Shown: positions 1-64,000 of the stretch, piece after piece | How the letters are laid out: each line of letters begins with the position of its first letter | Position numbering within the stretch: the stretch's first letter is position 1 | DNA from: Thainema sp. | GTDB taxonomy: Bacteria > Cyanobacteriota > Cyanobacteriia > Phormidesmidales > Phormidesmidaceae | Reading direction: 5' to 3' | NCBI GenBank assembly: GCA_052168235.1 | Contig: JBQLZK010000001.1 | Span: forward strand, 224,001-288,000 | Length of the DNA: 64,000 nucleotides | The notes under the pieces: generated by a model | What the model saw: the letters and a program-made list of their open reading frames with translations, nothing else | Database searches by the model: none | What the model was told of the DNA's origin: nothing | Made by a program: the position numbers and the translations under genes

Positions 1-1
1 G

Positions 2-172
2 AAACGAGCCATTCCCAGAATTCTGAACAGCCTCATGCAAACGATTGTGCAGTGTTTTCGCCAGTTTCTTTGGATCGCCACTCGCCAAATGCAAGGCTTA
101 GACTATCAATGGCAAACACTAGACGCGATTCGTCCTGACTCGAATCTATGGTCGGTTCGTTCAGAGGGGTAA
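2..172 (+). CDS. Possible 3' end of an upstream CDS (partial, hypothetical)
   Basis: Frame 2 is open from the window edge to TAA 170-172 (KRAIPRILNSLMQ...SVRSEG); no family recognised. Confidence 0.3.
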   Translation, partial: KRAIPRILNSLMQTIVQCFRQFLWIATRQMQGLDYQWQTLDAIRPDSNLWSVRSEG

Positions 173-518
173 CGAGACCTAACGCTCCTGAGTTAGATTC
201 AATACCTTGCCCTTAACCTCACTTCTAGTTCTTCAACGCAGGCACAGGACAAACGATTAGTTGAATGCGATGGGTGATAATACTCGAAATGGGCATTGTG
301 CAACCGTTAACGGTACTACAGTGCTCATTTTGTTTTTTGGGTCACTGGTGATGATGTGATGAAAAAGAGCTGTAAATAGAGCTCGTATAACCCGTCTTAC
401 ACGAAGGTTATGATGGCAAATTCGCAATCTCCTGTTTGATCATGCGAAAATGAGAGATAAACTTTGAGAGCTTGTGCTCATCCAAAATGTCGTTTTGCAG
501 CGTTACTAACAGCTCACA

Positions 519-2543
519 GTGATTGCGATCCTCGCGAAAATCAGAGAAGAAATTGCCCAGTGGTGGTCTGATTTCACCCTCCAAACTCGCTTAATGGCAG
601 CGGCGACTCTCGTCGTTTCCTTGCTGATGAGCGGCTTAACGTTTTGGGCCGTTAATACCATTCAGCAAGATGCTCGGTTGAATGACACCCGTTTTGGTCG
701 TGACTTAGGGTTACTCTTGGCCGCCAATGTTGCTCCCCTCGTTCAAGCCAACGATCGCACTGAACTGGCGCAGTTTTCCCATCGGTTTTACAGCAGCACA
801 ACCAGTATTCGCTACATGCTCTATGCCGATGGTGATGGCGATATCTTCTTTGGCATTCCCTTTTCTGAATATGAGGTGCAGAACTCGCTCACGCTTCAGC
901 GACGGATGCAGCTCCCCGATGATTATTCCAAAAACCTAGAGCGTCCTACAGTTCGGCAGCATCTCACGCCGGACGGGGAAGTGACCGATGTATTTGTGCC
1001 GCTGATGGATGGTGATAGCTATCTGGGAGTGCTGGCGCTTGGGATTAATCCAAACCCAACCGTCGTCACCTCGTCGCATCTCACCCGCAACGTTACGATC
1101 GCAGTTTTTGTTTCCATCTGGGTGATGGTAATTTTGGGTGCCGTTTTCAATGCTCTCACCATTACTAAGCCCATTAAGGAACTCCTGACTGGCGTGAAAA
1201 ACATTGCGGCTGGTAACTTCAAACAGCGGATCAACTTGCCGCTGGGGGGGGAGCTAGGGGAGCTGATCCACAGCTTCAACGAAATGGCAGAGCGGTTAGA
1301 ACGTTATGAAGAGCAAAATATCGAAGAACTGACTGCCGAAAAAGCCAAGCTAGAGACGCTGGTATCTACGATCGCCGATGGGGCAGTGCTGTTAGATTCG
1401 GACATGAATGTAGTGCTGGTGAATCCCACGGCCCATCGCATCTTAGGCTGGGATGACAAAGATGCCGTCATCAGCGACAACGTGCTGTACCATCTACCAG
1501 CTCCGCTCCAGGCCGAAATCACCCGACCGCTCTACCAGGTTGCTGCTGGTGAAATAGACGGCTCAGAATTTCGGATTACCCTCAGCGAACCAACTCAGCG
1601 GACAGTGCGCATTCTGCTGACCACGGTACTCGATCAGCATCGCGAAAATGTGAAAGGCATCGCGATTACCATTCAGGACATTACCCGTGAAGTGGAGCTA
1701 AACGAGGCAAAGAGCCAGTTTATCAGCAATGTTTCCCACGAATTAAGAACACCCCTATTCAACATCAAGTCGTTTATTGAAACGCTGCATGAATACGGCG
1801 AAGATCTCTCGGAAGATGAGCGACGAGAATTTCTAGACACGGCAAATCGCGAAACCGACCGTCTAACCCGCTTAGTGAATGACGTACTCGACTTATCTCG
1901 GCTGGAGTCGAACAAGCGCTATCAGTTCGAAGCAGTTGAAATCATTCAGCCCATTGAGCAAACGCTGCGTACCTATCAATTAAACGCCCGCGACAAAGGA
2001 ATTGAGCTTAGGCAAGAGGTCGAACCTAATTTACCGCTGGTTCTGGGTAACTACGACCTGCTGCTTCAGGTGTTTGCCAATTTAGTCGGTAACGCTCTCA
2101 AGTTCACGCCATCCGGGGGACGCGTGATGATCCGAGCCTACACGCTGCAACCGGAGGCTCATCTGCATCAGTTACCTGAGCGGGTGCGGGTCGAGATTTC
2201 TGATACTGGAATTGGCATTGATGCCGAAGACCAAGAAGCGATTTTTGACCGCTTCTTCCGAGTTGAAAACCGTGTACACACGTTAGAGGGAACAGGTCTA
2301 GGACTATCCATTGTGCGCAACATTATCGAAAAGCATCACAGCCGCGTGCATTTAGTCAGTGAAGTGGGCGTTGGTACCACATTCTGGTTTGATCTGGTGG
2401 TTTATCAGGACGAAGTGCTTACTCATATTGAAAACTCATCGCTGATGGCAAAGGCTGAAGACGATAGCACAGTGATACAAGCCGAAGCGGTTGAAGCCAG
2501 CATAGAGGTCGTCCTGCCTGGACGATCTGATCCAGCGAGTTAG
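519..2543 (+). CDS. nblS: Sensor histidine kinase NblS/Hik33/DspA (TM-HAMP-PAS-HisKA-HATPase)
   Basis: N-terminus WWSDFTLQTRLMAAATLVVSLLMSGLTFWAVN typical of Hik33; H-box VSHELRTPL; G-boxes DTGIG and GTGLGL. Confidence 0.93.
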   Translation: MIAILAKIREEIAQWWSDFTLQTRLMAAATLVVSLLMSGLTFWAVNTIQQDARLNDTRFGRDLGLLLAANVAPLVQANDRTELAQFSHRFYSSTTSIRYMLYADGDGDIFFGIPFSEYEVQNSLTLQRRMQLPDDYSKNLERPTVRQHLTPDGEVTDVFVPLMDGDSYLGVLALGINPNPTVVTSSHLTRNVTIAVFVSIWVMVILGAVFNALTITKPIKELLTGVKNIAAGNFKQRINLPLGGELGELIHSFNEMAERLERYEEQNIEELTAEKAKLETLVSTIADGAVLLDSDMNVVLVNPTAHRILGWDDKDAVISDNVLYHLPAPLQAEITRPLYQVAAGEIDGSEFRITLSEPTQRTVRILLTTVLDQHRENVKGIAITIQDITREVELNEAKSQFISNVSHELRTPLFNIKSFIETLHEYGEDLSEDERREFLDTANRETDRLTRLVNDVLDLSRLESNKRYQFEAVEIIQPIEQTLRTYQLNARDKGIELRQEVEPNLPLVLGNYDLLLQVFANLVGNALKFTPSGGRVMIRAYTLQPEAHLHQLPERVRVEISDTGIGIDAEDQEAIFDRFFRVENRVHTLEGTGLGLSIVRNIIEKHHSRVHLVSEVGVGTTFWFDLVVYQDEVLTHIENSSLMAKAEDDSTVIQAEAVEASIEVVLPGRSDPAS

Positions 2544-2555
2544 TTAACACGGCAA

Positions 2556-2601
2556 AAGGCGAAGGAAAAGGCTCAACATGAGCTACTTTTACCTTCGCCT
2601 T
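2556..2601. terminator. Hairpin between convergent genes, probable terminator
   Basis: AAGGCGAAGG...CCTTCGCCTT inverted repeat just after the nblS stop. Confidence 0.6.
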
Positions 2602-2709
2602 ACAACCTGTAAACTGCGATCGCATTACTCAACACGATGCAGTGAGTTAGCTTAGCCGGACTGGAATAATGTTCAGAAAATTTGGATTTTCTGAGTGAAT
2701 CATGATTGC

Positions 2710-2889
2710 TTAATCATCGTCGTTAGAGTTATCGGACATTTCCTGATCCGAATTGCTATCCTCACTCTTCGAGTTATTACCGTAGTTGCCGCGACGATTG
2801 AAGCGTCCAGTGCTGCGCTTACGGAACTTGCGGGCGTATGCTTGATTTCGGAGCGCTTTCTCCTTCTTTAAATTGCGGCGCTTTGCCAT
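2710..2889 (-). CDS. Small conserved cyanobacterial protein (basic N-terminus, acidic tail)
   Basis: MAKRRNLKKEKALRNQAYARKFRKR; ATG at 2889 preceded by GAGGT. Confidence 0.75.
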   Translation of the reverse strand: MAKRRNLKKEKALRNQAYARKFRKRSTGRFNRRGNYGNNSKSEDSNSDQEMSDNSNDDD

Positions 2890-3026
2890 GCTGTACCTCA
2901 ATTAGGGCAGTTGTTGGAGTGAAACAAATATGCCCACTGCCAATGCACTGAGCGGCAGAAGCCAAAAGCTCAGCTAAAGTAATGTAGCATACTTATTTCA
3001 CCAAACGCTTTAAATATAACAACCGA

Positions 3027-4400
3027 TTAGAGCTTGCGTCTGGCAAATTCAGACATTTCCTTCAGATGACCCATTTTGCCGTTAGCAGAATTTGAATAAT
3101 CCAGACTACCTAAGGCTTCCGGCTGATCTAAGTTTGCGACATAGGTTTGAATCCACACTTTCGCTTCTGGGGCGGTTCGGACTTTTCCTTCGGCGCGAGC
3201 AATTTGGATTGCCTCTAGCAGTTGACCAATTTGCGGTCCCGGCGCGATATCCAGTGTCGCCATCAGTTCACGTCCGGTGATCAACGGCGAGGGATGAGCT
3301 ACCGGATCATCAGACTGTAGAAAACGCTGAATCAGCGGCAGCATGCGGTCGAGATCAACCCCATAAGCCACGCACAGTAGCGCGATCGCGGGGAAAATTC
3401 CGCCAACAGCTTGGAAGAAGTCATACTGCTGCCGTAGATTCATCGGTTGAGCCAGTTGCTCCATCACCCAGGGCAAATCACGAATGACTGCGATCGCAGA
3501 TTGAATTTCGGCGCGACTGTACTTCAAGCACCAGAGCTGCTGTTCGGCTTGATCCGCGTCGGCAGGCAAAAGTTGGGATAATTTAGCTAAGCGTAGCCAG
3601 CTCCGTCGCGTTGTTGTGACGTTAGCCGATGAACGAATCCAGCCGGAAACATGCGCCTCAAATTCAGGGCATGCATGAACAATTGCGATCGCAGCTTGAT
3701 CTAACTGCTTGAGGCGCTGCAGTCCCGTTTCGGTCATGTCCGGTAACCACGCCTGAAATAGTCCGTTTTTCCAGGCTCGAATTAGCTCGCGCGTGCCTTC
3801 CGGTTTACCCAGCAGATAGTTCAGTTCACCCTGCACTCGCTCGGCAGCAACCTGCTCCAGTAGCGGTGCAAACTGGCGAATATACAACTCCGTTTCCGAC
3901 TCAATCCGGAAGCCAAGCTGCGCGGCTTGCCGATAGGCTCTCAGCAACCGCAGAGGGTCATCTTTGAGATTTTCAGCAGCCACCATGCGAATCTGTCGCC
4001 GCTGCAGATCTTCACAGCCCTGGAGCGGATCAAGTAGTTCGCGGGTGTGGGGACTAAATGCGATCGCATTTACCGTAAAATCGCGCCGGTGCAAATCGAC
4101 GTACAGACTGGGGCCAACCTGCTGCGCAAAGTCCACGGTGGCCTGTTCAAACACCACCCGCGCAATCTGATGCTCCGGATCGAGCAGCACGAAACCTGCC
4201 TGATAGTGATTGGCAATTTGCTTGGCCACCTGTACCGCTCCCTGAGCCAGCACAAAGTCTAAATCCAGATAGTCGGCTTGCCTGCCTAGAAGGGCATCAC
4301 GGACACTGCCACCCACAAGGTAGGTCGATCTAGGCAGTAAGCAACAGTCAAACGGCCAGGTTTCAGGCGATAAGGTTGGAGAATTTAAAAAACGTGCCAA
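3027..4400 (-). CDS. tRNA nucleotidyltransferase (class II; probably CC-adding type)
   Basis: Motifs VGGSVRD, DLD, RRDFTVNAIA, DDPLRLLRAYR, ERV; short segment before RRDF. Confidence 0.85.
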   Translation of the reverse strand: MARFLNSPTLSPETWPFDCCLLPRSTYLVGGSVRDALLGRQADYLDLDFVLAQGAVQVAKQIANHYQAGFVLLDPEHQIARVVFEQATVDFAQQVGPSLYVDLHRRDFTVNAIAFSPHTRELLDPLQGCEDLQRRQIRMVAAENLKDDPLRLLRAYRQAAQLGFRIESETELYIRQFAPLLEQVAAERVQGELNYLLGKPEGTRELIRAWKNGLFQAWLPDMTETGLQRLKQLDQAAIAIVHACPEFEAHVSGWIRSSANVTTTRRSWLRLAKLSQLLPADADQAEQQLWCLKYSRAEIQSAIAVIRDLPWVMEQLAQPMNLRQQYDFFQAVGGIFPAIALLCVAYGVDLDRMLPLIQRFLQSDDPVAHPSPLITGRELMATLDIAPGPQIGQLLEAIQIARAEGKVRTAPEAKVWIQTYVANLDQPEALGSLDYSNSANGKMGHLKEMSEFARRKL

Positions 4401-4546
4401 GAGATAAGAGTAGAAATTGAACGGATAGCTGACTCGCGCCGCATCTTTTCATTTTGCAACATCAGTCAGCAGGCGCAAGAGTTTTTCGAGGTAGTTACGT
4501 TAAAGTAGCAGAAATGGTGACTGCTGCCGAGCGCAAGGAACGGCCT

Positions 4547-4795
4547 ATGTGTATCTGTGTCAACTGCCACTACGTTGACCGCTGTACAACTTATCATGCG
4601 GTTGAAGAACAGCATCAGCAACCTCATTTAACTGAAACTCCTGACTTTGAAGCGGTTGAACCCAGTATTAACGTTAACATTCGTAATACTGAAGACGAAA
4701 TTCAAATGGAGTGGGATGTTGTCGGCTGCCTCAGCTTTAAAGAAGAAGCGGGCAAATGGGCAAAGCTGCGCCCAGGTGAACTGGTGCCGACTTAG
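4547..4795 (+). CDS. ycf34: Ycf34 family Fe-S protein
   Basis: MCICVNCHYVDRCTTYHAVE...EWDVVGC signature; start moved to ATG 4547. Confidence 0.9.
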   Translation: MCICVNCHYVDRCTTYHAVEEQHQQPHLTETPDFEAVEPSINVNIRNTEDEIQMEWDVVGCLSFKEEAGKWAKLRPGELVPT

Positions 4796-4822
4796 GAGCG
4801 CGCATTGAATGAAATTCCTGGA

Positions 4823-4849
4823 TAGGGGCACGGCATTGCCGTGCCCCTA
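4823..4849. repeat. REP-like palindrome
   Basis: TAGGGGCACGGCA-T-TGCCGTGCCCCTA; a degenerate partial duplicate follows near 4903-4935. Confidence 0.7.
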
Positions 4850-5015
4850 CAGGTGGAACGCTTTATAGGTGATTAGATCCTTAATTGTTGATGCATAACA
4901 ATGCCATGCACCCTACAAGTGGAACGTTTCACAGGAATAAATCCACAATCCAAAAACACAATCCTTGATGGGCCTGCATACTTGCATGACTTTTGCACGA
5001 CTGATGGCATAACCG

Positions 5016-7121
5016 ATGAGCTATTGCCTCAATTCCAACTGTCCTCAACCGCAGAATCCTGACCAAGCCACGGTTTGTCAGACCTGCGGTTTTAGTTTGC
5101 GGCTGGCCAATCGTTATCGTCCGTTAAAGTTCATTGCCCAAGGCGGATTTGGCCGCACCTTGCTAGCAAAGGATGAGCAACAGCAACAACTTTGCATCAT
5201 CAAGCAATTTTTTTTATCAGAGTCAAACGCGCGATTCTCTGCGAGACAGCAAAACCGAATACAATCTTCCCCCCCTCAACCTTCAGCCTCATCTCCAAAA
5301 TCCTCCAGCCCCTCACTCCCTCACTCCCTCACTCCCTCACTCCAAACAACCGCCGCCCAACAGTTCCGCCAAGAAGCCCAGCGACTGCAAGACCTCGGCC
5401 AGCATCCCCAAATTCCCTCCTTCATTGACTACATCGACCGGGAAGACGGGCAATATTTAATTCAAGCCTTTATCGACGGCTCTACCCTCACTCAGTTAGT
5501 TGCAAAGAACGGCGTCTGGTCAGAACTGCAAGTGCGATCGCTACTTAACGATCTCTTGCCAGTTTTAGACTTCATGCACCAGGCGCAGGTAATTCACCGC
5601 GACATTAAGCCGGACAATATTATTTATCCTTCCGCGACGAGCAAGCCCGTTCTGGTAGACTTTGGAGCGGCCAAACTTGCGACGGTGACGGCGCTCCAAC
5701 AAACAGGCACCGTCATCGGCAGCGCAGGCTATGCAGCACCCGAACAAACGATGGGCAAGGCGATCTTTGCCAGCGATATTTATGGGCTAGGCGTCACGTG
5801 TCTATATTTACTGACCGGAGAACATCCGTTTGAGCTGTATTCCGTGGCAGAAGATCGCTGGGTGTGGACGCCTTACGTGCAGCCGCCAGTCAGTTCGCGA
5901 CTGACTTACGTGCTAAATAAAATGACCCGCCGCTCGGTGCAGCAGCGCTATCAGTCGGTGGCGGAGGTGCTGGCTGATTTGAATGCGCCGATGAAACTGA
6001 GATCGCAGTCTCAAATCCGCTGGCCCAGTCCCAGCAAACTATTGCGGAATCGAAATTCTGTACCAGATTCTGCTACTGAATTTGCTGAATCCATCACAAC
6101 GCTAGCTAATAATCCGGCATCTGAACCCACCACAACGCCTCAAGCTCCGCCCCAAAATTGGATCTGTTGGCAAACGCTGACGCAGAATACGCAGGGGATT
6201 ACCACCCTCGCGGTCAGCCCTGACGGCTATACGCTGGTTGTAGGCCACACCAACGGCACGCTGCGGATTTGGGATTTGAAAGCGGGACTGCTGGCGCATA
6301 CGTTTTCGCGTCCAATCCTGGGTCTGGGCAGCGGCCATCGCGATCGCATTACGGGCTTATCCTTTGATCAAACCGGAAACTTGCTGGCCAGCAGCAGCAC
6401 GGACGGCAGCATCAAGCTGTGGGATATGCGCCACTGGCAGCAAATGGCCAGCTATGCCGGAGATAACTGGGGTACAACTGCGATCGCACTTAGCGGCGAC
6501 AGCACTCGATTGGTCAGCGGCAATTCCACTGGGGAGGTTCGAGTCTTCAATTTGACAGCTTTCAATTTGACAGCCGCGAAACGCACCTCAGCGAAATCTC
6601 AACCCGATGCAATACTATCGGTACAGCGCGATCGGATTGTGGCACTGGCCCTCAATCCAACAGGTACACGTCTGATTGCTGCCAGCCGTAACGGCACGGT
6701 TACGATTTGGGATTTGGAACAGCAGTGCCCCCTCCATCAGCCCACGGCCCACGCGGACGCCATCACCGATATAGCCGTCGATCCAAACTGGCGTATTCTG
6801 GTGACGGGCAGTTGCGATCGCACCGTTAAGCTTTGGGATTTATCCACGGGTCATCTGCGGCACACCCTGGTCAAGCATCGCGACGGCATTACCGCTGTGG
6901 CGATTAGTGCCGATGCCCGCACGGTCGCCACAGGTAGCCAAGACAATCAAATTCTGCTCTGGGACAGCGCCTCCGGCAGTGTAGTCACCCAGCTAAACCA
7001 TACCTGGGCCATTTGCTCACTCAGCTTTGCCCCCAATTCCACCACGCTCGTCAGCGCTAGCCAAGATGAAACGATCAAAATTTGGCGTAAGCAAGAATAT
7101 AGCAGTAGTCACATTGGTTAA
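5016..7121 (+). CDS. Ser/Thr protein kinase with N-terminal 4-Cys prefix and C-terminal WD40 repeats
   Basis: MSYCLNSNCPQPQN, GGFGRT, IHRDIKPDN, DFG, GYAAPEQ; repeated ...IKLWD WD40 units. Confidence 0.92.
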   Translation: MSYCLNSNCPQPQNPDQATVCQTCGFSLRLANRYRPLKFIAQGGFGRTLLAKDEQQQQLCIIKQFFLSESNARFSARQQNRIQSSPPQPSASSPKSSSPSLPHSLTPSLQTTAAQQFRQEAQRLQDLGQHPQIPSFIDYIDREDGQYLIQAFIDGSTLTQLVAKNGVWSELQVRSLLNDLLPVLDFMHQAQVIHRDIKPDNIIYPSATSKPVLVDFGAAKLATVTALQQTGTVIGSAGYAAPEQTMGKAIFASDIYGLGVTCLYLLTGEHPFELYSVAEDRWVWTPYVQPPVSSRLTYVLNKMTRRSVQQRYQSVAEVLADLNAPMKLRSQSQIRWPSPSKLLRNRNSVPDSATEFAESITTLANNPASEPTTTPQAPPQNWICWQTLTQNTQGITTLAVSPDGYTLVVGHTNGTLRIWDLKAGLLAHTFSRPILGLGSGHRDRITGLSFDQTGNLLASSSTDGSIKLWDMRHWQQMASYAGDNWGTTAIALSGDSTRLVSGNSTGEVRVFNLTAFNLTAAKRTSAKSQPDAILSVQRDRIVALALNPTGTRLIAASRNGTVTIWDLEQQCPLHQPTAHADAITDIAVDPNWRILVTGSCDRTVKLWDLSTGHLRHTLVKHRDGITAVAISADARTVATGSQDNQILLWDSASGSVVTQLNHTWAICSLSFAPNSTTLVSASQDETIKIWRKQEYSSSHIG
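5311..5342 (+). repeat. Tandem octamer (CCTCACTC)x4 inside the kinase gene
   Basis: Four perfect copies read directly from the sequence. Confidence 0.9.
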
Positions 7122-7145
7122 AACGCTGGGAAACTCTGAAAACGT

Positions 7146-7326
7146 TAAGTAGCTACATACAAACAAATGCGCATCTTATAGTGATTCCAGTTAAAAGTGA
7201 GAAAAAGAGAGAGGAGAGTGCCTCAGGATGAGGCACTCTCCTCTCTCTTTTTTATCTAGAACCGCTATAAAAAACCGGGGGGAAGTCCCGGTTTTTTAGA
7301 TGTGCTGATTTGTGCCAACCTACTTA
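7146..7326. mobile_element. TAAGTAG...CTACTTA-ended hairpin element (family D) carrying a nested family-A element
   Basis: Terminal inverted motifs TAAGTAG/CTACTTA; inner stem GCGCATCT-AAAAAACCGG...CCGGTTTTTT-AGATGTGC is interrupted by 7177-7268. Confidence 0.6.
7177..7269 (+). mobile_element. 93-bp TATAG...CTATA hairpin mini-element, family A copy 1
   Basis: Near-identical reverse-complement copy at 10940-11032; central stem GAGAGAGGAGAGTGCCTCA/TGAGGCACTCTCCTCTCTC. Confidence 0.75.
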
Positions 7327-7352
7327 GCCAATAAAAATTTGTCAGAAGAAGA

Positions 7353-7676
7353 TTAATCCCACACTTGGATTACATCACCATTGGGTCGAGTAATGGTGTA
7401 TGCCTCAAAATCCCCTTCATCATAAATACCTGTAACCGTGATCGATTCTCCCTCAGCTAAATTGGCACGACGTAGAGGGCGATCTTCTGCTTCAACTAAA
7501 ACTTGACCGCTATTTGTTTGCAGCAAAAATTCATCATCGCTGATGCCAATAATCTCACCTGAAATCTCCTGGCTGGCCAACCGACCACTATTAATTTGAG
7601 TTTGTGCCATGACCGGAATTGCTACTCCTAAACCAGCGGCAATCGCAGTCCCTAGCAGAATCGTTGATCGTTTCAT
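7353..7676 (-). CDS. Secreted OB-fold protein (YgiW/YdeI-like)
   Basis: Signal peptide; ISGEIIGISDDEFLLQTNSGQVLVE...ITVTG..D.GDFEA OB-fold pattern. Confidence 0.72.
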   Translation of the reverse strand: MKRSTILLGTAIAAGLGVAIPVMAQTQINSGRLASQEISGEIIGISDDEFLLQTNSGQVLVEAEDRPLRRANLAEGESITVTGIYDEGDFEAYTITRPNGDVIQVWD

Positions 7677-7756
7677 ATTGATTTTCCTCCGTTTGTTCAG
7701 GCAACAAATCGCTGAATAACCGCTAATTTTGCTGCTCTAGCTTTAGTTTGAAGGAT

Positions 7757-7777
7757 AAAGTTTACGCCAAGTTTTCA
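7757..7777 (-). promoter_or_regulatory. Putative OmpR-type direct-repeat binding site, copy 1
   Basis: Minus strand TGAAAACTTGG-CGTAAACTTT; near-identical to 9635-9654. Confidence 0.5.
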
Positions 7778-7821
7778 TGTCTTTTTAGAGGATGGCAAAA
7801 TGCTCAGCACCGAATCTGAAA

Positions 7822-9144
7822 TTAATCATGCAGCGGCAGTGTGACTCGCACAGTTGTACCCTGATCAAGCTGACTGGACACCGCAATCTGTCCGTGATGG
7901 GCATGGATAATTTGCTCAACAATGGCTAAGCCTAAGCCAAAGCCGCCTGTGCGCCGCGATCGCGCTTTGTCTACTCGATAAAATCGTTCAAAAATATGCG
8001 GTAGCTGATCCGCATCGATGCCCATACCCGTGTCTTTTACCTGAATCACAGCAGTCCGATCCTGCCGCTGAGCGGATAGGTGAATACCGCCGGAAGCCGT
8101 ATATTGAATTGCATTGCTGAGCAAATTTGCGATCGCACGCTGCAAAAGGTCTGACTGCGCCTGAACATACAGCGGCGGTTCTGGTAGCGTCACAGCCCAG
8201 TCTAAGCTGCGATCGCGGGCTTGTTCGCGATAGTCTGCGGCTAAGTGCTGCAAGATTTGGATCAAGTCAACCGAGTGCAGGTGATCCGGGGAAAGCTTAC
8301 CTTCACTGCGGGCCAGCAGCAGCAAATCTCCCACCAGCTTCGCCATCGATTCGGCTCCCTGGATGATCTTCTCCAGCCGCAGCTTCTGCTCATCGGGATT
8401 GGCGAGATCCATCAGGCCAACCTGAGCATGATTAATAATCGCTGCCAGCGGCGTCCGTAATTCGTGCGAGGCATCACCCGTAAACTGTTGTAGCTGGTCA
8501 TAGGATTGGCGAATCGGCTGCATGGCCAAACCGCCTAGCATCCAGCCAATCCAGGTTACTAAGCCCAGTGTGACCACAACGGCAATTACCAAAACCAGAC
8601 GTAATTCCCAAAGGTCGGCTTCGATGGCCGTCAGTGGCGCAGCCACCTGCAAATAGCCAATCAAAACGTGATCTTCAAAAACGGGCAGGGTCAACTGCCG
8701 CAGCCGAGCGGGTCTATCCTGAGACGAGTTAATCTGAGCAGGTGCAGCTTGAAAGGGAGGGATTTGAGCAGGTGCGATCGCACGATGCTTAATCGTGGCA
8801 AATCCAAATCCATCTTCGATGCGCTCCGGTGGAATCGGCCCATAGAACTGGATCAGCTCCTGATCGGGGCCATACCAGCGGGCATAGACCAGCACCGTCG
8901 GAAACGGGAGCGCCTCTTCCCCCAAAATCGGCACGTCTTCCAAATCTACCCGCTGCCGATCTTGATAGCTGCCATCCTCAACCGCTGCGGCCATCAGTTG
9001 ACAGATCTCATAGAGTCGCTGGTCTAAAACCTGCCGCTGATCCTGCGCCTCCACGACGTAAATCACACCCGCAAAGCCGATTAGCACACTGCCCATCGAC
9101 ACCGTAAACCAACTGGCTAAATTTTCACGGCTTCGACGAAACAT
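7822..9144 (-). CDS. Two-component sensor histidine kinase (RppB/NrsS-like)
   Basis: Two TM segments, DASHELRTPL, NAIQYT, DTGMG, GGFGLGL. Confidence 0.92.
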   Translation of the reverse strand: MFRRSRENLASWFTVSMGSVLIGFAGVIYVVEAQDQRQVLDQRLYEICQLMAAAVEDGSYQDRQRVDLEDVPILGEEALPFPTVLVYARWYGPDQELIQFYGPIPPERIEDGFGFATIKHRAIAPAQIPPFQAAPAQINSSQDRPARLRQLTLPVFEDHVLIGYLQVAAPLTAIEADLWELRLVLVIAVVVTLGLVTWIGWMLGGLAMQPIRQSYDQLQQFTGDASHELRTPLAAIINHAQVGLMDLANPDEQKLRLEKIIQGAESMAKLVGDLLLLARSEGKLSPDHLHSVDLIQILQHLAADYREQARDRSLDWAVTLPEPPLYVQAQSDLLQRAIANLLSNAIQYTASGGIHLSAQRQDRTAVIQVKDTGMGIDADQLPHIFERFYRVDKARSRRTGGFGLGLAIVEQIIHAHHGQIAVSSQLDQGTTVRVTLPLHD

Positions 9145-9181
9145 ATTCGATGGCCCATATTCATAGCCCTCAGAGGCTCGA

Positions 9182-9535
9182 TCATATCAGTGCTTCAACT
9201 CGGTGTAGCAAATCCTGAAAGCGAAACGGTTTCATTAAGTAGTCACTCGCACCATAGCGATCGCTGAGCCGTCGATAATTTGGATCATCATAGGCAGTAA
9301 GAATCACAATTGGCTGGTTTAATCCCGCCTCTCGCATCTCTTTCAACAGCGACAAGCCGTCCTGATGTGGCAGACCCAAATCCAGCAAAATCAGGTCAAA
9401 CGTTTCTTGACAGGAGAGATGCCACGCCTCACAGCCATCCTGCGCAATGGTGATACAGTGCCCGTTTTGCCGTAACCCTTTGGCAATAAACGTGGCAATC
9501 CGAGGCTCATCTTCAATGATCAAGATTTGGCTCAT
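9182..9535 (-). CDS. Single-domain response regulator
   Basis: MSQILIIEDE...DLILLDLGLP...DYLMKPF; no output domain. Confidence 0.88.
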   Translation of the reverse strand: MSQILIIEDEPRIATFIAKGLRQNGHCITIAQDGCEAWHLSCQETFDLILLDLGLPHQDGLSLLKEMREAGLNQPIVILTAYDDPNYRRLSDRYGASDYLMKPFRFQDLLHRVEALI

Positions 9536-9634
9536 AGCAGATCTCCACTGCAATCGCTTGCGATCGCAAATGACGTTGCATGGTTTGTTGCATGGTTTAC
9601 TGATACAGCGGTTCAGCTCTCATCATGAATCATC

Positions 9635-9654
9635 AAAGTTACACCAAGTTTTCA
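9635..9654 (-). promoter_or_regulatory. Putative OmpR-type direct-repeat binding site, copy 2
   Basis: Minus strand TGAAAACTTGG-TGTAACTTT, upstream of the receiver-kinase genes. Confidence 0.5.
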
Positions 9655-9695
9655 GCCCTGCATCTTAAATTCGTGTCGGTGAAGTTTATATCCAA

Positions 9696-10370
9696 CTATT
9701 CCAGAGGCGCTAGCTTGTATCCCATGCCGTATACCGTTTGTAGCCAGTCTTCTGCCTGTAAGGTCTGCAATCGCTGACGCACACGATGCACCAGCGTAGC
9801 GACGGCTTTACTTTCGGGCATCGTGTCCCACTCCCATAGCGCCTGCTCAATTTGGTCGCGGCTGAGTACCTGGCGGGGATGTCGCATCAGATATTCCATG
9901 AGCTGAAATTCGCGACCGGACAGAACAATCTGCTGGGCTTGCCGCTCCAGCACGAGCGTATCAAGGTGGAGCTGCAAATCCTCAAGCTGTAAGACATCAC
10001 CCTGCCAGATCGGCGCACGACGCCCCAAGGCCCGCACCCGCGCCAGCAGTTCCAATCCATTAATCGGTTTCACTAAATAATCGTCTGCACCGACGTCTAA
10101 CCCAGTCACCTTATCTGAGATCGCATCTTTGGCGGTCAAAATCAGCACGGGTGCCGTCCCACCGGATTGTCGATACAGTTCACACAGCCGAATACCGCTC
10201 ACTTCTGGCAGCAGCCAATCCAAAATCAGCAGATCATAATTGCGATCGCAGATTAACTGTTGAGCAGTAGCCCCATTATCAATGCCGTCTACCACATGTC
10301 CCGATTTAGTCAAAATGGCATGCAGGGGTTCGAGCTGTTCTGGATCATCTTCAACCAGCAGGATTCTCAT
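9696..10370 (-). CDS. OmpR-family response regulator (RppA-like)
   Basis: MRILLVEDD, LILDWLLP, GADDYLVKP; winged-helix end TVYGMGY. Confidence 0.92.
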   Translation of the reverse strand: MRILLVEDDPEQLEPLHAILTKSGHVVDGIDNGATAQQLICDRNYDLLILDWLLPEVSGIRLCELYRQSGGTAPVLILTAKDAISDKVTGLDVGADDYLVKPINGLELLARVRALGRRAPIWQGDVLQLEDLQLHLDTLVLERQAQQIVLSGREFQLMEYLMRHPRQVLSRDQIEQALWEWDTMPESKAVATLVHRVRQRLQTLQAEDWLQTVYGMGYKLAPLE

Positions 10371-10469
10371 AGCATTCAGTAACGGATTCTGAATCAGTGC
10401 AGTTTTCAATGCAGTTCCATTGGTGCCGCCCGATTAGCCTTATTGTAGAGATTTCAGGAGGGGATAACG

Positions 10470-10895
10470 ATGTGGTTTGATCTAAATCTGCGATCGCGTT
10501 TTCGTCGGTTAAATATTCGATATCTTAGCCAACTACATCTTGGCCAATTACGAATTTGGTTCCTTCTGCCAGTAGTTGGACTCGTGGTTTGGTTAAGCGC
10601 CGGATTGCTGTCGCAACAGGTCTTGTCCTACAGCTACGAAATCTCAACACAGCTCCAGTCAGAACAGCCACAGGTGGAACTGACTTGGCAGGTAACGGTC
10701 GTTGCCATTGAAGCGGCCATTGATCGACGTGAAGGAGCCACAGAAGTAACGGTGAGAACCGCTCATCCAGTGCTGAAAGAACTGGAGTTAGATTTACCTG
10801 TAATTGAATTTGCTGAGATTGAAACGGCTCTCGCCACAGAACTGCGCTTGCCCCAAACCACAATTAAACAACTGGTTCGCTATCGGCTTGATTAG
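10470..10895 (+). CDS. Hypothetical membrane-anchored protein
   Basis: RBS GGAGG, one hydrophobic segment, 141 aa. Confidence 0.7.
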   Translation: MWFDLNLRSRFRRLNIRYLSQLHLGQLRIWFLLPVVGLVVWLSAGLLSQQVLSYSYEISTQLQSEQPQVELTWQVTVVAIEAAIDRREGATEVTVRTAHPVLKELELDLPVIEFAEIETALATELRLPQTTIKQLVRYRLD

Positions 10896-10939
10896 GTGGT
10901 ACTTCTCAACCTGTCATGATTGTTGTATGTAGCTACTTA

Positions 10940-11032
10940 TATAGCGGTTCTAGATAAGAACGAGAGAGGAGAGTGCCTCAGGCTGAGGCACTCTCCTCTC
11001 TCGTTCTCTCACTCTTAACTGGAATCACTATA
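10940..11032 (-). mobile_element. 93-bp TATAG...CTATA hairpin mini-element, family A copy 2
   Basis: Reverse complement of 7177-7269 with about 7 differences, including compensatory stem changes. Confidence 0.75.
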
Positions 11033-11192
11033 AGTCTGTAAATCTGAAGCTTAGGCTAGATGCTTGATGTAAGCCGAAACGGGTAGGATTTAGCTTGTTT
11101 TCTATATTAATGCGTGGTTTAAAGCCACTACGAATGCTCGATGGCTACAATCCGAGTATTAAAAGCCGTTTTAGAAATTTCTAGTCGATAAT

Positions 11193-12791
11193 ATGCAAAC
11201 CCTGGAAACCCCTGTCACGCAGCGCATCCAACTCTTTCGACAGCTTCAGACCCAACTGCGGGAGCGTTGGCAAACCATTGAGCAGTTTGATCGCAGCGAT
11301 TGTGACATTTTGATTGTGCCGTCCTTGAGTTTGGATCAGGAGGAACTAACCAAAATCAAGGGGATTTGCTATTACGAAGAGCGGCTGTTGTTCTCACTGA
11401 TTCGGCTCCGCAATCCCCGCACGCGGTTAATCTACGTGACATCACAGCCGATTCATCCCAGCATTATTGATTACTACTTAGAGCTGCTACACGGGATCCC
11501 CTTTTCCCACGCCCGTGATCGCCTGATGCTGTTATCGGCCTATGACACTTCACCGCGATCGCTGAGTGAAAAAATTCTCGAGCGCCCCCGCTTAATTGAG
11601 CGAATTCGGCGTTCGCTGCGGCGCGATCGCGCTTATATGGTTTGCTTTAATTCCACCCAGCTAGAACGAGAACTATCGATTGAATTGAATCTACCGCTCT
11701 ATGCGCTCGATCCGGATTTGCTGGAGTTGGGCACCAAAAGCGGCAGTCGCGCCATCTTTGCTGAAAGCGGCATTCCTCATCCCGATGGTAGTCATCTCGT
11801 TCACACTGCTCAGGATTTGGCGGTCGAGACGAGTAAGCTCTGGGAGCGTCAGCCCCACTTGCAGCGGATTGTGGTCAAGCTCGATGAGGGATTTTCTGGT
11901 CAGGGCAATGCGCTGATGAATTTGCAACCGCTAGCTCATGTCGCACCGCATCAAGTGTCTCATAAGGAGCGAGTGGCTGAAATTTTACCCGCATTTGAAC
12001 ATTTAAGTTTTCAATCTGACACCGAAACTTGGCAGCATTTTGGCGGACGTATTCCCGAACTCGGTGCGATCGCAGAAGCGTTTATAGAAGGAGACCAAAA
12101 GCGATCGCCTAGTGTTCAGGGCCGGATTACGCCGGTGGGCGACGTGGAAATCCTGTCTACTCATGACCAGATTTTAGGCGGCCCCGATGGTCAAATTTTC
12201 TTGGGCTGCTCGTTTCCAGCGGATGAAGCTTATCGGCTATCGCTGCAAAAAATGGGGATGCGAGTTGGGCAAACTCTCGCAGACAAAGGTGCTCTGGGTC
12301 GCTATAGCGTTGATTTTCTAGCGATTCCTCGACAAGATGGCAATCGGACGGAGTGGGATTTACAGGCAATTGAAATCAACTTACGCATGGGCGGCACGAC
12401 GCATCCTTTCATGGCGCTGAAGCTGTTGACGAATGGTCGCTATGAGCCGTCAACGGGGCTGTTCTACAATCAGCAAGGCCATCCCAAATACTACATCGCC
12501 TCTGACAACTTGCAGAAAGAGCGCTATCGGGGACTGCTGCCCAGCGATCTGATGGACATCATGGTGGAACATCAGCTTCACTTCAATACGGGCACCGAAA
12601 CGGGATCTGTTTTCCACCTGATCGGCTGTCTGTCGGAGTTTGGCAAATTGGGCTTGACTAGTATCGGCAACTCACCCCAGCAGGCCGAGGATTTGTATAA
12701 CCAAATTATTCAAGTTCTCGACGACGAAACGCGATCGCAACGGCCAATCGATGCCGCCAATCCTCACAATTGTCTCGGTTGGAATGCCTAA
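11193..12791 (+). CDS. PGM1-related ATP-grasp peptide/carboxylate-amine ligase
   Basis: YEERLLF.LIRL pre-ATP-grasp region, GTKSGSR..F, VVKL.EGFSG.GN, SPSVQ, STHDQ.LGG, EINLR.GGTTHP. Confidence 0.8.
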   Translation: MQTLETPVTQRIQLFRQLQTQLRERWQTIEQFDRSDCDILIVPSLSLDQEELTKIKGICYYEERLLFSLIRLRNPRTRLIYVTSQPIHPSIIDYYLELLHGIPFSHARDRLMLLSAYDTSPRSLSEKILERPRLIERIRRSLRRDRAYMVCFNSTQLERELSIELNLPLYALDPDLLELGTKSGSRAIFAESGIPHPDGSHLVHTAQDLAVETSKLWERQPHLQRIVVKLDEGFSGQGNALMNLQPLAHVAPHQVSHKERVAEILPAFEHLSFQSDTETWQHFGGRIPELGAIAEAFIEGDQKRSPSVQGRITPVGDVEILSTHDQILGGPDGQIFLGCSFPADEAYRLSLQKMGMRVGQTLADKGALGRYSVDFLAIPRQDGNRTEWDLQAIEINLRMGGTTHPFMALKLLTNGRYEPSTGLFYNQQGHPKYYIASDNLQKERYRGLLPSDLMDIMVEHQLHFNTGTETGSVFHLIGCLSEFGKLGLTSIGNSPQQAEDLYNQIIQVLDDETRSQRPIDAANPHNCLGWNA

Positions 12792-12986
12792 CGGTTGTAA
12801 TAGCAATTGGGCCGCCATATCGCGGCGACCCAGTTGCGCTTAGTTTGAGTAAAAAGTCAGAGTCTATTGATATCTGCTGCGATTCTCTATTTTTGAATGC
12901 CTGGCTTGGATGTGTACTATAAAGATTGAACAAACGTTAAGTAAATCTTTAGTCGCTGCTGTTAGCCAACGCGAGTAGGTATTTTC

Positions 12987-15200
12987 ATGACCGCAACCCC
13001 ATCCACATCTCCAACTACGATGCCTGACTTCTGCACAGGAATTCAATACTTTGGAGACGTTCCACCTCAGTTTGAAAAGTATGGTCAAACTCCAGTCATT
13101 GCTGAAGGCCAAACTGCGATCGCAGATCCGACTGACACCGCAGCCGTTTATCAAACCCTACTCGCTGCCGATGCCCTGCGCTATCTAACCCTTCAGGTAA
13201 CAGCTAGCAAGGCGTCTGGCCACCCTGGTGGTTTTGCCAGTTCGGTGGAAGCCTATGTGTCGTTACTGATGCTGGGCCACAAGAATATCAATACCGAAGT
13301 CGGCCACCACGCACCGGGCTTCTACAGCGCCATGTTCATGGATCGCTCCCTGGAAGACATGGAGATCAGCACCGTCCAGCAGTTGCGCGATCGCTTCCGG
13401 GAAAAGCATGGTTTGTTGGGCCACTTGTCGGGCTATATCCCCGGTATTTTGGCTCCGGCTGGCCCACTCGGTCAGGGACAACATTTTGCAATGGCCTCGG
13501 CGCTGCTGCATCAGGGCACGCTGTTTCCCTTTACCCTGGGAGACGGTGGCCTGGGTGAACCCTACATCATGAGCGGCATTGGCCATTTCCATACGGCCTA
13601 TCCGCAGGTGACGAACTTCCTGCCCGTCTTGGTCTGGAACGGCTACAGCCAAGAGCACCACAGCATGGTGTCCACCCAATCCAACGAGCACATGATTGCC
13701 TACTGGAAAGGCAACGGCTTTGACAACGTGATTTTGGTGGATGCCAAAGACTACGACGACCAAGATCAGCCGGGAGCCTACGTAGACAGCACTACCTTCT
13801 CATTCGAAAAGCGCATGGAGTTTACCCAAGCGGTTCTCAGCGCCGCCGACCAAGCGGCAAAATCGGCTCTGGGTGGTCAGCTGACAGTCTTCATCATCAA
13901 ACAGCTCAAAGGCGCAGGCGTTCACGATCGTGGTTCTAAATCCCATAACCTCTACGCCCACCACACGCTGGACAATCCCGATATTATCGCCGCACTAAAA
14001 ACTCGCGCTCTGCCTGCTGATGCATGGCAGCTTGTCCGCACCAATCTAGAACGCGCTGGCGGCGGCCCAGCCGCTAAGGTTGCCACCACGGAATCCACTC
14101 GTTCGTTACCAGAACTGAACGATATTCCGATGGAAGAGTATGCGCTGGGTGGTGAACCGAAAGTCGCAACCACCGCCATGGGACAGATGATCGCAGAAGT
14201 CGGAAAACGCGATCGCAGTTTTGTCTTAACCAATGCGGACGGCAATGCCGCATCGGGCATCAACAATGTCAACCAGGCGCTGAAGATCATTCACCCCACC
14301 GTTGACGAAACCTACTTTCAGCAGCCTCAAGGCCAGGTTTACGAACCACTGAGTGAAGATGCTTGTGCCGGATTAGCTGCAGGTTTGGCGCTGATGGGTG
14401 GCCGCACCGTCTGGTGTTCCTATGAATCCTTTGCCGTGAACGGTCTACCGATTTGGCAAACCGTAACCCAGGCAATGGCCGAACTGCGCCGTCCCACACC
14501 GTCTACAGTAACGCTGTTTACCGCTGGAGCACTGGAGCAGGGCCGTAACGGTTGGACACACCAGCGGCCTGAAATCGAAGCCTATTTCGCGGCCATGATG
14601 CGAAATGGCAACATTTTTCCGCTATTCCCACCCGATGCCAACAGCATTCAGGCTTGCTACGAGTGGGCATTGAAAACTCGCAATAAGGGGGTCGTGATTA
14701 CGGCTAGCAAATCACCGCTGCCGATTCGCACCACCTTTGATCAAACGCGGCAGGCACTAGAAGATGGAGCAGTAAAGCTGCAAGAAATTGCGGGTGAAAA
14801 AACGGTTGTCTTTGCGGTGATTGGTGACATGACGCTGCTGCCTGTGTTTGAGGCAGCTGCCTTCTTAGAAACCGAAGGAATTGGGGTACGGATTGTGTCA
14901 ATTGTCAGTCCCCGTCGCCTGTTCCGCCCTTCAGATGTAGCCTGGGATACCTGCGCTGAGTCCGATGGCGGCTTTTTGAGCGATGAAAAATTCGAGCAAC
15001 TTTTTGGTGGAGATGCTTTAGTTGGCGTAACGGGGGGTGCAAGTGCTACGCTAGAGCCAGTAATGCTTCGCAGTTCAGCTCGTCGAGATGTATTTGCCTG
15101 GAAACGGGGTGAAACGACCGCTAGCGCGGGTCAAATCATGAGTTTCAACGGTATCACAGCGGATGCTTTGACGAAGCGAGCGATTGAACTGCTTCACTAA
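12987..15200 (+). CDS. Phosphoketolase, cyanobacterial short type (TPP-dependent)
   Basis: SGHPGG, GHHAPG, GPLGQG, TPP motif GDGG...N, EPLSEDAC, RNGWTHQ. Confidence 0.85.
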   Translation: MTATPSTSPTTMPDFCTGIQYFGDVPPQFEKYGQTPVIAEGQTAIADPTDTAAVYQTLLAADALRYLTLQVTASKASGHPGGFASSVEAYVSLLMLGHKNINTEVGHHAPGFYSAMFMDRSLEDMEISTVQQLRDRFREKHGLLGHLSGYIPGILAPAGPLGQGQHFAMASALLHQGTLFPFTLGDGGLGEPYIMSGIGHFHTAYPQVTNFLPVLVWNGYSQEHHSMVSTQSNEHMIAYWKGNGFDNVILVDAKDYDDQDQPGAYVDSTTFSFEKRMEFTQAVLSAADQAAKSALGGQLTVFIIKQLKGAGVHDRGSKSHNLYAHHTLDNPDIIAALKTRALPADAWQLVRTNLERAGGGPAAKVATTESTRSLPELNDIPMEEYALGGEPKVATTAMGQMIAEVGKRDRSFVLTNADGNAASGINNVNQALKIIHPTVDETYFQQPQGQVYEPLSEDACAGLAAGLALMGGRTVWCSYESFAVNGLPIWQTVTQAMAELRRPTPSTVTLFTAGALEQGRNGWTHQRPEIEAYFAAMMRNGNIFPLFPPDANSIQACYEWALKTRNKGVVITASKSPLPIRTTFDQTRQALEDGAVKLQEIAGEKTVVFAVIGDMTLLPVFEAAAFLETEGIGVRIVSIVSPRRLFRPSDVAWDTCAESDGGFLSDEKFEQLFGGDALVGVTGGASATLEPVMLRSSARRDVFAWKRGETTASAGQIMSFNGITADALTKRAIELLH

Positions 15201-15637
15201 GTGCATCTAGATTTTGAAGACTCTTTCAGTCTTACGAGACAATCCAATCTAGGTTTTCATCCTGAGTGAATCCTGAGAGTTGATCAGGATATCGGTTTCT
15301 AACTTCCTTGAGGGGTGGGCGGTCACGCTCACCTTTTTTTGTCTTTCACCGGATTAGCATTGTTTAATCTGGAATTGCAAATTGATCATCCCGCTGGCTG
15401 AGCTGAATTAAGTAAGCTGTCGCCCCAGTCCTGCTTGTATGATGCCCATTTTTGATCAGTATTCGATCAGGTCATGCAACTCAACAGCAAAAGGGATTGC
15501 ACATCCATAACGTGGTAGTACAATCCCTTTTAGGCCTCGGATTCACAAGATATCGGCTCAGTATTGAGCGTCGGGCTTCTGAGTGAAACTAAAACTCGAT
15601 TTCAGATGTAGCTTCCTCAAAACGAACAGTCGGTTAG

Positions 15638-17023
15638 TTATCGTCCGCCGACCACAACATTTTGAATTCGTACCGGAGGGCCACCCACGCTGACGGGGAG
15701 GGGGGATTGACCGCCCTTGCCGCAACCGCCATTGGTGTAGATGGATTCTTCGCCGATGGCGTCGATATCTTTCAGGGTTTGGAAAACATTGCCACTGAGG
15801 GTGACATCGCTGACGGGTTCAGCAATCTCGCCGTTGCGGATCATGTAGCCCTCTGCCGCCGCAAAAGTGAACATTTCGCCATTGGTTTGTCCACCCAGCA
15901 TCCGAACCGCGTAGACACCTTCGTCGATTTCGCTAATCATGTCGTGAACCGAGCGATCGCCTGACGCGATCCCCGTATTCGTCATTCGCACAATCGGCGG
16001 ATAAGTGGCGCTGAGGGCGCGGGCATTCCCCGTTGGTCGCTCCTGCATTTTGCCAGCCGTTTCGCGATTGTGCAGTCGCTGGGTCAAAACGCCGTTTTGG
16101 ATCAGATACTTGCGCTGAGCTGGAACTCCCTCATCGTCGTATTTTAGTGACCCTGGCAGATTGGGCATCGTGGCATCGTCCACGACATTGAGCTGCGGAA
16201 TGGCCACCTGTTTACCCAGCGTCAACAGCTCCTGCATACGGGGATTTTCATAGACAAAGTCGGCCTCTGACAAATGCCCAAATGCCTCATGAATAAAGAC
16301 ACCCGCCAAATAGGGATCGAGAATAACCGTGTATTGACCACCTTTGACAGGCTTAGCTTCAAGCTGACGAATGGCTCGCTGAGCCGCTGCTTCAACTCGG
16401 TCGTCAATGCCCAGCAAAATATCGTAGTCTAAGCGCGAGTGCACCGATTCATAGCCCTGGCGGACAACGCCATCTTCGCCGCGAGCCACCACGCCAAAGC
16501 CGCCCGAAATATCCAGCCGCTCCTGCACAATGCAGCTTCCGGTTGAATTCACGAAATAGGACGTAGCAAAGCGATCGCGATAGCTGGCCATCGTGGTTTG
16601 GATGCGCGGATCGATTTCCAGTAAAAGCTGGTTGTAGCGTTCGACCAACTGCTGCTTTTCACCTAGGCTGATGCCGCGCGGATCGCGACCTAGCTCCACT
16701 TTCACCACATCTTCAATCGGATCAATCTCAGCCAGATAGGTCTTGTCGCTGCCGATCAGCTTTGCCTGCTGAATCGCTTCTTCAATCCGAGACGTTAGCT
16801 CACTCAGCCCATTGAACGTGACAAAGCTCCAGCCTCCCTTATGACAGGCGCGAATGCCGCCCGCCAACCCAAAGCTACGGTTCACCCCATCCAACTGCGG
16901 CCCCCGATAGGCAATGGAACTCGATTCGCTTTGTTCAAGCCGGACTTCCAGATAATCAACCTGACTGCGATATGGCGCGATCGCATCAACAATCTGATCT
17001 TGAATCGAGGTGGTTGTGAGCAT
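15638..17023 (-). CDS. tldD: TldD family metalloprotease
   Basis: HEAFGHLSEAD, DDEG, TGNAR, RMTNT, GCGKGGQ.PLPVSVGGP. Confidence 0.9.
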   Translation of the reverse strand: MLTTTSIQDQIVDAIAPYRSQVDYLEVRLEQSESSSIAYRGPQLDGVNRSFGLAGGIRACHKGGWSFVTFNGLSELTSRIEEAIQQAKLIGSDKTYLAEIDPIEDVVKVELGRDPRGISLGEKQQLVERYNQLLLEIDPRIQTTMASYRDRFATSYFVNSTGSCIVQERLDISGGFGVVARGEDGVVRQGYESVHSRLDYDILLGIDDRVEAAAQRAIRQLEAKPVKGGQYTVILDPYLAGVFIHEAFGHLSEADFVYENPRMQELLTLGKQVAIPQLNVVDDATMPNLPGSLKYDDEGVPAQRKYLIQNGVLTQRLHNRETAGKMQERPTGNARALSATYPPIVRMTNTGIASGDRSVHDMISEIDEGVYAVRMLGGQTNGEMFTFAAAEGYMIRNGEIAEPVSDVTLSGNVFQTLKDIDAIGEESIYTNGGCGKGGQSPLPVSVGGPPVRIQNVVVGGR

Positions 17024-17167
17024 GGGCTAATCCTCGCGAACTGCAAACCTATTTTATCTAGTGTAGTCGGAGAGATTCCGGATTGGGGTAGAGAATCACC
17101 GCTATTCACCCTAAACCCATCCCCTGCAATAATGGGCAGAGCATCTACTGGGTAGGGCAAGACAACT

Positions 17168-18745
17168 ATGCGGAAACCAGTCATCAACCTGCAAAAATTT
17201 GGCTGCAGCATACTGATTTTTTTTCTGATTCATCCACTGGCCAAATCTGCGATCGCACAATTTGCTCTACCAACGGAACAGTTGCCTGCAGCCATCTGCC
17301 CGGATCAGCTTGCAACGGCGATTGAGCCGATTATTCAACAACCACAGCTAGCCCGATCGCGCTGGGGGATTCTCGTTGAAACCCTAGAGGCCAATCCTGA
17401 GGATCGCCAAACGCTCTATGAATTGGAAGCCGATCGCTACTTTATTCCGGCGTCTACGGTCAAACTCATGACCACCGCTGCGGCTCTGCGTATTCTTGGC
17501 TCAGACTTTCACATTCGCACCTCGGTTTATCAAATTCCGACGCGACCCGATCAACTCAGCTATCTAGGTGCAGACGAGGCAGCCCCATCTGAATCTGAGC
17601 CAGCTATTTTGCGGGTGGTCGGTCGTGGCGATCCCAGTTTTGACTCAGCCGATTTGGCTGACTTGGCCCAACAAATCCGAGATCGCACCATTACTCATAT
17701 TGATCAGCTCCAGCTAGACGACACCTATTTTCAGGGGCTGGCCATCCATCCCAACTGGGAATGGGAGGACGTGCAGGCAGGCTATGGAACAGCAGTGAAT
17801 AGCCTGATTCTGAACGAAAATGAAGTGGTGGTGGATCTGCTGCCGCAGTCCATTGGCGAACCGCTCCGGGTGCAGTGGCGCGACCCCAACCAGGCCACCC
17901 AGTGGCAGGTTGAAAACTCCTCCACTACGGTTGCAGCAACCGAGCCAGAATTTGTGCGGGCAGGCCGCAGCTTTCAGCAGCCAATTTTGCAAATTTGGGG
18001 ACAGTTACAGGCAGGTGCGCCGTCAGAAGATGTGTCCGTTTCTGTGTTTGATCCGGTTGAGAATTTTGGACAAGGGCTGGAGCAGGCACTCGCGGAGCAA
18101 GACATCACCGTAGGCCAGATCGTGATAGTAGATGATCCAAACCTGCCGTCCAACAGCCAAGAAATTGCCGCTGTGTCATCCCCACCGCTGCGGGAACTGA
18201 TTACTACGGCGAATCAGCAAAGTAATAACCTGTTTGCCGAAGCTTTACTCCGACATCTCGGTCATTACGTCCTGGCGGCTTCCCCGACGGATTCCACTGC
18301 GGCGGGATTGGAAACTCTCGAAACGGCTTTGACCAATCTTGGGGTTGATCCGACTAGCTATGATATTGCTGATGGTTCTGGCCTCTCGCGGCATAATTTA
18401 GTCAGTCCGGCAGCGCTGGTTGAAACCCTGCAAAATATTGCGGCTTCGCCCGACGCAGAACTGTATCGTCAATCGCTCGCCGTCGCGGGAGAAAGCGGCA
18501 CGTTGCAAAATCGGCTGGCCGATAGTGCGATCGCAGGTCGGCTGTGGGGCAAATCGGGGGCCGTCAGCGGTAATATTTCCCTAGCGGGCTATCTTGAACC
18601 GCCCAATTATGACCCTCTAGCGTTTAGCATTTTGATTAACCAGTCTGATTTGCGGGGCAGCGAACTGCGTCAGGCAATTGATCAAGTGCTCCTGCAACTG
18701 GCGCGGCTGCAAGGGTGTACGGCTGAAGCTGAACCCGCAGATTAA
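17168..18745 (+). CDS. dacB: D-alanyl-D-alanine carboxypeptidase/endopeptidase (PBP4, S13)
   Basis: PASTVK (SxxK), SNN, DGSGLSR, KSG. Confidence 0.92.
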   Translation: MRKPVINLQKFGCSILIFFLIHPLAKSAIAQFALPTEQLPAAICPDQLATAIEPIIQQPQLARSRWGILVETLEANPEDRQTLYELEADRYFIPASTVKLMTTAAALRILGSDFHIRTSVYQIPTRPDQLSYLGADEAAPSESEPAILRVVGRGDPSFDSADLADLAQQIRDRTITHIDQLQLDDTYFQGLAIHPNWEWEDVQAGYGTAVNSLILNENEVVVDLLPQSIGEPLRVQWRDPNQATQWQVENSSTTVAATEPEFVRAGRSFQQPILQIWGQLQAGAPSEDVSVSVFDPVENFGQGLEQALAEQDITVGQIVIVDDPNLPSNSQEIAAVSSPPLRELITTANQQSNNLFAEALLRHLGHYVLAASPTDSTAAGLETLETALTNLGVDPTSYDIADGSGLSRHNLVSPAALVETLQNIAASPDAELYRQSLAVAGESGTLQNRLADSAIAGRLWGKSGAVSGNISLAGYLEPPNYDPLAFSILINQSDLRGSELRQAIDQVLLQLARLQGCTAEAEPAD

Positions 18746-18784
18746 ACCGTTGCTGTTCTGTACGTATTCCTTACCTTATCTCCC

Positions 18785-19885
18785 ATGACGACTACCCTAC
18801 AGCAGCTACAATCCGCTGCCGGAGCTACACTTTCAACGATGGATAATCAAACGGTGCCCACCAGCTTTGGCAACGATGCTGATGCCTGGGCTGCCGTCCA
18901 GTCTGGAGTTGCGATTGCAGATCGTTCTCACTGGGGCCGTATCGAAGTGAGCGACAGCGACCGGATTCGTTTTTTGCATAACCAGTCCACCTACAATTTT
19001 CAATCGCTTCAGCCCGGTAGCGGCTGCGAGACGGTCTTTGTTACCTCCACCGCCCGAACAATTGATTTAGTCACAGCCTACGTGACGAACGAAACCGTCT
19101 GGCTGATCACCGCTCCGGGACACCACCAGAGCCTGATCGAGTTTATGGATCGCTATATCTTTTTTGCCGATAAAGTGACACTGACGGATCGCACGGGCGA
19201 CACGGCACTGTTTAGCCTCATGGGGCCACAAAGTAACGGTTTGCTCAAATCCCTGGGCATAACGCTCACCAGTGACGTAACGCATACTCATCAAACCGTT
19301 GACGTAGATGACATCTCCGTCCGAGTCGCCGTGGGCAATGGCCTAGAGCTACCTGGCTACAACCTAATTGTGGCAGCAGAGCAGGCCGCTGACCTGTGGC
19401 AGCGGTTGACCCATGCCGGAGCCGTGCCGATGGGCGACCAAGTTTGGCAGCAGTTGCGCATCGTCCAAGGTCGCCCACTGCCAGGACATGAACTCACCGA
19501 AGACTATAATCCTTTAGAAGCGAGCCTCTGGCACACGATCTCATTTGAGAAAGGCTGCTACATTGGCCAAGAAACGATTGCGCGGCTCAATACCTATCAA
19601 GGCGTAAAACTACAGCTTTGGGGCATCCAGTTCGAGAGAGATGGCGATGGCGATGGAAATGCGATCGCATCTGAACAATCCCCCATCTGGCACGACGGTC
19701 AAAAAGTCGGCCTCCTCACCAGCGTAACCCGCACACCAGACGGCATCCGCGGCCTCGCCTACATCCGCACCAAAGCCGGTGGTGTTGGCCTGACCGTCCA
19801 CGTCGGCGAAACCGCAGAATCTGCGATCGCAGGCACAATCGTCAATGTCCCCTACTTATCCCACGGTTACCTAAACCCAACTTAA
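18785..19885 (+). CDS. ygfZ: Folate-binding protein YgfZ
   Basis: KGCYIGQETIARL signature in a GcvT-like fold. Confidence 0.9.
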   Translation: MTTTLQQLQSAAGATLSTMDNQTVPTSFGNDADAWAAVQSGVAIADRSHWGRIEVSDSDRIRFLHNQSTYNFQSLQPGSGCETVFVTSTARTIDLVTAYVTNETVWLITAPGHHQSLIEFMDRYIFFADKVTLTDRTGDTALFSLMGPQSNGLLKSLGITLTSDVTHTHQTVDVDDISVRVAVGNGLELPGYNLIVAAEQAADLWQRLTHAGAVPMGDQVWQQLRIVQGRPLPGHELTEDYNPLEASLWHTISFEKGCYIGQETIARLNTYQGVKLQLWGIQFERDGDGDGNAIASEQSPIWHDGQKVGLLTSVTRTPDGIRGLAYIRTKAGGVGLTVHVGETAESAIAGTIVNVPYLSHGYLNPT

Positions 19886-19889
19886 ATTT

Positions 19890-19915
19890 TCCTAACCTAG
19901 CTGACTACAGCCATA
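19890..19915 (-). repeat. Truncated family-B mini-element end
   Basis: Reverse complement TATGGCTGTAGTCAGCTAGGTTAGGA matches 20489-20514 at 25/26. Confidence 0.7.
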
Positions 19916-19987
19916 ACATTGTGTAGGGGCGTTAGCACATCATGCCCGAAGGCTATATGGCTATTCACCCCTACCAAACTCTGAATT

Positions 19988-20386
19988 TTACAATTCCGTT
20001 AACAGCGCATTTAGCCGACTCACCAACTGCTGTCGCTGCCCTAAACACGCCGCCTGATACGCCGCCACAATCTCAGCCACCAACCTCATCTCCACCGCAT
20101 CCACTGACGCCTGCGACGGATACGTCCAGTACAGCTCTGGATGTCGATCCGGCTGAAAAATCTGATTTGTAATGGTCTTAAACAATTCTTCATCCAGCGG
20201 TTCATCTGCCTTTAGCTGCTCACAGTAAGCCGCTGATTCCGCAGCACTCGGTTCCACCGTTTCCAACTGACTCGCACCGTTGCGATGAATACGGGTCGTA
20301 AACGCCTCCCCAGTCAGCTCAGCCATCAGTTGGCTCTTGGCCTTAAACCGAATCAAAGAGCGAGTGGGATATAAACCGCGCAACAT
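19988..20386 (-). CDS. Hypothetical protein
   Basis: 132-aa ORF with an AAGGAG RBS; no family recognised. Confidence 0.6.
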   Translation of the reverse strand: MLRGLYPTRSLIRFKAKSQLMAELTGEAFTTRIHRNGASQLETVEPSAAESAAYCEQLKADEPLDEELFKTITNQIFQPDRHPELYWTYPSQASVDAVEMRLVAEIVAAYQAACLGQRQQLVSRLNALLTEL

Positions 20387-20488
20387 GGGAACTCCTTGCT
20401 TTCGCTGTCGGAACGATTTTGGTTATTTTATGGCAAAGTGTCTCTAAGAGTACAATCAAAGTGGAAAAATCGGCATCTGTCTTGGGTT

Positions 20489-20583
20489 TATAGCTGTAGT
20501 CAGCTAGGTTAGGACACGGACATTTTTGTAGCGCGGCTGAGCAGCGCTACAAAAATGTCCTAACCAGCATGGCTACCGCTATA
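20489..20583 (+). mobile_element. 95-bp TATAG...CTATA hairpin mini-element, family B
   Basis: Related copies at 39115-39171 and 51977-52069; stem GGACATTTTTGTAGCGC/GCGCTACAAAAATGTCC. Confidence 0.75.
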
Positions 20584-20649
20584 GGACTGCGAGAACTGGT
20601 ATATGTAACATTGTTAAATAACACCTTTATCTGTTACCAAATCTAGTCC

Positions 20650-21150
20650 ATGAAGAAATCGCGCCTTTTTCGTTTTCTGCTGCTCTGCCTCGTCGTTGTG
20701 GCAACGACGATGAGCTATTCTCTCCCGGCATCGGCTCAGGAGAACACGGTTGATTACACGCTGACCGATGTGCGATACCGCGATTTTTCTCACAAAAACC
20801 TAGAGGGTACGTCATTTGCGGGAGCAGAAGCCCAGGGCGCAAACTTTGAGGGCGCAAATCTGCGCGGCACCATCTTGACCAAAGCCTCATTTACAGAGGC
20901 CAATCTCAAAGACGTTGACCTGTCTGATACATTTGCCGATCGGGTTTCCTTTAACGGTGCAGATCTCACCAACGTGATTTTCACAGATGCGATCGCATCT
21001 AGTAGCACCTTTGCCGATGCCACCATCACCGGAGCCGACTTTTCCGGGGCAATTTTAGACCGAATTCAGGTGAAGTACATGTGCGATCGCGCCGATGGCA
21101 TCAATCCTGTTACAGGAATTTCCACCAAAGCCAGCTTAGGCTGTCGGTAA
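20650..21150 (+). CDS. Pentapeptide-repeat protein (exported/lumenal)
   Basis: Signal peptide, A(D/N)L/F repeats, C-terminal C..A.GINP.TG..T..SLGC. Confidence 0.92.
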
Positions 21151-21298
21151 CACCACCAACAGCCTGCACGCAAATGACGCTGAGAAGAATTTGGTGGGCG
21201 GTGCCCACCAAATTCAATCCAGTATTTTGCTCGCTGACCCATCCTGAAAGTGCGGGCCAACCCAATTAACAGCTAGATAGCACCCTAGCTTCAAACTC

Positions 21299-21496
21299 TT
21301 ACTCGCGTCGGTTCATCTCGATTTGCAATAGGGGATAGCTAGAACTGGGCAATGAATCAACGTCAGTTGACGAAAAATAAGCAATCATTAAAAACGGCAG
21401 CGTTAAAGTTGCGAAGGCAACTAACGTTCCAACAATGTCTGCAACCTTACCGGAGTTACGTTTAGGAGGGTTATCAGACTGACTAGCAGATTCCAT
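21299..21496 (-). CDS. Small membrane protein
   Basis: 65 aa with one TM (IVGTLVAFATLTLPFLMIAYFS). Confidence 0.6.
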   Translation of the reverse strand: MESASQSDNPPKRNSGKVADIVGTLVAFATLTLPFLMIAYFSSTDVDSLPSSSYPLLQIEMNRRE

Positions 21497-21803
21497 ACTA
21501 TTGAGAATGAACCAACTACTTGAAACAAAAACGAAATAAACGCGAAATTGAAAGATGTAAGCCTAGCTTAACCCAACCTATCGGGGAGCAAACTAGACTT
21601 TATACAGAAATTTTAACGATCCCGCCTGATCAAAGTGTCGTCTAATCAACAGTTGTCATCAAACACTTCATTGATCGATGACTTTGCTTATACCGCTCAT
21701 GCGGTGCATTTGACTCCTTCAAAGAGTAGCGAGAGAGCGTCTAGCCGTGCAATACGGCAATCTCTCCCTTGCGATTAAAGAATACGCCTATGACGATAAA
21801 GTG

Positions 21804-21860
21804 GCCAATCAGAATGGGGTAAAACCTTGCTGAGCAAGGTTTTACCCCATTCTGATTGGC
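21804..21860. repeat. Perfect 57-bp palindrome downstream of gltS (possible terminator)
   Basis: 28-bp arms around a single G. Confidence 0.85.
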
Positions 21861-21882
21861 TTAAAATAATGTTGGTTTGGAC

Positions 21883-23352
21883 TTAGCGGTTGATTAGCTC
21901 TCGATCGTAATTTGCCGCAACTGCCTGTCGGGCTTGCTGACGCATCAGGAAATGGCCCGCAACCAGCCAGAAAATGAGCAATCCACCTGTGATGGCCAGC
22001 GTTCCCCATAGCCCAATTGTGACAATGAGTGCCGGAGCCGCTGCGGTGAACAAGCCGCCACCCACAATCGGTTCAAAGAACAGCTGTTTATAAGCAAAGC
22101 TTTCAAATGCACCGGAGCGATTCTCAGGATCGACCATGCGCAGAAGCAAAATACCCGTAGCGGTGACGCCCATCGACTGTCCCATATCGCCAATAGCTTT
22201 TTCAAACCAGTAATCGGGAAAAATACGCGGCGCGTAATACAGCATGAACAGGATATTCCACGCAATTCCCGCCACACTGAGAATGAGAAACGTACTGATG
22301 TTGCTGCCGATCACCGTCAGCGAGATGGAAGCTAGTGCCGTCACCACCACAACGTCCAGTGCAGTACCCGCAATACTTTTCATGAATGGCTGGATGACTA
22401 AGCAGCTTAACCCCAAACGTTCCATGATGATCTGAACAATGATGCCGCCCACCAGCGCCATTGGAAACAGCGGCACATAGCTCATCACCGTGAATCCGGT
22501 TTGTCCCCAAGTGAGGGATTCAATCAGAATGAGTCCCTGCTGAATTAGCCAGCCAAAGACGATGGCAATGCCCACAAACCCAAAATTGAGGGACAGCGGA
22601 TCGATTAACAGACCGCTCATCAAACGGGCGCGTCGCTGGCGGACTTCCGGGCTATCGTCAGCATGAATCAGTTCTGGGACTTCACCGGGGTCATCAACTT
22701 CGGTCTGAAAGGCAGGGATATGGTGCTTTTTCCTAGCCCATTCGGCCAAAGCTGTACCCGCGATAATGCCAGAGACAATGCCAACGGTAGCTAAACCCAG
22801 CGCTAAATCAGGGCCATCCTCAAAGCCCAGATCCAGTAGCGTATCGGCCATACCGCCTGCGGTGCCGTGTCCGCCCTCAAAACCAATTTCAATCAGCGCT
22901 GCGGAAATTGGATTGGCTCCAAAGATAGGAATCAGAATTACCAGCGTGACCAAAATCCCGACGACATATTGTCCCCAAGCTAAAGATTGACCAAAGACGA
23001 CTTGTGGCGCAGCTTTGCGCCAAATGTCTCTAGGTTGGGGAATTGATTCGCCGAGGAATAGGGCTGCAAAAACGATATTAATGAACACGCCAGGTGATTG
23101 TGACCAGACGGTGCGAATTTCTTCAGAGAAAAAACCGCCAGCGAGCAAGGTGTCTTCACCAAATAAACCTGTAAAAATGGCTCCTAATACCTGTGGGCCG
23201 AAGATTAAAGCTAATGCACCAGCAACGATGGATTCGGGTAAGTACAGCATTTGAATCCAGCGCATTTTTTGTTTGAGATAGCGCCCTGCTAGAATCAAAA
23301 GCGCAATCCAAACAAAGGCAAATAATACATCCTTAAGCGTAAACATAATCAT
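21883..23352 (-). CDS. gltS: Sodium/glutamate symporter (GltS family)
   Basis: GFEGGHGTA and GQSMGVTATG motifs, multiple TMs. Confidence 0.85.
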   Translation of the reverse strand: MIMFTLKDVLFAFVWIALLILAGRYLKQKMRWIQMLYLPESIVAGALALIFGPQVLGAIFTGLFGEDTLLAGGFFSEEIRTVWSQSPGVFINIVFAALFLGESIPQPRDIWRKAAPQVVFGQSLAWGQYVVGILVTLVILIPIFGANPISAALIEIGFEGGHGTAGGMADTLLDLGFEDGPDLALGLATVGIVSGIIAGTALAEWARKKHHIPAFQTEVDDPGEVPELIHADDSPEVRQRRARLMSGLLIDPLSLNFGFVGIAIVFGWLIQQGLILIESLTWGQTGFTVMSYVPLFPMALVGGIIVQIIMERLGLSCLVIQPFMKSIAGTALDVVVVTALASISLTVIGSNISTFLILSVAGIAWNILFMLYYAPRIFPDYWFEKAIGDMGQSMGVTATGILLLRMVDPENRSGAFESFAYKQLFFEPIVGGGLFTAAAPALIVTIGLWGTLAITGGLLIFWLVAGHFLMRQQARQAVAANYDRELINR

Positions 23353-23691
23353 GAAGCGATCGCATGTCGCATTTGTGGTGTCAGATTAGAACTACAAACA
23401 TGGTGAATCTGTCATGGTGAATCGGTTGATTGCTATGTTGATTGCTGTATAGCCTGAAAATACGAGTTTTTGCCGTGATGAATTTTACAGTCTCATCAGT
23501 TGAGACCTGCCCTTAGTGAGCGCGTAACTGTACATTCAGGCTAATTTGAGCCTACAGTTGAGCCATCCGATTTGGTTGAGGGGCAGCCAATCCCGCTAGG
23601 ATACGGTTAAACTCAACTTGGGTGCGAAAGTTACATGCCAATCTCCGCTCACACACACATCAAAATCTAGAGTGCATAGGTTTTCTGCAAC

Positions 23692-24636
23692 ATGTCTGTT
23701 TCCACGGTTCTGAATCCTAGCAAGCTCATTGTGGGGTGTTGGCAACTTGATGAGCGTAGTTGGACATCCTACCCAGAGCAGGATGTCATGCGAGCTATTG
23801 ACACATACTTGGCTTTGGGAGTGACTAGCTTCGACACGGCAGATATCTACGGTCGGAGTGAGCAACTACTGGGCCGCTTTCTGAAAGGGCAAGACTGTCT
23901 AATTTACACGAAGGCTGTTTTCTTTGGCGCTGTGCCAACAGCCATGCAAATTCGCAATAAGGTTGAATCGTCTCTGCGGAATCTGCAGCGCGATCGCATT
24001 GATTGTGTGCAAATTCACTGGCACGATCCAGCAATGGATTTTGCCTCGACCTTGAATACCTATGCGGATCTGATGGAGCAAGGCAAAATTCGTCAGCTTG
24101 GCGTAACTAATTTTACGACGCCTATGCTGGAAAAAGCATTACAGTATGCGCCGATTCAAACGCATCAGGTTCAGTACAGCCTGATTGATCGGCGAGTGGA
24201 ACATTCGATGCAAGCCCTATGCCAGCAGCATGGTATTGAGCTACTAGCCTATGGGCCATTGGCGGGTGGTTATTTATCAGACAACTTTCGGGGACTGTCC
24301 TATCCACCGACGGAGCCAGATCATGGGCGCACGTTCTACTACAGCAATATGATCCGGATGCACGGCGGCTGGACAGCGGTTGTGAACCTGTTGGCCACGC
24401 TTAGCGAAGTGGCGCAGAAGTATGACAAAACGGTGGCGCAGGTAGCGTTGAACTGGGTAAGTCAACGGCCACAGGTGCAGGCGGTGATTTCCGGTTTGAC
24501 GCTGAATCGTCAGCATATCCGCGACAACGTCGAGGCAATGAATTTTCCGCTAGAGCCAGATGATCTACAGCTATTGTCCGATCGCTCCGATGCGCTGTTC
24601 AAACAGGTGGGAGATATCTACTCCTATGAACGATGA
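23692..24636 (+). CDS. Aldo/keto reductase
   Basis: GCWQ, FDTADIYG.SE, IHW, LGVTNF, QVQYSL.DRR, AYGPLAGG. Confidence 0.9.
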   Translation: MSVSTVLNPSKLIVGCWQLDERSWTSYPEQDVMRAIDTYLALGVTSFDTADIYGRSEQLLGRFLKGQDCLIYTKAVFFGAVPTAMQIRNKVESSLRNLQRDRIDCVQIHWHDPAMDFASTLNTYADLMEQGKIRQLGVTNFTTPMLEKALQYAPIQTHQVQYSLIDRRVEHSMQALCQQHGIELLAYGPLAGGYLSDNFRGLSYPPTEPDHGRTFYYSNMIRMHGGWTAVVNLLATLSEVAQKYDKTVAQVALNWVSQRPQVQAVISGLTLNRQHIRDNVEAMNFPLEPDDLQLLSDRSDALFKQVGDIYSYER

Positions 24637-24978
24637 ACGAACGATAAACAGCAAATTTTACGCCAACGAATTCCACGTCAACTTTGAACAGTAGCGTTGA
24701 ACCCAGTCTTTATCATGCTTTTTGAAGTTATTCTGCGGAACGTTAAGTTGCGATCTCACCTGCTTTTTCGATAGAAGTTGATGTAGATCCTTGCCCCATA
24801 GGACTTTGTGGCGATTGTATAGAGCTGCAAAATTGTTACAGTTCCTCAGTCAGCATTAACTCTTTTTGCAGAGATGGTCAAACTGCCTGGAAACCGCGTT
24901 ATCTGTAGCTTATAAGGCTTGTTCATCTGCTGCTGTAGCAGCGGTATGGGCAGCAAAGCATGCTATCAGAAACGTCCC

Positions 24979-25263
24979 ATGAACTGGAATTCTCAGCTAA
25001 CCAAACTGATTTTTGATTTTTATCGGGAAAACCCTGAAGAGGCCAGACAGATTCAGGGGCTAAAGCAGTGTAAACTTTCTCGACGCTGGGGCGTATTGCG
25101 AATTCGGTGCCAAAATCCTGCGATCGCACATTCCCTAGCAGCAGCCAGCGACATTTTGCTAGAACCCGTTGCACAATTACGACTGGCCAAAGAAGTGCGA
25201 TTGATTTCTGATCGATTGCTCATCGCGGCATTGCCCGTCAACACGCCTAAACTCTTCCGATAA
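24979..25263 (+). CDS. Hypothetical protein
   Basis: MNWNSQLTKLIFDFY...CKLSRRWGVLRIRC; start set at ATG 24979. Confidence 0.65.
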   Translation: MNWNSQLTKLIFDFYRENPEEARQIQGLKQCKLSRRWGVLRIRCQNPAIAHSLAAASDILLEPVAQLRLAKEVRLISDRLLIAALPVNTPKLFR

Positions 25264-25401
25264 TGGAATCAAAACGGATGGGGACATGCGATAATTCTGC
25301 CGCAGGTCATCGTTCGTTTTGGTTCAGAGTCCGTCCAAAGTACGATCACAACAATTTAATTTTTCGTAACTATAAGAGCACAGCATTCAAAAGGTGAATT
25401 T

Positions 25402-25578
25402 ATGGTTACTGAAATGACCGAACTAGAAAAGCGGCAGCGACGTGAAAAGGGTATTACATCCCCTACGTTGACTAACAAGTCTGGCGCAGACTGGGAAGCG
25501 ACGCTTGGCGCTCTGTTGGTTATCGGATTGCCGCTATTTATTGTTGCGGGTTTTTATTACGGTTTTATCAATATATAA
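25402..25578 (+). CDS. Unannotated 58-aa small membrane protein
   Basis: AAGGTG RBS; MVTEMTELEKRQRREKGITSPTLTNKSGADWEATLGALLVIGLPLFIVAGFYYGFINI; a hairpin follows near 25601-25637. Confidence 0.65.
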   Translation: MVTEMTELEKRQRREKGITSPTLTNKSGADWEATLGALLVIGLPLFIVAGFYYGFINI

Positions 25579-25848
25579 GAGCGAATCAGATTCTAACTAA
25601 TTGGCGAAATGTGCGCTTAGCGCGCATATTTCGCCAAAACTGTTTTAGGGTGTTCCTGCGCTTTTCCTACGCTTTTTGTACTGGTTGGGGCAGTAAAAAA
25701 CTGTGAAAACGTTCAAATGTTTGGACGTTCAATAGCGTACTATATCAACTAAACTGGCAAAGGCCCTAACATCCTGTATCGCTTAACGCATTGCCTCTTT
25801 ACTAAATGCCTTAAGCTAGCTTCGTTGTCAGGCATTGACAGGTATGCC

Positions 25849-27303
25849 ATGAGTGATGATCCAAATCAAATTAATCAATTCAATCAATTTGAACCGTCTG
25901 AAACAACAGCAACGGCTGATCCACCAGAATCAAGCTCAACGGTGACTAATGAATCAGGTTTAGCGAAATTCTTTCACTTTGCCGAACTGCAGACGAATAC
26001 TCGCACTGAGTTATTGGCTGGAGTGACCAGCTTCATTACGATGGCGTACATTCTGGCGGTAAATCCTGCCATTTTATCCAACGCCATTTTTCTGCAAGCA
26101 TCGGGCGATCTGTTTGGTGAACTGGTGATTGCAACCGCCATTTCGGCTGCGATCGCAACATTGATCATGGGCCTATACGCCAAATTTCCCTTTGTCCTCG
26201 CTCCCGGTATGGGCGTCAACGCCTATTTTGCATTTTCAGTTGTACTGGGACTGGGAATCGACTGGCGCGTTGCCTTAGCCGCTGTTTTCATTGAGGGCTT
26301 AATCTTCATCGGCCTCACGTTTGGCAATCTGCGTGCCAAAATTGTCAATGTGATTCCAGATTGCATTAAGCACGCAACCGCAGCCGGGATTGGTCTGTTT
26401 ATCGCCTACATTGCCTTATCCGGCAGCCTCGACACGGGTGGAGCGGGAATTATCGTAGCGGATGAAGCGACTCTGACCGCTCTGGGCGATGTCGCTCAAC
26501 CGCAAACACTGATGGCGCTATTTGGTATTTTGATCACGGCAGCATTTGTGGCCCGACGAATCATTGGCGCATTGCTATGGGGCATTTTAGCCACGGCACT
26601 ACTGGGCTGGATTACTGGCATTGCGCCTTGGCCTGAGGGCATTGTCGGCCTGCCGCAGCTTCCGGTTGACTTGTTCGGTCAAGCGTTTGTCGGTCTGGGC
26701 GGCATGCTCCAGACGGATTTCTTAGAAATGTTTGCCATCGTATTTGTCTTCCTGTTCGTTGACCTATTTGACACCGTGGGTACGCTGACAGGGTTAGGCA
26801 TCCGAGCAGGCTACATTAATCAGCGGGGCGAGTTTCCTGGTGTAGACAAGGCATTTATGGCCGATGCTGTCGGTACAACCGCAGGCGCAGTTCTGGGCAC
26901 CTCGACTGTGACCACCTATATCGAGTCGGCCTCTGGAATTTCCGAAGGGGGGCGCAGTGGCTTGACGGCTGTGATTGCGGCTGGACTGTTCGCCGCTTCG
27001 ATTTTCTTTATTCCGCTGCTGTCTGGCATCCCCGGCTTTGCCACGGCTCCAGCCTTGATCATCGTTGGCGTTCTGATGGCAGGCAGTCTCAGCCATATTC
27101 GTTGGGACGATCCGGCAGAATCGATTCCGGCTTTCTTGACCATTTTGATCATGCCACTCAGCTTCTCGATTGCAGATGGACTAGCAGCAGGTTTGATCGC
27201 GTATCCGCTGATCAAGTCTTTCCAAGGCAAATTCCACGAAGTCAAGCTCGGCATGTGGATCTTAGCGGCAATTTTTGTAGTCCGTTTTCTCTTGCCCGCC
27301 TAA
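25849..27303 (+). CDS. NCS2/AzgA-type purine permease
   Basis: TMAYILAVNPAIL, LAPGMGVNAYF, DLFDTVGT, TTYIESASG..EGGRSG. Confidence 0.9.
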   Translation: MSDDPNQINQFNQFEPSETTATADPPESSSTVTNESGLAKFFHFAELQTNTRTELLAGVTSFITMAYILAVNPAILSNAIFLQASGDLFGELVIATAISAAIATLIMGLYAKFPFVLAPGMGVNAYFAFSVVLGLGIDWRVALAAVFIEGLIFIGLTFGNLRAKIVNVIPDCIKHATAAGIGLFIAYIALSGSLDTGGAGIIVADEATLTALGDVAQPQTLMALFGILITAAFVARRIIGALLWGILATALLGWITGIAPWPEGIVGLPQLPVDLFGQAFVGLGGMLQTDFLEMFAIVFVFLFVDLFDTVGTLTGLGIRAGYINQRGEFPGVDKAFMADAVGTTAGAVLGTSTVTTYIESASGISEGGRSGLTAVIAAGLFAASIFFIPLLSGIPGFATAPALIIVGVLMAGSLSHIRWDDPAESIPAFLTILIMPLSFSIADGLAAGLIAYPLIKSFQGKFHEVKLGMWILAAIFVVRFLLPA

Positions 27304-27330
27304 AACTTGTATCCCTTTAAGAATCCCAAT

Positions 27331-27550
27331 AAGTTTATGAGCCGCTGGCAAGCCAGCGTACTTGTCTAGCGCGACACTCCGGATAAATTCCCCTAAATCC
27401 CCCTATAGCCCTTCGAGCATGGCTTCGCTTAGAAAAAGAAAAGGGGAAACGTTGAGCCAGAGTTGGAATAGCCCCTTTTTTAAGGGGGCGGCGACAGCCG
27501 GGGATCTTACACCTACGTTAAACACGTGCAGGCCAGTGGCTCATAAACTT
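27331..27550. mobile_element. 220-bp MITE-like element with 19-bp terminal inverted repeats
   Basis: AAGTTTATGAGCCGCTGGC / GCCAGTGGCTCATAAACTT (18/19) enclosing a CCCC...TTAAGGGGG repeat. Confidence 0.55.
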
Positions 27551-27556
27551 CTTCAC

Positions 27557-28909
27557 TTATCTGCCTTCTAGCCGCTGTCGCCACTCTTCATCAATTTTGT
27601 CGGCATTTTCCACGTTTTGCTGGAGCAGGTCTTTTTCGGTGGTATAAGCTAAGTTCTCAGCGTTGACAATGGTTTCAGCCGCAAATTGCTTAGCGTAGTC
27701 AATAGTTTTGAGGACTGCTGGGTCAGCTTCTTGCAGTGCGATCGCACGTTCCTGACGGATTTCGTTGCGAGACTCAATCTTTTGATTACGCATCTTGATC
27801 CAGATATAGCGCAGGATGGGCACCAGTAGATAACCCACGCCATAGGCAACTAAGAACCAAAAGATCGAGTTGACAAAGCCAACTAAGCCCGTACTCAACA
27901 CAGCCGTGCTCAAATTACCGCTGTTCATCAGCGAATCCAGCACGATAATCGCCGCCAGATTGAAAATACCGAGTCCAGCCGCCCACTGAAGCTGAGTAGA
28001 CGAGGCGTGACTGAAAACCCAGGGCTTTTCTTTCAGGTAGGCTTGCACTGGCGTATGGCCCTGCTGAGCAGCGCTGACCTGGAGGTCGGGGAAGTAGTAA
28101 ATCAAGTTGCCGTCTGGGCTGACCTCGGGCTTGCCGTTGAAGCGGGTGAGCACGGGCAGCATGTAATTCTCATACTCCAGATCGTAGCCTTGACCGAGCT
28201 GGTCTAAATAAGGCGTCACCTGTGCGGCTGCGATCGCACCTTTATTGTTGCGAATCACGGCAGCAACTTCCTGCCAGCGCCGTTCCTCTAGGTTGGCATT
28301 GGGATTGCCATCGCCAAACAGAAAGGAGAAGACGGCTTCCAGAAAGCCCATGTCCGATTCAGACTGACGCGGTGCCGAATAGCCAGTTCGAGTCTGAGGC
28401 ATTGAATAGTAGCGCCGTCGCCGCTCATAGTAATTCGGCAGAAAAACGTAGTACCAGGTGGGACTCATCCAAACCCGAGGTATGGGCAAACCGCCATATC
28501 CACGACTATATCCGCCTGATGATGAGCGGTTATTTTCCCGCTGCTGCGACTGCATGGCAATCACAATCACAATGATGGCCAGCACGACCAGCACAATAGA
28601 GGCGATCAGGATAATGCCAAACGAGATCCGGATCAGATAAAACAGGACGCTCCAGACTTTATCCCACCAGGCTTTCAGTTGCGATCGCAACGACCGATTT
28701 CGAATAACGCCTCGAAAGTTCTTGGGAAAAACATAGGCAATTTCGCCCGCTTCAGACACCTGCAAATGTCCACCGGCGGCAGAAGCAAGAGCCAGCAAAT
28801 CCTGCCGAGACTGTTCAACATTCAGTCCCGTTTGGGCCGCTACGTCTCCCACTGTGACGCGGTAATCAAAAGTTTCAACAGCCTTATAAATAGTTGGATT
28901 AACGTTCAT
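27557..28909 (-). CDS. Conserved cyanobacterial/plastid membrane protein (At5g03900-like)
   Basis: RVTVGDVAA, GHLQVSE.GEI.Y.FP, FLEAVFSFLFGDGNPN..LEERRW. Confidence 0.8.
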   Translation of the reverse strand: MNVNPTIYKAVETFDYRVTVGDVAAQTGLNVEQSRQDLLALASAAGGHLQVSEAGEIAYVFPKNFRGVIRNRSLRSQLKAWWDKVWSVLFYLIRISFGIILIASIVLVVLAIIVIVIAMQSQQRENNRSSSGGYSRGYGGLPIPRVWMSPTWYYVFLPNYYERRRRYYSMPQTRTGYSAPRQSESDMGFLEAVFSFLFGDGNPNANLEERRWQEVAAVIRNNKGAIAAAQVTPYLDQLGQGYDLEYENYMLPVLTRFNGKPEVSPDGNLIYYFPDLQVSAAQQGHTPVQAYLKEKPWVFSHASSTQLQWAAGLGIFNLAAIIVLDSLMNSGNLSTAVLSTGLVGFVNSIFWFLVAYGVGYLLVPILRYIWIKMRNQKIESRNEIRQERAIALQEADPAVLKTIDYAKQFAAETIVNAENLAYTTEKDLLQQNVENADKIDEEWRQRLEGR

Positions 28910-29083
28910 AAATTGAGTCGCAATAGTGTTCCTACGGACTGCTTAATGTTGCCTGCACATCTCCAGTATAGAAATTCCATCACTGCTCGGAGTTGGAGCG
29001 ACCCTACCGCTCCATAAAAACCAAAAGCACTGTCATGCAGGACAGTGCTTCCACATCACTATGAAATTGATGAGATTGCGCAG

Positions 29084-29100
29084 GGTGGGCAATGCCCACC
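29084..29100. repeat. REP-like GGTGGGCAATGCCCACC palindrome
   Basis: Identical copy at 32351-32367; variant at 21193-21209. Confidence 0.75.
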
Positions 29101-29125
29101 TGACTAACTTTCAACTAGGCAAGTA

Positions 29126-29590
29126 CTACATGCGGTTGCCCAATACCTGATCCTTCAGGGCATTGAAGTCTTCCGATAGCTCTTGGCGGCTAGATGCCTT
29201 GAGCAGGTAGCGATAGACAAACCAAATGCTGTAGCCAAAACCGACTAACTCGAATGCAGGCGCGAGCAACGGAATATCATCAACTGCATCCAGCAGCGCG
29301 AAGGTAAGCTTTAGAGCAACGATAGCGCCAAGAATCAGACCCGCATAGGTCAGGGGACGCTTGTACTCGCTGAAAAACTCAGAAAAATACTGAGGCAAAT
29401 CTCTTGCCAACTGATTAATTTTGTCGCCGACTTCCTTCATCTGAACCGAAGAACCAGCACTTATAGACTTGGATGGCGTGATGGCACCGGGCTTCTCAGC
29501 ATTAACTTGCATTTCAATATCATGCACCTCGCCATCAGGAGTTTCAACGGCGTATTCGCGAGTGTTCTCTTGTTTTAATTCATCCATCAT
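29126..29590 (-). CDS. curT: CAAD-domain thylakoid curvature protein (CurT/CURT1 family)
   Basis: C-terminal CAAD domain LLDAVDDIPLLAPAFELVGFGYSIWFVYRYLL..SSRQEL. Confidence 0.8.
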   Translation of the reverse strand: MMDELKQENTREYAVETPDGEVHDIEMQVNAEKPGAITPSKSISAGSSVQMKEVGDKINQLARDLPQYFSEFFSEYKRPLTYAGLILGAIVALKLTFALLDAVDDIPLLAPAFELVGFGYSIWFVYRYLLKASSRQELSEDFNALKDQVLGNRM

Positions 29591-30145
29591 ATTTATACAC
29601 CAGGGCTTAACAACCTTGAACGTCCAGAGTTTGTCTGGGCTATACAACTTTTGAGGTGTGGCAGATGCATGGCTATCAGCCTCTCAGCCTGCCAGCGGAG
29701 CGAAGACGGGATAATTAACGAATTAGATTATAAACTCAGTCACGCTAATCCTATCTGACACTAAAGCAGAGTCTTTCGAATTTCAAGATCGGGATAAACG
29801 CAGATTACAGAATCGTCACTGAATGTCACACTTTTATTCGCCAGACAAACTTTCTAGACCAGACAGGATAGAACGCAGGCGATGGCGGTCGATTAAGATA
29901 TCCGGATCTTCCCGGTAGGAAACGTTTCGCCGCTTTTCAGAATCAGTCGAAAACTCGTCGCGGCGCTGATAGACGATAAATTTGCTTAATCGATCCCGGC
30001 GAGATCTAGACCAATTGCTCATTACTGAAAACCGTATAGTTCATCCTTCTTTATCCGTTTGATGAGAAAAACTAATTCTCACCCGCCAAGATTTCCAGAC
30101 TACACCATCTGAGTTCACAGTTCCGTATTCTTCTGTTACAGATAT

Positions 30146-31315
30146 TTACGTAGAGCGCAACAACGCTAGAATTTTTTGCGCCGCGCGATCACACACTCCC
30201 ACCGTCCCCAGCGCCTGCCGCATGCCCGCATAACCCTGGAGCATCGTCTGTCGCTGTTCTGGGTTCAGCAGTAGCTCTAGTGACGCTTGGGTAATAGCGG
30301 CTGGCGTTGCCTGGTACTGCAAAAACTCCGGCACAATTTCCGTCATCGTGGCCAAGTTGGTGGGCGACATGAACGGAATTGAAAATTTAAGCATATGTTC
30401 AGCAATCCAGGCCGTGATCGGATTGACGCGATACATCACCACCTGCGGCACGTTCATCAGCGCAATTTCGAGATTGACCGTACCGGATTTGGTAATTGCA
30501 AGATCAGAAGCTGCGATCGCAGCTTGTCCATGTTCCACCGTGAACTTTGCCTCAACCCCATACTGGGTCAAAACCTCTGTCACCGGGGCAGCAAACTCTG
30601 GGAACGACAGCGGCACCCAAAATTGCACATCCGGCAGCTTGGCCTGAATCTGCTGAGCCGCTGCCGCCATCACGGGCAGTAGGTAACGCAACTCCTGCTG
30701 GCGGGAGGCCGGAATCAGTGCAATCACAGTTTGGTCTAGCCCAATGCCCAACTGCTGACGGGCAGCAATGCGCTCTGGGGCGTTCTGCATCCGATCTACC
30801 AGGGGATGCCCCACCCAGGCCACATTCGCTCCGTTGGCTTCGTAGTAGCGGGCCTCTTCCGGAAAAATAGCTAAAATCTGGTCGGAAATGCCGACAATCT
30901 GAGCCGTGTTGCGGGTACTCAGCGACCAAACCCATTCCTGCGGCGCAATGTAGTAAACCGTCGGCACAGCGGGAAAGTGCTGGCGAATGTGGTTGCCAAT
31001 GGCGATATTTGGCCCCATATAGTCAATCATCACCACCAAATCCGGTGGTGACTGCTGAAGATAGCGCTTTACCTTGCGCTGCATCAGCAGCGTCGGCAGC
31101 ACGTATGGCAGCGATTCTAAAATGCCGACCGAGCCAATCGTGCTGGTGTTGCCCAGCAGCGTCGCGCCTGCCTGCGCCATCCGAGCACCACCGAGGGCCA
31201 AAATCTCTAAATCTATCTGCTGCTGCGCGGCCTGCTGCTGAAGGGCTTCCACTAGCATCGCTCCCTGCAAGTCGCCCGAAACTTCCCCCGTGCTGATAAA
31301 AATTCGTTTCTTCAT
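30146..31315 (-). CDS. lpxB: Lipid-A-disaccharide synthase
   Basis: STGEVSGD, YYIAPQEWVW, VGHPL, PASR, KSGTVNLE. Confidence 0.95.
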   Translation of the reverse strand: MKKRIFISTGEVSGDLQGAMLVEALQQQAAQQQIDLEILALGGARMAQAGATLLGNTSTIGSVGILESLPYVLPTLLMQRKVKRYLQQSPPDLVVMIDYMGPNIAIGNHIRQHFPAVPTVYYIAPQEWVWSLSTRNTAQIVGISDQILAIFPEEARYYEANGANVAWVGHPLVDRMQNAPERIAARQQLGIGLDQTVIALIPASRQQELRYLLPVMAAAAQQIQAKLPDVQFWVPLSFPEFAAPVTEVLTQYGVEAKFTVEHGQAAIAASDLAITKSGTVNLEIALMNVPQVVMYRVNPITAWIAEHMLKFSIPFMSPTNLATMTEIVPEFLQYQATPAAITQASLELLLNPEQRQTMLQGYAGMRQALGTVGVCDRAAQKILALLRST

Positions 31316-31327
31316 AGGAGATTGCAA

Positions 31328-32155
31328 TCAGTCCGATTTAGAACGCGCTGGACGCATTCCAGGAATAGAGCCCCGCCGTCCTTCTGCTTGCGACTCGCGC
31401 AAGAATTGATACAAGTGCTGAATCGGCTCATAGTCAGCCAGGGTAGCCAACTCTGCCAGTGCTTGATCGAACGTCAAGTCGGAGCGATAGAGCATCCGAA
31501 AGGCTTTTTTGAAGTAGCGCATGAGCTGACCATCTGCCAGTTCTCCCATGCCAGCTCGCTGGAGTCCAACTAAATTTAGCGATCGCACTCGGCAGGGATT
31601 ACCTTCCACCAGCATAAACGGCGGCACATCCCGATCAATCCGACTCATGCCGCCCACCATTGCCAGTCGGCCAATATGCACAAACTGATGCACGCCCAGA
31701 ATGCCGCTAATCCGCGCTTGCGACTCGATATGCACATGTCCCGCCAGCGCCACCCCGTTGGCAATAGTCGTCTCGTTGCCGATCACGCAATCGTGCCCAA
31801 CGTGAACATAGGCCATCAGCAAGTTGCGATCGCCAATCACCGTTGCCCCCTCGGCATGGGAAGCCCGGTTAATGGTGACATATTCGCGAATTCGGTTATC
31901 GTTGCCGATTTTGACCAAATTCAGCGATCCGTCATACTTCAGGTCTTGCGACTCGGCCCCAATCACGGCTCCCGGAAAAATTCGGTTGCGATCGCCAATT
32001 TCGGTATGTCCATCCAGCACGACATGTGCCCCAATCGTCGTATCTGCGCCTATGGTGACATGCTCTCCAATCACCGCGTAGGGGCCGACCTCGACGCTGG
32101 GATGGAGCTTAGCGCCGGGATGAATTACCGCAGTGGAATGAATTAGAGCAGTCAA
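31328..32155 (-). CDS. lpxA: UDP-N-acetylglucosamine O-acyltransferase
   Basis: Hexapeptide repeats, QDLKY, IREYVTINR, HVGHDC, HQF. Confidence 0.95.
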   Translation of the reverse strand: MTALIHSTAVIHPGAKLHPSVEVGPYAVIGEHVTIGADTTIGAHVVLDGHTEIGDRNRIFPGAVIGAESQDLKYDGSLNLVKIGNDNRIREYVTINRASHAEGATVIGDRNLLMAYVHVGHDCVIGNETTIANGVALAGHVHIESQARISGILGVHQFVHIGRLAMVGGMSRIDRDVPPFMLVEGNPCRVRSLNLVGLQRAGMGELADGQLMRYFKKAFRMLYRSDLTFDQALAELATLADYEPIQHLYQFLRESQAEGRRGSIPGMRPARSKSD

Positions 32156-32409
32156 AATTGCAACAGTTAAGGTGAAAACGACAGGCAGGAAGGGGGTTTA
32201 GTGTACAAGCTAATGTGTACAAAATGAGTTGCAGTACAAACCTAGACAGCTATTCAACCAACAGTCCACCAGAAGCATACTCGATCGCATGGTTGAACGG
32301 TCTTGTGGTTGCTGAATAGCAGTCTAGCTAAACGAAAGAGCAATTGGTTTGGTGGGCAATGCCCACCCCGTTAAATAGTTGACGCTCATGACTGACTTGA
32401 GCCAGCATT

Positions 32410-32925
32410 CTAGTCCAGGAACGAGAACATTAACTCGCCTTCCGCTGCCAACTGTCCATCCACTTCAGCCCGAGCCTGCATCTTGCCAAAACGACGCCGC
32501 TTAATGGACAGGAGTTCCACGGTCATGATTAGCTGATCGCCGGGAACAACTGGCCGACGGAATCGGACTTTATCAATACCCGCAAAGACACAGAGCTTAT
32601 TATCAACTTCGGGTAGCTGCATCAGCACCACTCCGCCAACCTGAGCCATCGCTTCCACGATCAGCACACCGGGCATCAGCGGACGACCCGGAAAGTGGCC
32701 CTGGAAGTGGGGTTCGTTAAAGGTGACATTCTTCAACCCAACTGCGCTTTTACCGGGAACGAATTCCAAAATCCGATCGACCAAGGCAAACGGATAGCGG
32801 TGCGGCAGCAGCTTTTGAATCTCTTCAAGCTTGAAGATGGGTTCTGTAGCAGGCTTAGAGTTTTGATCGTCTGTCATTTTAGCCTTGGACTGACTAGACG
32901 AATTGACATCAACCAACGTGGACAT
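32410..32925 (-). CDS. fabZ: 3-hydroxyacyl-ACP dehydratase
   Basis: [29 protein letters not shown]. Confidence 0.96.
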
Positions 32926-32965
32926 AGGTGGATTTAAGAGTGCGACGAGGACGAGGGGCGTTTAC

Positions 32966-33910
32966 TCAACCCGATACCATCGCAAGTTGCGATCGCACCG
33001 CTTGAACAAACTGAACATGCAGTTGATGACTTGCCTTATAGGCCACAATGTGCATACAGGGCCAATCAGCCAACAAACTAAGATCCCCTACTAAGTCTAA
33101 AAGTTTATGACGCGCTGGTTCATTTGAAAATCTCAACGGCGGATTTATCCAGCCGTTTTCGCCGCAGACCAACGCATTTTCAAGGCTTCCACCCTTAATT
33201 AATCCATTTGCCTGGAGTTGCTCAATTTGATGGGCCAAACCGAAGGTGCGCGCTGGAGCGATATCGGTAGCAAATTCCAGTTGGCTCAGATTTTGGTCAG
33301 CAATGACAGGAGACGGTGACCAACTGTGCCACTGATTACCAATTGCTGACAACTCAAAATCAATCCCGTAGGTGAACCGAGGCTCAGCGGCGGGCATACC
33401 CATGACAAAAGCGTCCCCCTGCCGCACCCAAATTGGTTCGGTGAGGGTGACCACTCGGCGAGGGGCAGATTGAGTTTGGAGTCCTACAGATGCGATTGCA
33501 CGTACCCATTCTTGAGCCGAACCATCCAGCAGCGGCAGCTCCGGCCCATTGATTTCAATGCAGGCGTTATCAATGCCTAGGCCCATCAGCGCTGCCAGCA
33601 GATGCTCCACCGTGCGGACGCTGGCGTCCCCCACAGCGAGTTCTGTAGACAGAAGAGTTTGGTGAACCGCATCCACTCGGGCCGGAATCTTAGGCGACCC
33701 CGGTAAGTCCGTGCGAACGAACCAGCGGCCTTCATCCGCTGCCGCAGGTAAAATTCGCACGGAGCTGTGCTGACCCGAATGGAGACCAATCCCGCTCTGC
33801 TCCACTGGAGTTGCGATCTCACATTGCCATGATTGAGCGAAGGCCGCCTGCATCTCACCCTGCACAGAAGTTTGAGCCTGGGGCTGGGGACTGGCGGTGT
33901 TATTGAGCAT
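32966..33910 (-). CDS. lpxC: UDP-3-O-acyl-N-acetylglucosamine deacetylase
   Basis: [37 protein letters not shown]. Confidence 0.95.
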
Positions 33911-33952
33911 GAGTACTCCCTATTGATTGAGATTAATTGAGCCGAAGACTCC

Positions 33953-36286
33953 CTAGAATCTCTCACCGACCCCAAAGTGGATGCGGCTTTCTCCTTCATC
34001 GTTGAAGCCATAGTCAATCCGAATCGGGCCGAGTGGAGACTCTACCCGCACACCAACACCATAGCCAAAACCGCTACCCGGCTTACCCCGTACGCCTGCT
34101 GGATTACCGATGACGTCTTCTCCAGTGCCCAAATCGGTAGCGAAGTCAGCAAACAGTGCCCCGTCTACGATTGAAAAGATGGGGAAACGATATTCTACCG
34201 TCGCTTGCACGAAACTTTGGCCGCTGCCCACGTCACCTTCATCATAACCGCGCACGGAGCTGCTTCCCCCCAACGAGAACGCTTCATAAGGCGGGAAATC
34301 TCCCAAAATCGTGCCACCCTGAATGTTAAAGGCCAACACCTCCGGGCCTTCTTCAAACAGATCGATAAACTCGACTGGCGTGTAGTAGCTGTAGCTAGCC
34401 CGTAAACGATTGTAGAATGCCGATCCGGCTCCGAGCGGGAATGCCTGCTCTGAACCAAGCCTGAGCAGAGAACCTGAAGTCGGCTTAGTAACGTTATCCC
34501 GCAGATCGCGCACGGCTCCAAACTGGATCAGCCAGAGGTCATCTTCGCCCGTACCGCTTAAGCTGAGGTCATTTCCTAATTCATCCACGGCTACGACATC
34601 GCCATCACCATCTCGAATTGTGACGTGTTGATACTGAGCCCCGAGAGAAGCCGTCCAGCCATTATCGTAGGGACGACGGAAGCTAACTCCGCCTCCTAAA
34701 CGGTCAATCCGGGGACGATCAATATCAAACAGATCATTATCATCATCATCATCGTCGTCATCCGTATCAATAACCCCTACTTCGGGATCGCCACCGTCGA
34801 AGATGAGTGAAACCGATCGACGATTGAAGGCATTCACTGTGTAAGAGGTACGATAGGGCGCACCAGCAATCCACGGATCGGTAAAGCTGACATCAAACAG
34901 GATTTCGCGAGTACTCAACTGAAATTCAGCGCCGAGTTTTTGGTTGTTGCCGCCCAGGTTTTGCTCCTGATAGCTGACCGTTCCAAACAGATCACCGCTG
35001 GTGCTAAATCCAACCCCAGCTGCCAACGATCCGGTTTGACCTTCCACAACGTTGACAACCACGTCAACCTGACGCGGATCTTCACCCGGTTCTAGGGAAA
35101 GCCGCACGTCATCAAAAATGCCTAGGCCAAAGACGTTTTGCAAGTCTTGCTGGATTTGAGCTTGATTAAAGACATCACCCGATTCTGAACGGAACTCGCG
35201 CGTAATAATGAAATCACGGGTTCGCCCATCAATTGGCTCCCCATCTTCATCAGTATCGTTGCCGTCTTCGTCAATAAACCGAACGCGAATATCCTCAATG
35301 ACACCCTCAGCCACCACAAAGGTGACGGTACCATCATCGGCAATCTCAGGCGCATCCGTGACCTGCGCAAGCACATAGCCATTCTCTTGATACCATTCGT
35401 TGACGGTTTGAATGCCTCGCTGCAGATCGCGCAGATTCAAAATTTGGCCGTATTGGTCAGAAAAAGCTTCTTGAACAACTTCTTCCGGCAGAACTTGGGC
35501 ATTCTCAAATTGAACCTGAGTCAGCACTGGGTTGGGCTGCACTGCAAAGGTGACGCGTACACCCAGTGGGGTATCTTCGGGGATGGCCTGAACGTTGGAG
35601 AAGAAACCCGTGGAAAAAATGGCGTTGATGTCTTCCTGCAACCGCGATCGCGTTGTGGTTTGGCCAGCTTGAGTCTGAATCACGCTGTAAACTTCAGCCT
35701 CTAGCTGCGGATCAAGCGGTTCTGTGCGAGTACTCACGACATCAACTTCAGAAATAAGAACCCGTGGCTCAGTTTCTGCTTCGCCTGTATCTGGCGTATC
35801 CGGCAGGGCTGGAGCAGGCGCTGGCGTGTCATCTAAATCCGGAAACAGTGGTTCATCTCTAGATGGCCCCAGCTCAACATCATCCGCTTCTTCATCAATC
35901 GTTTCATCCAGATTGATGTCAACCTCGTCATCAGCACCATCCGTTTCTTCAGCTTCGATTTCCAGCTCCAGCTCATCATTTTCATCATCAACAGGAAAGG
36001 TATCCCGCTCTAGCTGGACATCGACATCGACTTCATCATTGTCGTCATTGAGGTCTTCTAGCTCAACTTCCGGATCATCTTCAACCGGCTCAGCCTCTAT
36101 TTCAGGATCAAGCTGGGGCGGTGTTTCAGGAACGTCCTGAGCAAGGTCAAACACAGATGAAGTCGTTTGCCCAATACCTGTGGGAGGAACAGTTTGTCCA
36201 TTTACCGAACTGGCAAAGCCTGCTGTAGCAGCCGCCGACAAAATCGCTACTAGAACTGGAGATAGGCGCATTGTAATTTGATCCAT
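33953..36286 (-). CDS. bamA: Omp85/BamA outer-membrane assembly protein
   Basis: Signal peptide, POTRA region, NLGGNNQ, VRGY, C-terminal HFGVGERF. Confidence 0.93.
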   Translation of the reverse strand: MDQITMRLSPVLVAILSAAATAGFASSVNGQTVPPTGIGQTTSSVFDLAQDVPETPPQLDPEIEAEPVEDDPEVELEDLNDDNDEVDVDVQLERDTFPVDDENDELELEIEAEETDGADDEVDINLDETIDEEADDVELGPSRDEPLFPDLDDTPAPAPALPDTPDTGEAETEPRVLISEVDVVSTRTEPLDPQLEAEVYSVIQTQAGQTTTRSRLQEDINAIFSTGFFSNVQAIPEDTPLGVRVTFAVQPNPVLTQVQFENAQVLPEEVVQEAFSDQYGQILNLRDLQRGIQTVNEWYQENGYVLAQVTDAPEIADDGTVTFVVAEGVIEDIRVRFIDEDGNDTDEDGEPIDGRTRDFIITREFRSESGDVFNQAQIQQDLQNVFGLGIFDDVRLSLEPGEDPRQVDVVVNVVEGQTGSLAAGVGFSTSGDLFGTVSYQEQNLGGNNQKLGAEFQLSTREILFDVSFTDPWIAGAPYRTSYTVNAFNRRSVSLIFDGGDPEVGVIDTDDDDDDDDNDLFDIDRPRIDRLGGGVSFRRPYDNGWTASLGAQYQHVTIRDGDGDVVAVDELGNDLSLSGTGEDDLWLIQFGAVRDLRDNVTKPTSGSLLRLGSEQAFPLGAGSAFYNRLRASYSYYTPVEFIDLFEEGPEVLAFNIQGGTILGDFPPYEAFSLGGSSSVRGYDEGDVGSGQSFVQATVEYRFPIFSIVDGALFADFATDLGTGEDVIGNPAGVRGKPGSGFGYGVGVRVESPLGPIRIDYGFNDEGESRIHFGVGERF

Positions 36287-36295
36287 CCCTTAAAA

Positions 36296-36308
36296 ACTCC
36301 ACACACCA
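36296..36308 (-). promoter_or_regulatory. Putative Yfr1 sRNA target site in the bamA leader
   Basis: mRNA UGGUGUGUGGAGU lies about 10 nt before the ATG, complementary to the Yfr1 motif ACUCCUCACAC with one mismatch. Confidence 0.6.
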
Positions 36309-36429
36309 GACCCAACACTGGGCACTGAAACAGGTGTATCTGATACTCGCTGAGCTATGCACAGCACACCTAGGTACAAGCCAAAATAAACTCAACGATT
36401 TTACCGCATTTGTGGTAATCCGCAGTGGT

Positions 36430-37158
36430 TTAGATGGTTTGAGCAAGTACTCGCTCTAGTACCTGTTGATAAGCATCTTCGATACCGCCTAAATCCTGAC
36501 GAAATCGGTCTTTGTCCATGACGCGACTTTGGGGATCAGTTTCGGCCTGATTCCATAAGCGGCAGGTATCTGGACTGATTTCATCGGCGAGCAACAGGCG
36601 CTGCTGGGAATCTAAACCAAACTCCAGCTTGAAATCGACTAAGGTAATACCGCACTGTTGAAAGAACTTCGACAAGATGTCGTTGATCTGTAGCGCGGCT
36701 GACTTTAGCTGATCGAGCTGTTCGGCAGAAACGATGTCCATGAGTAAAATGCGATCGCGCGTGAGCAACGGGTCGCCCAGGTCATCATTTTTAAAGTAGA
36801 AATCTACCAGCGGCTGTTTCAAAATCGTGCCCAATGTCAATCCAGTCTGTTGACAGAGACTACCTGCTGCAATGTTCCTGACAACGACCTCAAGTGGCAC
36901 AATTTTGACTGGTCTAACCAGCATGTCGGTTTCGCTGGGCGTTTCAATCCAGTGCGTGGCAACCCCTTGAGACTCCAGCAGCTTAAACAAATGGGTCGAA
37001 ATGGCGCAGTTCATGCGACCTTTGCCAACAATCTGGCCTCGCTTTTTAGCATTAAAAGCCGTAGCGTCATCTTTAAAGCGAGACAGCAACACCTCTGGGT
37101 CATCGGTCGCATAAATAATCTTGGCTTTCCCTTCGTATAGTCGTTCTGTTGTGGTCAT
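36430..37158 (-). CDS. purC: SAICAR synthetase
   Basis: LYEGKAK, EVVVRNIAAGS, LVDFKLEFG, ADEISPDTCRLW, DKDRFR. Confidence 0.96.
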   Translation of the reverse strand: MTTTERLYEGKAKIIYATDDPEVLLSRFKDDATAFNAKKRGQIVGKGRMNCAISTHLFKLLESQGVATHWIETPSETDMLVRPVKIVPLEVVVRNIAAGSLCQQTGLTLGTILKQPLVDFYFKNDDLGDPLLTRDRILLMDIVSAEQLDQLKSAALQINDILSKFFQQCGITLVDFKLEFGLDSQQRLLLADEISPDTCRLWNQAETDPQSRVMDKDRFRQDLGGIEDAYQQVLERVLAQTI

Positions 37159-37896
37159 TTTCTGCTGCCTTCCTTTAAAACCCCAATTATGGGCGCAAAA
37201 ATCCAAGCTTTATTATCCCAATGTTTTCAGTTTTCACAATTCAAACCGAATTTGAGCGAGGGGCAATCAGCGGCTGCCAACTGAAAAGAACTTCCGCCAC
37301 AAGTTAAGAAAAAGTTAACAAGCTGTTTAGAAATATCGAATTGTAAGGATAGCAACTACTCTGTCGCTTCATCTGTTCGACCATAAAGGCGTAACTCCTA
37401 TCTCATGGGAGTTACGCGCCTCCCTTCCTATGTGGCATATATGAAAATCACCAATAACCATGCCGTATAAAGAACCATGAAATATGCTTGAGATCACAAC
37501 ACAAGGTTAAGAGCAGGTTAAACTAAGGTTGTAAGCGCTTTAATACATGGTTGGCACTGTCTAAGTTTGCTGCTATCCATTGCATAGTCAACTCATCAGC
37601 GCGATGCAGAGCCGTTAATTTCGATCCGATACCGATTTAAAGTCATGCCACCTGGTCATGCCATCTGGGCATTCTTTAAAAGAGAAGGTCGAATATCTGA
37701 GGCGCTGGTAAGCATAACGATGATCGCTGATCGATCACCTCAATAACTGAATAACTCAATTACCTAAACTCAAGTTTGCCGATTGCAAACGTAGTTGCAA
37801 ATTTATATGGCTCGTTTATCAACAGGTCAGCCCCTTAGCTGGCTCAACCCAACCAACAGTTCTTGATATTGCATTTAACTCAGGACGGATTTTAAA

Positions 37897-38130
37897 ATGA
37901 CCTACGCTGAAAACTTCCTTTATCCCTATCGCCGCTATCGGGGGGCTGTGAAGCCCGAAAACCTAGTGTTTGATGCCAATTTGCAAGAGTTCTCTCAGCG
38001 CGTTAGCTTTATCTGCAATTTGGAAAACAACGGTAAGCTGTCGCCGGAAGATGCCTTTAAACAAATCCAGCAGCTTTGGACTAGTCTAGATCGCAGCCGG
38101 CAACAGCTTGGCATTCAAGCAAGCGATTAA
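37897..38130 (+). CDS. Small conserved cyanobacterial protein
   Basis: FLYP..RY.G...PENLVF.ANLQEFSQRVS.IC.LE..GKLSP pattern. Confidence 0.8.
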   Translation: MTYAENFLYPYRRYRGAVKPENLVFDANLQEFSQRVSFICNLENNGKLSPEDAFKQIQQLWTSLDRSRQQLGIQASD

Positions 38131-38169
38131 GGGTGAACGATCCAGTGGGTGTTTAGATCAGAATCAGGT

Positions 38170-38997
38170 TTAGATTGGAATCTCGGTGTAGTGAAAGGTA
38201 TAACCAGCTTGCCTTAACTTTTGATTCGAGACTTTGGCGTTATACGGGCGACGGTTGGGTTGGGACGCATCCCAGGTCGCAGGCGGCAAATTGTACTGAG
38301 TGAAGACCCGATCCAGTAGTTCGCCTGTCTTGAGTGGAACATCGTGAACCAGATTATAAATACCATTGAGTTGATGGGTGCGCGCAAATGCGATCGCACC
38401 CACGATATCGTCTAAGTGAATCCAGTTGCTGGCGTCCTGACCATCTCCGGGTCGCACTGAACCCGCTGCCCGCCGAAAAATATTGACGATTTCGCGACCC
38501 GGCCCACAGATACCGCCCAAGCGAAAGACGCAAACGGAGCGCTGAGGCGTAGCCGCCGATAGCAAAATCTGCTCAGTTTCCACCAAAATTTCGCCATTGC
38601 GGTTAGCGGGGTTGACTGGCGTAGACTCATCTACCCAGTTGCCCTGCTGATCGCCATAGACGGCGTAGCTGCCCGTGTAAATAACCTGCTGTACGGTGGT
38701 GGTGTTTTCCAGGGCCTGCACGAGCGTTTGAGCCGTTTTCAGATAGGTCGCTTCATAGGCTTCAGCATCACCACGGGGCGCACCCACGCTGAGCAGAACG
38801 GTGTCTTGGTGTTGCAATAGCGATCGCAGTTTTTCTAAATCATCGCCCTGCCACAGTACGGCTTGATCCACCTGAGCTTCGAGTTCTGGGAGGCGCTCCG
38901 GTGTGGTCGTGGTTGCCGTAACCGTAATGCCGTCTGCCTTCCAATGCTGAGCCATAGCTTTACCCACGTAGCCACAGCCCAAAATAATTGCGTTCAT
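38170..38997 (-). CDS. Atypical SDR / NAD-dependent epimerase (YeeZ-like)
   Basis: ILGCGYVG Rossmann motif, VYGD..G.WVDE, NWIHLDDI. Confidence 0.88.
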   Translation of the reverse strand: MNAIILGCGYVGKAMAQHWKADGITVTATTTTPERLPELEAQVDQAVLWQGDDLEKLRSLLQHQDTVLLSVGAPRGDAEAYEATYLKTAQTLVQALENTTTVQQVIYTGSYAVYGDQQGNWVDESTPVNPANRNGEILVETEQILLSAATPQRSVCVFRLGGICGPGREIVNIFRRAAGSVRPGDGQDASNWIHLDDIVGAIAFARTHQLNGIYNLVHDVPLKTGELLDRVFTQYNLPPATWDASQPNRRPYNAKVSNQKLRQAGYTFHYTEIPI

Positions 38998-39067
38998 CAG
39001 TTTTGCCCGTAATCTTGTCCGTCTTGTTCACTTACAGCAGTCGATTTCATATTGTGCCCTAAAACCC

Positions 39068-39110
39068 CAAAAGCAGGAAAGCGCCGTGGCACAGCGCTTT
39101 CCTGCTTTTG
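39068..39110. terminator. Hairpin terminator downstream of dedA
   Basis: CAAAAGCAGGAAAGCGC...GCGCTTTCCTGCTTTTG. Confidence 0.7.
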
Positions 39111-39114
39111 AAAT

Positions 39115-39171
39115 TGGTTAAGACATTTTTGTGGCGTGGCGGACCGCGCCACAAAAATGTCCCTGTCCTAA
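39115..39171 (-). repeat. Family-B mini-element core overlapping the dedA stop codon
   Basis: Reverse complement TTAGGACAGGGACATTTTTGTGGCGC...GCCACAAAAATGTCTTAACCA. Confidence 0.7.
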
Positions 39172-39791
39172 GATTCGGATTGGCGACTGCGGGATTCGAG
39201 CCAGATGGGAATTGAGATCGCAGCCACGACCAAAATCAAGGCCAGAACTGCGAACTGCGCCACCCAGGCCACAAGCTGCTCCAGCGATACCACGCGACCC
39301 ACAAAGTAGGCCAAGCTGATCATAATTGAGGCCCAAGTTGCCGCTCCGGCAAAGTTGCAGAGCAGGAAGAGGGGATAGGGCATCCGGGCGATGCCCGCCA
39401 GCGGCCCCGCAAAAATTCTCAGCAGGGCGATAAATCGTCCCAGAAAGACGGCACGAGCTGCGTTTTTACTGAACTGGTTGCGGACTTGATGCAGCCGTTC
39501 TTCATCCACACGGAAGATTTTGCCAATGCGGCGCAGCAGCGGCCAGCCGCCCCAAAATCCTAGCCAGTAACCAAAATTGTCTCCTAATACTGCACCTGCG
39601 ATCGCACAACCTAACACGTACCAGTAGTTCAACTCGTCACTGCCGGCCAGAAAGCCACCGACGAGGCTAATGGTTTCACCGGGCACAGGTAGGCCCGTAT
39701 TTTCCAGCATGATGCCGATGAAGATTGTCCAATATCCGTAGGCTTGAGCTAAATCTTTAATTGTGTCTAAAGAGACAAATTCGAGGGACAT
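39168..39791 (-). CDS. dedA: DedA family membrane protein
   Basis: LEN.G.P.PGE, GDNFGYWLG, GRFI..LR. Confidence 0.9.
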   Translation of the reverse strand: MSLEFVSLDTIKDLAQAYGYWTIFIGIMLENTGLPVPGETISLVGGFLAGSDELNYWYVLGCAIAGAVLGDNFGYWLGFWGGWPLLRRIGKIFRVDEERLHQVRNQFSKNAARAVFLGRFIALLRIFAGPLAGIARMPYPLFLLCNFAGAATWASIMISLAYFVGRVVSLEQLVAWVAQFAVLALILVVAAISIPIWLESRSRQSES

Positions 39792-40433
39792 GCAGTGCAG
39801 CCTTTACAAACGTTTACCCTTTTCTCATCCTGACGCAATTCTAAGGCGAGTGTCAATGCAAACCCTTACTCCATCACAGATTCCATGAATCTGCCGCTAG
39901 AAATGCAAAGTTGTTGCAATGTTTCCGGTGTCGTCTACACGCCCTGACGATATGTCTGCGATTTCAGGACTGCAATCGTACGCTTAGCGTTCCCTGATTT
40001 ATCCGCTAAGAACACAGCAGCTTACTTGCGATCGCGCATCGTCTCACGCTATCAACACCAACATTTGATACCAAATCCGTTTCTATTTCTAAAAATCAGG
40101 TGATTGTTCTGTGACAAACAGTTCACTACCTGATGCCAGATTGATCGTTGGATTTAGCCTGGTGTCATATTAGATGCTGTGCTGGGATCGATCATAACGC
40201 TTTTCTTGCCTAGCGTTTAGCCACAGCCATGCCCTCGTTACAGAATTAGCGGTTACATACGAACACAAGACGAACACCAGACGAACATAAACAAGAAGGA
40301 CGAGCTTGCAGGTCTAGCTCGTCCTTAAATAAAGTACGGATTAAGTGTGGATCAAAGTCGCAATGATTGAGCAATCGAAGGTGCGATCGCAGTAGAGCAG
40401 TTTAGATCAGGAGCAACGGTCTACCTAGTGGGC

Positions 40434-40991
40434 TTAGACATTGCCAAACTTGGGCATAACTGGCGCGCCGCCATGCGGGCGGGGGAAATCGGGCAGGTCG
40501 AGCCGACTGGTGCGACGTGTCCGCACAGCCAGCCGATAGCTGACGCTTTGGAGTTCAGCATGAAGCTGACGATTTTCGCGCTGAATAGCCGCCACTTTTT
40601 CCTTGATCGGGGCCATCCGCTCAGCAAATTTCTTGCGGTAAATACCCGGTAGCTCCTGCACCACCTGTTCCAACATGCGGGAGCGATCGGTGAGTTCCTG
40701 CACCGACTGCCGCAGCTGATAAATCTCAGAATCGCGGGATGAAATTTGGTCTTGGTAAAACTCAACCTGTTGCTCAAAGCCTTGGAGCTGTTCGCGCAGT
40801 GCCCGCACTTCGGCCTTGTGCTGCTCAGACACTTCGGGATTGGGCAGAAAGTTAGTGTTACCCTTCACCAAGCGAAAGAGTTCTTGGGAAAGCTGCTGAA
40901 CGAGCTGATCGCGGAGTTTCAGCTCTTCCTGCAAGCGGAGCAACTCCGCCGATAGGTCTTGCGAGTGAGTAGAATTAACCGTTCGGATCAC
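40434..40991 (-). CDS. Coiled-coil protein (Npun_F5560-like)
   Basis: RDQLVQQLSQELFRLVKGN...ELP.IYR.KF.ER...LHAELQSVSYRLA. Confidence 0.8.
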   Translation of the reverse strand: MIRTVNSTHSQDLSAELLRLQEELKLRDQLVQQLSQELFRLVKGNTNFLPNPEVSEQHKAEVRALREQLQGFEQQVEFYQDQISSRDSEIYQLRQSVQELTDRSRMLEQVVQELPGIYRKKFAERMAPIKEKVAAIQRENRQLHAELQSVSYRLAVRTRRTSRLDLPDFPRPHGGAPVMPKFGNV

Positions 40992-41211
40992 GTTACTGCT
41001 CCAATCCTATGCTTTTCGTGGGCGTTTATGAGTTGTCATTGAGTTGCCAGATAATGTACCACCGATATCTGGAAACGGAGAACATATTAGCGCTGATTGT
41101 AAAAATGCGATCGCATTTTCGCTTTAAATTTCTCGATTATTCACGCATCAACCTTTAACCTGGCAGTTGCAGGATTCAGAGCATTGGTTAAGAAACATTT
41201 GGCAGGCTACT

Positions 41212-43158
41212 CTAGCTGGGCAGAATTTGTGCTCCTGCTAACTGCTGTAGTTTGCGTTTAAGAGCAGATCGTTCCTCAGTCAGCAGCAGCATATATGTCT
41301 CCCCAGGCATAGAAATATCCTCAGCCACCTGCTGGATTAGCTTTCGGTCTTTTTCGGCATCGCTATCGTCAATCGTGAACTGTTTAGTCTGGAACGCTAA
41401 GACGTAGAAGGGCTGATCTGGAAAATGCTGTACTACTTTTTGAGCTAGATAGGCCGCTTGAATGGCGGAATATTGACTGAGATGATCTTGAAGCTCGCTA
41501 AGCTGCTCTGGTGTGATTTTGGCTTGGACAAACGAATCTGACGAACGTACATAGGAACGTTCGTGACGTGCCTGTTTCACTAACTCATACTGTTTCTGCG
41601 CCTTCTCCATATAGCGAGCGGCAGCTTCTTCTCCAGCCTTTGTCTGAATAAACGCATGAATCTGAGCTGCACCTGTAGCAAAGATGTCCAAGTCGTACAT
41701 CATTGCCTTTTCCAGATAGCGAATGCCAACCTTGTTGCCCTGCTCAAGCAGAATTTCACCCGCTAGCTGATTTGCGCCAGTGTGATTTGGTGCATCTTTC
41801 AGAACTTGTTTCAGGTAGGGAATTGCCTCCTGCGGGGTTTTGAACTCAGCCGTCAGGGCAGCTAGTTGCCAAGCATTATTGGTTGAAAGCGGCCCGTTAA
41901 GAGTGCGCTGCTCCAAGGTTTCCATTTGATGACGGAGTTGCTGCTGTTCGGTGTAGCGGGCTTTCCAACGGGCAGCAATGGACTGCTGCCAGGTTTGATC
42001 AAAGTGACCAACGATATAGGGTAGTGCGTTCCCGAGATATTGGATAGCTGCTGATGCCTTAGAGGAACGCAGCCAGTCCATCGCCTGATCGGGAGGGCAA
42101 CCCAGGGCTTGCAGGCGCTCCCTTAAACAAGGATGGGTATCGTCTGTAGTTGTATCAACATCCAAAGCCTGTTTTAGCCAAGACTGTGCTTCAAACTGAT
42201 TCAGATCACGCTGCATAAAGTCCGGTAATGATGTGTAAGGCTGGGGCGGATCAACTTGCGAATCCGCTTGTTTGGCCAGGTCATCCCAAAAATTGCTGAA
42301 AACATGCCCCCCCTTGATTTGTAGGTTCACTAGCGCAGAAGCAAGATTTTTAGCACCCGCGAGTTTGGCTGCATAGCGATCGGCTTCATACTCATCCGCT
42401 CTAGCCAGCACAAAGGAGTAGGCCGCAAAGAAGGGCACATACCAGTTGAAGAAGGTCACAAAGATGGTGATGCCCAAAATGCTTGCGATCGCAATCACAC
42501 TATGGGCAGGCTGATGAGCTGCGTTTTGAAATCCCTCCAGAATCTGAAACCAGGTTTTACGAATCCGATAAATCCAGTGACCAAACTGTCCATGCCGCCG
42601 CGAAAGATGTCCTAGTTCATGAGCCAATACTGCCCGAAATTGTGACGGACTCAAGGTTTGCATCAGCGGCAACCCGACAATTAGATAATTCCGATAGCCT
42701 CCGAAGACACCAAACCGAGGGACTTGCGCAACGGCTGCATTGAGTTCATCTGTAATCAAAATTTGATGAAAATCCGGCGTTTTTAACTCACGTCGAAGTT
42801 CTTTCACGAGCTGATAGAGCTTAGGCACTTGCTTGGGGTTAACTTCTAACCCTGTTGGTGGCGGCACATGAACCCACAGCGCCTCAATCACAATAAAACT
42901 CAATACAACAGGTACACCAACGGTAAATAGCAGTAGCACTGTTTTGAGACGGATGCTACGCACAGATTGAACCAATTCCCACAGATGGGGCCAGATGAGC
43001 GCTATCCCGCCCCACACAATAGCTAAGACGATAAAAATGTAGGCATAGCCCAAAACGGCTAGCAGGGCAACGCGGAATTTGTAACTACCTGGGTTCTTTT
43101 TTGCCAGTTGTTCTAGTTTCCGCACTAAGGCATCAAATTCGGTAACTGTGATTCCCAT
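41212..43158 (-). CDS. M48 family metallopeptidase with C-terminal helical extension
   Basis: AVLAHELGH, EYEAD, THP.L.ERL. Confidence 0.88.
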   Translation of the reverse strand: MGITVTEFDALVRKLEQLAKKNPGSYKFRVALLAVLGYAYIFIVLAIVWGGIALIWPHLWELVQSVRSIRLKTVLLLFTVGVPVVLSFIVIEALWVHVPPPTGLEVNPKQVPKLYQLVKELRRELKTPDFHQILITDELNAAVAQVPRFGVFGGYRNYLIVGLPLMQTLSPSQFRAVLAHELGHLSRRHGQFGHWIYRIRKTWFQILEGFQNAAHQPAHSVIAIASILGITIFVTFFNWYVPFFAAYSFVLARADEYEADRYAAKLAGAKNLASALVNLQIKGGHVFSNFWDDLAKQADSQVDPPQPYTSLPDFMQRDLNQFEAQSWLKQALDVDTTTDDTHPCLRERLQALGCPPDQAMDWLRSSKASAAIQYLGNALPYIVGHFDQTWQQSIAARWKARYTEQQQLRHQMETLEQRTLNGPLSTNNAWQLAALTAEFKTPQEAIPYLKQVLKDAPNHTGANQLAGEILLEQGNKVGIRYLEKAMMYDLDIFATGAAQIHAFIQTKAGEEAAARYMEKAQKQYELVKQARHERSYVRSSDSFVQAKITPEQLSELQDHLSQYSAIQAAYLAQKVVQHFPDQPFYVLAFQTKQFTIDDSDAEKDRKLIQQVAEDISMPGETYMLLLTEERSALKRKLQQLAGAQILPS

Positions 43159-43914
43159 CGGTATATAACCTCCGGTTACTGAATGAATAAAGTACGTGGT
43201 GCAGGGAACTGTACTAAATTAAGGTTCCCAATTTGAAATGATTTCACCCAGTTGTTTTTGGCGCTCTTAGCACTCAAGACGTAGCATCTATTCGTCTAGG
43301 AGTACTACTCTTTAGTAATGGTAGGGGAGTTAAGCCTAGGTATAGGGTAATAAACGGAAATGCTTCTAAAATCTAGGGACTGTGATTAAACTTACGTTAC
43401 ATATTGCAATCGTTCAGGAACTTTTTCTCCGAAAGATCTCTCTTGCTCCTTGTAGTCTTCCATAGCTATTGAGTTTTCTATAAAACTCAACCCAGTAGCT
43501 GGACAACTTAGAATGTAGTAGTCAGTACTGTTGTGTGGGAGCTTGATGCAAAGTTCTCTATCCGTAGATTCGCTGGTTTTGCTACAAATTCAACCTAGGC
43601 TTTGATCCATTGACAAAATGCCAAGTGCTAGCTCTACGGTCGTTATGCGGTGGGGAGTTGGTGAGGTTGAATCAGTCCAGCCTTACAGACTGTGATGTTT
43701 CCTGATTTAGTGCTTCAAGTTCATTTTTAATAGTCTTCAGGCGAAATTAATTCCGAGTGCAAAAGCGAGTTGATTGGTATGGCTTAATCGCCGGACTTTA
43801 ACCCAGTTAAACCTAGTTATAGGCCGGAAGGGGGAGGTTCCGAGTAAAAAACTCCTCTGTCTAGCCTCAACAGGTTTACTTATTTAGCATAATTTTTGAG
43901 AAGGGCTGTACACA

Positions 43915-44718
43915 ATGTTTCTGAATCGTTCGCGAATTGGCACTGCCACACTATCCATCGCGGTACTCGCCAGTTTGATTACAGGATATCCGTCGGTCGC
44001 GAAAGCTCAAACCTATCAGCCGTCTAGCAGTATTGGTCTACCGGGCAGACGAGAAGGAGGCGGTACTCGCGGCAGTTGCGTAAGCTCGGCTCATCAGCTA
44101 ACTGCGATCGCGCCTGAGCAAAACTTTGGCTATACGACTGACTTATTTCCAACCCTACATTGGTATGTGCCCGAGTTATCCCAGCAAACGGCTGAGTTTG
44201 TGCTGTATACGGAAGACGGCTCAGAAGTTTATGCATCTATCTTTGTGATTGATGGGCCAGAGGGGATTGTTAGCCTCAGCCTGCCAGAATATACCAACCT
44301 CCCATCGTTGGAGCTGGGTCAGAAATACCGCTGGCAGTTTTCGGTCATTTGCCAAGACGGTGAGGACTCCGTACCCAGCGTCACGTTCACCGAAGGCTGG
44401 ATTGAGCGCACTGAAATCGATGCAGATCTCAAGGCTCAGCTTGAACAAGCTTCTGATCTCGAAAAAGCCACGCTCCTAGCCGAAAACGGCATCTGGTTTG
44501 ATGCAGTTGATACATTAGCTAAACTACGGCGAGCAGGAACATCGCCTATCGTTAGCGCAACCAGTGTTGAACAAGCCTGGCAAACACTGCTCAGCTCTGT
44601 TGGCCTGGCCGAAATTGCAGACGTTTCAATGCTGCTTTGCTGCGATGATGTCAATGCCGCTCAAGAAGACGCTGACACAGCAGAACCTAATGCCGTAGAT
44701 AGTTCTTCATCACAATGA
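43915..44718 (+). CDS. DUF928 domain protein
   Basis: PGRREGGGTRG.C, PTL.WYVP, GIWFDA..TLA.LR. Confidence 0.88.
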   Translation: MFLNRSRIGTATLSIAVLASLITGYPSVAKAQTYQPSSSIGLPGRREGGGTRGSCVSSAHQLTAIAPEQNFGYTTDLFPTLHWYVPELSQQTAEFVLYTEDGSEVYASIFVIDGPEGIVSLSLPEYTNLPSLELGQKYRWQFSVICQDGEDSVPSVTFTEGWIERTEIDADLKAQLEQASDLEKATLLAENGIWFDAVDTLAKLRRAGTSPIVSATSVEQAWQTLLSSVGLAEIADVSMLLCCDDVNAAQEDADTAEPNAVDSSSSQ

Positions 44719-44890
44719 TGCTTAATGACGCAAGGCTAGATGAGAACAAGGTGAGGGAGTGGGAGAATCGGTGAGGCGAGGAGAATAACGTTTCAACGTT
44801 CTAACGTTAAAACGTTTTCTAAATTTCCAATGTCCTGCCTAATGTGACTACCACACAACTTAGCACTCAGCATTTTTCACCTTGCCACAG

Positions 44891-45625
44891 CTAGCGCGTC
44901 AACGGATAAATGAGTGAACGCCAAGCAAATTTGGGCAGTGCGGTCATTCGTCGCCAGCGCCAGGGTTCCTGATACAGGCGATACGTCCATTCCAAGTGGT
45001 TGTCGCGTAGCCACGCGGGGGCGCGATCTTTGGTGCCTGACCAAATATCAAAGCTGCCGCCTACGCCGATCCAGATGGCGTTGGGGCAGAGGTGGCGGTG
45101 TTCGGCAATCCAAAATTCCTGACGGGGCACACCTAGACCTACCAGGATTAAGTTGGGCTGTAAGGTTTTTAGTTGCTCAGTGAAAGCTGGCTGATCGGCG
45201 GGCTGGAGATAGCCATGCTGATAACCTGCGATCGCAAAATTAGGTGCTTCAGTTTGCCAGTGGCGAACGGCTCCTTCAATCACCTCTGGCTTGCCACCAT
45301 AGAAGTAAACGGAGCCAATTTCCGGTAGTCGGCGCAGTAGGGATTCCGCTAACTCAATCCCCGGACAGCGCTGAATTTTTTGCCCCTGGAGTCGCAGATT
45401 GAGGACAACCCCAGCACCATCCGGCACCACTAACTCCGCCTGTTCCAAAAGCTGACGCAGATCTGGATTTTGCTCGGCCTGAATCGCCATTTCGGCATTG
45501 AGAGTGATCACATGGGTGCCCTGTTTGGACTGAGATCGCGCAATCAGCCAGTCCACGTAGCGATCAGAAATATGAACGGGGATACCCAGCACTGAAAACT
45601 GCTGGAGCGGCTCCTGTACCATCAT
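44891..45625 (-). CDS. WecB/TagA/CpsF glycosyltransferase
   Basis: TLNAE, PDGAG, GLGVPRQE, GVGGSFD, RAP, LEW.YRL.QEP.RWRR. Confidence 0.92.
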   Translation of the reverse strand: MMVQEPLQQFSVLGIPVHISDRYVDWLIARSQSKQGTHVITLNAEMAIQAEQNPDLRQLLEQAELVVPDGAGVVLNLRLQGQKIQRCPGIELAESLLRRLPEIGSVYFYGGKPEVIEGAVRHWQTEAPNFAIAGYQHGYLQPADQPAFTEQLKTLQPNLILVGLGVPRQEFWIAEHRHLCPNAIWIGVGGSFDIWSGTKDRAPAWLRDNHLEWTYRLYQEPWRWRRMTALPKFAWRSLIYPLTR

Positions 45626-45804
45626 GGTTGCGTCTCTGCCCAAATTTCGATGCTTATTATAAAGCCTATACAAAATCCCAGAATTATTTTCTGTCAAAGC
45701 CTTGCGGTGTGAAGTCTGAACGGGAAACAGTTCTGGGATTTTGCGTAAATTCGTTACAGTTAAGAGAACATTTTTGATCATATTTGCGATCGCAAACGAA
45801 GCCT

Positions 45805-46389
45805 ATGCCCCGGCCTAAGGAATTTGAGCGCGAAGTCGTTCTCGAAAAAGCAATGGAACTCTTTTGGCAGAAGGGGTATGAGGCGACATCGGTGCAAGAC
45901 CTAGTGCAGCACATGGGCATCAACCGGGGCAGTTTGTACGACACATTCAAGGACAAGCATCATCTGTTTTTAGCGGCAGTATCGCACTATCACGAAACGG
46001 TGGTGAAAGATGCGATCGCACGATTGGAAGCGCCCAGTGCATCGCGGTCAGCGATTGTGGAGCACTTCAACCGCATGGTGGACTGTTTGACAGGTGATGA
46101 AGCTCAGCGGGGCTGTCTGATGACCAATACGATTGTGGAACTGGCGGTGCAGCATCCCGATATCGCGGCTCAGCTCCAGATGAGTTTGCAGCGGATTGAG
46201 CGGGCGTTTAAGGCGGCATTGGCTCGCGCTCAGGCAGCGGGGGAATTGGCGGCTGACAGAGACGTAGCGGATCTGGCCCGCTATCTAGTTTGCTGTGTGC
46301 AGGGACTGCGCGTCATGTGCAAAACCAACGTCAGTCGCGAGCAGTTTCAGGCCACGGTTGATCTGATGCTGTCGGTGCTGGATTCATGA
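45805..46389 (+). CDS. TetR/AcrR family regulator
   Basis: MPRPKEF...FWQKGYEATS...GINRGSLY.TF.DK, GCLM.N. Confidence 0.92.
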   Translation: MPRPKEFEREVVLEKAMELFWQKGYEATSVQDLVQHMGINRGSLYDTFKDKHHLFLAAVSHYHETVVKDAIARLEAPSASRSAIVEHFNRMVDCLTGDEAQRGCLMTNTIVELAVQHPDIAAQLQMSLQRIERAFKAALARAQAAGELAADRDVADLARYLVCCVQGLRVMCKTNVSREQFQATVDLMLSVLDS

Positions 46390-47696
46390 TGCTATTGAAT
46401 GCGGAGGAACTGCGATCTCGCTTTTTTCGGCTAGCCGTGGTCAACGTGCTATCAAATTTGCTGGTGCCGCTGGCCGGATTGGCGGATACGGCTTTTTTGG
46501 GGCACTTGTCCGACATTCGGCACTTAGCGGGTGTCAGCCTTGCAACGGTGCTGTTCAACTATATTTACTGGACATTTGGCTTTTTGCGAATGGGGACGAC
46601 GGGCACGACCGCGCAAGCCGTTGGTCGCCAGGATCAGCTTGCGGTCTATGCCACGCTGTTGCGGAACGGGCTGCTGGGGATTGCGATTGGTCTGGTGATT
46701 CTAGTCTTTCAGGAACCAATTCGGCAGATTGGCTTTGCCCTGCTGAGCGCCACGCCCGAGGTGGAACAGTCGGGACAGGCTTATTACCGAGCCTTGATTT
46801 GGGGTGCTCCGGCCACGCTGCTGAACTTTGTGCTGCTGGGCTGGTTTTTAGGCCGGGCGGAAGGCAGGCGAGTTTTAGTTCTGTCGATGGTGAGCAACGG
46901 CTGTAATGTTTTGCTCAACTACTGGCTGATTGTCCGGTTGGGCTGGGCTAGTGCTGGAGCAGGGGTGGCGACGGCCTGTAGTCAGTATCTGATGCTATTG
47001 ATTGGCCTGGGCTTTGTGCTCCGCGAGTTCCCGTGGTCAAAGCGGCGCTTACTCACTGCTCAGCTCTGGGATTTGAGCGTTTTGACCGATACCCTGCGGC
47101 TGAATCGCGATATTTTGATTCGCACGTTTGCCTTGCTGTCGGTCTTCGCCGCCTTCACCAATATCAGTGCGGCGATTGGCACACTGACGCTGACGGCGAA
47201 TGCGCTGCTGCTGCAAATTTTGTCCCTGGCGGCCTACTTTATTGACGGCTTTGCCTTTGCAACTGAAAGTTTAGTCGGCATTCTCAAAGGCCAAGATGAT
47301 CATCGACAAATGCGCCATCTACTGCGATTGGCGGGCGGCGTTAGCTTTGGGCTAGGAATTGCGATCGCACTTCTCTTTATGCTTTTCCCCCAGCCGCTCT
47401 TCGGTATCCTAACCAGCCATGACAATGTCATCAGCAGCGTTTCTCGCTATGTACCTTGGCTGTTGCCCCTCCTGGGTTTTGGCTCTCTAGCCTATATTCT
47501 GGACGGTTATTTTCTGGGATTAACCCAAGGCCCCATTCTGCGCCGCGCATCTATTGTGTCGGCAATTGTCGGCTTTGCACCGCTGGCAGCTCTCGCCTGG
47601 TGGCTGGAAAGTACGCCACTTTTATGGACAGCGCTAACCTGTTTTATGGCCGCTCGTGTGATCACCCTCGGTCGCAACGTAGAGTATCGCTCATAG
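46386..47696 (+). CDS. MATE family transporter (DinF-like)
   Basis: VPLAGLADTAFLGHL, FLRMGTTG.TAQA, DILIRT, AYFIDGFA.A.E; ATGA overlap with tetR. Confidence 0.9.
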   Translation: MMLLNAEELRSRFFRLAVVNVLSNLLVPLAGLADTAFLGHLSDIRHLAGVSLATVLFNYIYWTFGFLRMGTTGTTAQAVGRQDQLAVYATLLRNGLLGIAIGLVILVFQEPIRQIGFALLSATPEVEQSGQAYYRALIWGAPATLLNFVLLGWFLGRAEGRRVLVLSMVSNGCNVLLNYWLIVRLGWASAGAGVATACSQYLMLLIGLGFVLREFPWSKRRLLTAQLWDLSVLTDTLRLNRDILIRTFALLSVFAAFTNISAAIGTLTLTANALLLQILSLAAYFIDGFAFATESLVGILKGQDDHRQMRHLLRLAGGVSFGLGIAIALLFMLFPQPLFGILTSHDNVISSVSRYVPWLLPLLGFGSLAYILDGYFLGLTQGPILRRASIVSAIVGFAPLAALAWWLESTPLLWTALTCFMAARVITLGRNVEYRS

Positions 47697-47801
47697 TCTG
47701 ACTCAGTTGAATGTCGTTTCTGGAGTAAATATATCTTGAGGAATGATAAACAAACTCTAAACAGCCTGAGCCTGAAATTATAGGGGTGGTTATACTGAAT
47801 T

Positions 47802-47924
47802 TTTCTGCCTAATTCCCCAAATAGGAATGTTAGGCTGACGAATTTCTATCTAATCATCTAGATAAGGTGATTAGGCTGATGGATTTCTACCTAATCACCC
47901 GAATAGGTGTGTTAGGCAGAAAGT
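47802..47924. repeat. Three tandem 41-bp hairpin units with CTAA...TTAGGC arms
   Basis: Units start at 47802, 47843 and 47884; consensus TTTCTRYCTAAT-N16-TTAGGCWGA. Confidence 0.85.
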
Positions 47925-47971
47925 TTCCCTCCAATTAATAGTTAGACCTCCAATACGAGTAGGTAGACAAG

Positions 47972-49177
47972 ATGGAGGATGAAATTCTAGAAAAATCGGT
48001 TTCCCGTATAGAAAGTTCTCACAGAAACTCAGCAATTTTGCGACGAAAGTTACTGGAGAAGCATAATTATGCTTGTACTATTTGCGGGGTAAAAAATGAG
48101 GATGTTCCATTAGAGATTGCTCACTTAGTTCCATTATATAAAGGCGGAGAGACAAGTGAGGATAATCTTACACTCCTCTGTCCAAACTGTCATAGAGTAT
48201 TAGATTCTCAACCCAGAGAGATTGAGTTTGTAGATTTCCTATCAGAGCTACTGAACAATCATCCAAACTTTGAAAACGTAAAAAAAGAGGTTTTATTAGG
48301 ATCTGAAACCCGTTTCCGGGGCGACATCCTTGTAAAGAGAAAAGAAGGAAGTAGGCAACAAACTTTAGTGATAGAGTGTAAAACCTCGAGGATCTTACAC
48401 TCTGCCACCTTGAAAGATATAATTGCCCAGTTAAATACCTATCAAAACCTTTGTGATGGGTGCTGCATGGTTTTAGCTGTAGCAGGAACATTACTCGATC
48501 AAGATTTAGTGTTACTGCAACAGCACATGATTGAAGTATGGGATCTTGAGTATATAGCAGTAACCTTCGCGGCTCAAATTAAAGAATCCCCAATAAGCTA
48601 CTACAAAGCTTTACTACTTGCTCGTCTTGCACGTGCATCAAACTCATTCAAAGAGCAAAGCTTTATTAGTTTCCTGAAAACATGTCAGCCAGGAAAGAAA
48701 GATTGCTATGTATACCAAAGCCTCATAGGTGACATTTTGGAATATCTATTTACGCCTCCATTGGCAAAACCCATTCCGGAATTATCAGACAGAGTTCTAG
48801 CAAATAGACGAGATTTTATTTTGCCGAACTATGTGGAAAAGGGTTTCTGGGCATTCATGCGAGAAAAATATGCGGCAGATTATATTGTTGTGGATGCAAA
48901 AAATTACACGAGAAAGGTAAAGAAAAATGAGGTATTACAAATTGCTAATTATCTAAAGCCTCACGGAGCAGGACTTTTTGGGATCATTATTTGCAGAAAA
49001 GGAGGAGATTCGACTGGATGTGAACACACACTACGTGAACAATGGTTAGTCCACAAGAAGCTAATATTAGTATTGGATGATGGAGATATTGAGAAGATGT
49101 TAATTTCTAAATTAGATGGCAACCCTCCCGAGGATTTAATCAGCCAAAAGATTGAGCAATTCAGGTTGTCAATGTAG
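47972..49177 (+). CDS. HNH + two PD-(D/E)XK (Mrr-like) domain nuclease, cassette 1
   Basis: CTICG...AH..P...GG....NL..LCPNCH; RGDILV...IECKT; RRDFIL...VDAKNY; visibly AT-rich, no HIP1. Confidence 0.8.
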   Translation: MEDEILEKSVSRIESSHRNSAILRRKLLEKHNYACTICGVKNEDVPLEIAHLVPLYKGGETSEDNLTLLCPNCHRVLDSQPREIEFVDFLSELLNNHPNFENVKKEVLLGSETRFRGDILVKRKEGSRQQTLVIECKTSRILHSATLKDIIAQLNTYQNLCDGCCMVLAVAGTLLDQDLVLLQQHMIEVWDLEYIAVTFAAQIKESPISYYKALLLARLARASNSFKEQSFISFLKTCQPGKKDCYVYQSLIGDILEYLFTPPLAKPIPELSDRVLANRRDFILPNYVEKGFWAFMREKYAADYIVVDAKNYTRKVKKNEVLQIANYLKPHGAGLFGIIICRKGGDSTGCEHTLREQWLVHKKLILVLDDGDIEKMLISKLDGNPPEDLISQKIEQFRLSM

Positions 49178-49263
49178 TTCTAACAAGCACGTTGCAGCGG
49201 AATGAGTAAAGCTCTTGGTGCTTAGTCTATACTACTTGCATCCGCTGAACGTGATCGTTAGGC
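49178..49263 (+). other. attC site 1 (86 bp)
   Basis: R'' TTCTAAC; CACGTTGCAGCGGA pairs with TCCGCTGAACGTG leaving one extrahelical base; R' GTTAGGC. Confidence 0.88.
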
Positions 49264-49407
49264 GGCTAAATTTCCCTATTAGTAACGGCAGTCTTTTCAC
49301 GATTTGAGCATTAATCCGCATCAAGATTTCCAGCTCACGGTCGGGGGTGAAAGCGCCGCTGCAAGTGAGTGGAGCTAAAATTGAGAAGCAAGTAATTTGC
49401 AAGGATT

Positions 49408-49692
49408 ATGACGCTGAACTTAGATTTGCCACCCGAACTAGAGCAGTACCTCTTGCAAGAAGCCGAGCAGCAAGGTCTATCGGTTGAAGCAATGACCCTA
49501 CAGCTTTTGACGAACTCGCTTCAACTCAGGCAAAAACAAGCTGAAGCCATTGATATGCTTCAGTCCTGGATTGACGATGAGGACGTTGAAGAGCAACAGG
49601 AGACAGGCGAGTATTTGGTTCAGGTGCTGGACGAGGATCGGCTGTCTGACCGCAAGTTATTCCCGCTTGAAATGAAAGGGATTACATGGTAG
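49408..49692 (+). CDS. Putative antitoxin, cassette 2
   Basis: MTLNLDLPPELEQYL..EA...GLS.E RHH-like start, acidic tail, overlaps the PIN gene. Confidence 0.78.
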   Translation: MTLNLDLPPELEQYLLQEAEQQGLSVEAMTLQLLTNSLQLRQKQAEAIDMLQSWIDDEDVEEQQETGEYLVQVLDEDRLSDRKLFPLEMKGITW

Positions 49693-50141
49693 AGCGTTTG
49701 ATTGTATTGGATACAGGGCCAATCGGCCTGGTTACCAATCCCAAACTCTCTTCCCAAGGTGTTGCTTGTAACCAGTGGCTTCAGTCTCATCTCAAGTTGG
49801 GGAACCGGATAATCGTTCCGGAAATTGCTGATTATGAAGTGCGTCGCGAGTTGTTGCGAGCCAATAAAAAGAAGGGTCTCACTCGGCTAGATAGCTTGTG
49901 TCAAAGACTTGAGTATTTACCGATTACAACTGCCTCAATGCGGCAAGCGGCTGAACTATGGGCACAGGCGCGACAGCAGGGACAGCCAACGGCAGGGGAT
50001 AAAACCATTGACGGTGACATGATTCTGATTGCTCAGGCTAAGACTCTGGGAGCCTCAGATGTGGTGATCGCTACAACTAACGTGGGGCATTTATCGAGGT
50101 TTATTGCAGCGGACTTATGGCAGAACATTCTTCCCAATTAA
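49686..50141 (+). CDS. PIN-domain (VapC-like) toxin, cassette 2
   Basis: IVLDTG, EIADYEVRRE, D.D.ILIAQA, ATTNVGHL. Confidence 0.88.
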   Translation: MVERLIVLDTGPIGLVTNPKLSSQGVACNQWLQSHLKLGNRIIVPEIADYEVRRELLRANKKKGLTRLDSLCQRLEYLPITTASMRQAAELWAQARQQGQPTAGDKTIDGDMILIAQAKTLGASDVVIATTNVGHLSRFIAADLWQNILPN

Positions 50142-50146
50142 CCGCC

Positions 50147-50232
50147 ACCTAACACCTCGTTGGTGCGGACAGAACAAAGGTTATCGGTAAGAGTTCAGGT
50201 TTATCTGCCGCCGCTACACTTCACCGTTAGCT
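50147..50232 (+). other. attC site 2 (86 bp)
   Basis: R'' ACCTAAC, L'' GTTGGTGC, partly degenerate L' GCTACAC, R' GTTAGCT; same length as attC1. Confidence 0.8.
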
Positions 50233-50301
50233 GAATTCTTTTTTGGCTTGGGACGTACAGAGAGGCTATTTGCTGGTATCTGAGGATGCTCGTTCTAGTA
50301 G

Positions 50302-50329
50302 CTCTGGTATGACTGAGGTATAACCAGAG
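50302..50329 (+). promoter_or_regulatory. Putative toxin-antitoxin promoter/operator
   Basis: CTCTGGT...ACCAGAG inverted repeat containing GGTATGAC/GGTATAAC direct repeats and a TATAAC -10-like hexamer. Confidence 0.55.
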
Positions 50330-50354
50330 AATAGAACTTTAAGTTAAGGCCACC

Positions 50355-50591
50355 ATGAAAACTGCAATTTCGCTGCCAGATTCAGTTTTTGAGCAGGCGG
50401 AAGCACTTGCTCAGCAGTTAGGAGTGTCGCGCAGTGAGCTTTACACAAAAGCGCTACAGGCATACCTAAAAAAGTACAACCGTGAGCAAATGTTGCTCAA
50501 GTTGAACCAAGTTTATGGTACAGAGTCCTCTGAACTTGATCCAGTGATGGCAAGGATGCAGTTTATGTCTTTGCCCCACGAGGATTGGTAA
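50355..50591 (+). CDS. RHH antitoxin (ChpI/MazE-type), cassette 3
   Basis: MKTAISLPDSVFEQAEALA..LGVSRSELY..AL; ends EDW overlapping the toxin. Confidence 0.88.
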   Translation: MKTAISLPDSVFEQAEALAQQLGVSRSELYTKALQAYLKKYNREQMLLKLNQVYGTESSELDPVMARMQFMSLPHEDW

Positions 50592-50929
50592 TGTATCGGG
50601 GAGAAATTTGGTGGGCTAACCTACCCGATCCAGTGGGTTCAGAACCTGGATATCGTCGTCCCGTCTTGGTGATTCAGGATGATACATTTACCCAGAGCCG
50701 GATTCGCACTGTTATCGTCGTTATCATTACTTCCAATATTCAGTTAGCGGAAGCACCAGGCAATGTACTATTACCGCGTGAGGTATCCGGTTTGTCGAGA
50801 GATTCCGTTGTAAATGTCTCTCAAATTCTCACGCTCGATAAGACGTTTTTGGTTGAGCGTATTGGTTCACTACCGGACTACTTGCAGGAGGAGATAGACG
50901 AGGGGCTACGAACAGTTTTGTATCTCTAG
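50585..50929 (+). CDS. mazF: PemK/MazF family toxin, cassette 3
   Basis: RGEIWWA.L..P.GSEPG.RRPVLVIQ.D.F, SGL.RDSV.NVSQI.TLDK. Confidence 0.9.
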   Translation: MVMYRGEIWWANLPDPVGSEPGYRRPVLVIQDDTFTQSRIRTVIVVIITSNIQLAEAPGNVLLPREVSGLSRDSVVNVSQILTLDKTFLVERIGSLPDYLQEEIDEGLRTVLYL

Positions 50930-50935
50930 CAACGC

Positions 50936-50960
50936 CAGCTGCCCAGCCAATGGAGCGGCG
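50936..50960 (+). other. Decayed left arm of a third attC
   Basis: CAGCTGCC-CAGCC-AATGGAGCGG where CAGCTAAC (complement of GTTAGCTG) is expected. Confidence 0.45.
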
Positions 50961-50987
50961 AATATTAGTTTTTTATGAGCTGAGTTG

Positions 50988-51767
50988 TTAATCATCGACT
51001 AGCAAGAAGCGGCGATTCAGTGGCTGCACTGGGCGGGCATTCAGCGGGAAAATATCGCTGAATAGGCCAATTTGAGCTGGAGACACTTCAGTCGGCGTTT
51101 GGAACATCACCCATTTCACAATCTCGGAGCAGGGTGGCGTGGTCAGCGAGCCAAAGTAGCGATAGGTACTTTGATCGGCTGGCAGAAGCTGAGCAATGTC
51201 AATATTGACGCCAGGAATCGTGTCTTCAGCGCTGGGCTGACGCGGCATGGCGTCCCAAATGGGCTTCAGAACTCGATTTTCCGCACCTTCTTTCAGAAGA
51301 ACGCCCAGCACCGCCAAGTTGCCAGCGGCATTCTTATGCACAAAATGAGCCTCCATCGGCATCGTCTCACCCTCTACCGTATGTTCGCTGGGATGGTGAA
51401 AGTGAAACTGAAGCAAGTCATACCGCTCACCGTCAATCAGAATGTAGCTGCCCGGATCGGTGTTAATTTGAATCGCGTGGCCATTGTTGACGATGCGTAG
51501 GGGAACAGACTGATAATGCACACTTACGTTAGCCATATCCACCGCAATCCCTTCATGCAAATCAATCGGAGACTGCTGCATGCCAGCACCACAGGCTTGG
51601 TACTCCGGCGATAGATCATCCCATTCGCTGGGATTGTTCTCGCCGACATAGCCCCATTCGGCTCCTTGTTCACTTGCGATCGCATCTTTTAAAGACAGGT
51701 TGGTCAGACTCACGACCGCACTCATCGCAGCCAGCTTGAACATTTGTCGCCGATTGATCCCAGTCAA
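50988..51767 (-). CDS. ecaA: Alpha-class carbonic anhydrase with Tat signal
   Basis: NRRQMF twin-arginine, QSPID, QFHFH.PSEH, E.HFVH, GSLTTPPCSE. Confidence 0.9.
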   Translation of the reverse strand: MTGINRRQMFKLAAMSAVVSLTNLSLKDAIASEQGAEWGYVGENNPSEWDDLSPEYQACGAGMQQSPIDLHEGIAVDMANVSVHYQSVPLRIVNNGHAIQINTDPGSYILIDGERYDLLQFHFHHPSEHTVEGETMPMEAHFVHKNAAGNLAVLGVLLKEGAENRVLKPIWDAMPRQPSAEDTIPGVNIDIAQLLPADQSTYRYFGSLTTPPCSEIVKWVMFQTPTEVSPAQIGLFSDIFPLNARPVQPLNRRFLLVDD

Positions 51768-51800
51768 ATTGCTTGTCCTCTTCTATTACTGGTGGCCTAA

Positions 51801-51904
51801 TATCCAAGTCTGATTGAAAACCCATAATTTATTTTTGGTGAAATGTTTGCTCCGCAAATGTTTCACCAAAAATAAATTGGGTTCTTATATACAGACTTGA
51901 TATA
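51801..51904 (+). mobile_element. ~104-bp hairpin mini-element, family C copy 1
   Basis: CAAGTCTG...CAGACTTG ends, central stem capped by TTGCTCCGCAA; related to 55805-55904 and 57475-57569. Confidence 0.7.
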
Positions 51905-51976
51905 AGACGTGCCCCCAGTATATTTTTCCGATTCGGACGCTCCCGTTCACGTAATGAAATGATCCAAATCGATTTT

Positions 51977-52069
51977 TATAGCTGTAGTCAGCGCTGTTAG
52001 AGCACGGACGTTTTGTGGCGCGGCTGCGCCGCACCACAAAACGTCCTGACCAATACGACTATGGCTATA
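51977..52069 (+). mobile_element. 93-bp family-B mini-element
   Basis: TATAGCTGTAGTCAGC...GGACGTTTTGTGG...CCACAAAACGTCC...GCTATA. Confidence 0.72.
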
Positions 52070-52177
52070 TTTGACGGTAATCCGCCTATCGGTATCTCGA
52101 CAGAGTCAAGGGTAAGGCACGCATAATATAATAGAAAGCAAGAATATTAAATTTTGTAAACAGAATCTCATTAAATT

Positions 52178-52858
52178 ATGAGTCAGGTAGACCTCGACTA
52201 TATTGCCACCCAACTGGAAAGCGACCAGTCCCGCGATCGCATGATTGCGCTGGCCCAACTGCGCGATGTACCTGCGGTTGATGCCGTACCGCTGATCAAA
52301 AAAGTGTTGGAAGATGACAACTTGCAAATTCGCTCAATGGCGGTATTTGCGCTGGGTATCAAGCAGACAGATGACTGCTATCCCATTCTGATTAGGCTGC
52401 TGGAGAACGACCCCGACTACGGCATTCGGGCCGATGCGGCGGGCGCGTTAGGTTACTTAGAAGATCCACGGGCGCTGGAGCCACTGATGCGAGCCTTTTA
52501 CGAAGACACCGACTGGTTGGTGCGATTCAGTGCTGCTGTGTCGCTGGGTAATCTAAAAGACCAGCGGGCGCGGGATGCCCTGGTGCAGGCGTTGGATAGT
52601 AAAGAAGTGGTGCTGCAACAAGCTGCGATCGCAGCTTTGGGTGAAATCAAAGATGTGACCGCCGTTGATGAAGTGCTGCGCTTTGCTCAGTCCGATGACT
52701 GGCTGGTGCGGCAGCGGTTAGCGGAAGCACTGGGACATTTACCGACTAAAAAGAGCCGTTCGGCGCTCAAGTTCCTCTCAAAAGATGCTCATCCCCAGGT
52801 AGCAGAAGCCGCTCGCATTTCTATTGAACGTCTAGATGCATTAACAATTGACGAATAG
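52178..52858 (+). CDS. PBS-lyase HEAT-repeat protein (NblB-like)
   Basis: Repeats RSMAVFALG, RADAAGALG, DWLVRFSAAVSLG, DWLVRQRLAEALG. Confidence 0.85.
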   Translation: MSQVDLDYIATQLESDQSRDRMIALAQLRDVPAVDAVPLIKKVLEDDNLQIRSMAVFALGIKQTDDCYPILIRLLENDPDYGIRADAAGALGYLEDPRALEPLMRAFYEDTDWLVRFSAAVSLGNLKDQRARDALVQALDSKEVVLQQAAIAALGEIKDVTAVDEVLRFAQSDDWLVRQRLAEALGHLPTKKSRSALKFLSKDAHPQVAEAARISIERLDALTIDE

Positions 52859-52887
52859 AAGTTACATTTTGGTACCTTAAGCCAAAC

Positions 52888-52926
52888 AAGAGAGGGAGCC
52901 ACCGCAATGCGGTGGCTCCCTCTCTT
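52888..52926. terminator. Perfect hairpin terminator
   Basis: AAGAGAGGGAGCCACCGCA-A-TGCGGTGGCTCCCTCTCTT after the HEAT gene. Confidence 0.7.
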
Positions 52927-53010
52927 TATAAATTTGGTTGTGCAAGTTAGACGATTGGCCACCAGCGTTTCATCCTGAATAGCGAGGACAGTCTCAGAAA
53001 AGGGAAATAA

Positions 53011-55788
53011 GTGCCTCTTCAAAAGTGCGATCGCGTGATTGACCCTGTTTCCCAAAACGTCCAGCGCCTAAATCAGAAAACTTACCAGCAACTCCGGCTA
53101 GCGCTGAGCCTCAACCTTCGTCGTCAGATTCTGATTGCCGTCTGCGACGACTTCTATCTGCGCGACCATATCGCTCACCAGCTTCAGCAGGATCTAGCCT
53201 CAGCTCATCCCTCCTATCAGCTTTCGGCAGCACCCTCGATTCAGTTCGTCACGCTCAAGCTCAACCTCAAGCATCCCGATCCCTATTTGCAGATTGTGGC
53301 CTGGTTGAAACAGCAGGCCAGCGCAGGCATTCGCTATCCGGCGGGTACGTCAATTCAAGTGCAGATTTTCGGTGTAGAGGGACTCACGCGACAGTCAGCT
53401 CGGGTTCAGCGCGAGTTTCTTAATGCGCTGCGTAGCACTGAGCGGCGGTTGCCCCATTTGGATGTCAATATTCTGCTGTGGTTGCCGCGTCCTTGGGCCT
53501 ATACCGTGCGAGAATCAGCACCGGAATTTTGGCGCTGGCGATCGCGGGTGTTTGAATTCGTCAGCAATCCAACGCCGACTCACGACATTGCCGCTGACGT
53601 TCAGCCGTCATCGCCTCCCACCCATCCACCGTCTGCCAATCGGTTTCCGCCAGCGGCAGGGCCATCCAGTCCAAGTGCGACACCACCGATCCAACCCGCC
53701 GCGCCGCGCATCAGTCCCACTCGTCCGCCTGCGCCCATTCCGCCACCGCCGCGCCCCAGCCAGCCCAGTTCCGAACCACCGAATTACCCAACCTCGAATC
53801 CATCTCCACCGCCTTTTCAGCCACCGTCTCCTCCGCCTGCAACACAACCAACCGATGCTCCACCGGATGATCCGCTACCGGATTTGTGGGCACTGTTGCA
53901 GCAGGATCTCAACCGATTAGAGACTGATCCACCCTCAGATAATCGTCCGTCCGGCTATTTGTTGCAGCCGCAGGATGCTCCCGTTAGTCAGCAGCCACCT
54001 GTCCTGCCGCCACAGCCAACCCCAATCAAACCTACGGTTGAATCAGTTGATGTTGGCGTGCCGACAGATTCGACAAACGCACCTGTAGCTCCCGCAAGAC
54101 GCGAGGTTCAAGACGGTCAGTCTTCTCCCCGTGATATCACAACAGAAGTTGCAACAGAATCTGTAACAGAATCTGTAACAGAAGCAATTTCAACTGAGCA
54201 AGTAGAACCTACAGTTGAGAGTCCGTCTGAAATTTCGCCTGCGTTGCCGAAATTCGATTCGCAGGAAGAAACGACTACTCAGCCCTTAACCGTGTCGCTC
54301 CTGTCGCCTGAGCTGGACGATTCGCTGCCTCACGTTTCAGTCTTACCCGGCGTGATTGGCGATGGTACGGACTTGGCGCTGCCGACGATTACGACGCTCA
54401 ATCCAGCCACGGGCACCAACACTAACTTCTCCTGGCTGAGTGAAACGGAGTCGAGCCAGCCGATTGTACATGTGCTCTCGCAGCAGCATAGTGCTGTCCT
54501 CGCCGCCACGCCATCTACCACAACAGCCGTCGTCGAAGAAGACAGTGATGAAGCCGTGCGGGCAGTACTGCGCTACATCAATGAGCAGCAGCAGCAGCGC
54601 CCGCCCAATCCGGAATTTTTGGCCTATGCCTATCAGGATTTAGGTAATCTGTATCGCGATCGCATTGATGCAGGCGATGCGTCGGTGCAGACATTGACCA
54701 ATGCCATTCAAGCCTATGAGCAGGGTTTGCACTGGGCGGATAAGGCTGTCATTTCAGTGCCGGATGTGCTGAACGACTTGGGTAATCTCTACTGGCTCCA
54801 GTCGCGCTATGCGGTGCAACCAGAGCAGGCAATTTTGAATCTGCAGCAGAGTATTGAGACTTATCAGCGGGCATTGAATCAAGTGTCGCTGCGTCGTCAG
54901 CCGGATGTATATGCGATGGTGCAGCACAATGTGGGCACAGCTTACGGTGACTTAGCCCAGTACAAGAATGCCGTTGAGCATTTGCAGAGCGCGGTGTACT
55001 GCTACGAGCAGGCACTCCAGTATCGTTCTCCCGATACTCATCTGGCGCAGTACGTGGCCACGCAGAACAACTTGGGTACGGCTTACTGGAAGCTGTCGCA
55101 GCATGATCATGCCAATGTCTACTTGCGGCAGGCGGTGGCGGCCTATGAGGAAGCGCTGAAATACTCGTCTCCCGATGAGAATGGCCTACACTACGCCATG
55201 ATTCAAAACAATCTCAGCACGACCTACTGGCAACTGGCGCAGTATGAGAAACCGATTGAATATTTGCAGCAGGCGATCGCAGGTTATGAGCAAGCGTTAC
55301 AGTACCGTACGCTGGAGTATCCGGCTTCCCATGCTTCGACACAGAACAACCGAGGCGCAGCCTATCGGCAACTGGCTCAGTATTTTGTAGACGTTCCAGA
55401 TACTCAGCGGTCTTACTTGGAAAGTGCGATCGCAGCTTATACCCAAGCCTTACAAGCTGTGGAACAGCATCAACAGCAGGCCAGTATGCCGCTCAGTTTT
55501 GACATTGGCAGCACCTATAACGGCCTAGCCTCGGCCCATCATCAACTGGTACAGGCTGCACCGGATTTGAGTTTGCCAGAAAAATCGCGCCATCTGGATC
55601 GGGCGCTGCAATTCTTCCTGCAAGCCTTGTCCTACTGGCAAGATGATGCCGAACTGGGTCAGTCCATTGTGCGATCGCTGATTCAGGTGACGCGCACCTA
55701 TTACAAGGAGTGCGGCATGGATGGGCAAAATGCTGCGTTGGCACAGATTCCGGCTCATTTGTTGCCCCAAATTTTGACCCAGCTGTAG
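53011..55788 (+). CDS. TPR-repeat protein with N-terminal SAPEFWRW domain and Pro-rich linker
   Basis: Repeats of YA..QNNLG.AY..L; Pro/Ser/Thr-rich middle. Confidence 0.85.
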   Translation: MPLQKCDRVIDPVSQNVQRLNQKTYQQLRLALSLNLRRQILIAVCDDFYLRDHIAHQLQQDLASAHPSYQLSAAPSIQFVTLKLNLKHPDPYLQIVAWLKQQASAGIRYPAGTSIQVQIFGVEGLTRQSARVQREFLNALRSTERRLPHLDVNILLWLPRPWAYTVRESAPEFWRWRSRVFEFVSNPTPTHDIAADVQPSSPPTHPPSANRFPPAAGPSSPSATPPIQPAAPRISPTRPPAPIPPPPRPSQPSSEPPNYPTSNPSPPPFQPPSPPPATQPTDAPPDDPLPDLWALLQQDLNRLETDPPSDNRPSGYLLQPQDAPVSQQPPVLPPQPTPIKPTVESVDVGVPTDSTNAPVAPARREVQDGQSSPRDITTEVATESVTESVTEAISTEQVEPTVESPSEISPALPKFDSQEETTTQPLTVSLLSPELDDSLPHVSVLPGVIGDGTDLALPTITTLNPATGTNTNFSWLSETESSQPIVHVLSQQHSAVLAATPSTTTAVVEEDSDEAVRAVLRYINEQQQQRPPNPEFLAYAYQDLGNLYRDRIDAGDASVQTLTNAIQAYEQGLHWADKAVISVPDVLNDLGNLYWLQSRYAVQPEQAILNLQQSIETYQRALNQVSLRRQPDVYAMVQHNVGTAYGDLAQYKNAVEHLQSAVYCYEQALQYRSPDTHLAQYVATQNNLGTAYWKLSQHDHANVYLRQAVAAYEEALKYSSPDENGLHYAMIQNNLSTTYWQLAQYEKPIEYLQQAIAGYEQALQYRTLEYPASHASTQNNRGAAYRQLAQYFVDVPDTQRSYLESAIAAYTQALQAVEQHQQQASMPLSFDIGSTYNGLASAHHQLVQAAPDLSLPEKSRHLDRALQFFLQALSYWQDDAELGQSIVRSLIQVTRTYYKECGMDGQNAALAQIPAHLLPQILTQL

Positions 55789-55804
55789 CGTTTGACGTTA
55801 TTGG

Positions 55805-55904
55805 ATCAAGTCTGGTTAAAAATCATCATTTATTTATTGTGAAACAGTTGCTCCGCAACCGTTTCACAATAAATAAATTGGGTTCTTATACGCAGACTTG
55901 GTAT
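55805..55904 (+). mobile_element. Family-C mini-element copy 2
   Basis: ATCAAGTCTG...GTGAAACAGTTGCTCCGCAACCGTTTCAC...AATTGGGTTCTTATA..CAGACTTGG. Confidence 0.7.
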
Positions 55905-56077
55905 TACAGCAGTTCAACGAATGAGAACAATCGCCACAAGTCTTATAAATCACGACATAGAAATTCAAACTGGCCAATATTTCGCTAAATTTCGAAAAAT
56001 TAGTTTTGTGGACGCTATATAGAGCGTTTGAAACGGCTGAATTTCTTCTACTCACACAATCAGCGCTCAAACAACAA

Positions 56078-56240
56078 CCCCTCCGTGAATCCACGGAGGG
56101 GATATTAAGTGAACCAGCCAAGCAATTGTTTTTTAAATGGCAAACAATCGTCGTCTCGACGGGTTAATCTAGATCTAGCAAGATGATGTTCACGGTTCCA
56201 AAAAGCCGCACCTCATTCTACAGAGGATCGGCTTTTTTTT
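56078..56240 (+). ncRNA. Candidate structured ncRNA or leader ending in an intrinsic terminator
   Basis: Perfect 10-bp hairpin 56078-56101, GTGAAC/GTTCAC closing stem, terminator 56200-56240. Confidence 0.4.
56200..56240 (+). terminator. Intrinsic terminator about 40 nt before cbiD
   Basis: AAAAAGCCG...CGGC followed by T8. Confidence 0.7.
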
Positions 56241-56281
56241 GTTCGCTTTCTACCAATTTTTTTAAGACTTCATCCCGCTCT

Positions 56282-57448
56282 ATGACAGATTTGGATCGTC
56301 AACTCGCTGATCCCACCTCTGATCTCGCACCTCGTTCGGGTTACACGCTGCCTGTTTTTGCCTGTGCATCTGCGATCGCAGCTTTGAAACATCTCCAATC
56401 TCCCACTCAACCGATTACTGCCGTTGCGGTCAATCTGCTGGAACCGCCTCAAACCGTAGAGATTACCGTTGAACAAGTTGCCTTGCTTGCTGAGGGATCG
56501 GCTCTGGCCATCACCCGCAGCGACCCTGGCGATAATCTAGACTTGACTCGCGATACACCCGTTTGGGCCAAGGTCGAATGGGGCGATTCCAGTCAGGCTG
56601 AACCGATTGAACTGATCGGTGGCTTCGGTATTGGCAAGCGGGAAGACAGTGGCCAAGCCGCCATCTACCGCTACGCTACCCAGCTTTTGCAGGCGAATTT
56701 GCAAGCTCTTTTACAGCCCGACGACCGCATCCGCGTCACCTTGATTTTGCCGGACGGACAGGCGCTGGCCGAACGAACATCCAATGCCGCCTTTGGCGTG
56801 GTGGACGGACTTTCGCTGCTGGGCACAACGGGAATTTCGCAACCGCTCAGCGCTCCCGGACAGCTTGAAACCTATCGCCAGCAGCTCCGCCAGGTGGCCA
56901 CACAGGGGCATCATCCCGTTGTCTTTTGCATTGGCGAAAACGGTTTGGATCTGGCTGGCCATCTGGGAATTCCCGCCGCACAGCGAATTAAAACGGCCAA
57001 CTGGCTTGGCCCGCTGCTGGTGGAGGCTTGTCTGCTGGGCATTCCGTCGATTCTGCTGTTTGGCTATCACGGCAAGTTAATTAAACTCGCGGGCGGCATT
57101 TTTCACACCCATCACCATGTAGCCGATGGTCGCCAAGAAATTTTGACCGCTTGTTGCGTGGCTGTGGGGGTTCCAACTGCGATCGCACAACAAATCCTAA
57201 CCAGCCCCACCACCGAAGCGGCGCTCAATACGCTGCGCACACTGGATCAGGAAACCGGATCAACCTGGGTATCCCAGGTTTACGGCGAGGTGGCCCAGCG
57301 GATTGATCTGCGATCGCAGATGTATATCGCCAAACACACAGATCAAGCCCAAGCCCAATCCATCACCATCGGCTCACTGTTATTCGACCGTCAGCGCCAG
57401 GTGATTTGCACAAGTGAACAGGGGGCTGCACTCCTCGCCAAGTTTTAA
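56282..57448 (+). CDS. cbiD: Cobalt-precorrin-5B C1-methyltransferase
   Basis: RSGYTLPVFACA, SDPGDNLDLT, RTSNAAFGVVDGLSLLGT, GYHGKLIKLAGGIFHTH. Confidence 0.93.
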   Translation: MTDLDRQLADPTSDLAPRSGYTLPVFACASAIAALKHLQSPTQPITAVAVNLLEPPQTVEITVEQVALLAEGSALAITRSDPGDNLDLTRDTPVWAKVEWGDSSQAEPIELIGGFGIGKREDSGQAAIYRYATQLLQANLQALLQPDDRIRVTLILPDGQALAERTSNAAFGVVDGLSLLGTTGISQPLSAPGQLETYRQQLRQVATQGHHPVVFCIGENGLDLAGHLGIPAAQRIKTANWLGPLLVEACLLGIPSILLFGYHGKLIKLAGGIFHTHHHVADGRQEILTACCVAVGVPTAIAQQILTSPTTEAALNTLRTLDQETGSTWVSQVYGEVAQRIDLRSQMYIAKHTDQAQAQSITIGSLLFDRQRQVICTSEQGAALLAKF

Positions 57449-57474
57449 ATTTGTTCTCCAAATTTAGGTTACAA

Positions 57475-57569
57475 AATCCGGCTAAAATCCGACGATTTGT
57501 TTTTATGAAAAGCTGGCTTAGCCGACCTTTCATAAAAAACAAATTGGGTTTTATAAACAGGCTGGATAT
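57475..57569 (+). repeat. Diverged family-C mini-element copy 3
   Basis: ATTTGTTTTTATGAAA...TTTCATAAAAAACAAATTGGGTTTTATAAACAGGCTGGATAT. Confidence 0.55.
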
Positions 57570-57698
57570 GACTGAGAATTTTTTGAAGTCCTGAAATCAC
57601 GACAGCCCGAACTCAGCTCCACCAGGCGATTCTAGCTTGAAAACGATACAATAGAAGGGTGGGTGACGGTCTAAAATCATTCACTCTGGAGGGAATTC

Positions 57699-58097
57699 AT
57701 GTCATCACTGTATACGCCTCACAAGCCCAATTTGTCACTCGAAGATTATCCTCACGCGATCGCAAAACTGCGAGCGGCCATCGCCCGATGTAACCAAAAA
57801 ATTGCTCGTTTAGAAGCCAATATTGATCGCCGAAAGGCCCAGTTTGATCTAGCTGTGGCGGAAGATGCCGATCTGCGCAACGAAACCCAACGCCGAGCAG
57901 CCTGGAAGGAATGCGCTTTTGCAGACGATGAGTATCAAACTTGGCTCAAGCGATTATGGCATCAGCAACAGATTCGCACACAGCACGAAATCAAGCTGGA
58001 ACTGCTGCGCAGCTCATTTTCAGTGGCAAAATTGCAGGTTCGAAAAGCGATCGCAGATGCTTTGGCCGATAGCGAAGGGTTGGCTTTAGTGGCCTAA
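57699..58097 (+). CDS. Hypothetical coiled-coil protein
   Basis: GGAGG RBS; L.DYP.AIA...DLRNETQR.A...LELLR..FSVAKL. Confidence 0.75.
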   Translation: MSSLYTPHKPNLSLEDYPHAIAKLRAAIARCNQKIARLEANIDRRKAQFDLAVAEDADLRNETQRRAAWKECAFADDEYQTWLKRLWHQQQIRTQHEIKLELLRSSFSVAKLQVRKAIADALADSEGLALVA

Positions 58098-58664
58098 CTC
58101 CATTGGGCCAACCGTTTCCTATCAGGGAAGCCGAAACGCCACGGAATCCCCTAATTTTGGGCCTTTAATTTCAAGCTTTCTTGTCGAGCCGTGTAAGTCA
58201 TAAGAGCTGGTTTAATCTCCAGCTCTACCTAGATTTAGCTGAGATTTTTGGGTTGCACTTCTGCTGTTTTTCTGAGACACTAGGCAAAATTATTTAAAAT
58301 CTGTTCTTTCGGCAACTCTCCTGGCGTGGCTTCTATAATGACTGAATTACTAGATGCCAGCAATGGAGAGAAACTTTAGCAAATGGATTGGGCTTAAACA
58401 AAGCCTCTGTCTCTTATCTCTTCAAATAACTTCAAATAAACTGTTATACACGCTCAAACTAATCAGGGAAACGTCCGTCAAGGGATGCGTACGCGCTAGT
58501 CCACTGACGGAGCCTATTGGCATCGCTAACATGTTTGACCTGTGATTACCGTTGATTCATACAGATGATCTGATGATCTGAACTAGATCCAAGCAGCTCA
58601 ATGGCAAACTGGTTCGCCAGTGCTGTTATATTTTTGTTCTTATAATCCAACCCAGGGTATTGAC

Positions 58665-60290
58665 GTGACTCTTCAAGATGTGGCTCTCCAAGCTGAACAA
58701 CCTATTTCCGATGCTACGGTATCCCAGTCTCTCGATCGCCAAATGATAGTCATCTTAGATTTTGGGTCTCAATACTCAGAGCTAATCGCGCGCCGGATTC
58801 GAGAAACCCAAGTATATTCAGAAGTTTTGTCGTACCGGACGACGGCAGAACAAATTCGCCAGCTCAACCCAGCAGGCATCATTCTGTCGGGCGGCCCAAG
58901 CTCGGTGTATGACAACAATGCACCACTGTCTGATCCAGAAATTTGGGATTTGGGTATTCCGGTTCTGGGCGTTTGCTATGGCATGCAGCTCATGTGTAAA
59001 CAGCTCGGCGGCGTTGTTGAACGGGCGGAGCGGGGCGAATATGGTAAAGCGCTGCTCTACATTGACGATCCAACCGATTTGCTGACCAATGTAGAAAACG
59101 AAACCACCATGTGGATGAGTCACGGTGACTCGGTGGTGGAATTGCCCGCTGGCTTTGAGCTATTGGCGCATACAGACAATACGCCCTGTGCTGCGATCGC
59201 AGATCATGAGCGCAAACTCTACGGCGTGCAGTTCCACCCAGAAGTGGTTCATTCCATTGGCGGCATTGCGTTGATTCGCAATTTTGTCTATCACATCTGC
59301 GACTGCGAACCCACCTGGACAACGGAAGCCTTTGTTGAGCAGGTCATTCGTGAAATTCGGGCCAAAGTAGGCGATAAGCGGGTGCTGTTGGCTCTATCCG
59401 GCGGCGTTGACTCCTCCACGCTGGCCTTTTTGCTCCATAAGGCAATTGGCGATCAGCTCACCTGCATGTTTATCGACCAGGGCTTCATGCGGAAGTACGA
59501 GCCGGAGCGTCTGGTCAAACTCTTCCAGGAGCAGTTTCATATTCCAGTGGAATACGTCAATGCCCGCGAACGCTTTTTGAAGCAGCTGGAAGGCGTTACC
59601 GATCCTGAAGAAAAGCGGAAGCGAATCGGCCACGAATTCATCCAGGTTTTTGAAGAGGAGTCGAAGCGGCTTGGCCCCTTTGACTATTTGGCTCAGGGCA
59701 CGCTGTATCCTGACGTAATCGAATCCGCCGACACTAACGTTGACCCACAAACGGGTGAGCGCGTCGCCGTCAAAATTAAGAGCCATCACAACGTCGGTGG
59801 CTTGCCCAAAGATCTGCGGTTCAAGCTGGTGGAGCCGCTGCGCAAGCTGTTTAAGGACGAAGTTCGCAAAGTAGGCCGCTCCATTGGCCTGCCAGAGGAA
59901 ATTGTCCAGCGTCACCCCTTCCCTGGCCCTGGCTTGGCGATTCGGATCATCGGTGAAATCACGCCGGAACGACTCGATATTTTGCGCGATGCAGACTACA
60001 TTGTGCGCCAAGAAACCAATCGTCATGGCCTCTACCACGATTTCTGGCAAGCCTTTGCAGTGCTGCTGCCGATTCGTAGCGTCGGCGTCATGGGTGATCA
60101 GCGTACCTACGCTTATCCGATTGTGCTGCGGATTGTCACCAGCGAAGACGGCATGACCGCAGACTGGGCACGAGCCGATTATGACTTTTTGGAAATCGTG
60201 TCAAATCGCATTGTGAACGAGGTAGCAGGCGTCAACCGCGTCGTATACGACATCACGTCCAAGCCGCCTGGAACCATCGAGTGGGAATAG
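58665..60290 (+). CDS. guaA: GMP synthase (glutamine-hydrolysing)
   Basis: [49 protein letters not shown] start assumed. Confidence 0.97.
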
Positions 60291-60292
60291 GC

Positions 60293-61372
60293 ATGAAGCG
60301 CCGTCATTTTTTGGCAGCGGCGTTGGCCACTGGGCTAGTGACGCTCCTTCGGGATGCTACGCGCCCAGTGGCGGGCCAAGCTGTGAGTCAATCGGCTGGC
60401 TCGTCTGCGAGTCCGACCATTCTGAAACCACCGCCGCTCCAGCCTGGGGATCAAGTTGGCATCCTCAGTCCCGCTGGGGCTGTTTTTTTACAAAATGAGT
60501 TGGATCTCGTAGTAGATGCGGTACGCGGCTTGGGGCTAGTGCCTATGCTTGCGCCCCATGTGCTGGATCGCTACGGCTATTTGGCCGGAACCGATCGCGA
60601 TCGCGCTAGCGACATGAATCAGTTTTTCGCTGATCCAAACATCAAAGCACTCCTGCCTGTGACTGGCGGTTGGGGCAGCAGTCGCACGCTGCCTTATCTG
60701 GACTATGAGGTAATTCGCCAAAATCCTAAAATCATCGTCGGGTTTAGCGACTTAACGGCGTTGCTGCTGGGTATCCACGCGCAAACGGGCTTAGTCACGT
60801 TTCATGGCCCCAATGGTTTAACGTCTTGGCGGCCTGATCAGACGGCTTCGTTTCGTCAAGTCCTATTTGAAGGGGGGATGACCTCGTTGACCAGTGCGCG
60901 AACACCCGACGATAGCGATCGCTTAATGCAGGTGCAACATCGAATTCAGGTGATTACCCCTGGTCGAGCGCAGGGTCGCCTGATTGGGGGTAATCTATCG
61001 GTTCTATCCGGCATTGTCGGTTCGCCCTATGTGCCTAACTTAGACGGAGCCATTTTGTTTCTAGAAGATGTCGGTGAAGATATCTACCGGATAGACCGGA
61101 TGATTACGCAGCTCAAGCTCGCGGGCGTTTTTGATAACCTAGCTGGCTTCATTTTCGGCCAATGCACCAACTGCGGCCCTGATGCAGACTACGGCTCATT
61201 AACTCTAGAGCAAGTCCTGCGCGATCACCTTCAACCCTTGGGTATTCCTGCTTGGCAGGGTGCGGCTATTGGCCACGTTGAGCCTGTCTTAACGCTACCC
61301 ATTGGCACCCAAGTTGAAATTGATACCAGCAATGGTTCACTGCGTATGCTCGAACCCGCCGTCCAACTTTAA
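60293..61372 (+). CDS. LD-carboxypeptidase (S66) with Tat-like signal
   Basis: MKRRHFL; GG.G, GFSD.T, GGNLS, LFLED..E, GH. Confidence 0.9.
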   Translation: MKRRHFLAAALATGLVTLLRDATRPVAGQAVSQSAGSSASPTILKPPPLQPGDQVGILSPAGAVFLQNELDLVVDAVRGLGLVPMLAPHVLDRYGYLAGTDRDRASDMNQFFADPNIKALLPVTGGWGSSRTLPYLDYEVIRQNPKIIVGFSDLTALLLGIHAQTGLVTFHGPNGLTSWRPDQTASFRQVLFEGGMTSLTSARTPDDSDRLMQVQHRIQVITPGRAQGRLIGGNLSVLSGIVGSPYVPNLDGAILFLEDVGEDIYRIDRMITQLKLAGVFDNLAGFIFGQCTNCGPDADYGSLTLEQVLRDHLQPLGIPAWQGAAIGHVEPVLTLPIGTQVEIDTSNGSLRMLEPAVQL

Positions 61373-61478
61373 CAAAACGCCCTCGCTCCTCACGCTTTCA
61401 CTCCTCACTTCTTCCAAGCTGCCTGACAATTTGCTTAAAATCGCGTAAACTTTTGTTAATGATAGACGTGATTTTAAT

Positions 61479-61895
61479 ATGGCTAGTAATCTTGGATTTG
61501 GTCAACCCACGACTCCCAAACCGAACAAGACAAAGCGAACAGCCGAGCGCCAAAAAGCGGCCAGTCAGCTTGACAAGATGAGAGCCGATGGTACGCCAGA
61601 ATTTGAAGTTTACGCTCGCATTCAAGGCAAAAAGCAGTGGTATCCCATCGGCGTGGTTGCGGTTCAGCGCTCCAGCCAAATTAGCCGAGCTATCTACGAC
61701 AGCGAAGAGCAACTGATGCAGGGTGCGGTGCGTCTCTATCCGGTGCTGCGTAAATACCAGGGACAACTTGACTATGGCTATCGGCTGAAAGAGTTTAAGG
61801 ATGAACCAATTGAACTAGCTGAGCCGCCTCAATCAGTTGCAGGTGGTGTACAAAATGCGCTTGGCAAACTGACGTCGATGTTTAAGCGCGGCTAA
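61479..61895 (+). CDS. HHL1-like protein
   Basis: GFG start, PEFEVYAR, W.PIG...V.RSSQI..AI...E..L.QGA.RLYP.L, YGYRLKEFKDEPI. Confidence 0.8.
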   Translation: MASNLGFGQPTTPKPNKTKRTAERQKAASQLDKMRADGTPEFEVYARIQGKKQWYPIGVVAVQRSSQISRAIYDSEEQLMQGAVRLYPVLRKYQGQLDYGYRLKEFKDEPIELAEPPQSVAGGVQNALGKLTSMFKRG

Positions 61896-61995
61896 GCGCG
61901 ATCGCATTAAATTTTAATCGAAAGATGAAAAAACCGGATTTCTGCATCGCCGTTCAGTTGAACTGAATGATTGATGCTAGAAATCCGGTTTTACA

Positions 61996-62033
61996 TAACA
62001 AGAAGGAAGTGCGATCGCACTTCCTTCTTGTTA
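61996..62033. repeat. Perfect 38-bp palindrome centred on HIP1
   Basis: TAACAAGAAGGAAGT-GCGATCGC-ACTTCCTTCTTGTTA between convergent genes. Confidence 0.85.
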
Positions 62034-62062
62034 CTTATAGCTAACTACAAGTCATTAACCGT

Positions 62063-62326
62063 TTAAGCGGAAACGCTGGGATAAACGCTGATCTTCTTGC
62101 GGTCTTTGCCCTTGCGCTCAAAAGTGACCACGCCATCAACTAGAGCAAACAGCGTGTCATCGCTACCGCGACCCACATTTACGCCAGGGTGGAACTTAGT
62201 GCCACGCTGACGAATGAGAATATTACCAGCCAAGACGTTCTCGCCACCATAGCGCTTTACACCGAGTCGCTTAGAATTTGAGTCGCGACCGTTACGTGTA
62301 CTACCTGTACCCTTCTTATGAGCCAT
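62063..62326 (-). CDS. rpmA: 50S ribosomal protein L27
   Basis: [16 protein letters not shown]. Confidence 0.98.
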
Positions 62327-62381
62327 GCTGTTCTCCTACAATTCCTAAACTTGAAGACCTTGAAAGCTAGAAGCTACGTGT

Positions 62382-62789
62382 CTATTCTTCCGAATCGTCT
62401 GCTTTAGATGAAGCCTTCGCTTCGGTTTGCTTGGGGCTGCTCTTCTCAGAGGTTGAGCCAGCCAATGCAGAACCGTTGAGGCTAACCGAATCGATCATAA
62501 TCCGCGTTAGTTCCTGACGATGACCGCGCTTTTTGCGGGTCTTCTTCTTGGGCTGCATTTTATAGACAATAATTTTGCGGCCACGCAGATGCTGCATCAC
62601 GGTTGCTTCAACAGTTGCGCCCTTGACGTAGGGTTGTCCAACCGTAGCTTCTCCATCATTTTCAACGAACAGCACCTTGTCTAAGGTGAGCGTCTCATCT
62701 TCATCTAAAGCAAGTCGATTGATGTCGTAGAACCGACCCGGCTCAACTCGCAACTGGGTTCCACTTGCTTCAATAATCGCGTATGTCAT
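62382..62789 (-). CDS. rplU: 50S ribosomal protein L21
   Basis: [27 protein letters not shown]. Confidence 0.97.
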
Positions 62790-62806
62790 GATCTATTACT
62801 CTTACC

Positions 62807-62909
62807 TTTTCGCCGTACAGGTCGCTCCCAGCAGTGAAAGCTGCGTGGGGAAAGCCGTTTAGCCATTTATGAGATCGAGAGAAGAGGCTCTAACCTGATC
62901 CGAGCAAAA
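62807..62909 (-). promoter_or_regulatory. Structured 5' leader of rplU-rpmA
   Basis: Minus strand TTTGCTCGGATCAGGT pairs with ACCTGTACGGCGAAA around internal hairpins. Confidence 0.45.
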
Positions 62910-63000
62910 TAAACAGCCAGTTAATAATGATGACTAACAATGTGCTGTATTGTCAACTGCAATTTTTAGCTAATTTAATTTTAGAGGCCAGCTGGATAAT

Positions 63001-63513
63001 TTAGCAGCCATTGCCGCTCTCTTGGGTTGTAGCTCCAAGGATGCTCTGGATGACTAGACAGCTTTTCGAACCCGTATCAGGAGTTTCTAACACGATCTTG
63101 TACCCACCATCTTCAACTAGGCTAGGGTCAGACAGGGAGCCGTTATATTCAAACGAGATCGTATCTTGATTATTACCACCAGCAGTCAGCTCAACCATGC
63201 CAGCTTTCAATTGACCGCTGCCCATGACTTGCCACGTCGTCCCTCCATCCAGAGAGTAACTGGGGACACCATTCTGATTGCCTAAGGTAACGCTTTGTAC
63301 CGAACGGGTCGTACGAGCACTGTTTTGAGCATTGCGAATAGTTTGTAGGACATCTTCGCGAACTGTGTTGACTCGTTGACGGTTCATGAGTGCCAGCCAA
63401 CCAGGAGCTGCGATCGCCATGAGGATGGCGATGATAAAGATGACAACCAGAATTTCAATCAGCGTAAAACCTGATTCTGATTCAAAATCTTTAATAGTGC
63501 GTTGTTTTAACAT
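63001..63513 (-). CDS. Type IV minor pilin/pseudopilin (FimT/GspH-like, HpsD-like position)
   Basis: Prepilin cleavage G|FTLIEILVV. Confidence 0.88.
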   Translation of the reverse strand: MLKQRTIKDFESESGFTLIEILVVIFIIAILMAIAAPGWLALMNRQRVNTVREDVLQTIRNAQNSARTTRSVQSVTLGNQNGVPSYSLDGGTTWQVMGSGQLKAGMVELTAGGNNQDTISFEYNGSLSDPSLVEDGGYKIVLETPDTGSKSCLVIQSILGATTQESGNGC

Positions 63514-63613
63514 TGCTAGCCAGTCTCCTCAGTCAACATCAGCTTGATTGTTTATGTAATTCTGATAGTCATTTAGCAGATAGACTTGTGTATTTGCAGA
63601 ATAAAATACTGCT

Positions 63614-64000
63614 CTATTCCGCAACATCCTTATCGATGACACCGCCGACCAGCACCTGAGACTGCAAGACTGGTAAACGAGAGCTAACATCAAAGCCCCT
63701 GGAATTGCCACCTCGCCGTCCTTGTACATCTCCCTGTAAGAAGACAAAGACATCCTGATTGGTATTTAAAACTTCATCCTCACCTGCGTCATCACCGGCA
63801 GAGGCACGAACACAGGCAAAAAAGCTATCGGATGTCGCTGGCGACTTGGTGTAACCAGCTTCGCAATCGCGGGCTGAACCATCTCCGGGCGCTGCAACAA
63901 AGTCAATTAAAACAGGCGGAGATCCAAGAGTCGGCTCGGTATCTTGTAAATCCTCTCCAGCCGAGTCCAGTGGCCAGCTTTGGAAGCTTACATCTCCAGT
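63614..64000 (-). CDS. 3' part of a pseudopilin-like protein (HpsC/PilW-like), partial
   Basis: Open frame from the window end: ...VLIDFV...SFFACVR...NQDVFVFLQG...LPVLQSQVLVGG..; TAG at 63614-63616; absent from the ORF track. Confidence 0.65.
   Translation of the reverse strand, partial: TGDVSFQSWPLDSAGEDLQDTEPTLGSPPVLIDFVAAPGDGSARDCEAGYTKSPATSDSFFACVRASAGDDAGEDEVLNTNQDVFVFLQGDVQGRRGGNSRGFDVSSRLPVLQSQVLVGGVIDKDVAE

Follow-up and report, generated by a model that had tools for sequence, protein, structure and literature searches.

Phased palindromic units at the head of a cassette array in Thainema sp.: a probable attI platform of a cyanobacterial chromosomal integron

Results

Genes and features of the locus

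The DNA analysed here is a 64,000-nt stretch of Thainema sp. (contig JBQLZK010000001.1 of assembly GCA_052168235.1), referred to below as the window, and coordinates given without a locus name are positions in it. On the + strand, 46386-47696 encodes a MATE transporter that scored 537 bits on the NCBIfam GntT model (the guanitoxin-cluster efflux model; cutoff 525). Its neighbours are a TetR regulator (45784-46389) and a WecG-type glycosyltransferase, and the MATE and TetR genes are probably an ordinary DinF-like MATE pair. Behind the MATE gene lie a block of tandem repeats, a core site, three cassettes and, on the opposite strand, a carbonic anhydrase gene. The features are as follows.

47721..47801, + strand: left part of the platform (blastn copies in the same genome begin at ~47721)
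47802..47842, + strand: palindromic unit 1, 41 nt (5' arm TTTCTGCCTAA, 3' arm TTAGGCTGA)
47843..47883, + strand: palindromic unit 2, 41 nt (best-matched hairpin of the three)
47884..47924, + strand: palindromic unit 3, 41 nt (in relatives the palindrome extends outward, TTTC..CCTAA / TTAGG..GAAA)
47924..47947, + strand: core (simple) site, with left arm TTTCCCTCCAAT, a 5-nt spacer, then G|TTAGAC
47942..49257, + strand: cassette 1, HNH-domain protein (ORF 47972-49177; Pfam HNH, E 3e-11)
~49179-49263, + strand: putative attC1 (R'' TTCTAAC, R' GTTAGGC)
49258..50226, + strand: cassette 2, a toxin-antitoxin pair of RHH-like (49408-49692) and PIN (49686-50141; Pfam PIN, 27.4 bits) proteins
~50147-50232, + strand: putative and less canonical attC2 (R'' ACCTAAC, R' GTTAGCT)
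50227..50990, + strand: cassette 3, RHH (50355-50591; RHH_3) and PemK/MazF-like toxin (50585-50929; Pfam PemK, E 7.6e-29)
~50930-50990, + strand: weak terminal attC-like site at the end of cassette 3
50988-51767, opposite strand: carbonic anhydrase gene (Pfam Carb_anhydrase), before which the array ends

Three palindromic units within a conserved element

A repeat search of the window returned one family of three 41-nt units, arranged head-to-tail at 47802-47924 with spacings of 41 and 41 nt, and TRF reported a sole array of this kind there (period 41, 2.8 copies, score 121). A pattern derived from the units matched the window three times and gave no match in 100 shuffles. These results bore out the three 41-bp units described in the initial annotation, and both the exact 11-bp inverted repeat (47802-47812 / 47912-47922) and the GTTAGGC within units 1 and 3 that it had listed were present in the sequence. 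A half unit ('unit 0') closes the left part of the platform and contains TTATACTGA at 47790-47798; at the core site, the 5' arm of the units appears a fourth time, as the left arm TTTCCCTCCAAT. The linker between units (47836-47849 and its equivalents in alignment A1, described below) is itself palindromic, with GGAAA..TTTCC in relatives, so that the array can be read as a chain of ~20-bp half-units in alternating orientation, with alternative inter-unit hairpins possible. No Rfam family reached its gathering score in the window, and the hits in 47600-48100 were at chance level (E 0.24-4).

Blastn searches with the flanks included showed that the units form the middle of a conserved element of ~225 nt (47721-47945), with homology ending at ~47945. 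About nine copies of the element were found in the same genome (contigs C1, C41, C71, C80, C36, C125, C60, C4 and C56), composed of an ~80-nt left part with TTATACTGA at its end, then 1-3 units, a tail and GTTA. The tail reads TTTC.CTC.AAT, followed by 5-6 nt and then GTTA, beyond which each of these copies differs. With a relaxed pattern, the genome gave 14 matches at five places, compared with 0-1 for the reversed control. Of 24 other genomes in the family, 18 carried the element as well; counting the window's genome, 23 of the 41 genomes searched overall had it, with 1-10 matches per genome. In relatives, the left part corresponds to the stretch between the start codon of the integrase gene intI (CAT on the + strand, at the left edge) and unit 1.

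Crossover point and cassette array

Seventeen of the 19 platforms of integrase clade A were aligned almost gap-free (alignment A1); L047, with a degenerate end, and L055, with two units, were left out. Both TTATACTGA and the GTT of the core site were invariant in all 17 platforms, and eight different 7-mers began at this GTT. Mean identity was 0.86 over the 20 columns before the GTT, compared with 0.47 in columns 4-16 after it. The simple site in the window and its relatives reads CTCYAAT, 5-6 nt, GTTAGNC. In the same-genus genome G001, locus L016 matched the window in two blocks: L016 6-1735 corresponds to 46220-47944 (90.8% identity; MATE gene and element), and L016 2598-3235 corresponds to 50206-50843 (92% identity). 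The left breakpoint thus fell at 47944 and homology resumed at 50206. Between these shared flanks, G001 carries one methyltransferase cassette, whereas the window carries the HNH and the RHH+PIN cassettes. A short metagenomic contig matched 47871-47945 and then diverged. Taken as sequence comparisons, these junctions show the crossover to be G|TT, between 47941 and 47942, and show turnover of cassettes at the platform between the window and G001.

The attC sites were called by sequence and fold, and in each cassette compared the R'' box is complementary to the first six bases of its own cassette. Cassette 1 starts TTAGAC and has R'' TTCTAAC in its attC, cassette 2 starts TTAGGC and has R'' ACCTAAC, and the G001 cassette starts TTATGC and has R'' GCATAAC; R' in turn holds the next G|TT. 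On the bottom strand, attC1 (-18.5 kcal/mol, z -3.47) and the G001 attC (z -2.24) folded into long imperfect hairpins, while attC2 and the terminal site folded no better than shuffles (z -0.64 and z -0.22, respectively). A 2.5-kb contig from a biofilm metagenome carried 47938-49247 (cassette 1) at ~97% identity with unlike DNA on both sides, which argues that the HNH cassette is a travelling one. Its protein has, next to the HNH motif, a stretch that weakly resembles HSDR_N.

A gene-less first cassette of ~110 nt, starting TTAAATCG, was observed at L038 ~1722-1840 (contig C41 of the same genome), on contig C80, and in L055 and L056, and is thus kept behind the platform in two copies of the window's genome and in two other genomes. 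Rfam gave no match on this conserved ORF-less cassette (L038 1400-2300), which could carry a promoter or a small RNA.

Association with the integron integrase

On contigs C41 and C71, the left edge of the element abuts the reverse-complement ATG of the N-terminal remnant of a tyrosine recombinase (a 107-aa ORF on C41), and the same recombinase N-terminus adjoins the element in seven loci of other genomes. In L017, an intact and divergent 336-aa ORF directly abuts the element and scored 476 bits on the NCBIfam integron integrase model TIGR02249 (cutoff 265). Matches to the L017 integrase at E <= 1e-20 were present in 103 of 173 genomes of the family, frequently with more than one in a genome, and many were fragments; the window's genome gave one match (E 4.2e-34), and G001 contained an integrase fragment only. 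Thirty intI loci were taken, two of which had no upstream sequence, leaving 28 for comparison over 450 nt upstream. In 27 of these 28 loci we found tandem units, a half-site, ~7 nt and GTT, followed by unrelated sequence, on a common plan of the intI start, 70-100 nt and 2-7 tandem units. Adjacency to intI was therefore found for the element family (L017 and L045; 27 of 28 loci), and comparison across these loci shows the element to be an intI-proximal platform. The window copy lacks this adjacency: its upstream neighbours are the TetR-MATE gene pair, and the sister genome is arranged alike.

A tblastn search of the 205 contigs of this assembly with a 323-aa IntI found no intact intI, the only matches being the N-terminal fragments on C41 and C71. 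The initial annotation had offered a landing pad for a trans-acting recombinase; the attI-like pad found support, and its partner was not found in the assembly as an intact intI. The ~9 attI-like platforms of this genome carry 1-3 units, several sit at contig ends, and an intact integrase gene stands beside none of them, which points to many decayed or orphan integron heads. Since the assembly is split into 205 contigs and platforms lie at contig ends, a hidden intI copy is possible. Because no intact intI was found beside the window copy or elsewhere in the assembly, its present-day activity is doubtful, and the site is either a fossil or dependent on an unassembled or incoming integrase. The window copy is an integrase-less, probably decaying example, and its cassette difference from G001 may predate the loss of intI.

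Other integrase loci showed further variation. In L057, which has an intact intI, the platform is interrupted directly after TTATACTGAA by unrelated DNA, possibly through insertion into the unit array. A second integrase clade (L062-L069, L105, L106, L130 and L143) has a conserved palindrome between the intI start and the first unit, e.g., AGTACTAATGTACT in L068. This palindrome resembles the cyanobacterial LexA box, which would fit SOS control of intI. On contigs labelled Anaerolineae or Ktedonobacter MAGs (Chloroflexi; L102, L141, L151 and L152), the integrases are 59-71% identical to the cyanobacterial one; TRF detected no array upstream of these integrases, though unit-like arm sequences were visible.

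Phasing and sequence of the units across integrase clades

TRF reported a period of 40-42 nt in 29 of 39 platforms of a first set and in 40 of 63 intI-upstream regions from 80 loci, the two sets partly overlapping. The 80 loci span Leptolyngbya, Phormidesmis, Nodosilinea, Pseudanabaena, Tumidithrix, Kovacikia, Acaryochloridaceae, Coleofasciculaceae and others; among the 20 loci without a TRF array, several had weak lag-40/41 autocorrelation or visible units. Across 13 loci, the distance from TTATACTGA to the crossover agreed to within 1 nt. The left arm of the core recurred at offsets of 40-41, 81-82 and 121-123 nt (20, 15 and 11 hits, respectively, with at least 9 of 13 identities) and gave few hits elsewhere; as the automatic choice of crossover took array-internal GTTs in many loci, the histogram and the loci with the true core were used for this count. 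The unit arms varied by integrase clade (CCTAAT/ATTAGG, CCTAAG/TTTAGG, GGCATAAC/GTTATGCC, GGATAAC/TTATCC and others), and the left arm of the core followed the arm sequence of its clade. Units were taken for these comparisons by TRF and fixed-register extraction, the hairpin finder being confounded by inter-unit hairpins.

The same comparisons bear on the reading that the units are gene-less micro-cassettes with minimal attC sites, stacked at attI by repeated insertion. The unit arms do resemble R''/R' cores, unit number differs between clades (TRF copy number 2.3 to 6.1), and L055 has two units against three in its relatives. However, 17 of 19 clade-A platforms have three units in a register fixed to the nucleotide, and G occupies the crossover position in 14 of 49 units compared with 17 of 17 cores. 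Position-specific features of the units are also kept across genera, such as the extended palindrome found in the last unit only, the units have no L boxes, and real cassettes always begin after the core and never straight after a unit. We consider a stack of micro-cassettes very unlikely.

Folding, covariation and promoter signals

DNA folding of 47800-47945 gave three hairpins on either strand (-22 to -23 kcal/mol, z ~ -4.6), in agreement with the initial annotation, which had each unit fold. Its covarying inner stem did not survive comparison with relatives. In the A1 hairpins, 76.6% of cells were paired, compared with 75.8 ± 1.0% in shuffled data (a level as high was reached in 95 of 500 shuffles), and double-sided change was seen at 11 pairs against 10.3 expected. 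At the two middle stem positions, unit 1 was unpaired in 13 and 16 of the 17 sequences, and for units 2 and 3 the corresponding counts ranged from 8 to 12 of 17. A half-swap test on 27-nt hairpin cores (51 units, 49 in register and 44 distinct) gave -3.35 kcal/mol for cognate and -3.36 kcal/mol for chimeric halves (1032 of 2000 permutations as good). The extended stem of the last unit showed weak covariation (0.169 vs 0.123; 14 of 500 shuffles as high), a value within the tool's false-positive range for related sequences. The 11-bp inverted repeat was paired in 87.7% of cases in relatives, compared with 86.3% after shuffling, its pairing being kept because its sequence is conserved. No compensatory change turned up, which leaves selection at the level of a hairpin unsupported.

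On another reading, the units would work folded, either as single-stranded DNA in replication or conjugation or as cruciforms, mimicking the R box of attC, and attI would be partly recognised by structure. Each unit is indeed built as an R''-like arm, 5 nt, a loop, 5 nt and an R'-like arm, the three hairpins and the weak signal in the last unit's outer stem fit such folding, and the 3' arms can pair with the next 5' arms to form alternative inter-unit hairpins. However, pairing did not exceed that of shuffles, cognate halves were no better than chimeric ones, and the hairpin cores are weak as DNA (mean -3.35 kcal/mol per 27 nt), with the middle of the stem mostly unpaired. L boxes and conserved extrahelical bases are likewise missing from the units, and the strict 40-42 period and fixed distance to the core suit a protein scaffold on duplex DNA better. 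Passages of PMC8946536 describe attI as recognised by sequence, as double-stranded DNA, and as co-evolving with its integrase. We regard action of the units in folded form as unlikely.

The outer arms of the block, earlier described as attC-like, formed no conserved helix: across the 17 relatives, 49.7% of cells were paired (71.6% after a one-column shift), which did not exceed shuffles, and there was no covariation. This result weighs against the proposal that the whole ~184-bp block is one attC with a repeat-expanded loop. Some complementarity does exist in the window copy between 47776-47785 and 47927-47936, but the arms are not conserved, the block lies 5' of the first cassette and adjoins intI in relatives, and what is kept across genera is its sequence rather than its structure, unlike attC sites. 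We give a single large attC hardly any credence.

A role in expression was also considered, with the units forming a structured 5' leader from a promoter at ~TATACT (47792-47797), or operators for a regulator of the divergent intI and cassette promoters. The invariant TTATACTGA holds a 5/6 match to the -10 consensus on the + strand, and in most relatives its complement is a perfect -10 hexamer toward intI; passages of PMC4889954 place Pc and PintI usually in the attI region. However, a scan for consensus promoters and terminators found nothing within the element, and RNA structure found no support in covariation. TATACT occupies that position in just 28 of 91 platforms, other integrase clades have an ordinary 3' arm there, and some clades have TTATAC in every unit, so the motif looks like a half-site variant, and TATACT was downgraded as a cassette promoter. 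A function of the units in expression seems improbable to us; TTATACTGA could double as a -10 box for the cassettes and, on the opposite strand, for intI.

A MITE, a REP/BIME element, a small-RNA gene, a CRISPR-like array and an IS200/605 end with guide RNA were dropped as candidates, given the link to intI and the cassette junctions.

Discussion

We consider it likely that the block is the attI platform of a chromosomal integron of a type found in thin filamentous cyanobacteria, here at the head of three cassettes, with its integrase lost and its units in an accessory role. The earlier suggestion of an attI-like landing pad agrees with the divergent intI that adjoins the element in relatives, with the invariant G|TT and with the cassette swap in G001 at that point. 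Cassettes would be inserted at G|TT (47941|47942) of the core site, and the right arm of the core would be supplied by whichever cassette stands first. Each unit carries two inverted core-like boxes, CCTAA / TTAGG, and the units most likely bind several integrase molecules on double-stranded DNA. In this way the units may hold the site, or shape it, for attI x attC recombination, in the manner of DR1/DR2 of attI1, and the 40-42 bp period would amount to about four helical turns. Because the palindromes are conserved in sequence and phased, follow the integrase clade and recur in the core, we read them as accessory integrase-binding sites on duplex DNA; the absence of compensatory change is as expected if sequence, not pairing, is selected. 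Another DNA-binding protein is a possible ligand of the units. We are doubtful of a more elaborate proposal, in which attI carries a scaffold of several integrases (an 'intasome' with ~four-turn spacing) or R-box-like extruding hairpins that would bridge duplex attI and folded attC, and in which orphan platforms would capture cassettes via an integrase in trans.

The platform resembles attI1 in lying between a divergent intI and the first cassette, in the crossover G|TT of a 7-bp core, and in a simple site of two inverted core-like boxes ~7 bp apart. As in attI1, there are extra core-like boxes upstream of the simple site; by comparison with DR1/DR2, those found here are present, phased and arranged as inverted pairs. 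Passages of PMC8946536 call DR1 and DR2 of attI1 'supplementary binding sites' that favour attI1 x attC recombination, possibly as topological filters, and part of PMC3146285 describes them as core-like direct repeats that most of the environmental attI sites surveyed lack. Unlike attI1, whose whole length is 65 bp, the putative accessory part alone measures ~125 bp here, and in place of two single direct boxes there are 2-6 palindromic units at a strict 40-42 bp spacing and a fixed distance from the core.

The units also recall attC sites (59-base elements) in their R''/R'-like arms and imperfect palindromes. In contrast to attC, they lack L''/L' boxes and a variable terminal structure, their sequence rather than their structure is conserved, they stand upstream of the array instead of behind a cassette ORF, and their crossover G is unconserved. 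The array in the window, with its cassettes, its attC-like sites and no intI nearby, is comparable to the CALIN arrays of PMC4889954, which are discussed in passages of that paper as arising by rearrangement or integrase loss; unlike CALIN, it keeps a complete attI platform at its head. IntegronFinder, as described in part of the same source, searches for exact attI1-3 sequences only, and such a platform would therefore be invisible to it.

Integrons and attC models have been reported for Cyanobacteria in the literature. According to passages of PMC4889954 and PMC4792948, attI sites have been detailed for few mobile integrons and are unknown for most chromosomal ones. No account of an attI with tandem phased palindromes was found in the open full-text literature. 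We file the site as an attI, a known kind, and its accessory architecture of phased palindromes as new.

The practical message of this window is ordinary, namely a decayed integron with toxin-antitoxin and nuclease cassettes. For the family, comparative genomics, a natural cassette swap included, delimits the attI of a widespread cyanobacterial integrase clade at nucleotide resolution. The unusually elaborate and strictly spaced accessory architecture makes this attI a clean system in which to study the function of accessory integrase-binding sites. It also provides a sequence signature for annotating integron heads, including those without an integrase, which current tools report as attC clusters only.

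Follow-up and report, generated by a model that had tools for sequence, protein, structure and literature searches.

A cassette array in the Thainema genome stands at an integron platform that has no integrase gene, and the platform was likely reloaded with cassettes by an IntI acting in trans after its integrase had been lost. The locus works like an integron, yet it is not a complete one, being without intI. It lies within the 64,000-nucleotide stretch of DNA analysed here (the window) and holds three cassettes with five co-oriented genes, flanked by a MATE gene and an alpha-carbonic anhydrase gene (ecaA). A first-pass annotation had described an integrase-less array at this position. The features it gave for the cassette starts and ends are all present where it placed them, open reading frames and Pfam matches agree on five co-oriented genes between the MATE and carbonic anhydrase genes, and no intI occurs inside the window. 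What it overlooked is the integron platform itself, which spans 47721-47947 and comprises an intI leader and an attI.

The attI platform and its lost intI

47721..47783, reverse strand: intI 5′ leader/promoter region, aligning with the leaders of intI stubs on contigs C41, C71 and C80
47802..47920, forward strand: attI accessory region of three 41-bp palindromic repeats (z −4.7)
47807, 47848 and 47889 (RYCTAAT), 47829, 47870 and 47911 (RTTAGGC): heptamers of the attI repeats, IntI-box-like, in inverted pairs
47929..47947, forward strand: attI core, with L box CTCCAAT, 5-bp spacer and R box GTTAGAC
47941|47942, forward strand: attI crossover G|TT; identity to paralogues and to the congener stops at the core

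Homology to the leaders ends with the first base of what was the intI start codon, and the intI coding sequence is gone from the window. The block is identified as an attI with an intI leader through its homology to DNA that adjoins intact intI genes: the window attI shares 83% identity with the attI of an intact intI locus in the genome G019, and the same type flanks intI in G020. Among the full-length intI loci inspected, most have similar 41-42-bp repeats, as judged by eye. Homologous blocks on other contigs retain a divergent 5′ intI stub (C41 and C71) or five codons (C80 and C36). An intI next to attI, as in a complete integron, was not found; elsewhere in the assembly there are only 5′ stubs. 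The number of attI repeats differs from platform to platform. The window attI matches 44 of 60 genomes of the family, and these matches mostly stop at the crossover. Judged from these alignments, the orphan site is a genuine attI with a G|TT crossover. No earlier description of this repeat attI was found in the literature searched.

The intI stubs on C80 (L079) and C36 (L072) both end at the same fifth codon and have different flanks. Several platforms have in common a first cassette of ~180 bp that apparently lacks an ORF (L073:2499-2682, L079, and L152 of the congener G001). Arrival of the platform as one large cassette, with its left junction at a donor G|TT, was considered and rejected; such a junction fits the C41 stub, as judged by eye, and misfits the window, C80 and C36.

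The first-pass annotation had further proposed a dispersed system, and the genome indeed contains 10 attI platforms and 20 attC sites scored by a covariance model (150 of ~1169 candidates were scored, and 15 of the 20 are training sites of the model). Pieces of attI were also seen within arrays of relatives, where the G|TT of an attC runs directly into the last 30 nt of an attI or a full attI lies 170 bp beyond an attC; elsewhere two attI stand in tandem.

L165:10757-10869 (G019), L134:7578-7974 (G005), L167:5009-6941 (G019): attI-in-array loci

In G019, an attC is joined directly to the GTTAGGC of the last repeat. Such joints suggest that IntI may be able to move attI itself and that crossovers can take place at the repeat boxes.

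The motif HIP1 is absent across 47362-51675, in agreement with the first reading. HIP1 is missing from 76 of 2402 comparable 3020-bp windows genome-wide (3%), so its absence lends mild support. Of the 20 platforms of G000 and G001 (e.g., L038:1230, L072:4025, L056:515), 10 have HIP1 no more than 150 nt from their left edge, compared with 14-16% in control windows; the anchors of this count are rough, some of the loci are orthologous, and the window platform is not one of them. It is also found right after the intI stop codon in several intact loci. HIP1-linked deletion or capture may trim platforms. As a general target just after attC, HIP1 was rejected: it follows three terminal attC in the genome, but across the family one attC end pattern had 116 matches, of which only two were followed by it.

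Cassettes, attC sites and cargo

47941, forward strand: start of cassette 1 (GTTAGAC)
47972..49177, forward strand: cassette 1 gene, a 401 aa nuclease (Pfam HNH)
C35, C38, H51, N65, C70, C73, H74: HNH domain of the nuclease
D118, E135, K137: Mrr/NucS-like PD-(D/E)XK domain of the nuclease
D281, D308, K310: FokI/BspD6I-like PD-(D/E)XK domain of the nuclease
49178-84, forward strand: end of cassette 1 (TTCTAAC)
49178..49263, forward strand: attC1, intact (70.5 bits; bottom-strand fold z −4.7)
49257, forward strand: start of cassette 2 (GTTAGGCGGC)
49408..49692, forward strand: cassette 2 antitoxin candidate, FitA-like RHH (E 0.006, under the Pfam cut-off)
49686..50141, forward strand: cassette 2 PIN-domain (VapC-like) toxin (PF01850, 27.4 bits, cut-off 23.6)
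50144-53, forward strand: end of cassette 2 (GCCACCTAAC)
50147..50232, forward strand: attC2, recognisable, L′ arm mismatched (56.6 bits; poor fold)
50226, forward strand: start of cassette 3 (GTTAGCTG)
50355..50591, forward strand: cassette 3 RHH antitoxin (PF12651, over the cut-off)
50585..50929, forward strand: cassette 3 PemK/MazF toxin (PF02452, 100.7 bits)
50937-43, forward strand: end of cassette 3 (AGCTGCC)
50937..50990, forward strand: attC3 remnant (R″ AAC changed to GCC; 28-bp internal deletion)

The two complete attC sites each measure 86 bp, as first described. We scored them with a covariance model (R1) trained on 17 attC sites, all outside the window (15 from the Thainema genome and two from the congener); two of the training members are 84-87% like attC2, and one is the congener orthologue of attC3. 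In the training stem, 87% of cells are paired, 13 of 19 pairs show two-sided changes, and none of 500 shuffles reaches the score. The model gave 70.5 bits to 49178-49263 and 56.6 bits to 50147-50232, and the next independent match over the 64 kb reaches 11.2 bits, the exception being the reverse strand of attC1. The claim that the cassettes are genuinely of the IntI type is supported.

The three sites are preserved to different degrees. The bottom strand of attC1 forms a canonical hairpin (z −4.7, 0 of 200 shuffles), and this site has the full set of boxes, extrahelical base and bottom-strand hairpin expected of an integron-cassette attC. attC2 is recognised by the model; its fold is no better than that of shuffles (z +0.67, L′ arm mismatched), and its paralogue on contig C4 folds better. 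attC3 is broken and went undetected by the model across the 64 kb. Its G|TT at 50987|50988 continues into the stop codon of ecaA, which is on the opposite strand. Full-length versions score 37.1 bits in G001, where the site is a training sequence, and 38.8 bits in G034. The complete G001 site likewise enters the ecaA stop codon with its G|TT, and the window copy lacks 28 bp and the AAC. The segment 51015-51045 was rejected as a right arm of attC3, being ecaA coding sequence; the congener places the true end at 50987. A heuristic attC scan, with 32 matches against ~19 expected, was too noisy for counting. A search of Rfam returned no family at the gathering score. A palindromic repeat of ~110 bp at 51795-51910 of the window is MITE-like and has many copies in the Thainema genome and the congener.

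The far end of the array meets host DNA exactly at a G|TT that overlaps the ecaA stop codon and fits the GWT consensus of attG. The junction counts in favour of the first-pass annotation's version, in which the cassettes accumulated at a secondary (attG) site of the chromosome and no integron platform was involved. That reading is nevertheless highly improbable for the array as it stands, because a full attI with an intI leader lies directly upstream of cassette 1, which places the cassettes at a true attI, and because cassette turnover happened at that attI. Host DNA is met at the far end alone; insertion at a GWT outside attI and attC does not describe cassettes 1 and 2, which are located at attI, and an attG event would at most explain the first seeding of the locus.

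Cassettes of this array move as units bounded by G|TT, cassette 2 being found in G005 and cassette 3 in G034 and G035, within other arrays; both recur as separate units in other genera and families, where cassette 3 has 79-91% identity. In G005 the whole of cassette 2 is present with 92.8% identity; there it begins with a G|TT of its own, immediately follows another attI that has an intI stub, and bears a different attC. The differing attC sites of the VapBC-like cassette in two genera (window 50147-50232 and L136:6633-6719) suggest attC exchange. Among public sequencing runs, none of RNA was listed for the locus; three runs from a single study contain low-depth contigs that match the junctions at attC1 and attC2, and these contigs show no excision joint.

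The cassette 1 nuclease matches PDC-M36A of PADLOC (E 2.6e-12), a partial match that covers the C-terminal part only. In its structure model (pLDDT 84.6), the Mrr/NucS-like domain has a best fold match with Z 12.3 (rmsd 2.6, 117 aligned) and the FokI/BspD6I-like domain one with Z 11.7 (rmsd 3.0, 148 aligned). Catalytic-type residues are conserved across the domains, and the motifs are intact. We found 470 homologues, spread over phyla. At about 10 of 31 homologue loci inspected (75 found), an attC-like AAC follows soon after the stop codon, as judged by eye, and the covariance model confirmed an attC at four of eight tested. Relatives occur as cassettes elsewhere, e.g., adjoining an IntI-like gene in Thauera. 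Among the neighbours of homologues (46 scanned of 139) are some restriction-modification, AbiH, HipA, reverse transcriptase and IntI-like genes, along with many housekeeping genes. From its domain content and this partial defence-island context, cassette 1 may reasonably be taken to encode a candidate single-gene defence nuclease. A two-gene cassette on C80 (L079:4002-5410) has a second gene with 33% identity to nuclease residues 230-400. The C-terminal nuclease module occurs split or fused with different N-terminal domains.

Cassette 2 encodes a VapBC-like candidate pair, a PIN toxin with an upstream RHH-like ORF, and cassette 3 a predicted MazEF/PemK type II toxin-antitoxin pair whose antitoxin gene lies upstream and overlaps. 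The array had been called devoted to defence and toxin-antitoxin genes; this describes the cargo in the window, but it is strain-specific, as the congener has a SAM-methyltransferase cassette there.

Cassette turnover at the orphan attI

The comparison with relatives of the same genus involves one congener, G001. Its gene order is TetR, MATE, intI leader, attI, SAM-methyltransferase cassette, MazEF-like cassette and ecaA. The methyltransferase cassette takes the place of cassettes 1 and 2 of the window, and the MazEF-like cassette and ecaA are shared. As the intI-less left junction is the same in both congeners, intI was already missing in their common ancestor. Between the two, identity breaks off after GTTA at 47944, the fourth base of the R box, and returns with the G|TT of 50226, so that the first-position change breaks at the attI crossover, whether it was a gain or a loss. 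Past service in trans is supported by the difference in cargo at an attI whose intI is missing in the same way from both congeners.

Service in trans had been proposed in the first-pass annotation, and our results back it for the past and speak against it for the present. No intact intI was detected in the Thainema assembly with HMM and tblastn searches, nor an intact IntI in that of G001, both being draft assemblies; the supplier was thus not seen, and the array is probably frozen at present. An IntI that scores as intact is frequent among kin: 23 of 41 genomes have one above the TIGR02249 cut-off. The complete chromosome of G005 has 41 attC matches and three IntI over the cut-off, one of them with a stop, and ~14 attI-like matches lie within the 21 regions fetched from it.

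In the mechanism that we propose, IntI would have recombined folded attC bottom strands with the window attI, with the integrase supplied either by another platform of the lineage, since lost, or by DNA that entered the cell transiently. Cassettes are inserted by IntI at attI (PMC4889954), so the newest cassette comes first. The MazEF-like cassette, which both congeners share and whose attC has decayed, would then have arrived first; the VapBC-like cassette with its mismatched attC would have followed, and the nuclease cassette, whose attC is intact, would be the latest arrival. A newest-first order agrees with the increasing decay from attC1 through attC2 to attC3 and with cassette 3 being the only one shared. 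The two toxin-antitoxin pairs would stabilise the array, and the triple nuclease would cut foreign DNA.

The orphan attI is conserved between the congeners at 147 of 160 positions (91.9%), compared with 392 of 552 fourfold sites in four flanking genes (71.0%; Fisher p 9e-9 against attI); the next intergenic region has 222 of 306 identical. The intI leader is conserved too (74/86, 86%). A role as promoter might account for the conservation of the attI, and so might a low mutability of AT-rich DNA. The first of these leads to an explanation in which the platform was retained as a Pc promoter for the first cassette, the cassettes having changed early and recombination having been unselected since. 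The conserved leader agrees with it, and so does the short distance of 31 nt ahead of the cassette 1 start codon, for which an upstream promoter would be needed. We consider it quite improbable, however: the entire repeat array and core are conserved, not a single motif; a consensus scan for Pc, which is a weak test, stayed at chance level and was blank upstream of cassette 1; and even a change at an early stage would call for IntI in trans.

Another alternative is that the array is a frozen relic in which the block from attI to MazEF was swapped by homologous recombination after natural transformation, the attI repeats and the MazEF cassette serving as arms. Kin do possess attI paralogues and MazEF cassettes of 89-91% identity, the congeners differ near the attI core (a 5-bp insertion and L-box changes), and an intact IntI is absent. 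Such a swap would require a donor with exactly attI-X-MazEF, and it leaves the conservation of attI unexplained. Between the congeners the MazEF cassette has diverged roughly as far as the backbone (92.4% identity vs 91.1% for MATE), and they share its decayed end, which also counts against such a swap; we regard this route as unlikely. The window attI is nearer to its orthologue (89%, BLAST) than to its paralogues (85% at most), which argues against wholesale homogenisation. None of the new cassettes of either strain was found as a close copy at the other platforms of the other strain.

An empty MATE-ecaA junction, which the first-pass annotation had suggested looking for, was not found in 30 relatives, and two pattern scans of metagenomes gave no match. 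A search of plasmids gave 17 records, each a partial C-terminal match. No clean empty sites were obtained for the C41, C36 and C51 loci. At the C4 locus the element is absent from G001, but the region is rearranged.

More tentatively, filamentous-type cyanobacteria might possess a distributed integron, with many self-spreading multi-box attI docks per chromosome that can do without an intI of their own, are kept under selection and are reloaded when an IntI is present. Many cyanobacterial 'CALINs' could then be live docking sites and not relics.

Comparison with known systems

The comparisons below refer to the available parts of the cited papers. A CALIN has two or more attC and no nearby intI (PMC4889954), and the first-pass annotation's use of the term holds, with at least two attC found by our own covariance model and no intI nearby. 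Loss of intI and insertion at secondary sites have been given as origins of CALINs, with mobilisation by integrases encoded elsewhere as a speculation (PMC4889954); their mobilisation in trans is stated or speculated in PMC4889954 and 10.1101/2025.06.18.660453. Their origin and continued activity are an open question (PMC4889954; 10.1101/2022.09.11.507474), for which the locus is a natural before-and-after pair: an intI-less attI at which the cassettes changed and the site was conserved. The locus differs from the CALIN as described in PMC4889954 by its hidden attI and by cassette turnover after intI loss. This attI escapes IntegronFinder, which recognises attI only by exact matches to those of classes 1-3 and uses C-terminal profiles to look for pseudogenes of intI.

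In cyanobacteria, integrons, multiple intI and pseudo-integrons are already known (PMC4889954, PMC2426708, PMC8352920). The locus adds a defined cyanobacterial attI sequence, none having been found described for the phylum in the literature searched, and it offers a direct test of recombination in trans and a candidate three-domain defence nuclease. Like attI1 of class 1 integrons (S1/S2, DR1, DR2; 10.1101/2022.02.06.479319), the window attI has an L box, a 5-bp spacer, a G|TT and upstream integrase-box-like extras; unlike attI1, it has six extra putative boxes, in three inverted pairs with a 41-bp period. Insertion at attG and SALINs (10.1101/2022.09.11.507474) resemble the far junction, with G|TT in host DNA, and delta-attI cassettes (PMC12901181) resemble the partial attI pieces inside the arrays of relatives. 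In contrast to both, the window cassettes were loaded at attI.

Defence and toxin-antitoxin cargo is expected in cassettes, and sedentary chromosomal integrons have compact single-gene nuclease fusions and toxin-antitoxin pairs as cargo, as here (10.1101/2024.07.02.601686). The triple fusion of HNH, Mrr-like and FokI-like domains is not among the systems seen in the available part of that source; the nearest library match is PDC-M36A, which covers the C-terminal part of the fusion only. Xanthomonas integrons likewise have a lost or broken intI at a fixed chromosomal locus (10.1101/2025.06.18.660453). There, intI loss is accompanied by stable arrays at one ancestral locus, whereas Thainema has ~10 platforms per genome and its array changed. 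The parts of the Thainema locus are all of known kinds, and what is new here is the evidence for cassette turnover and conservation at an orphan attI.
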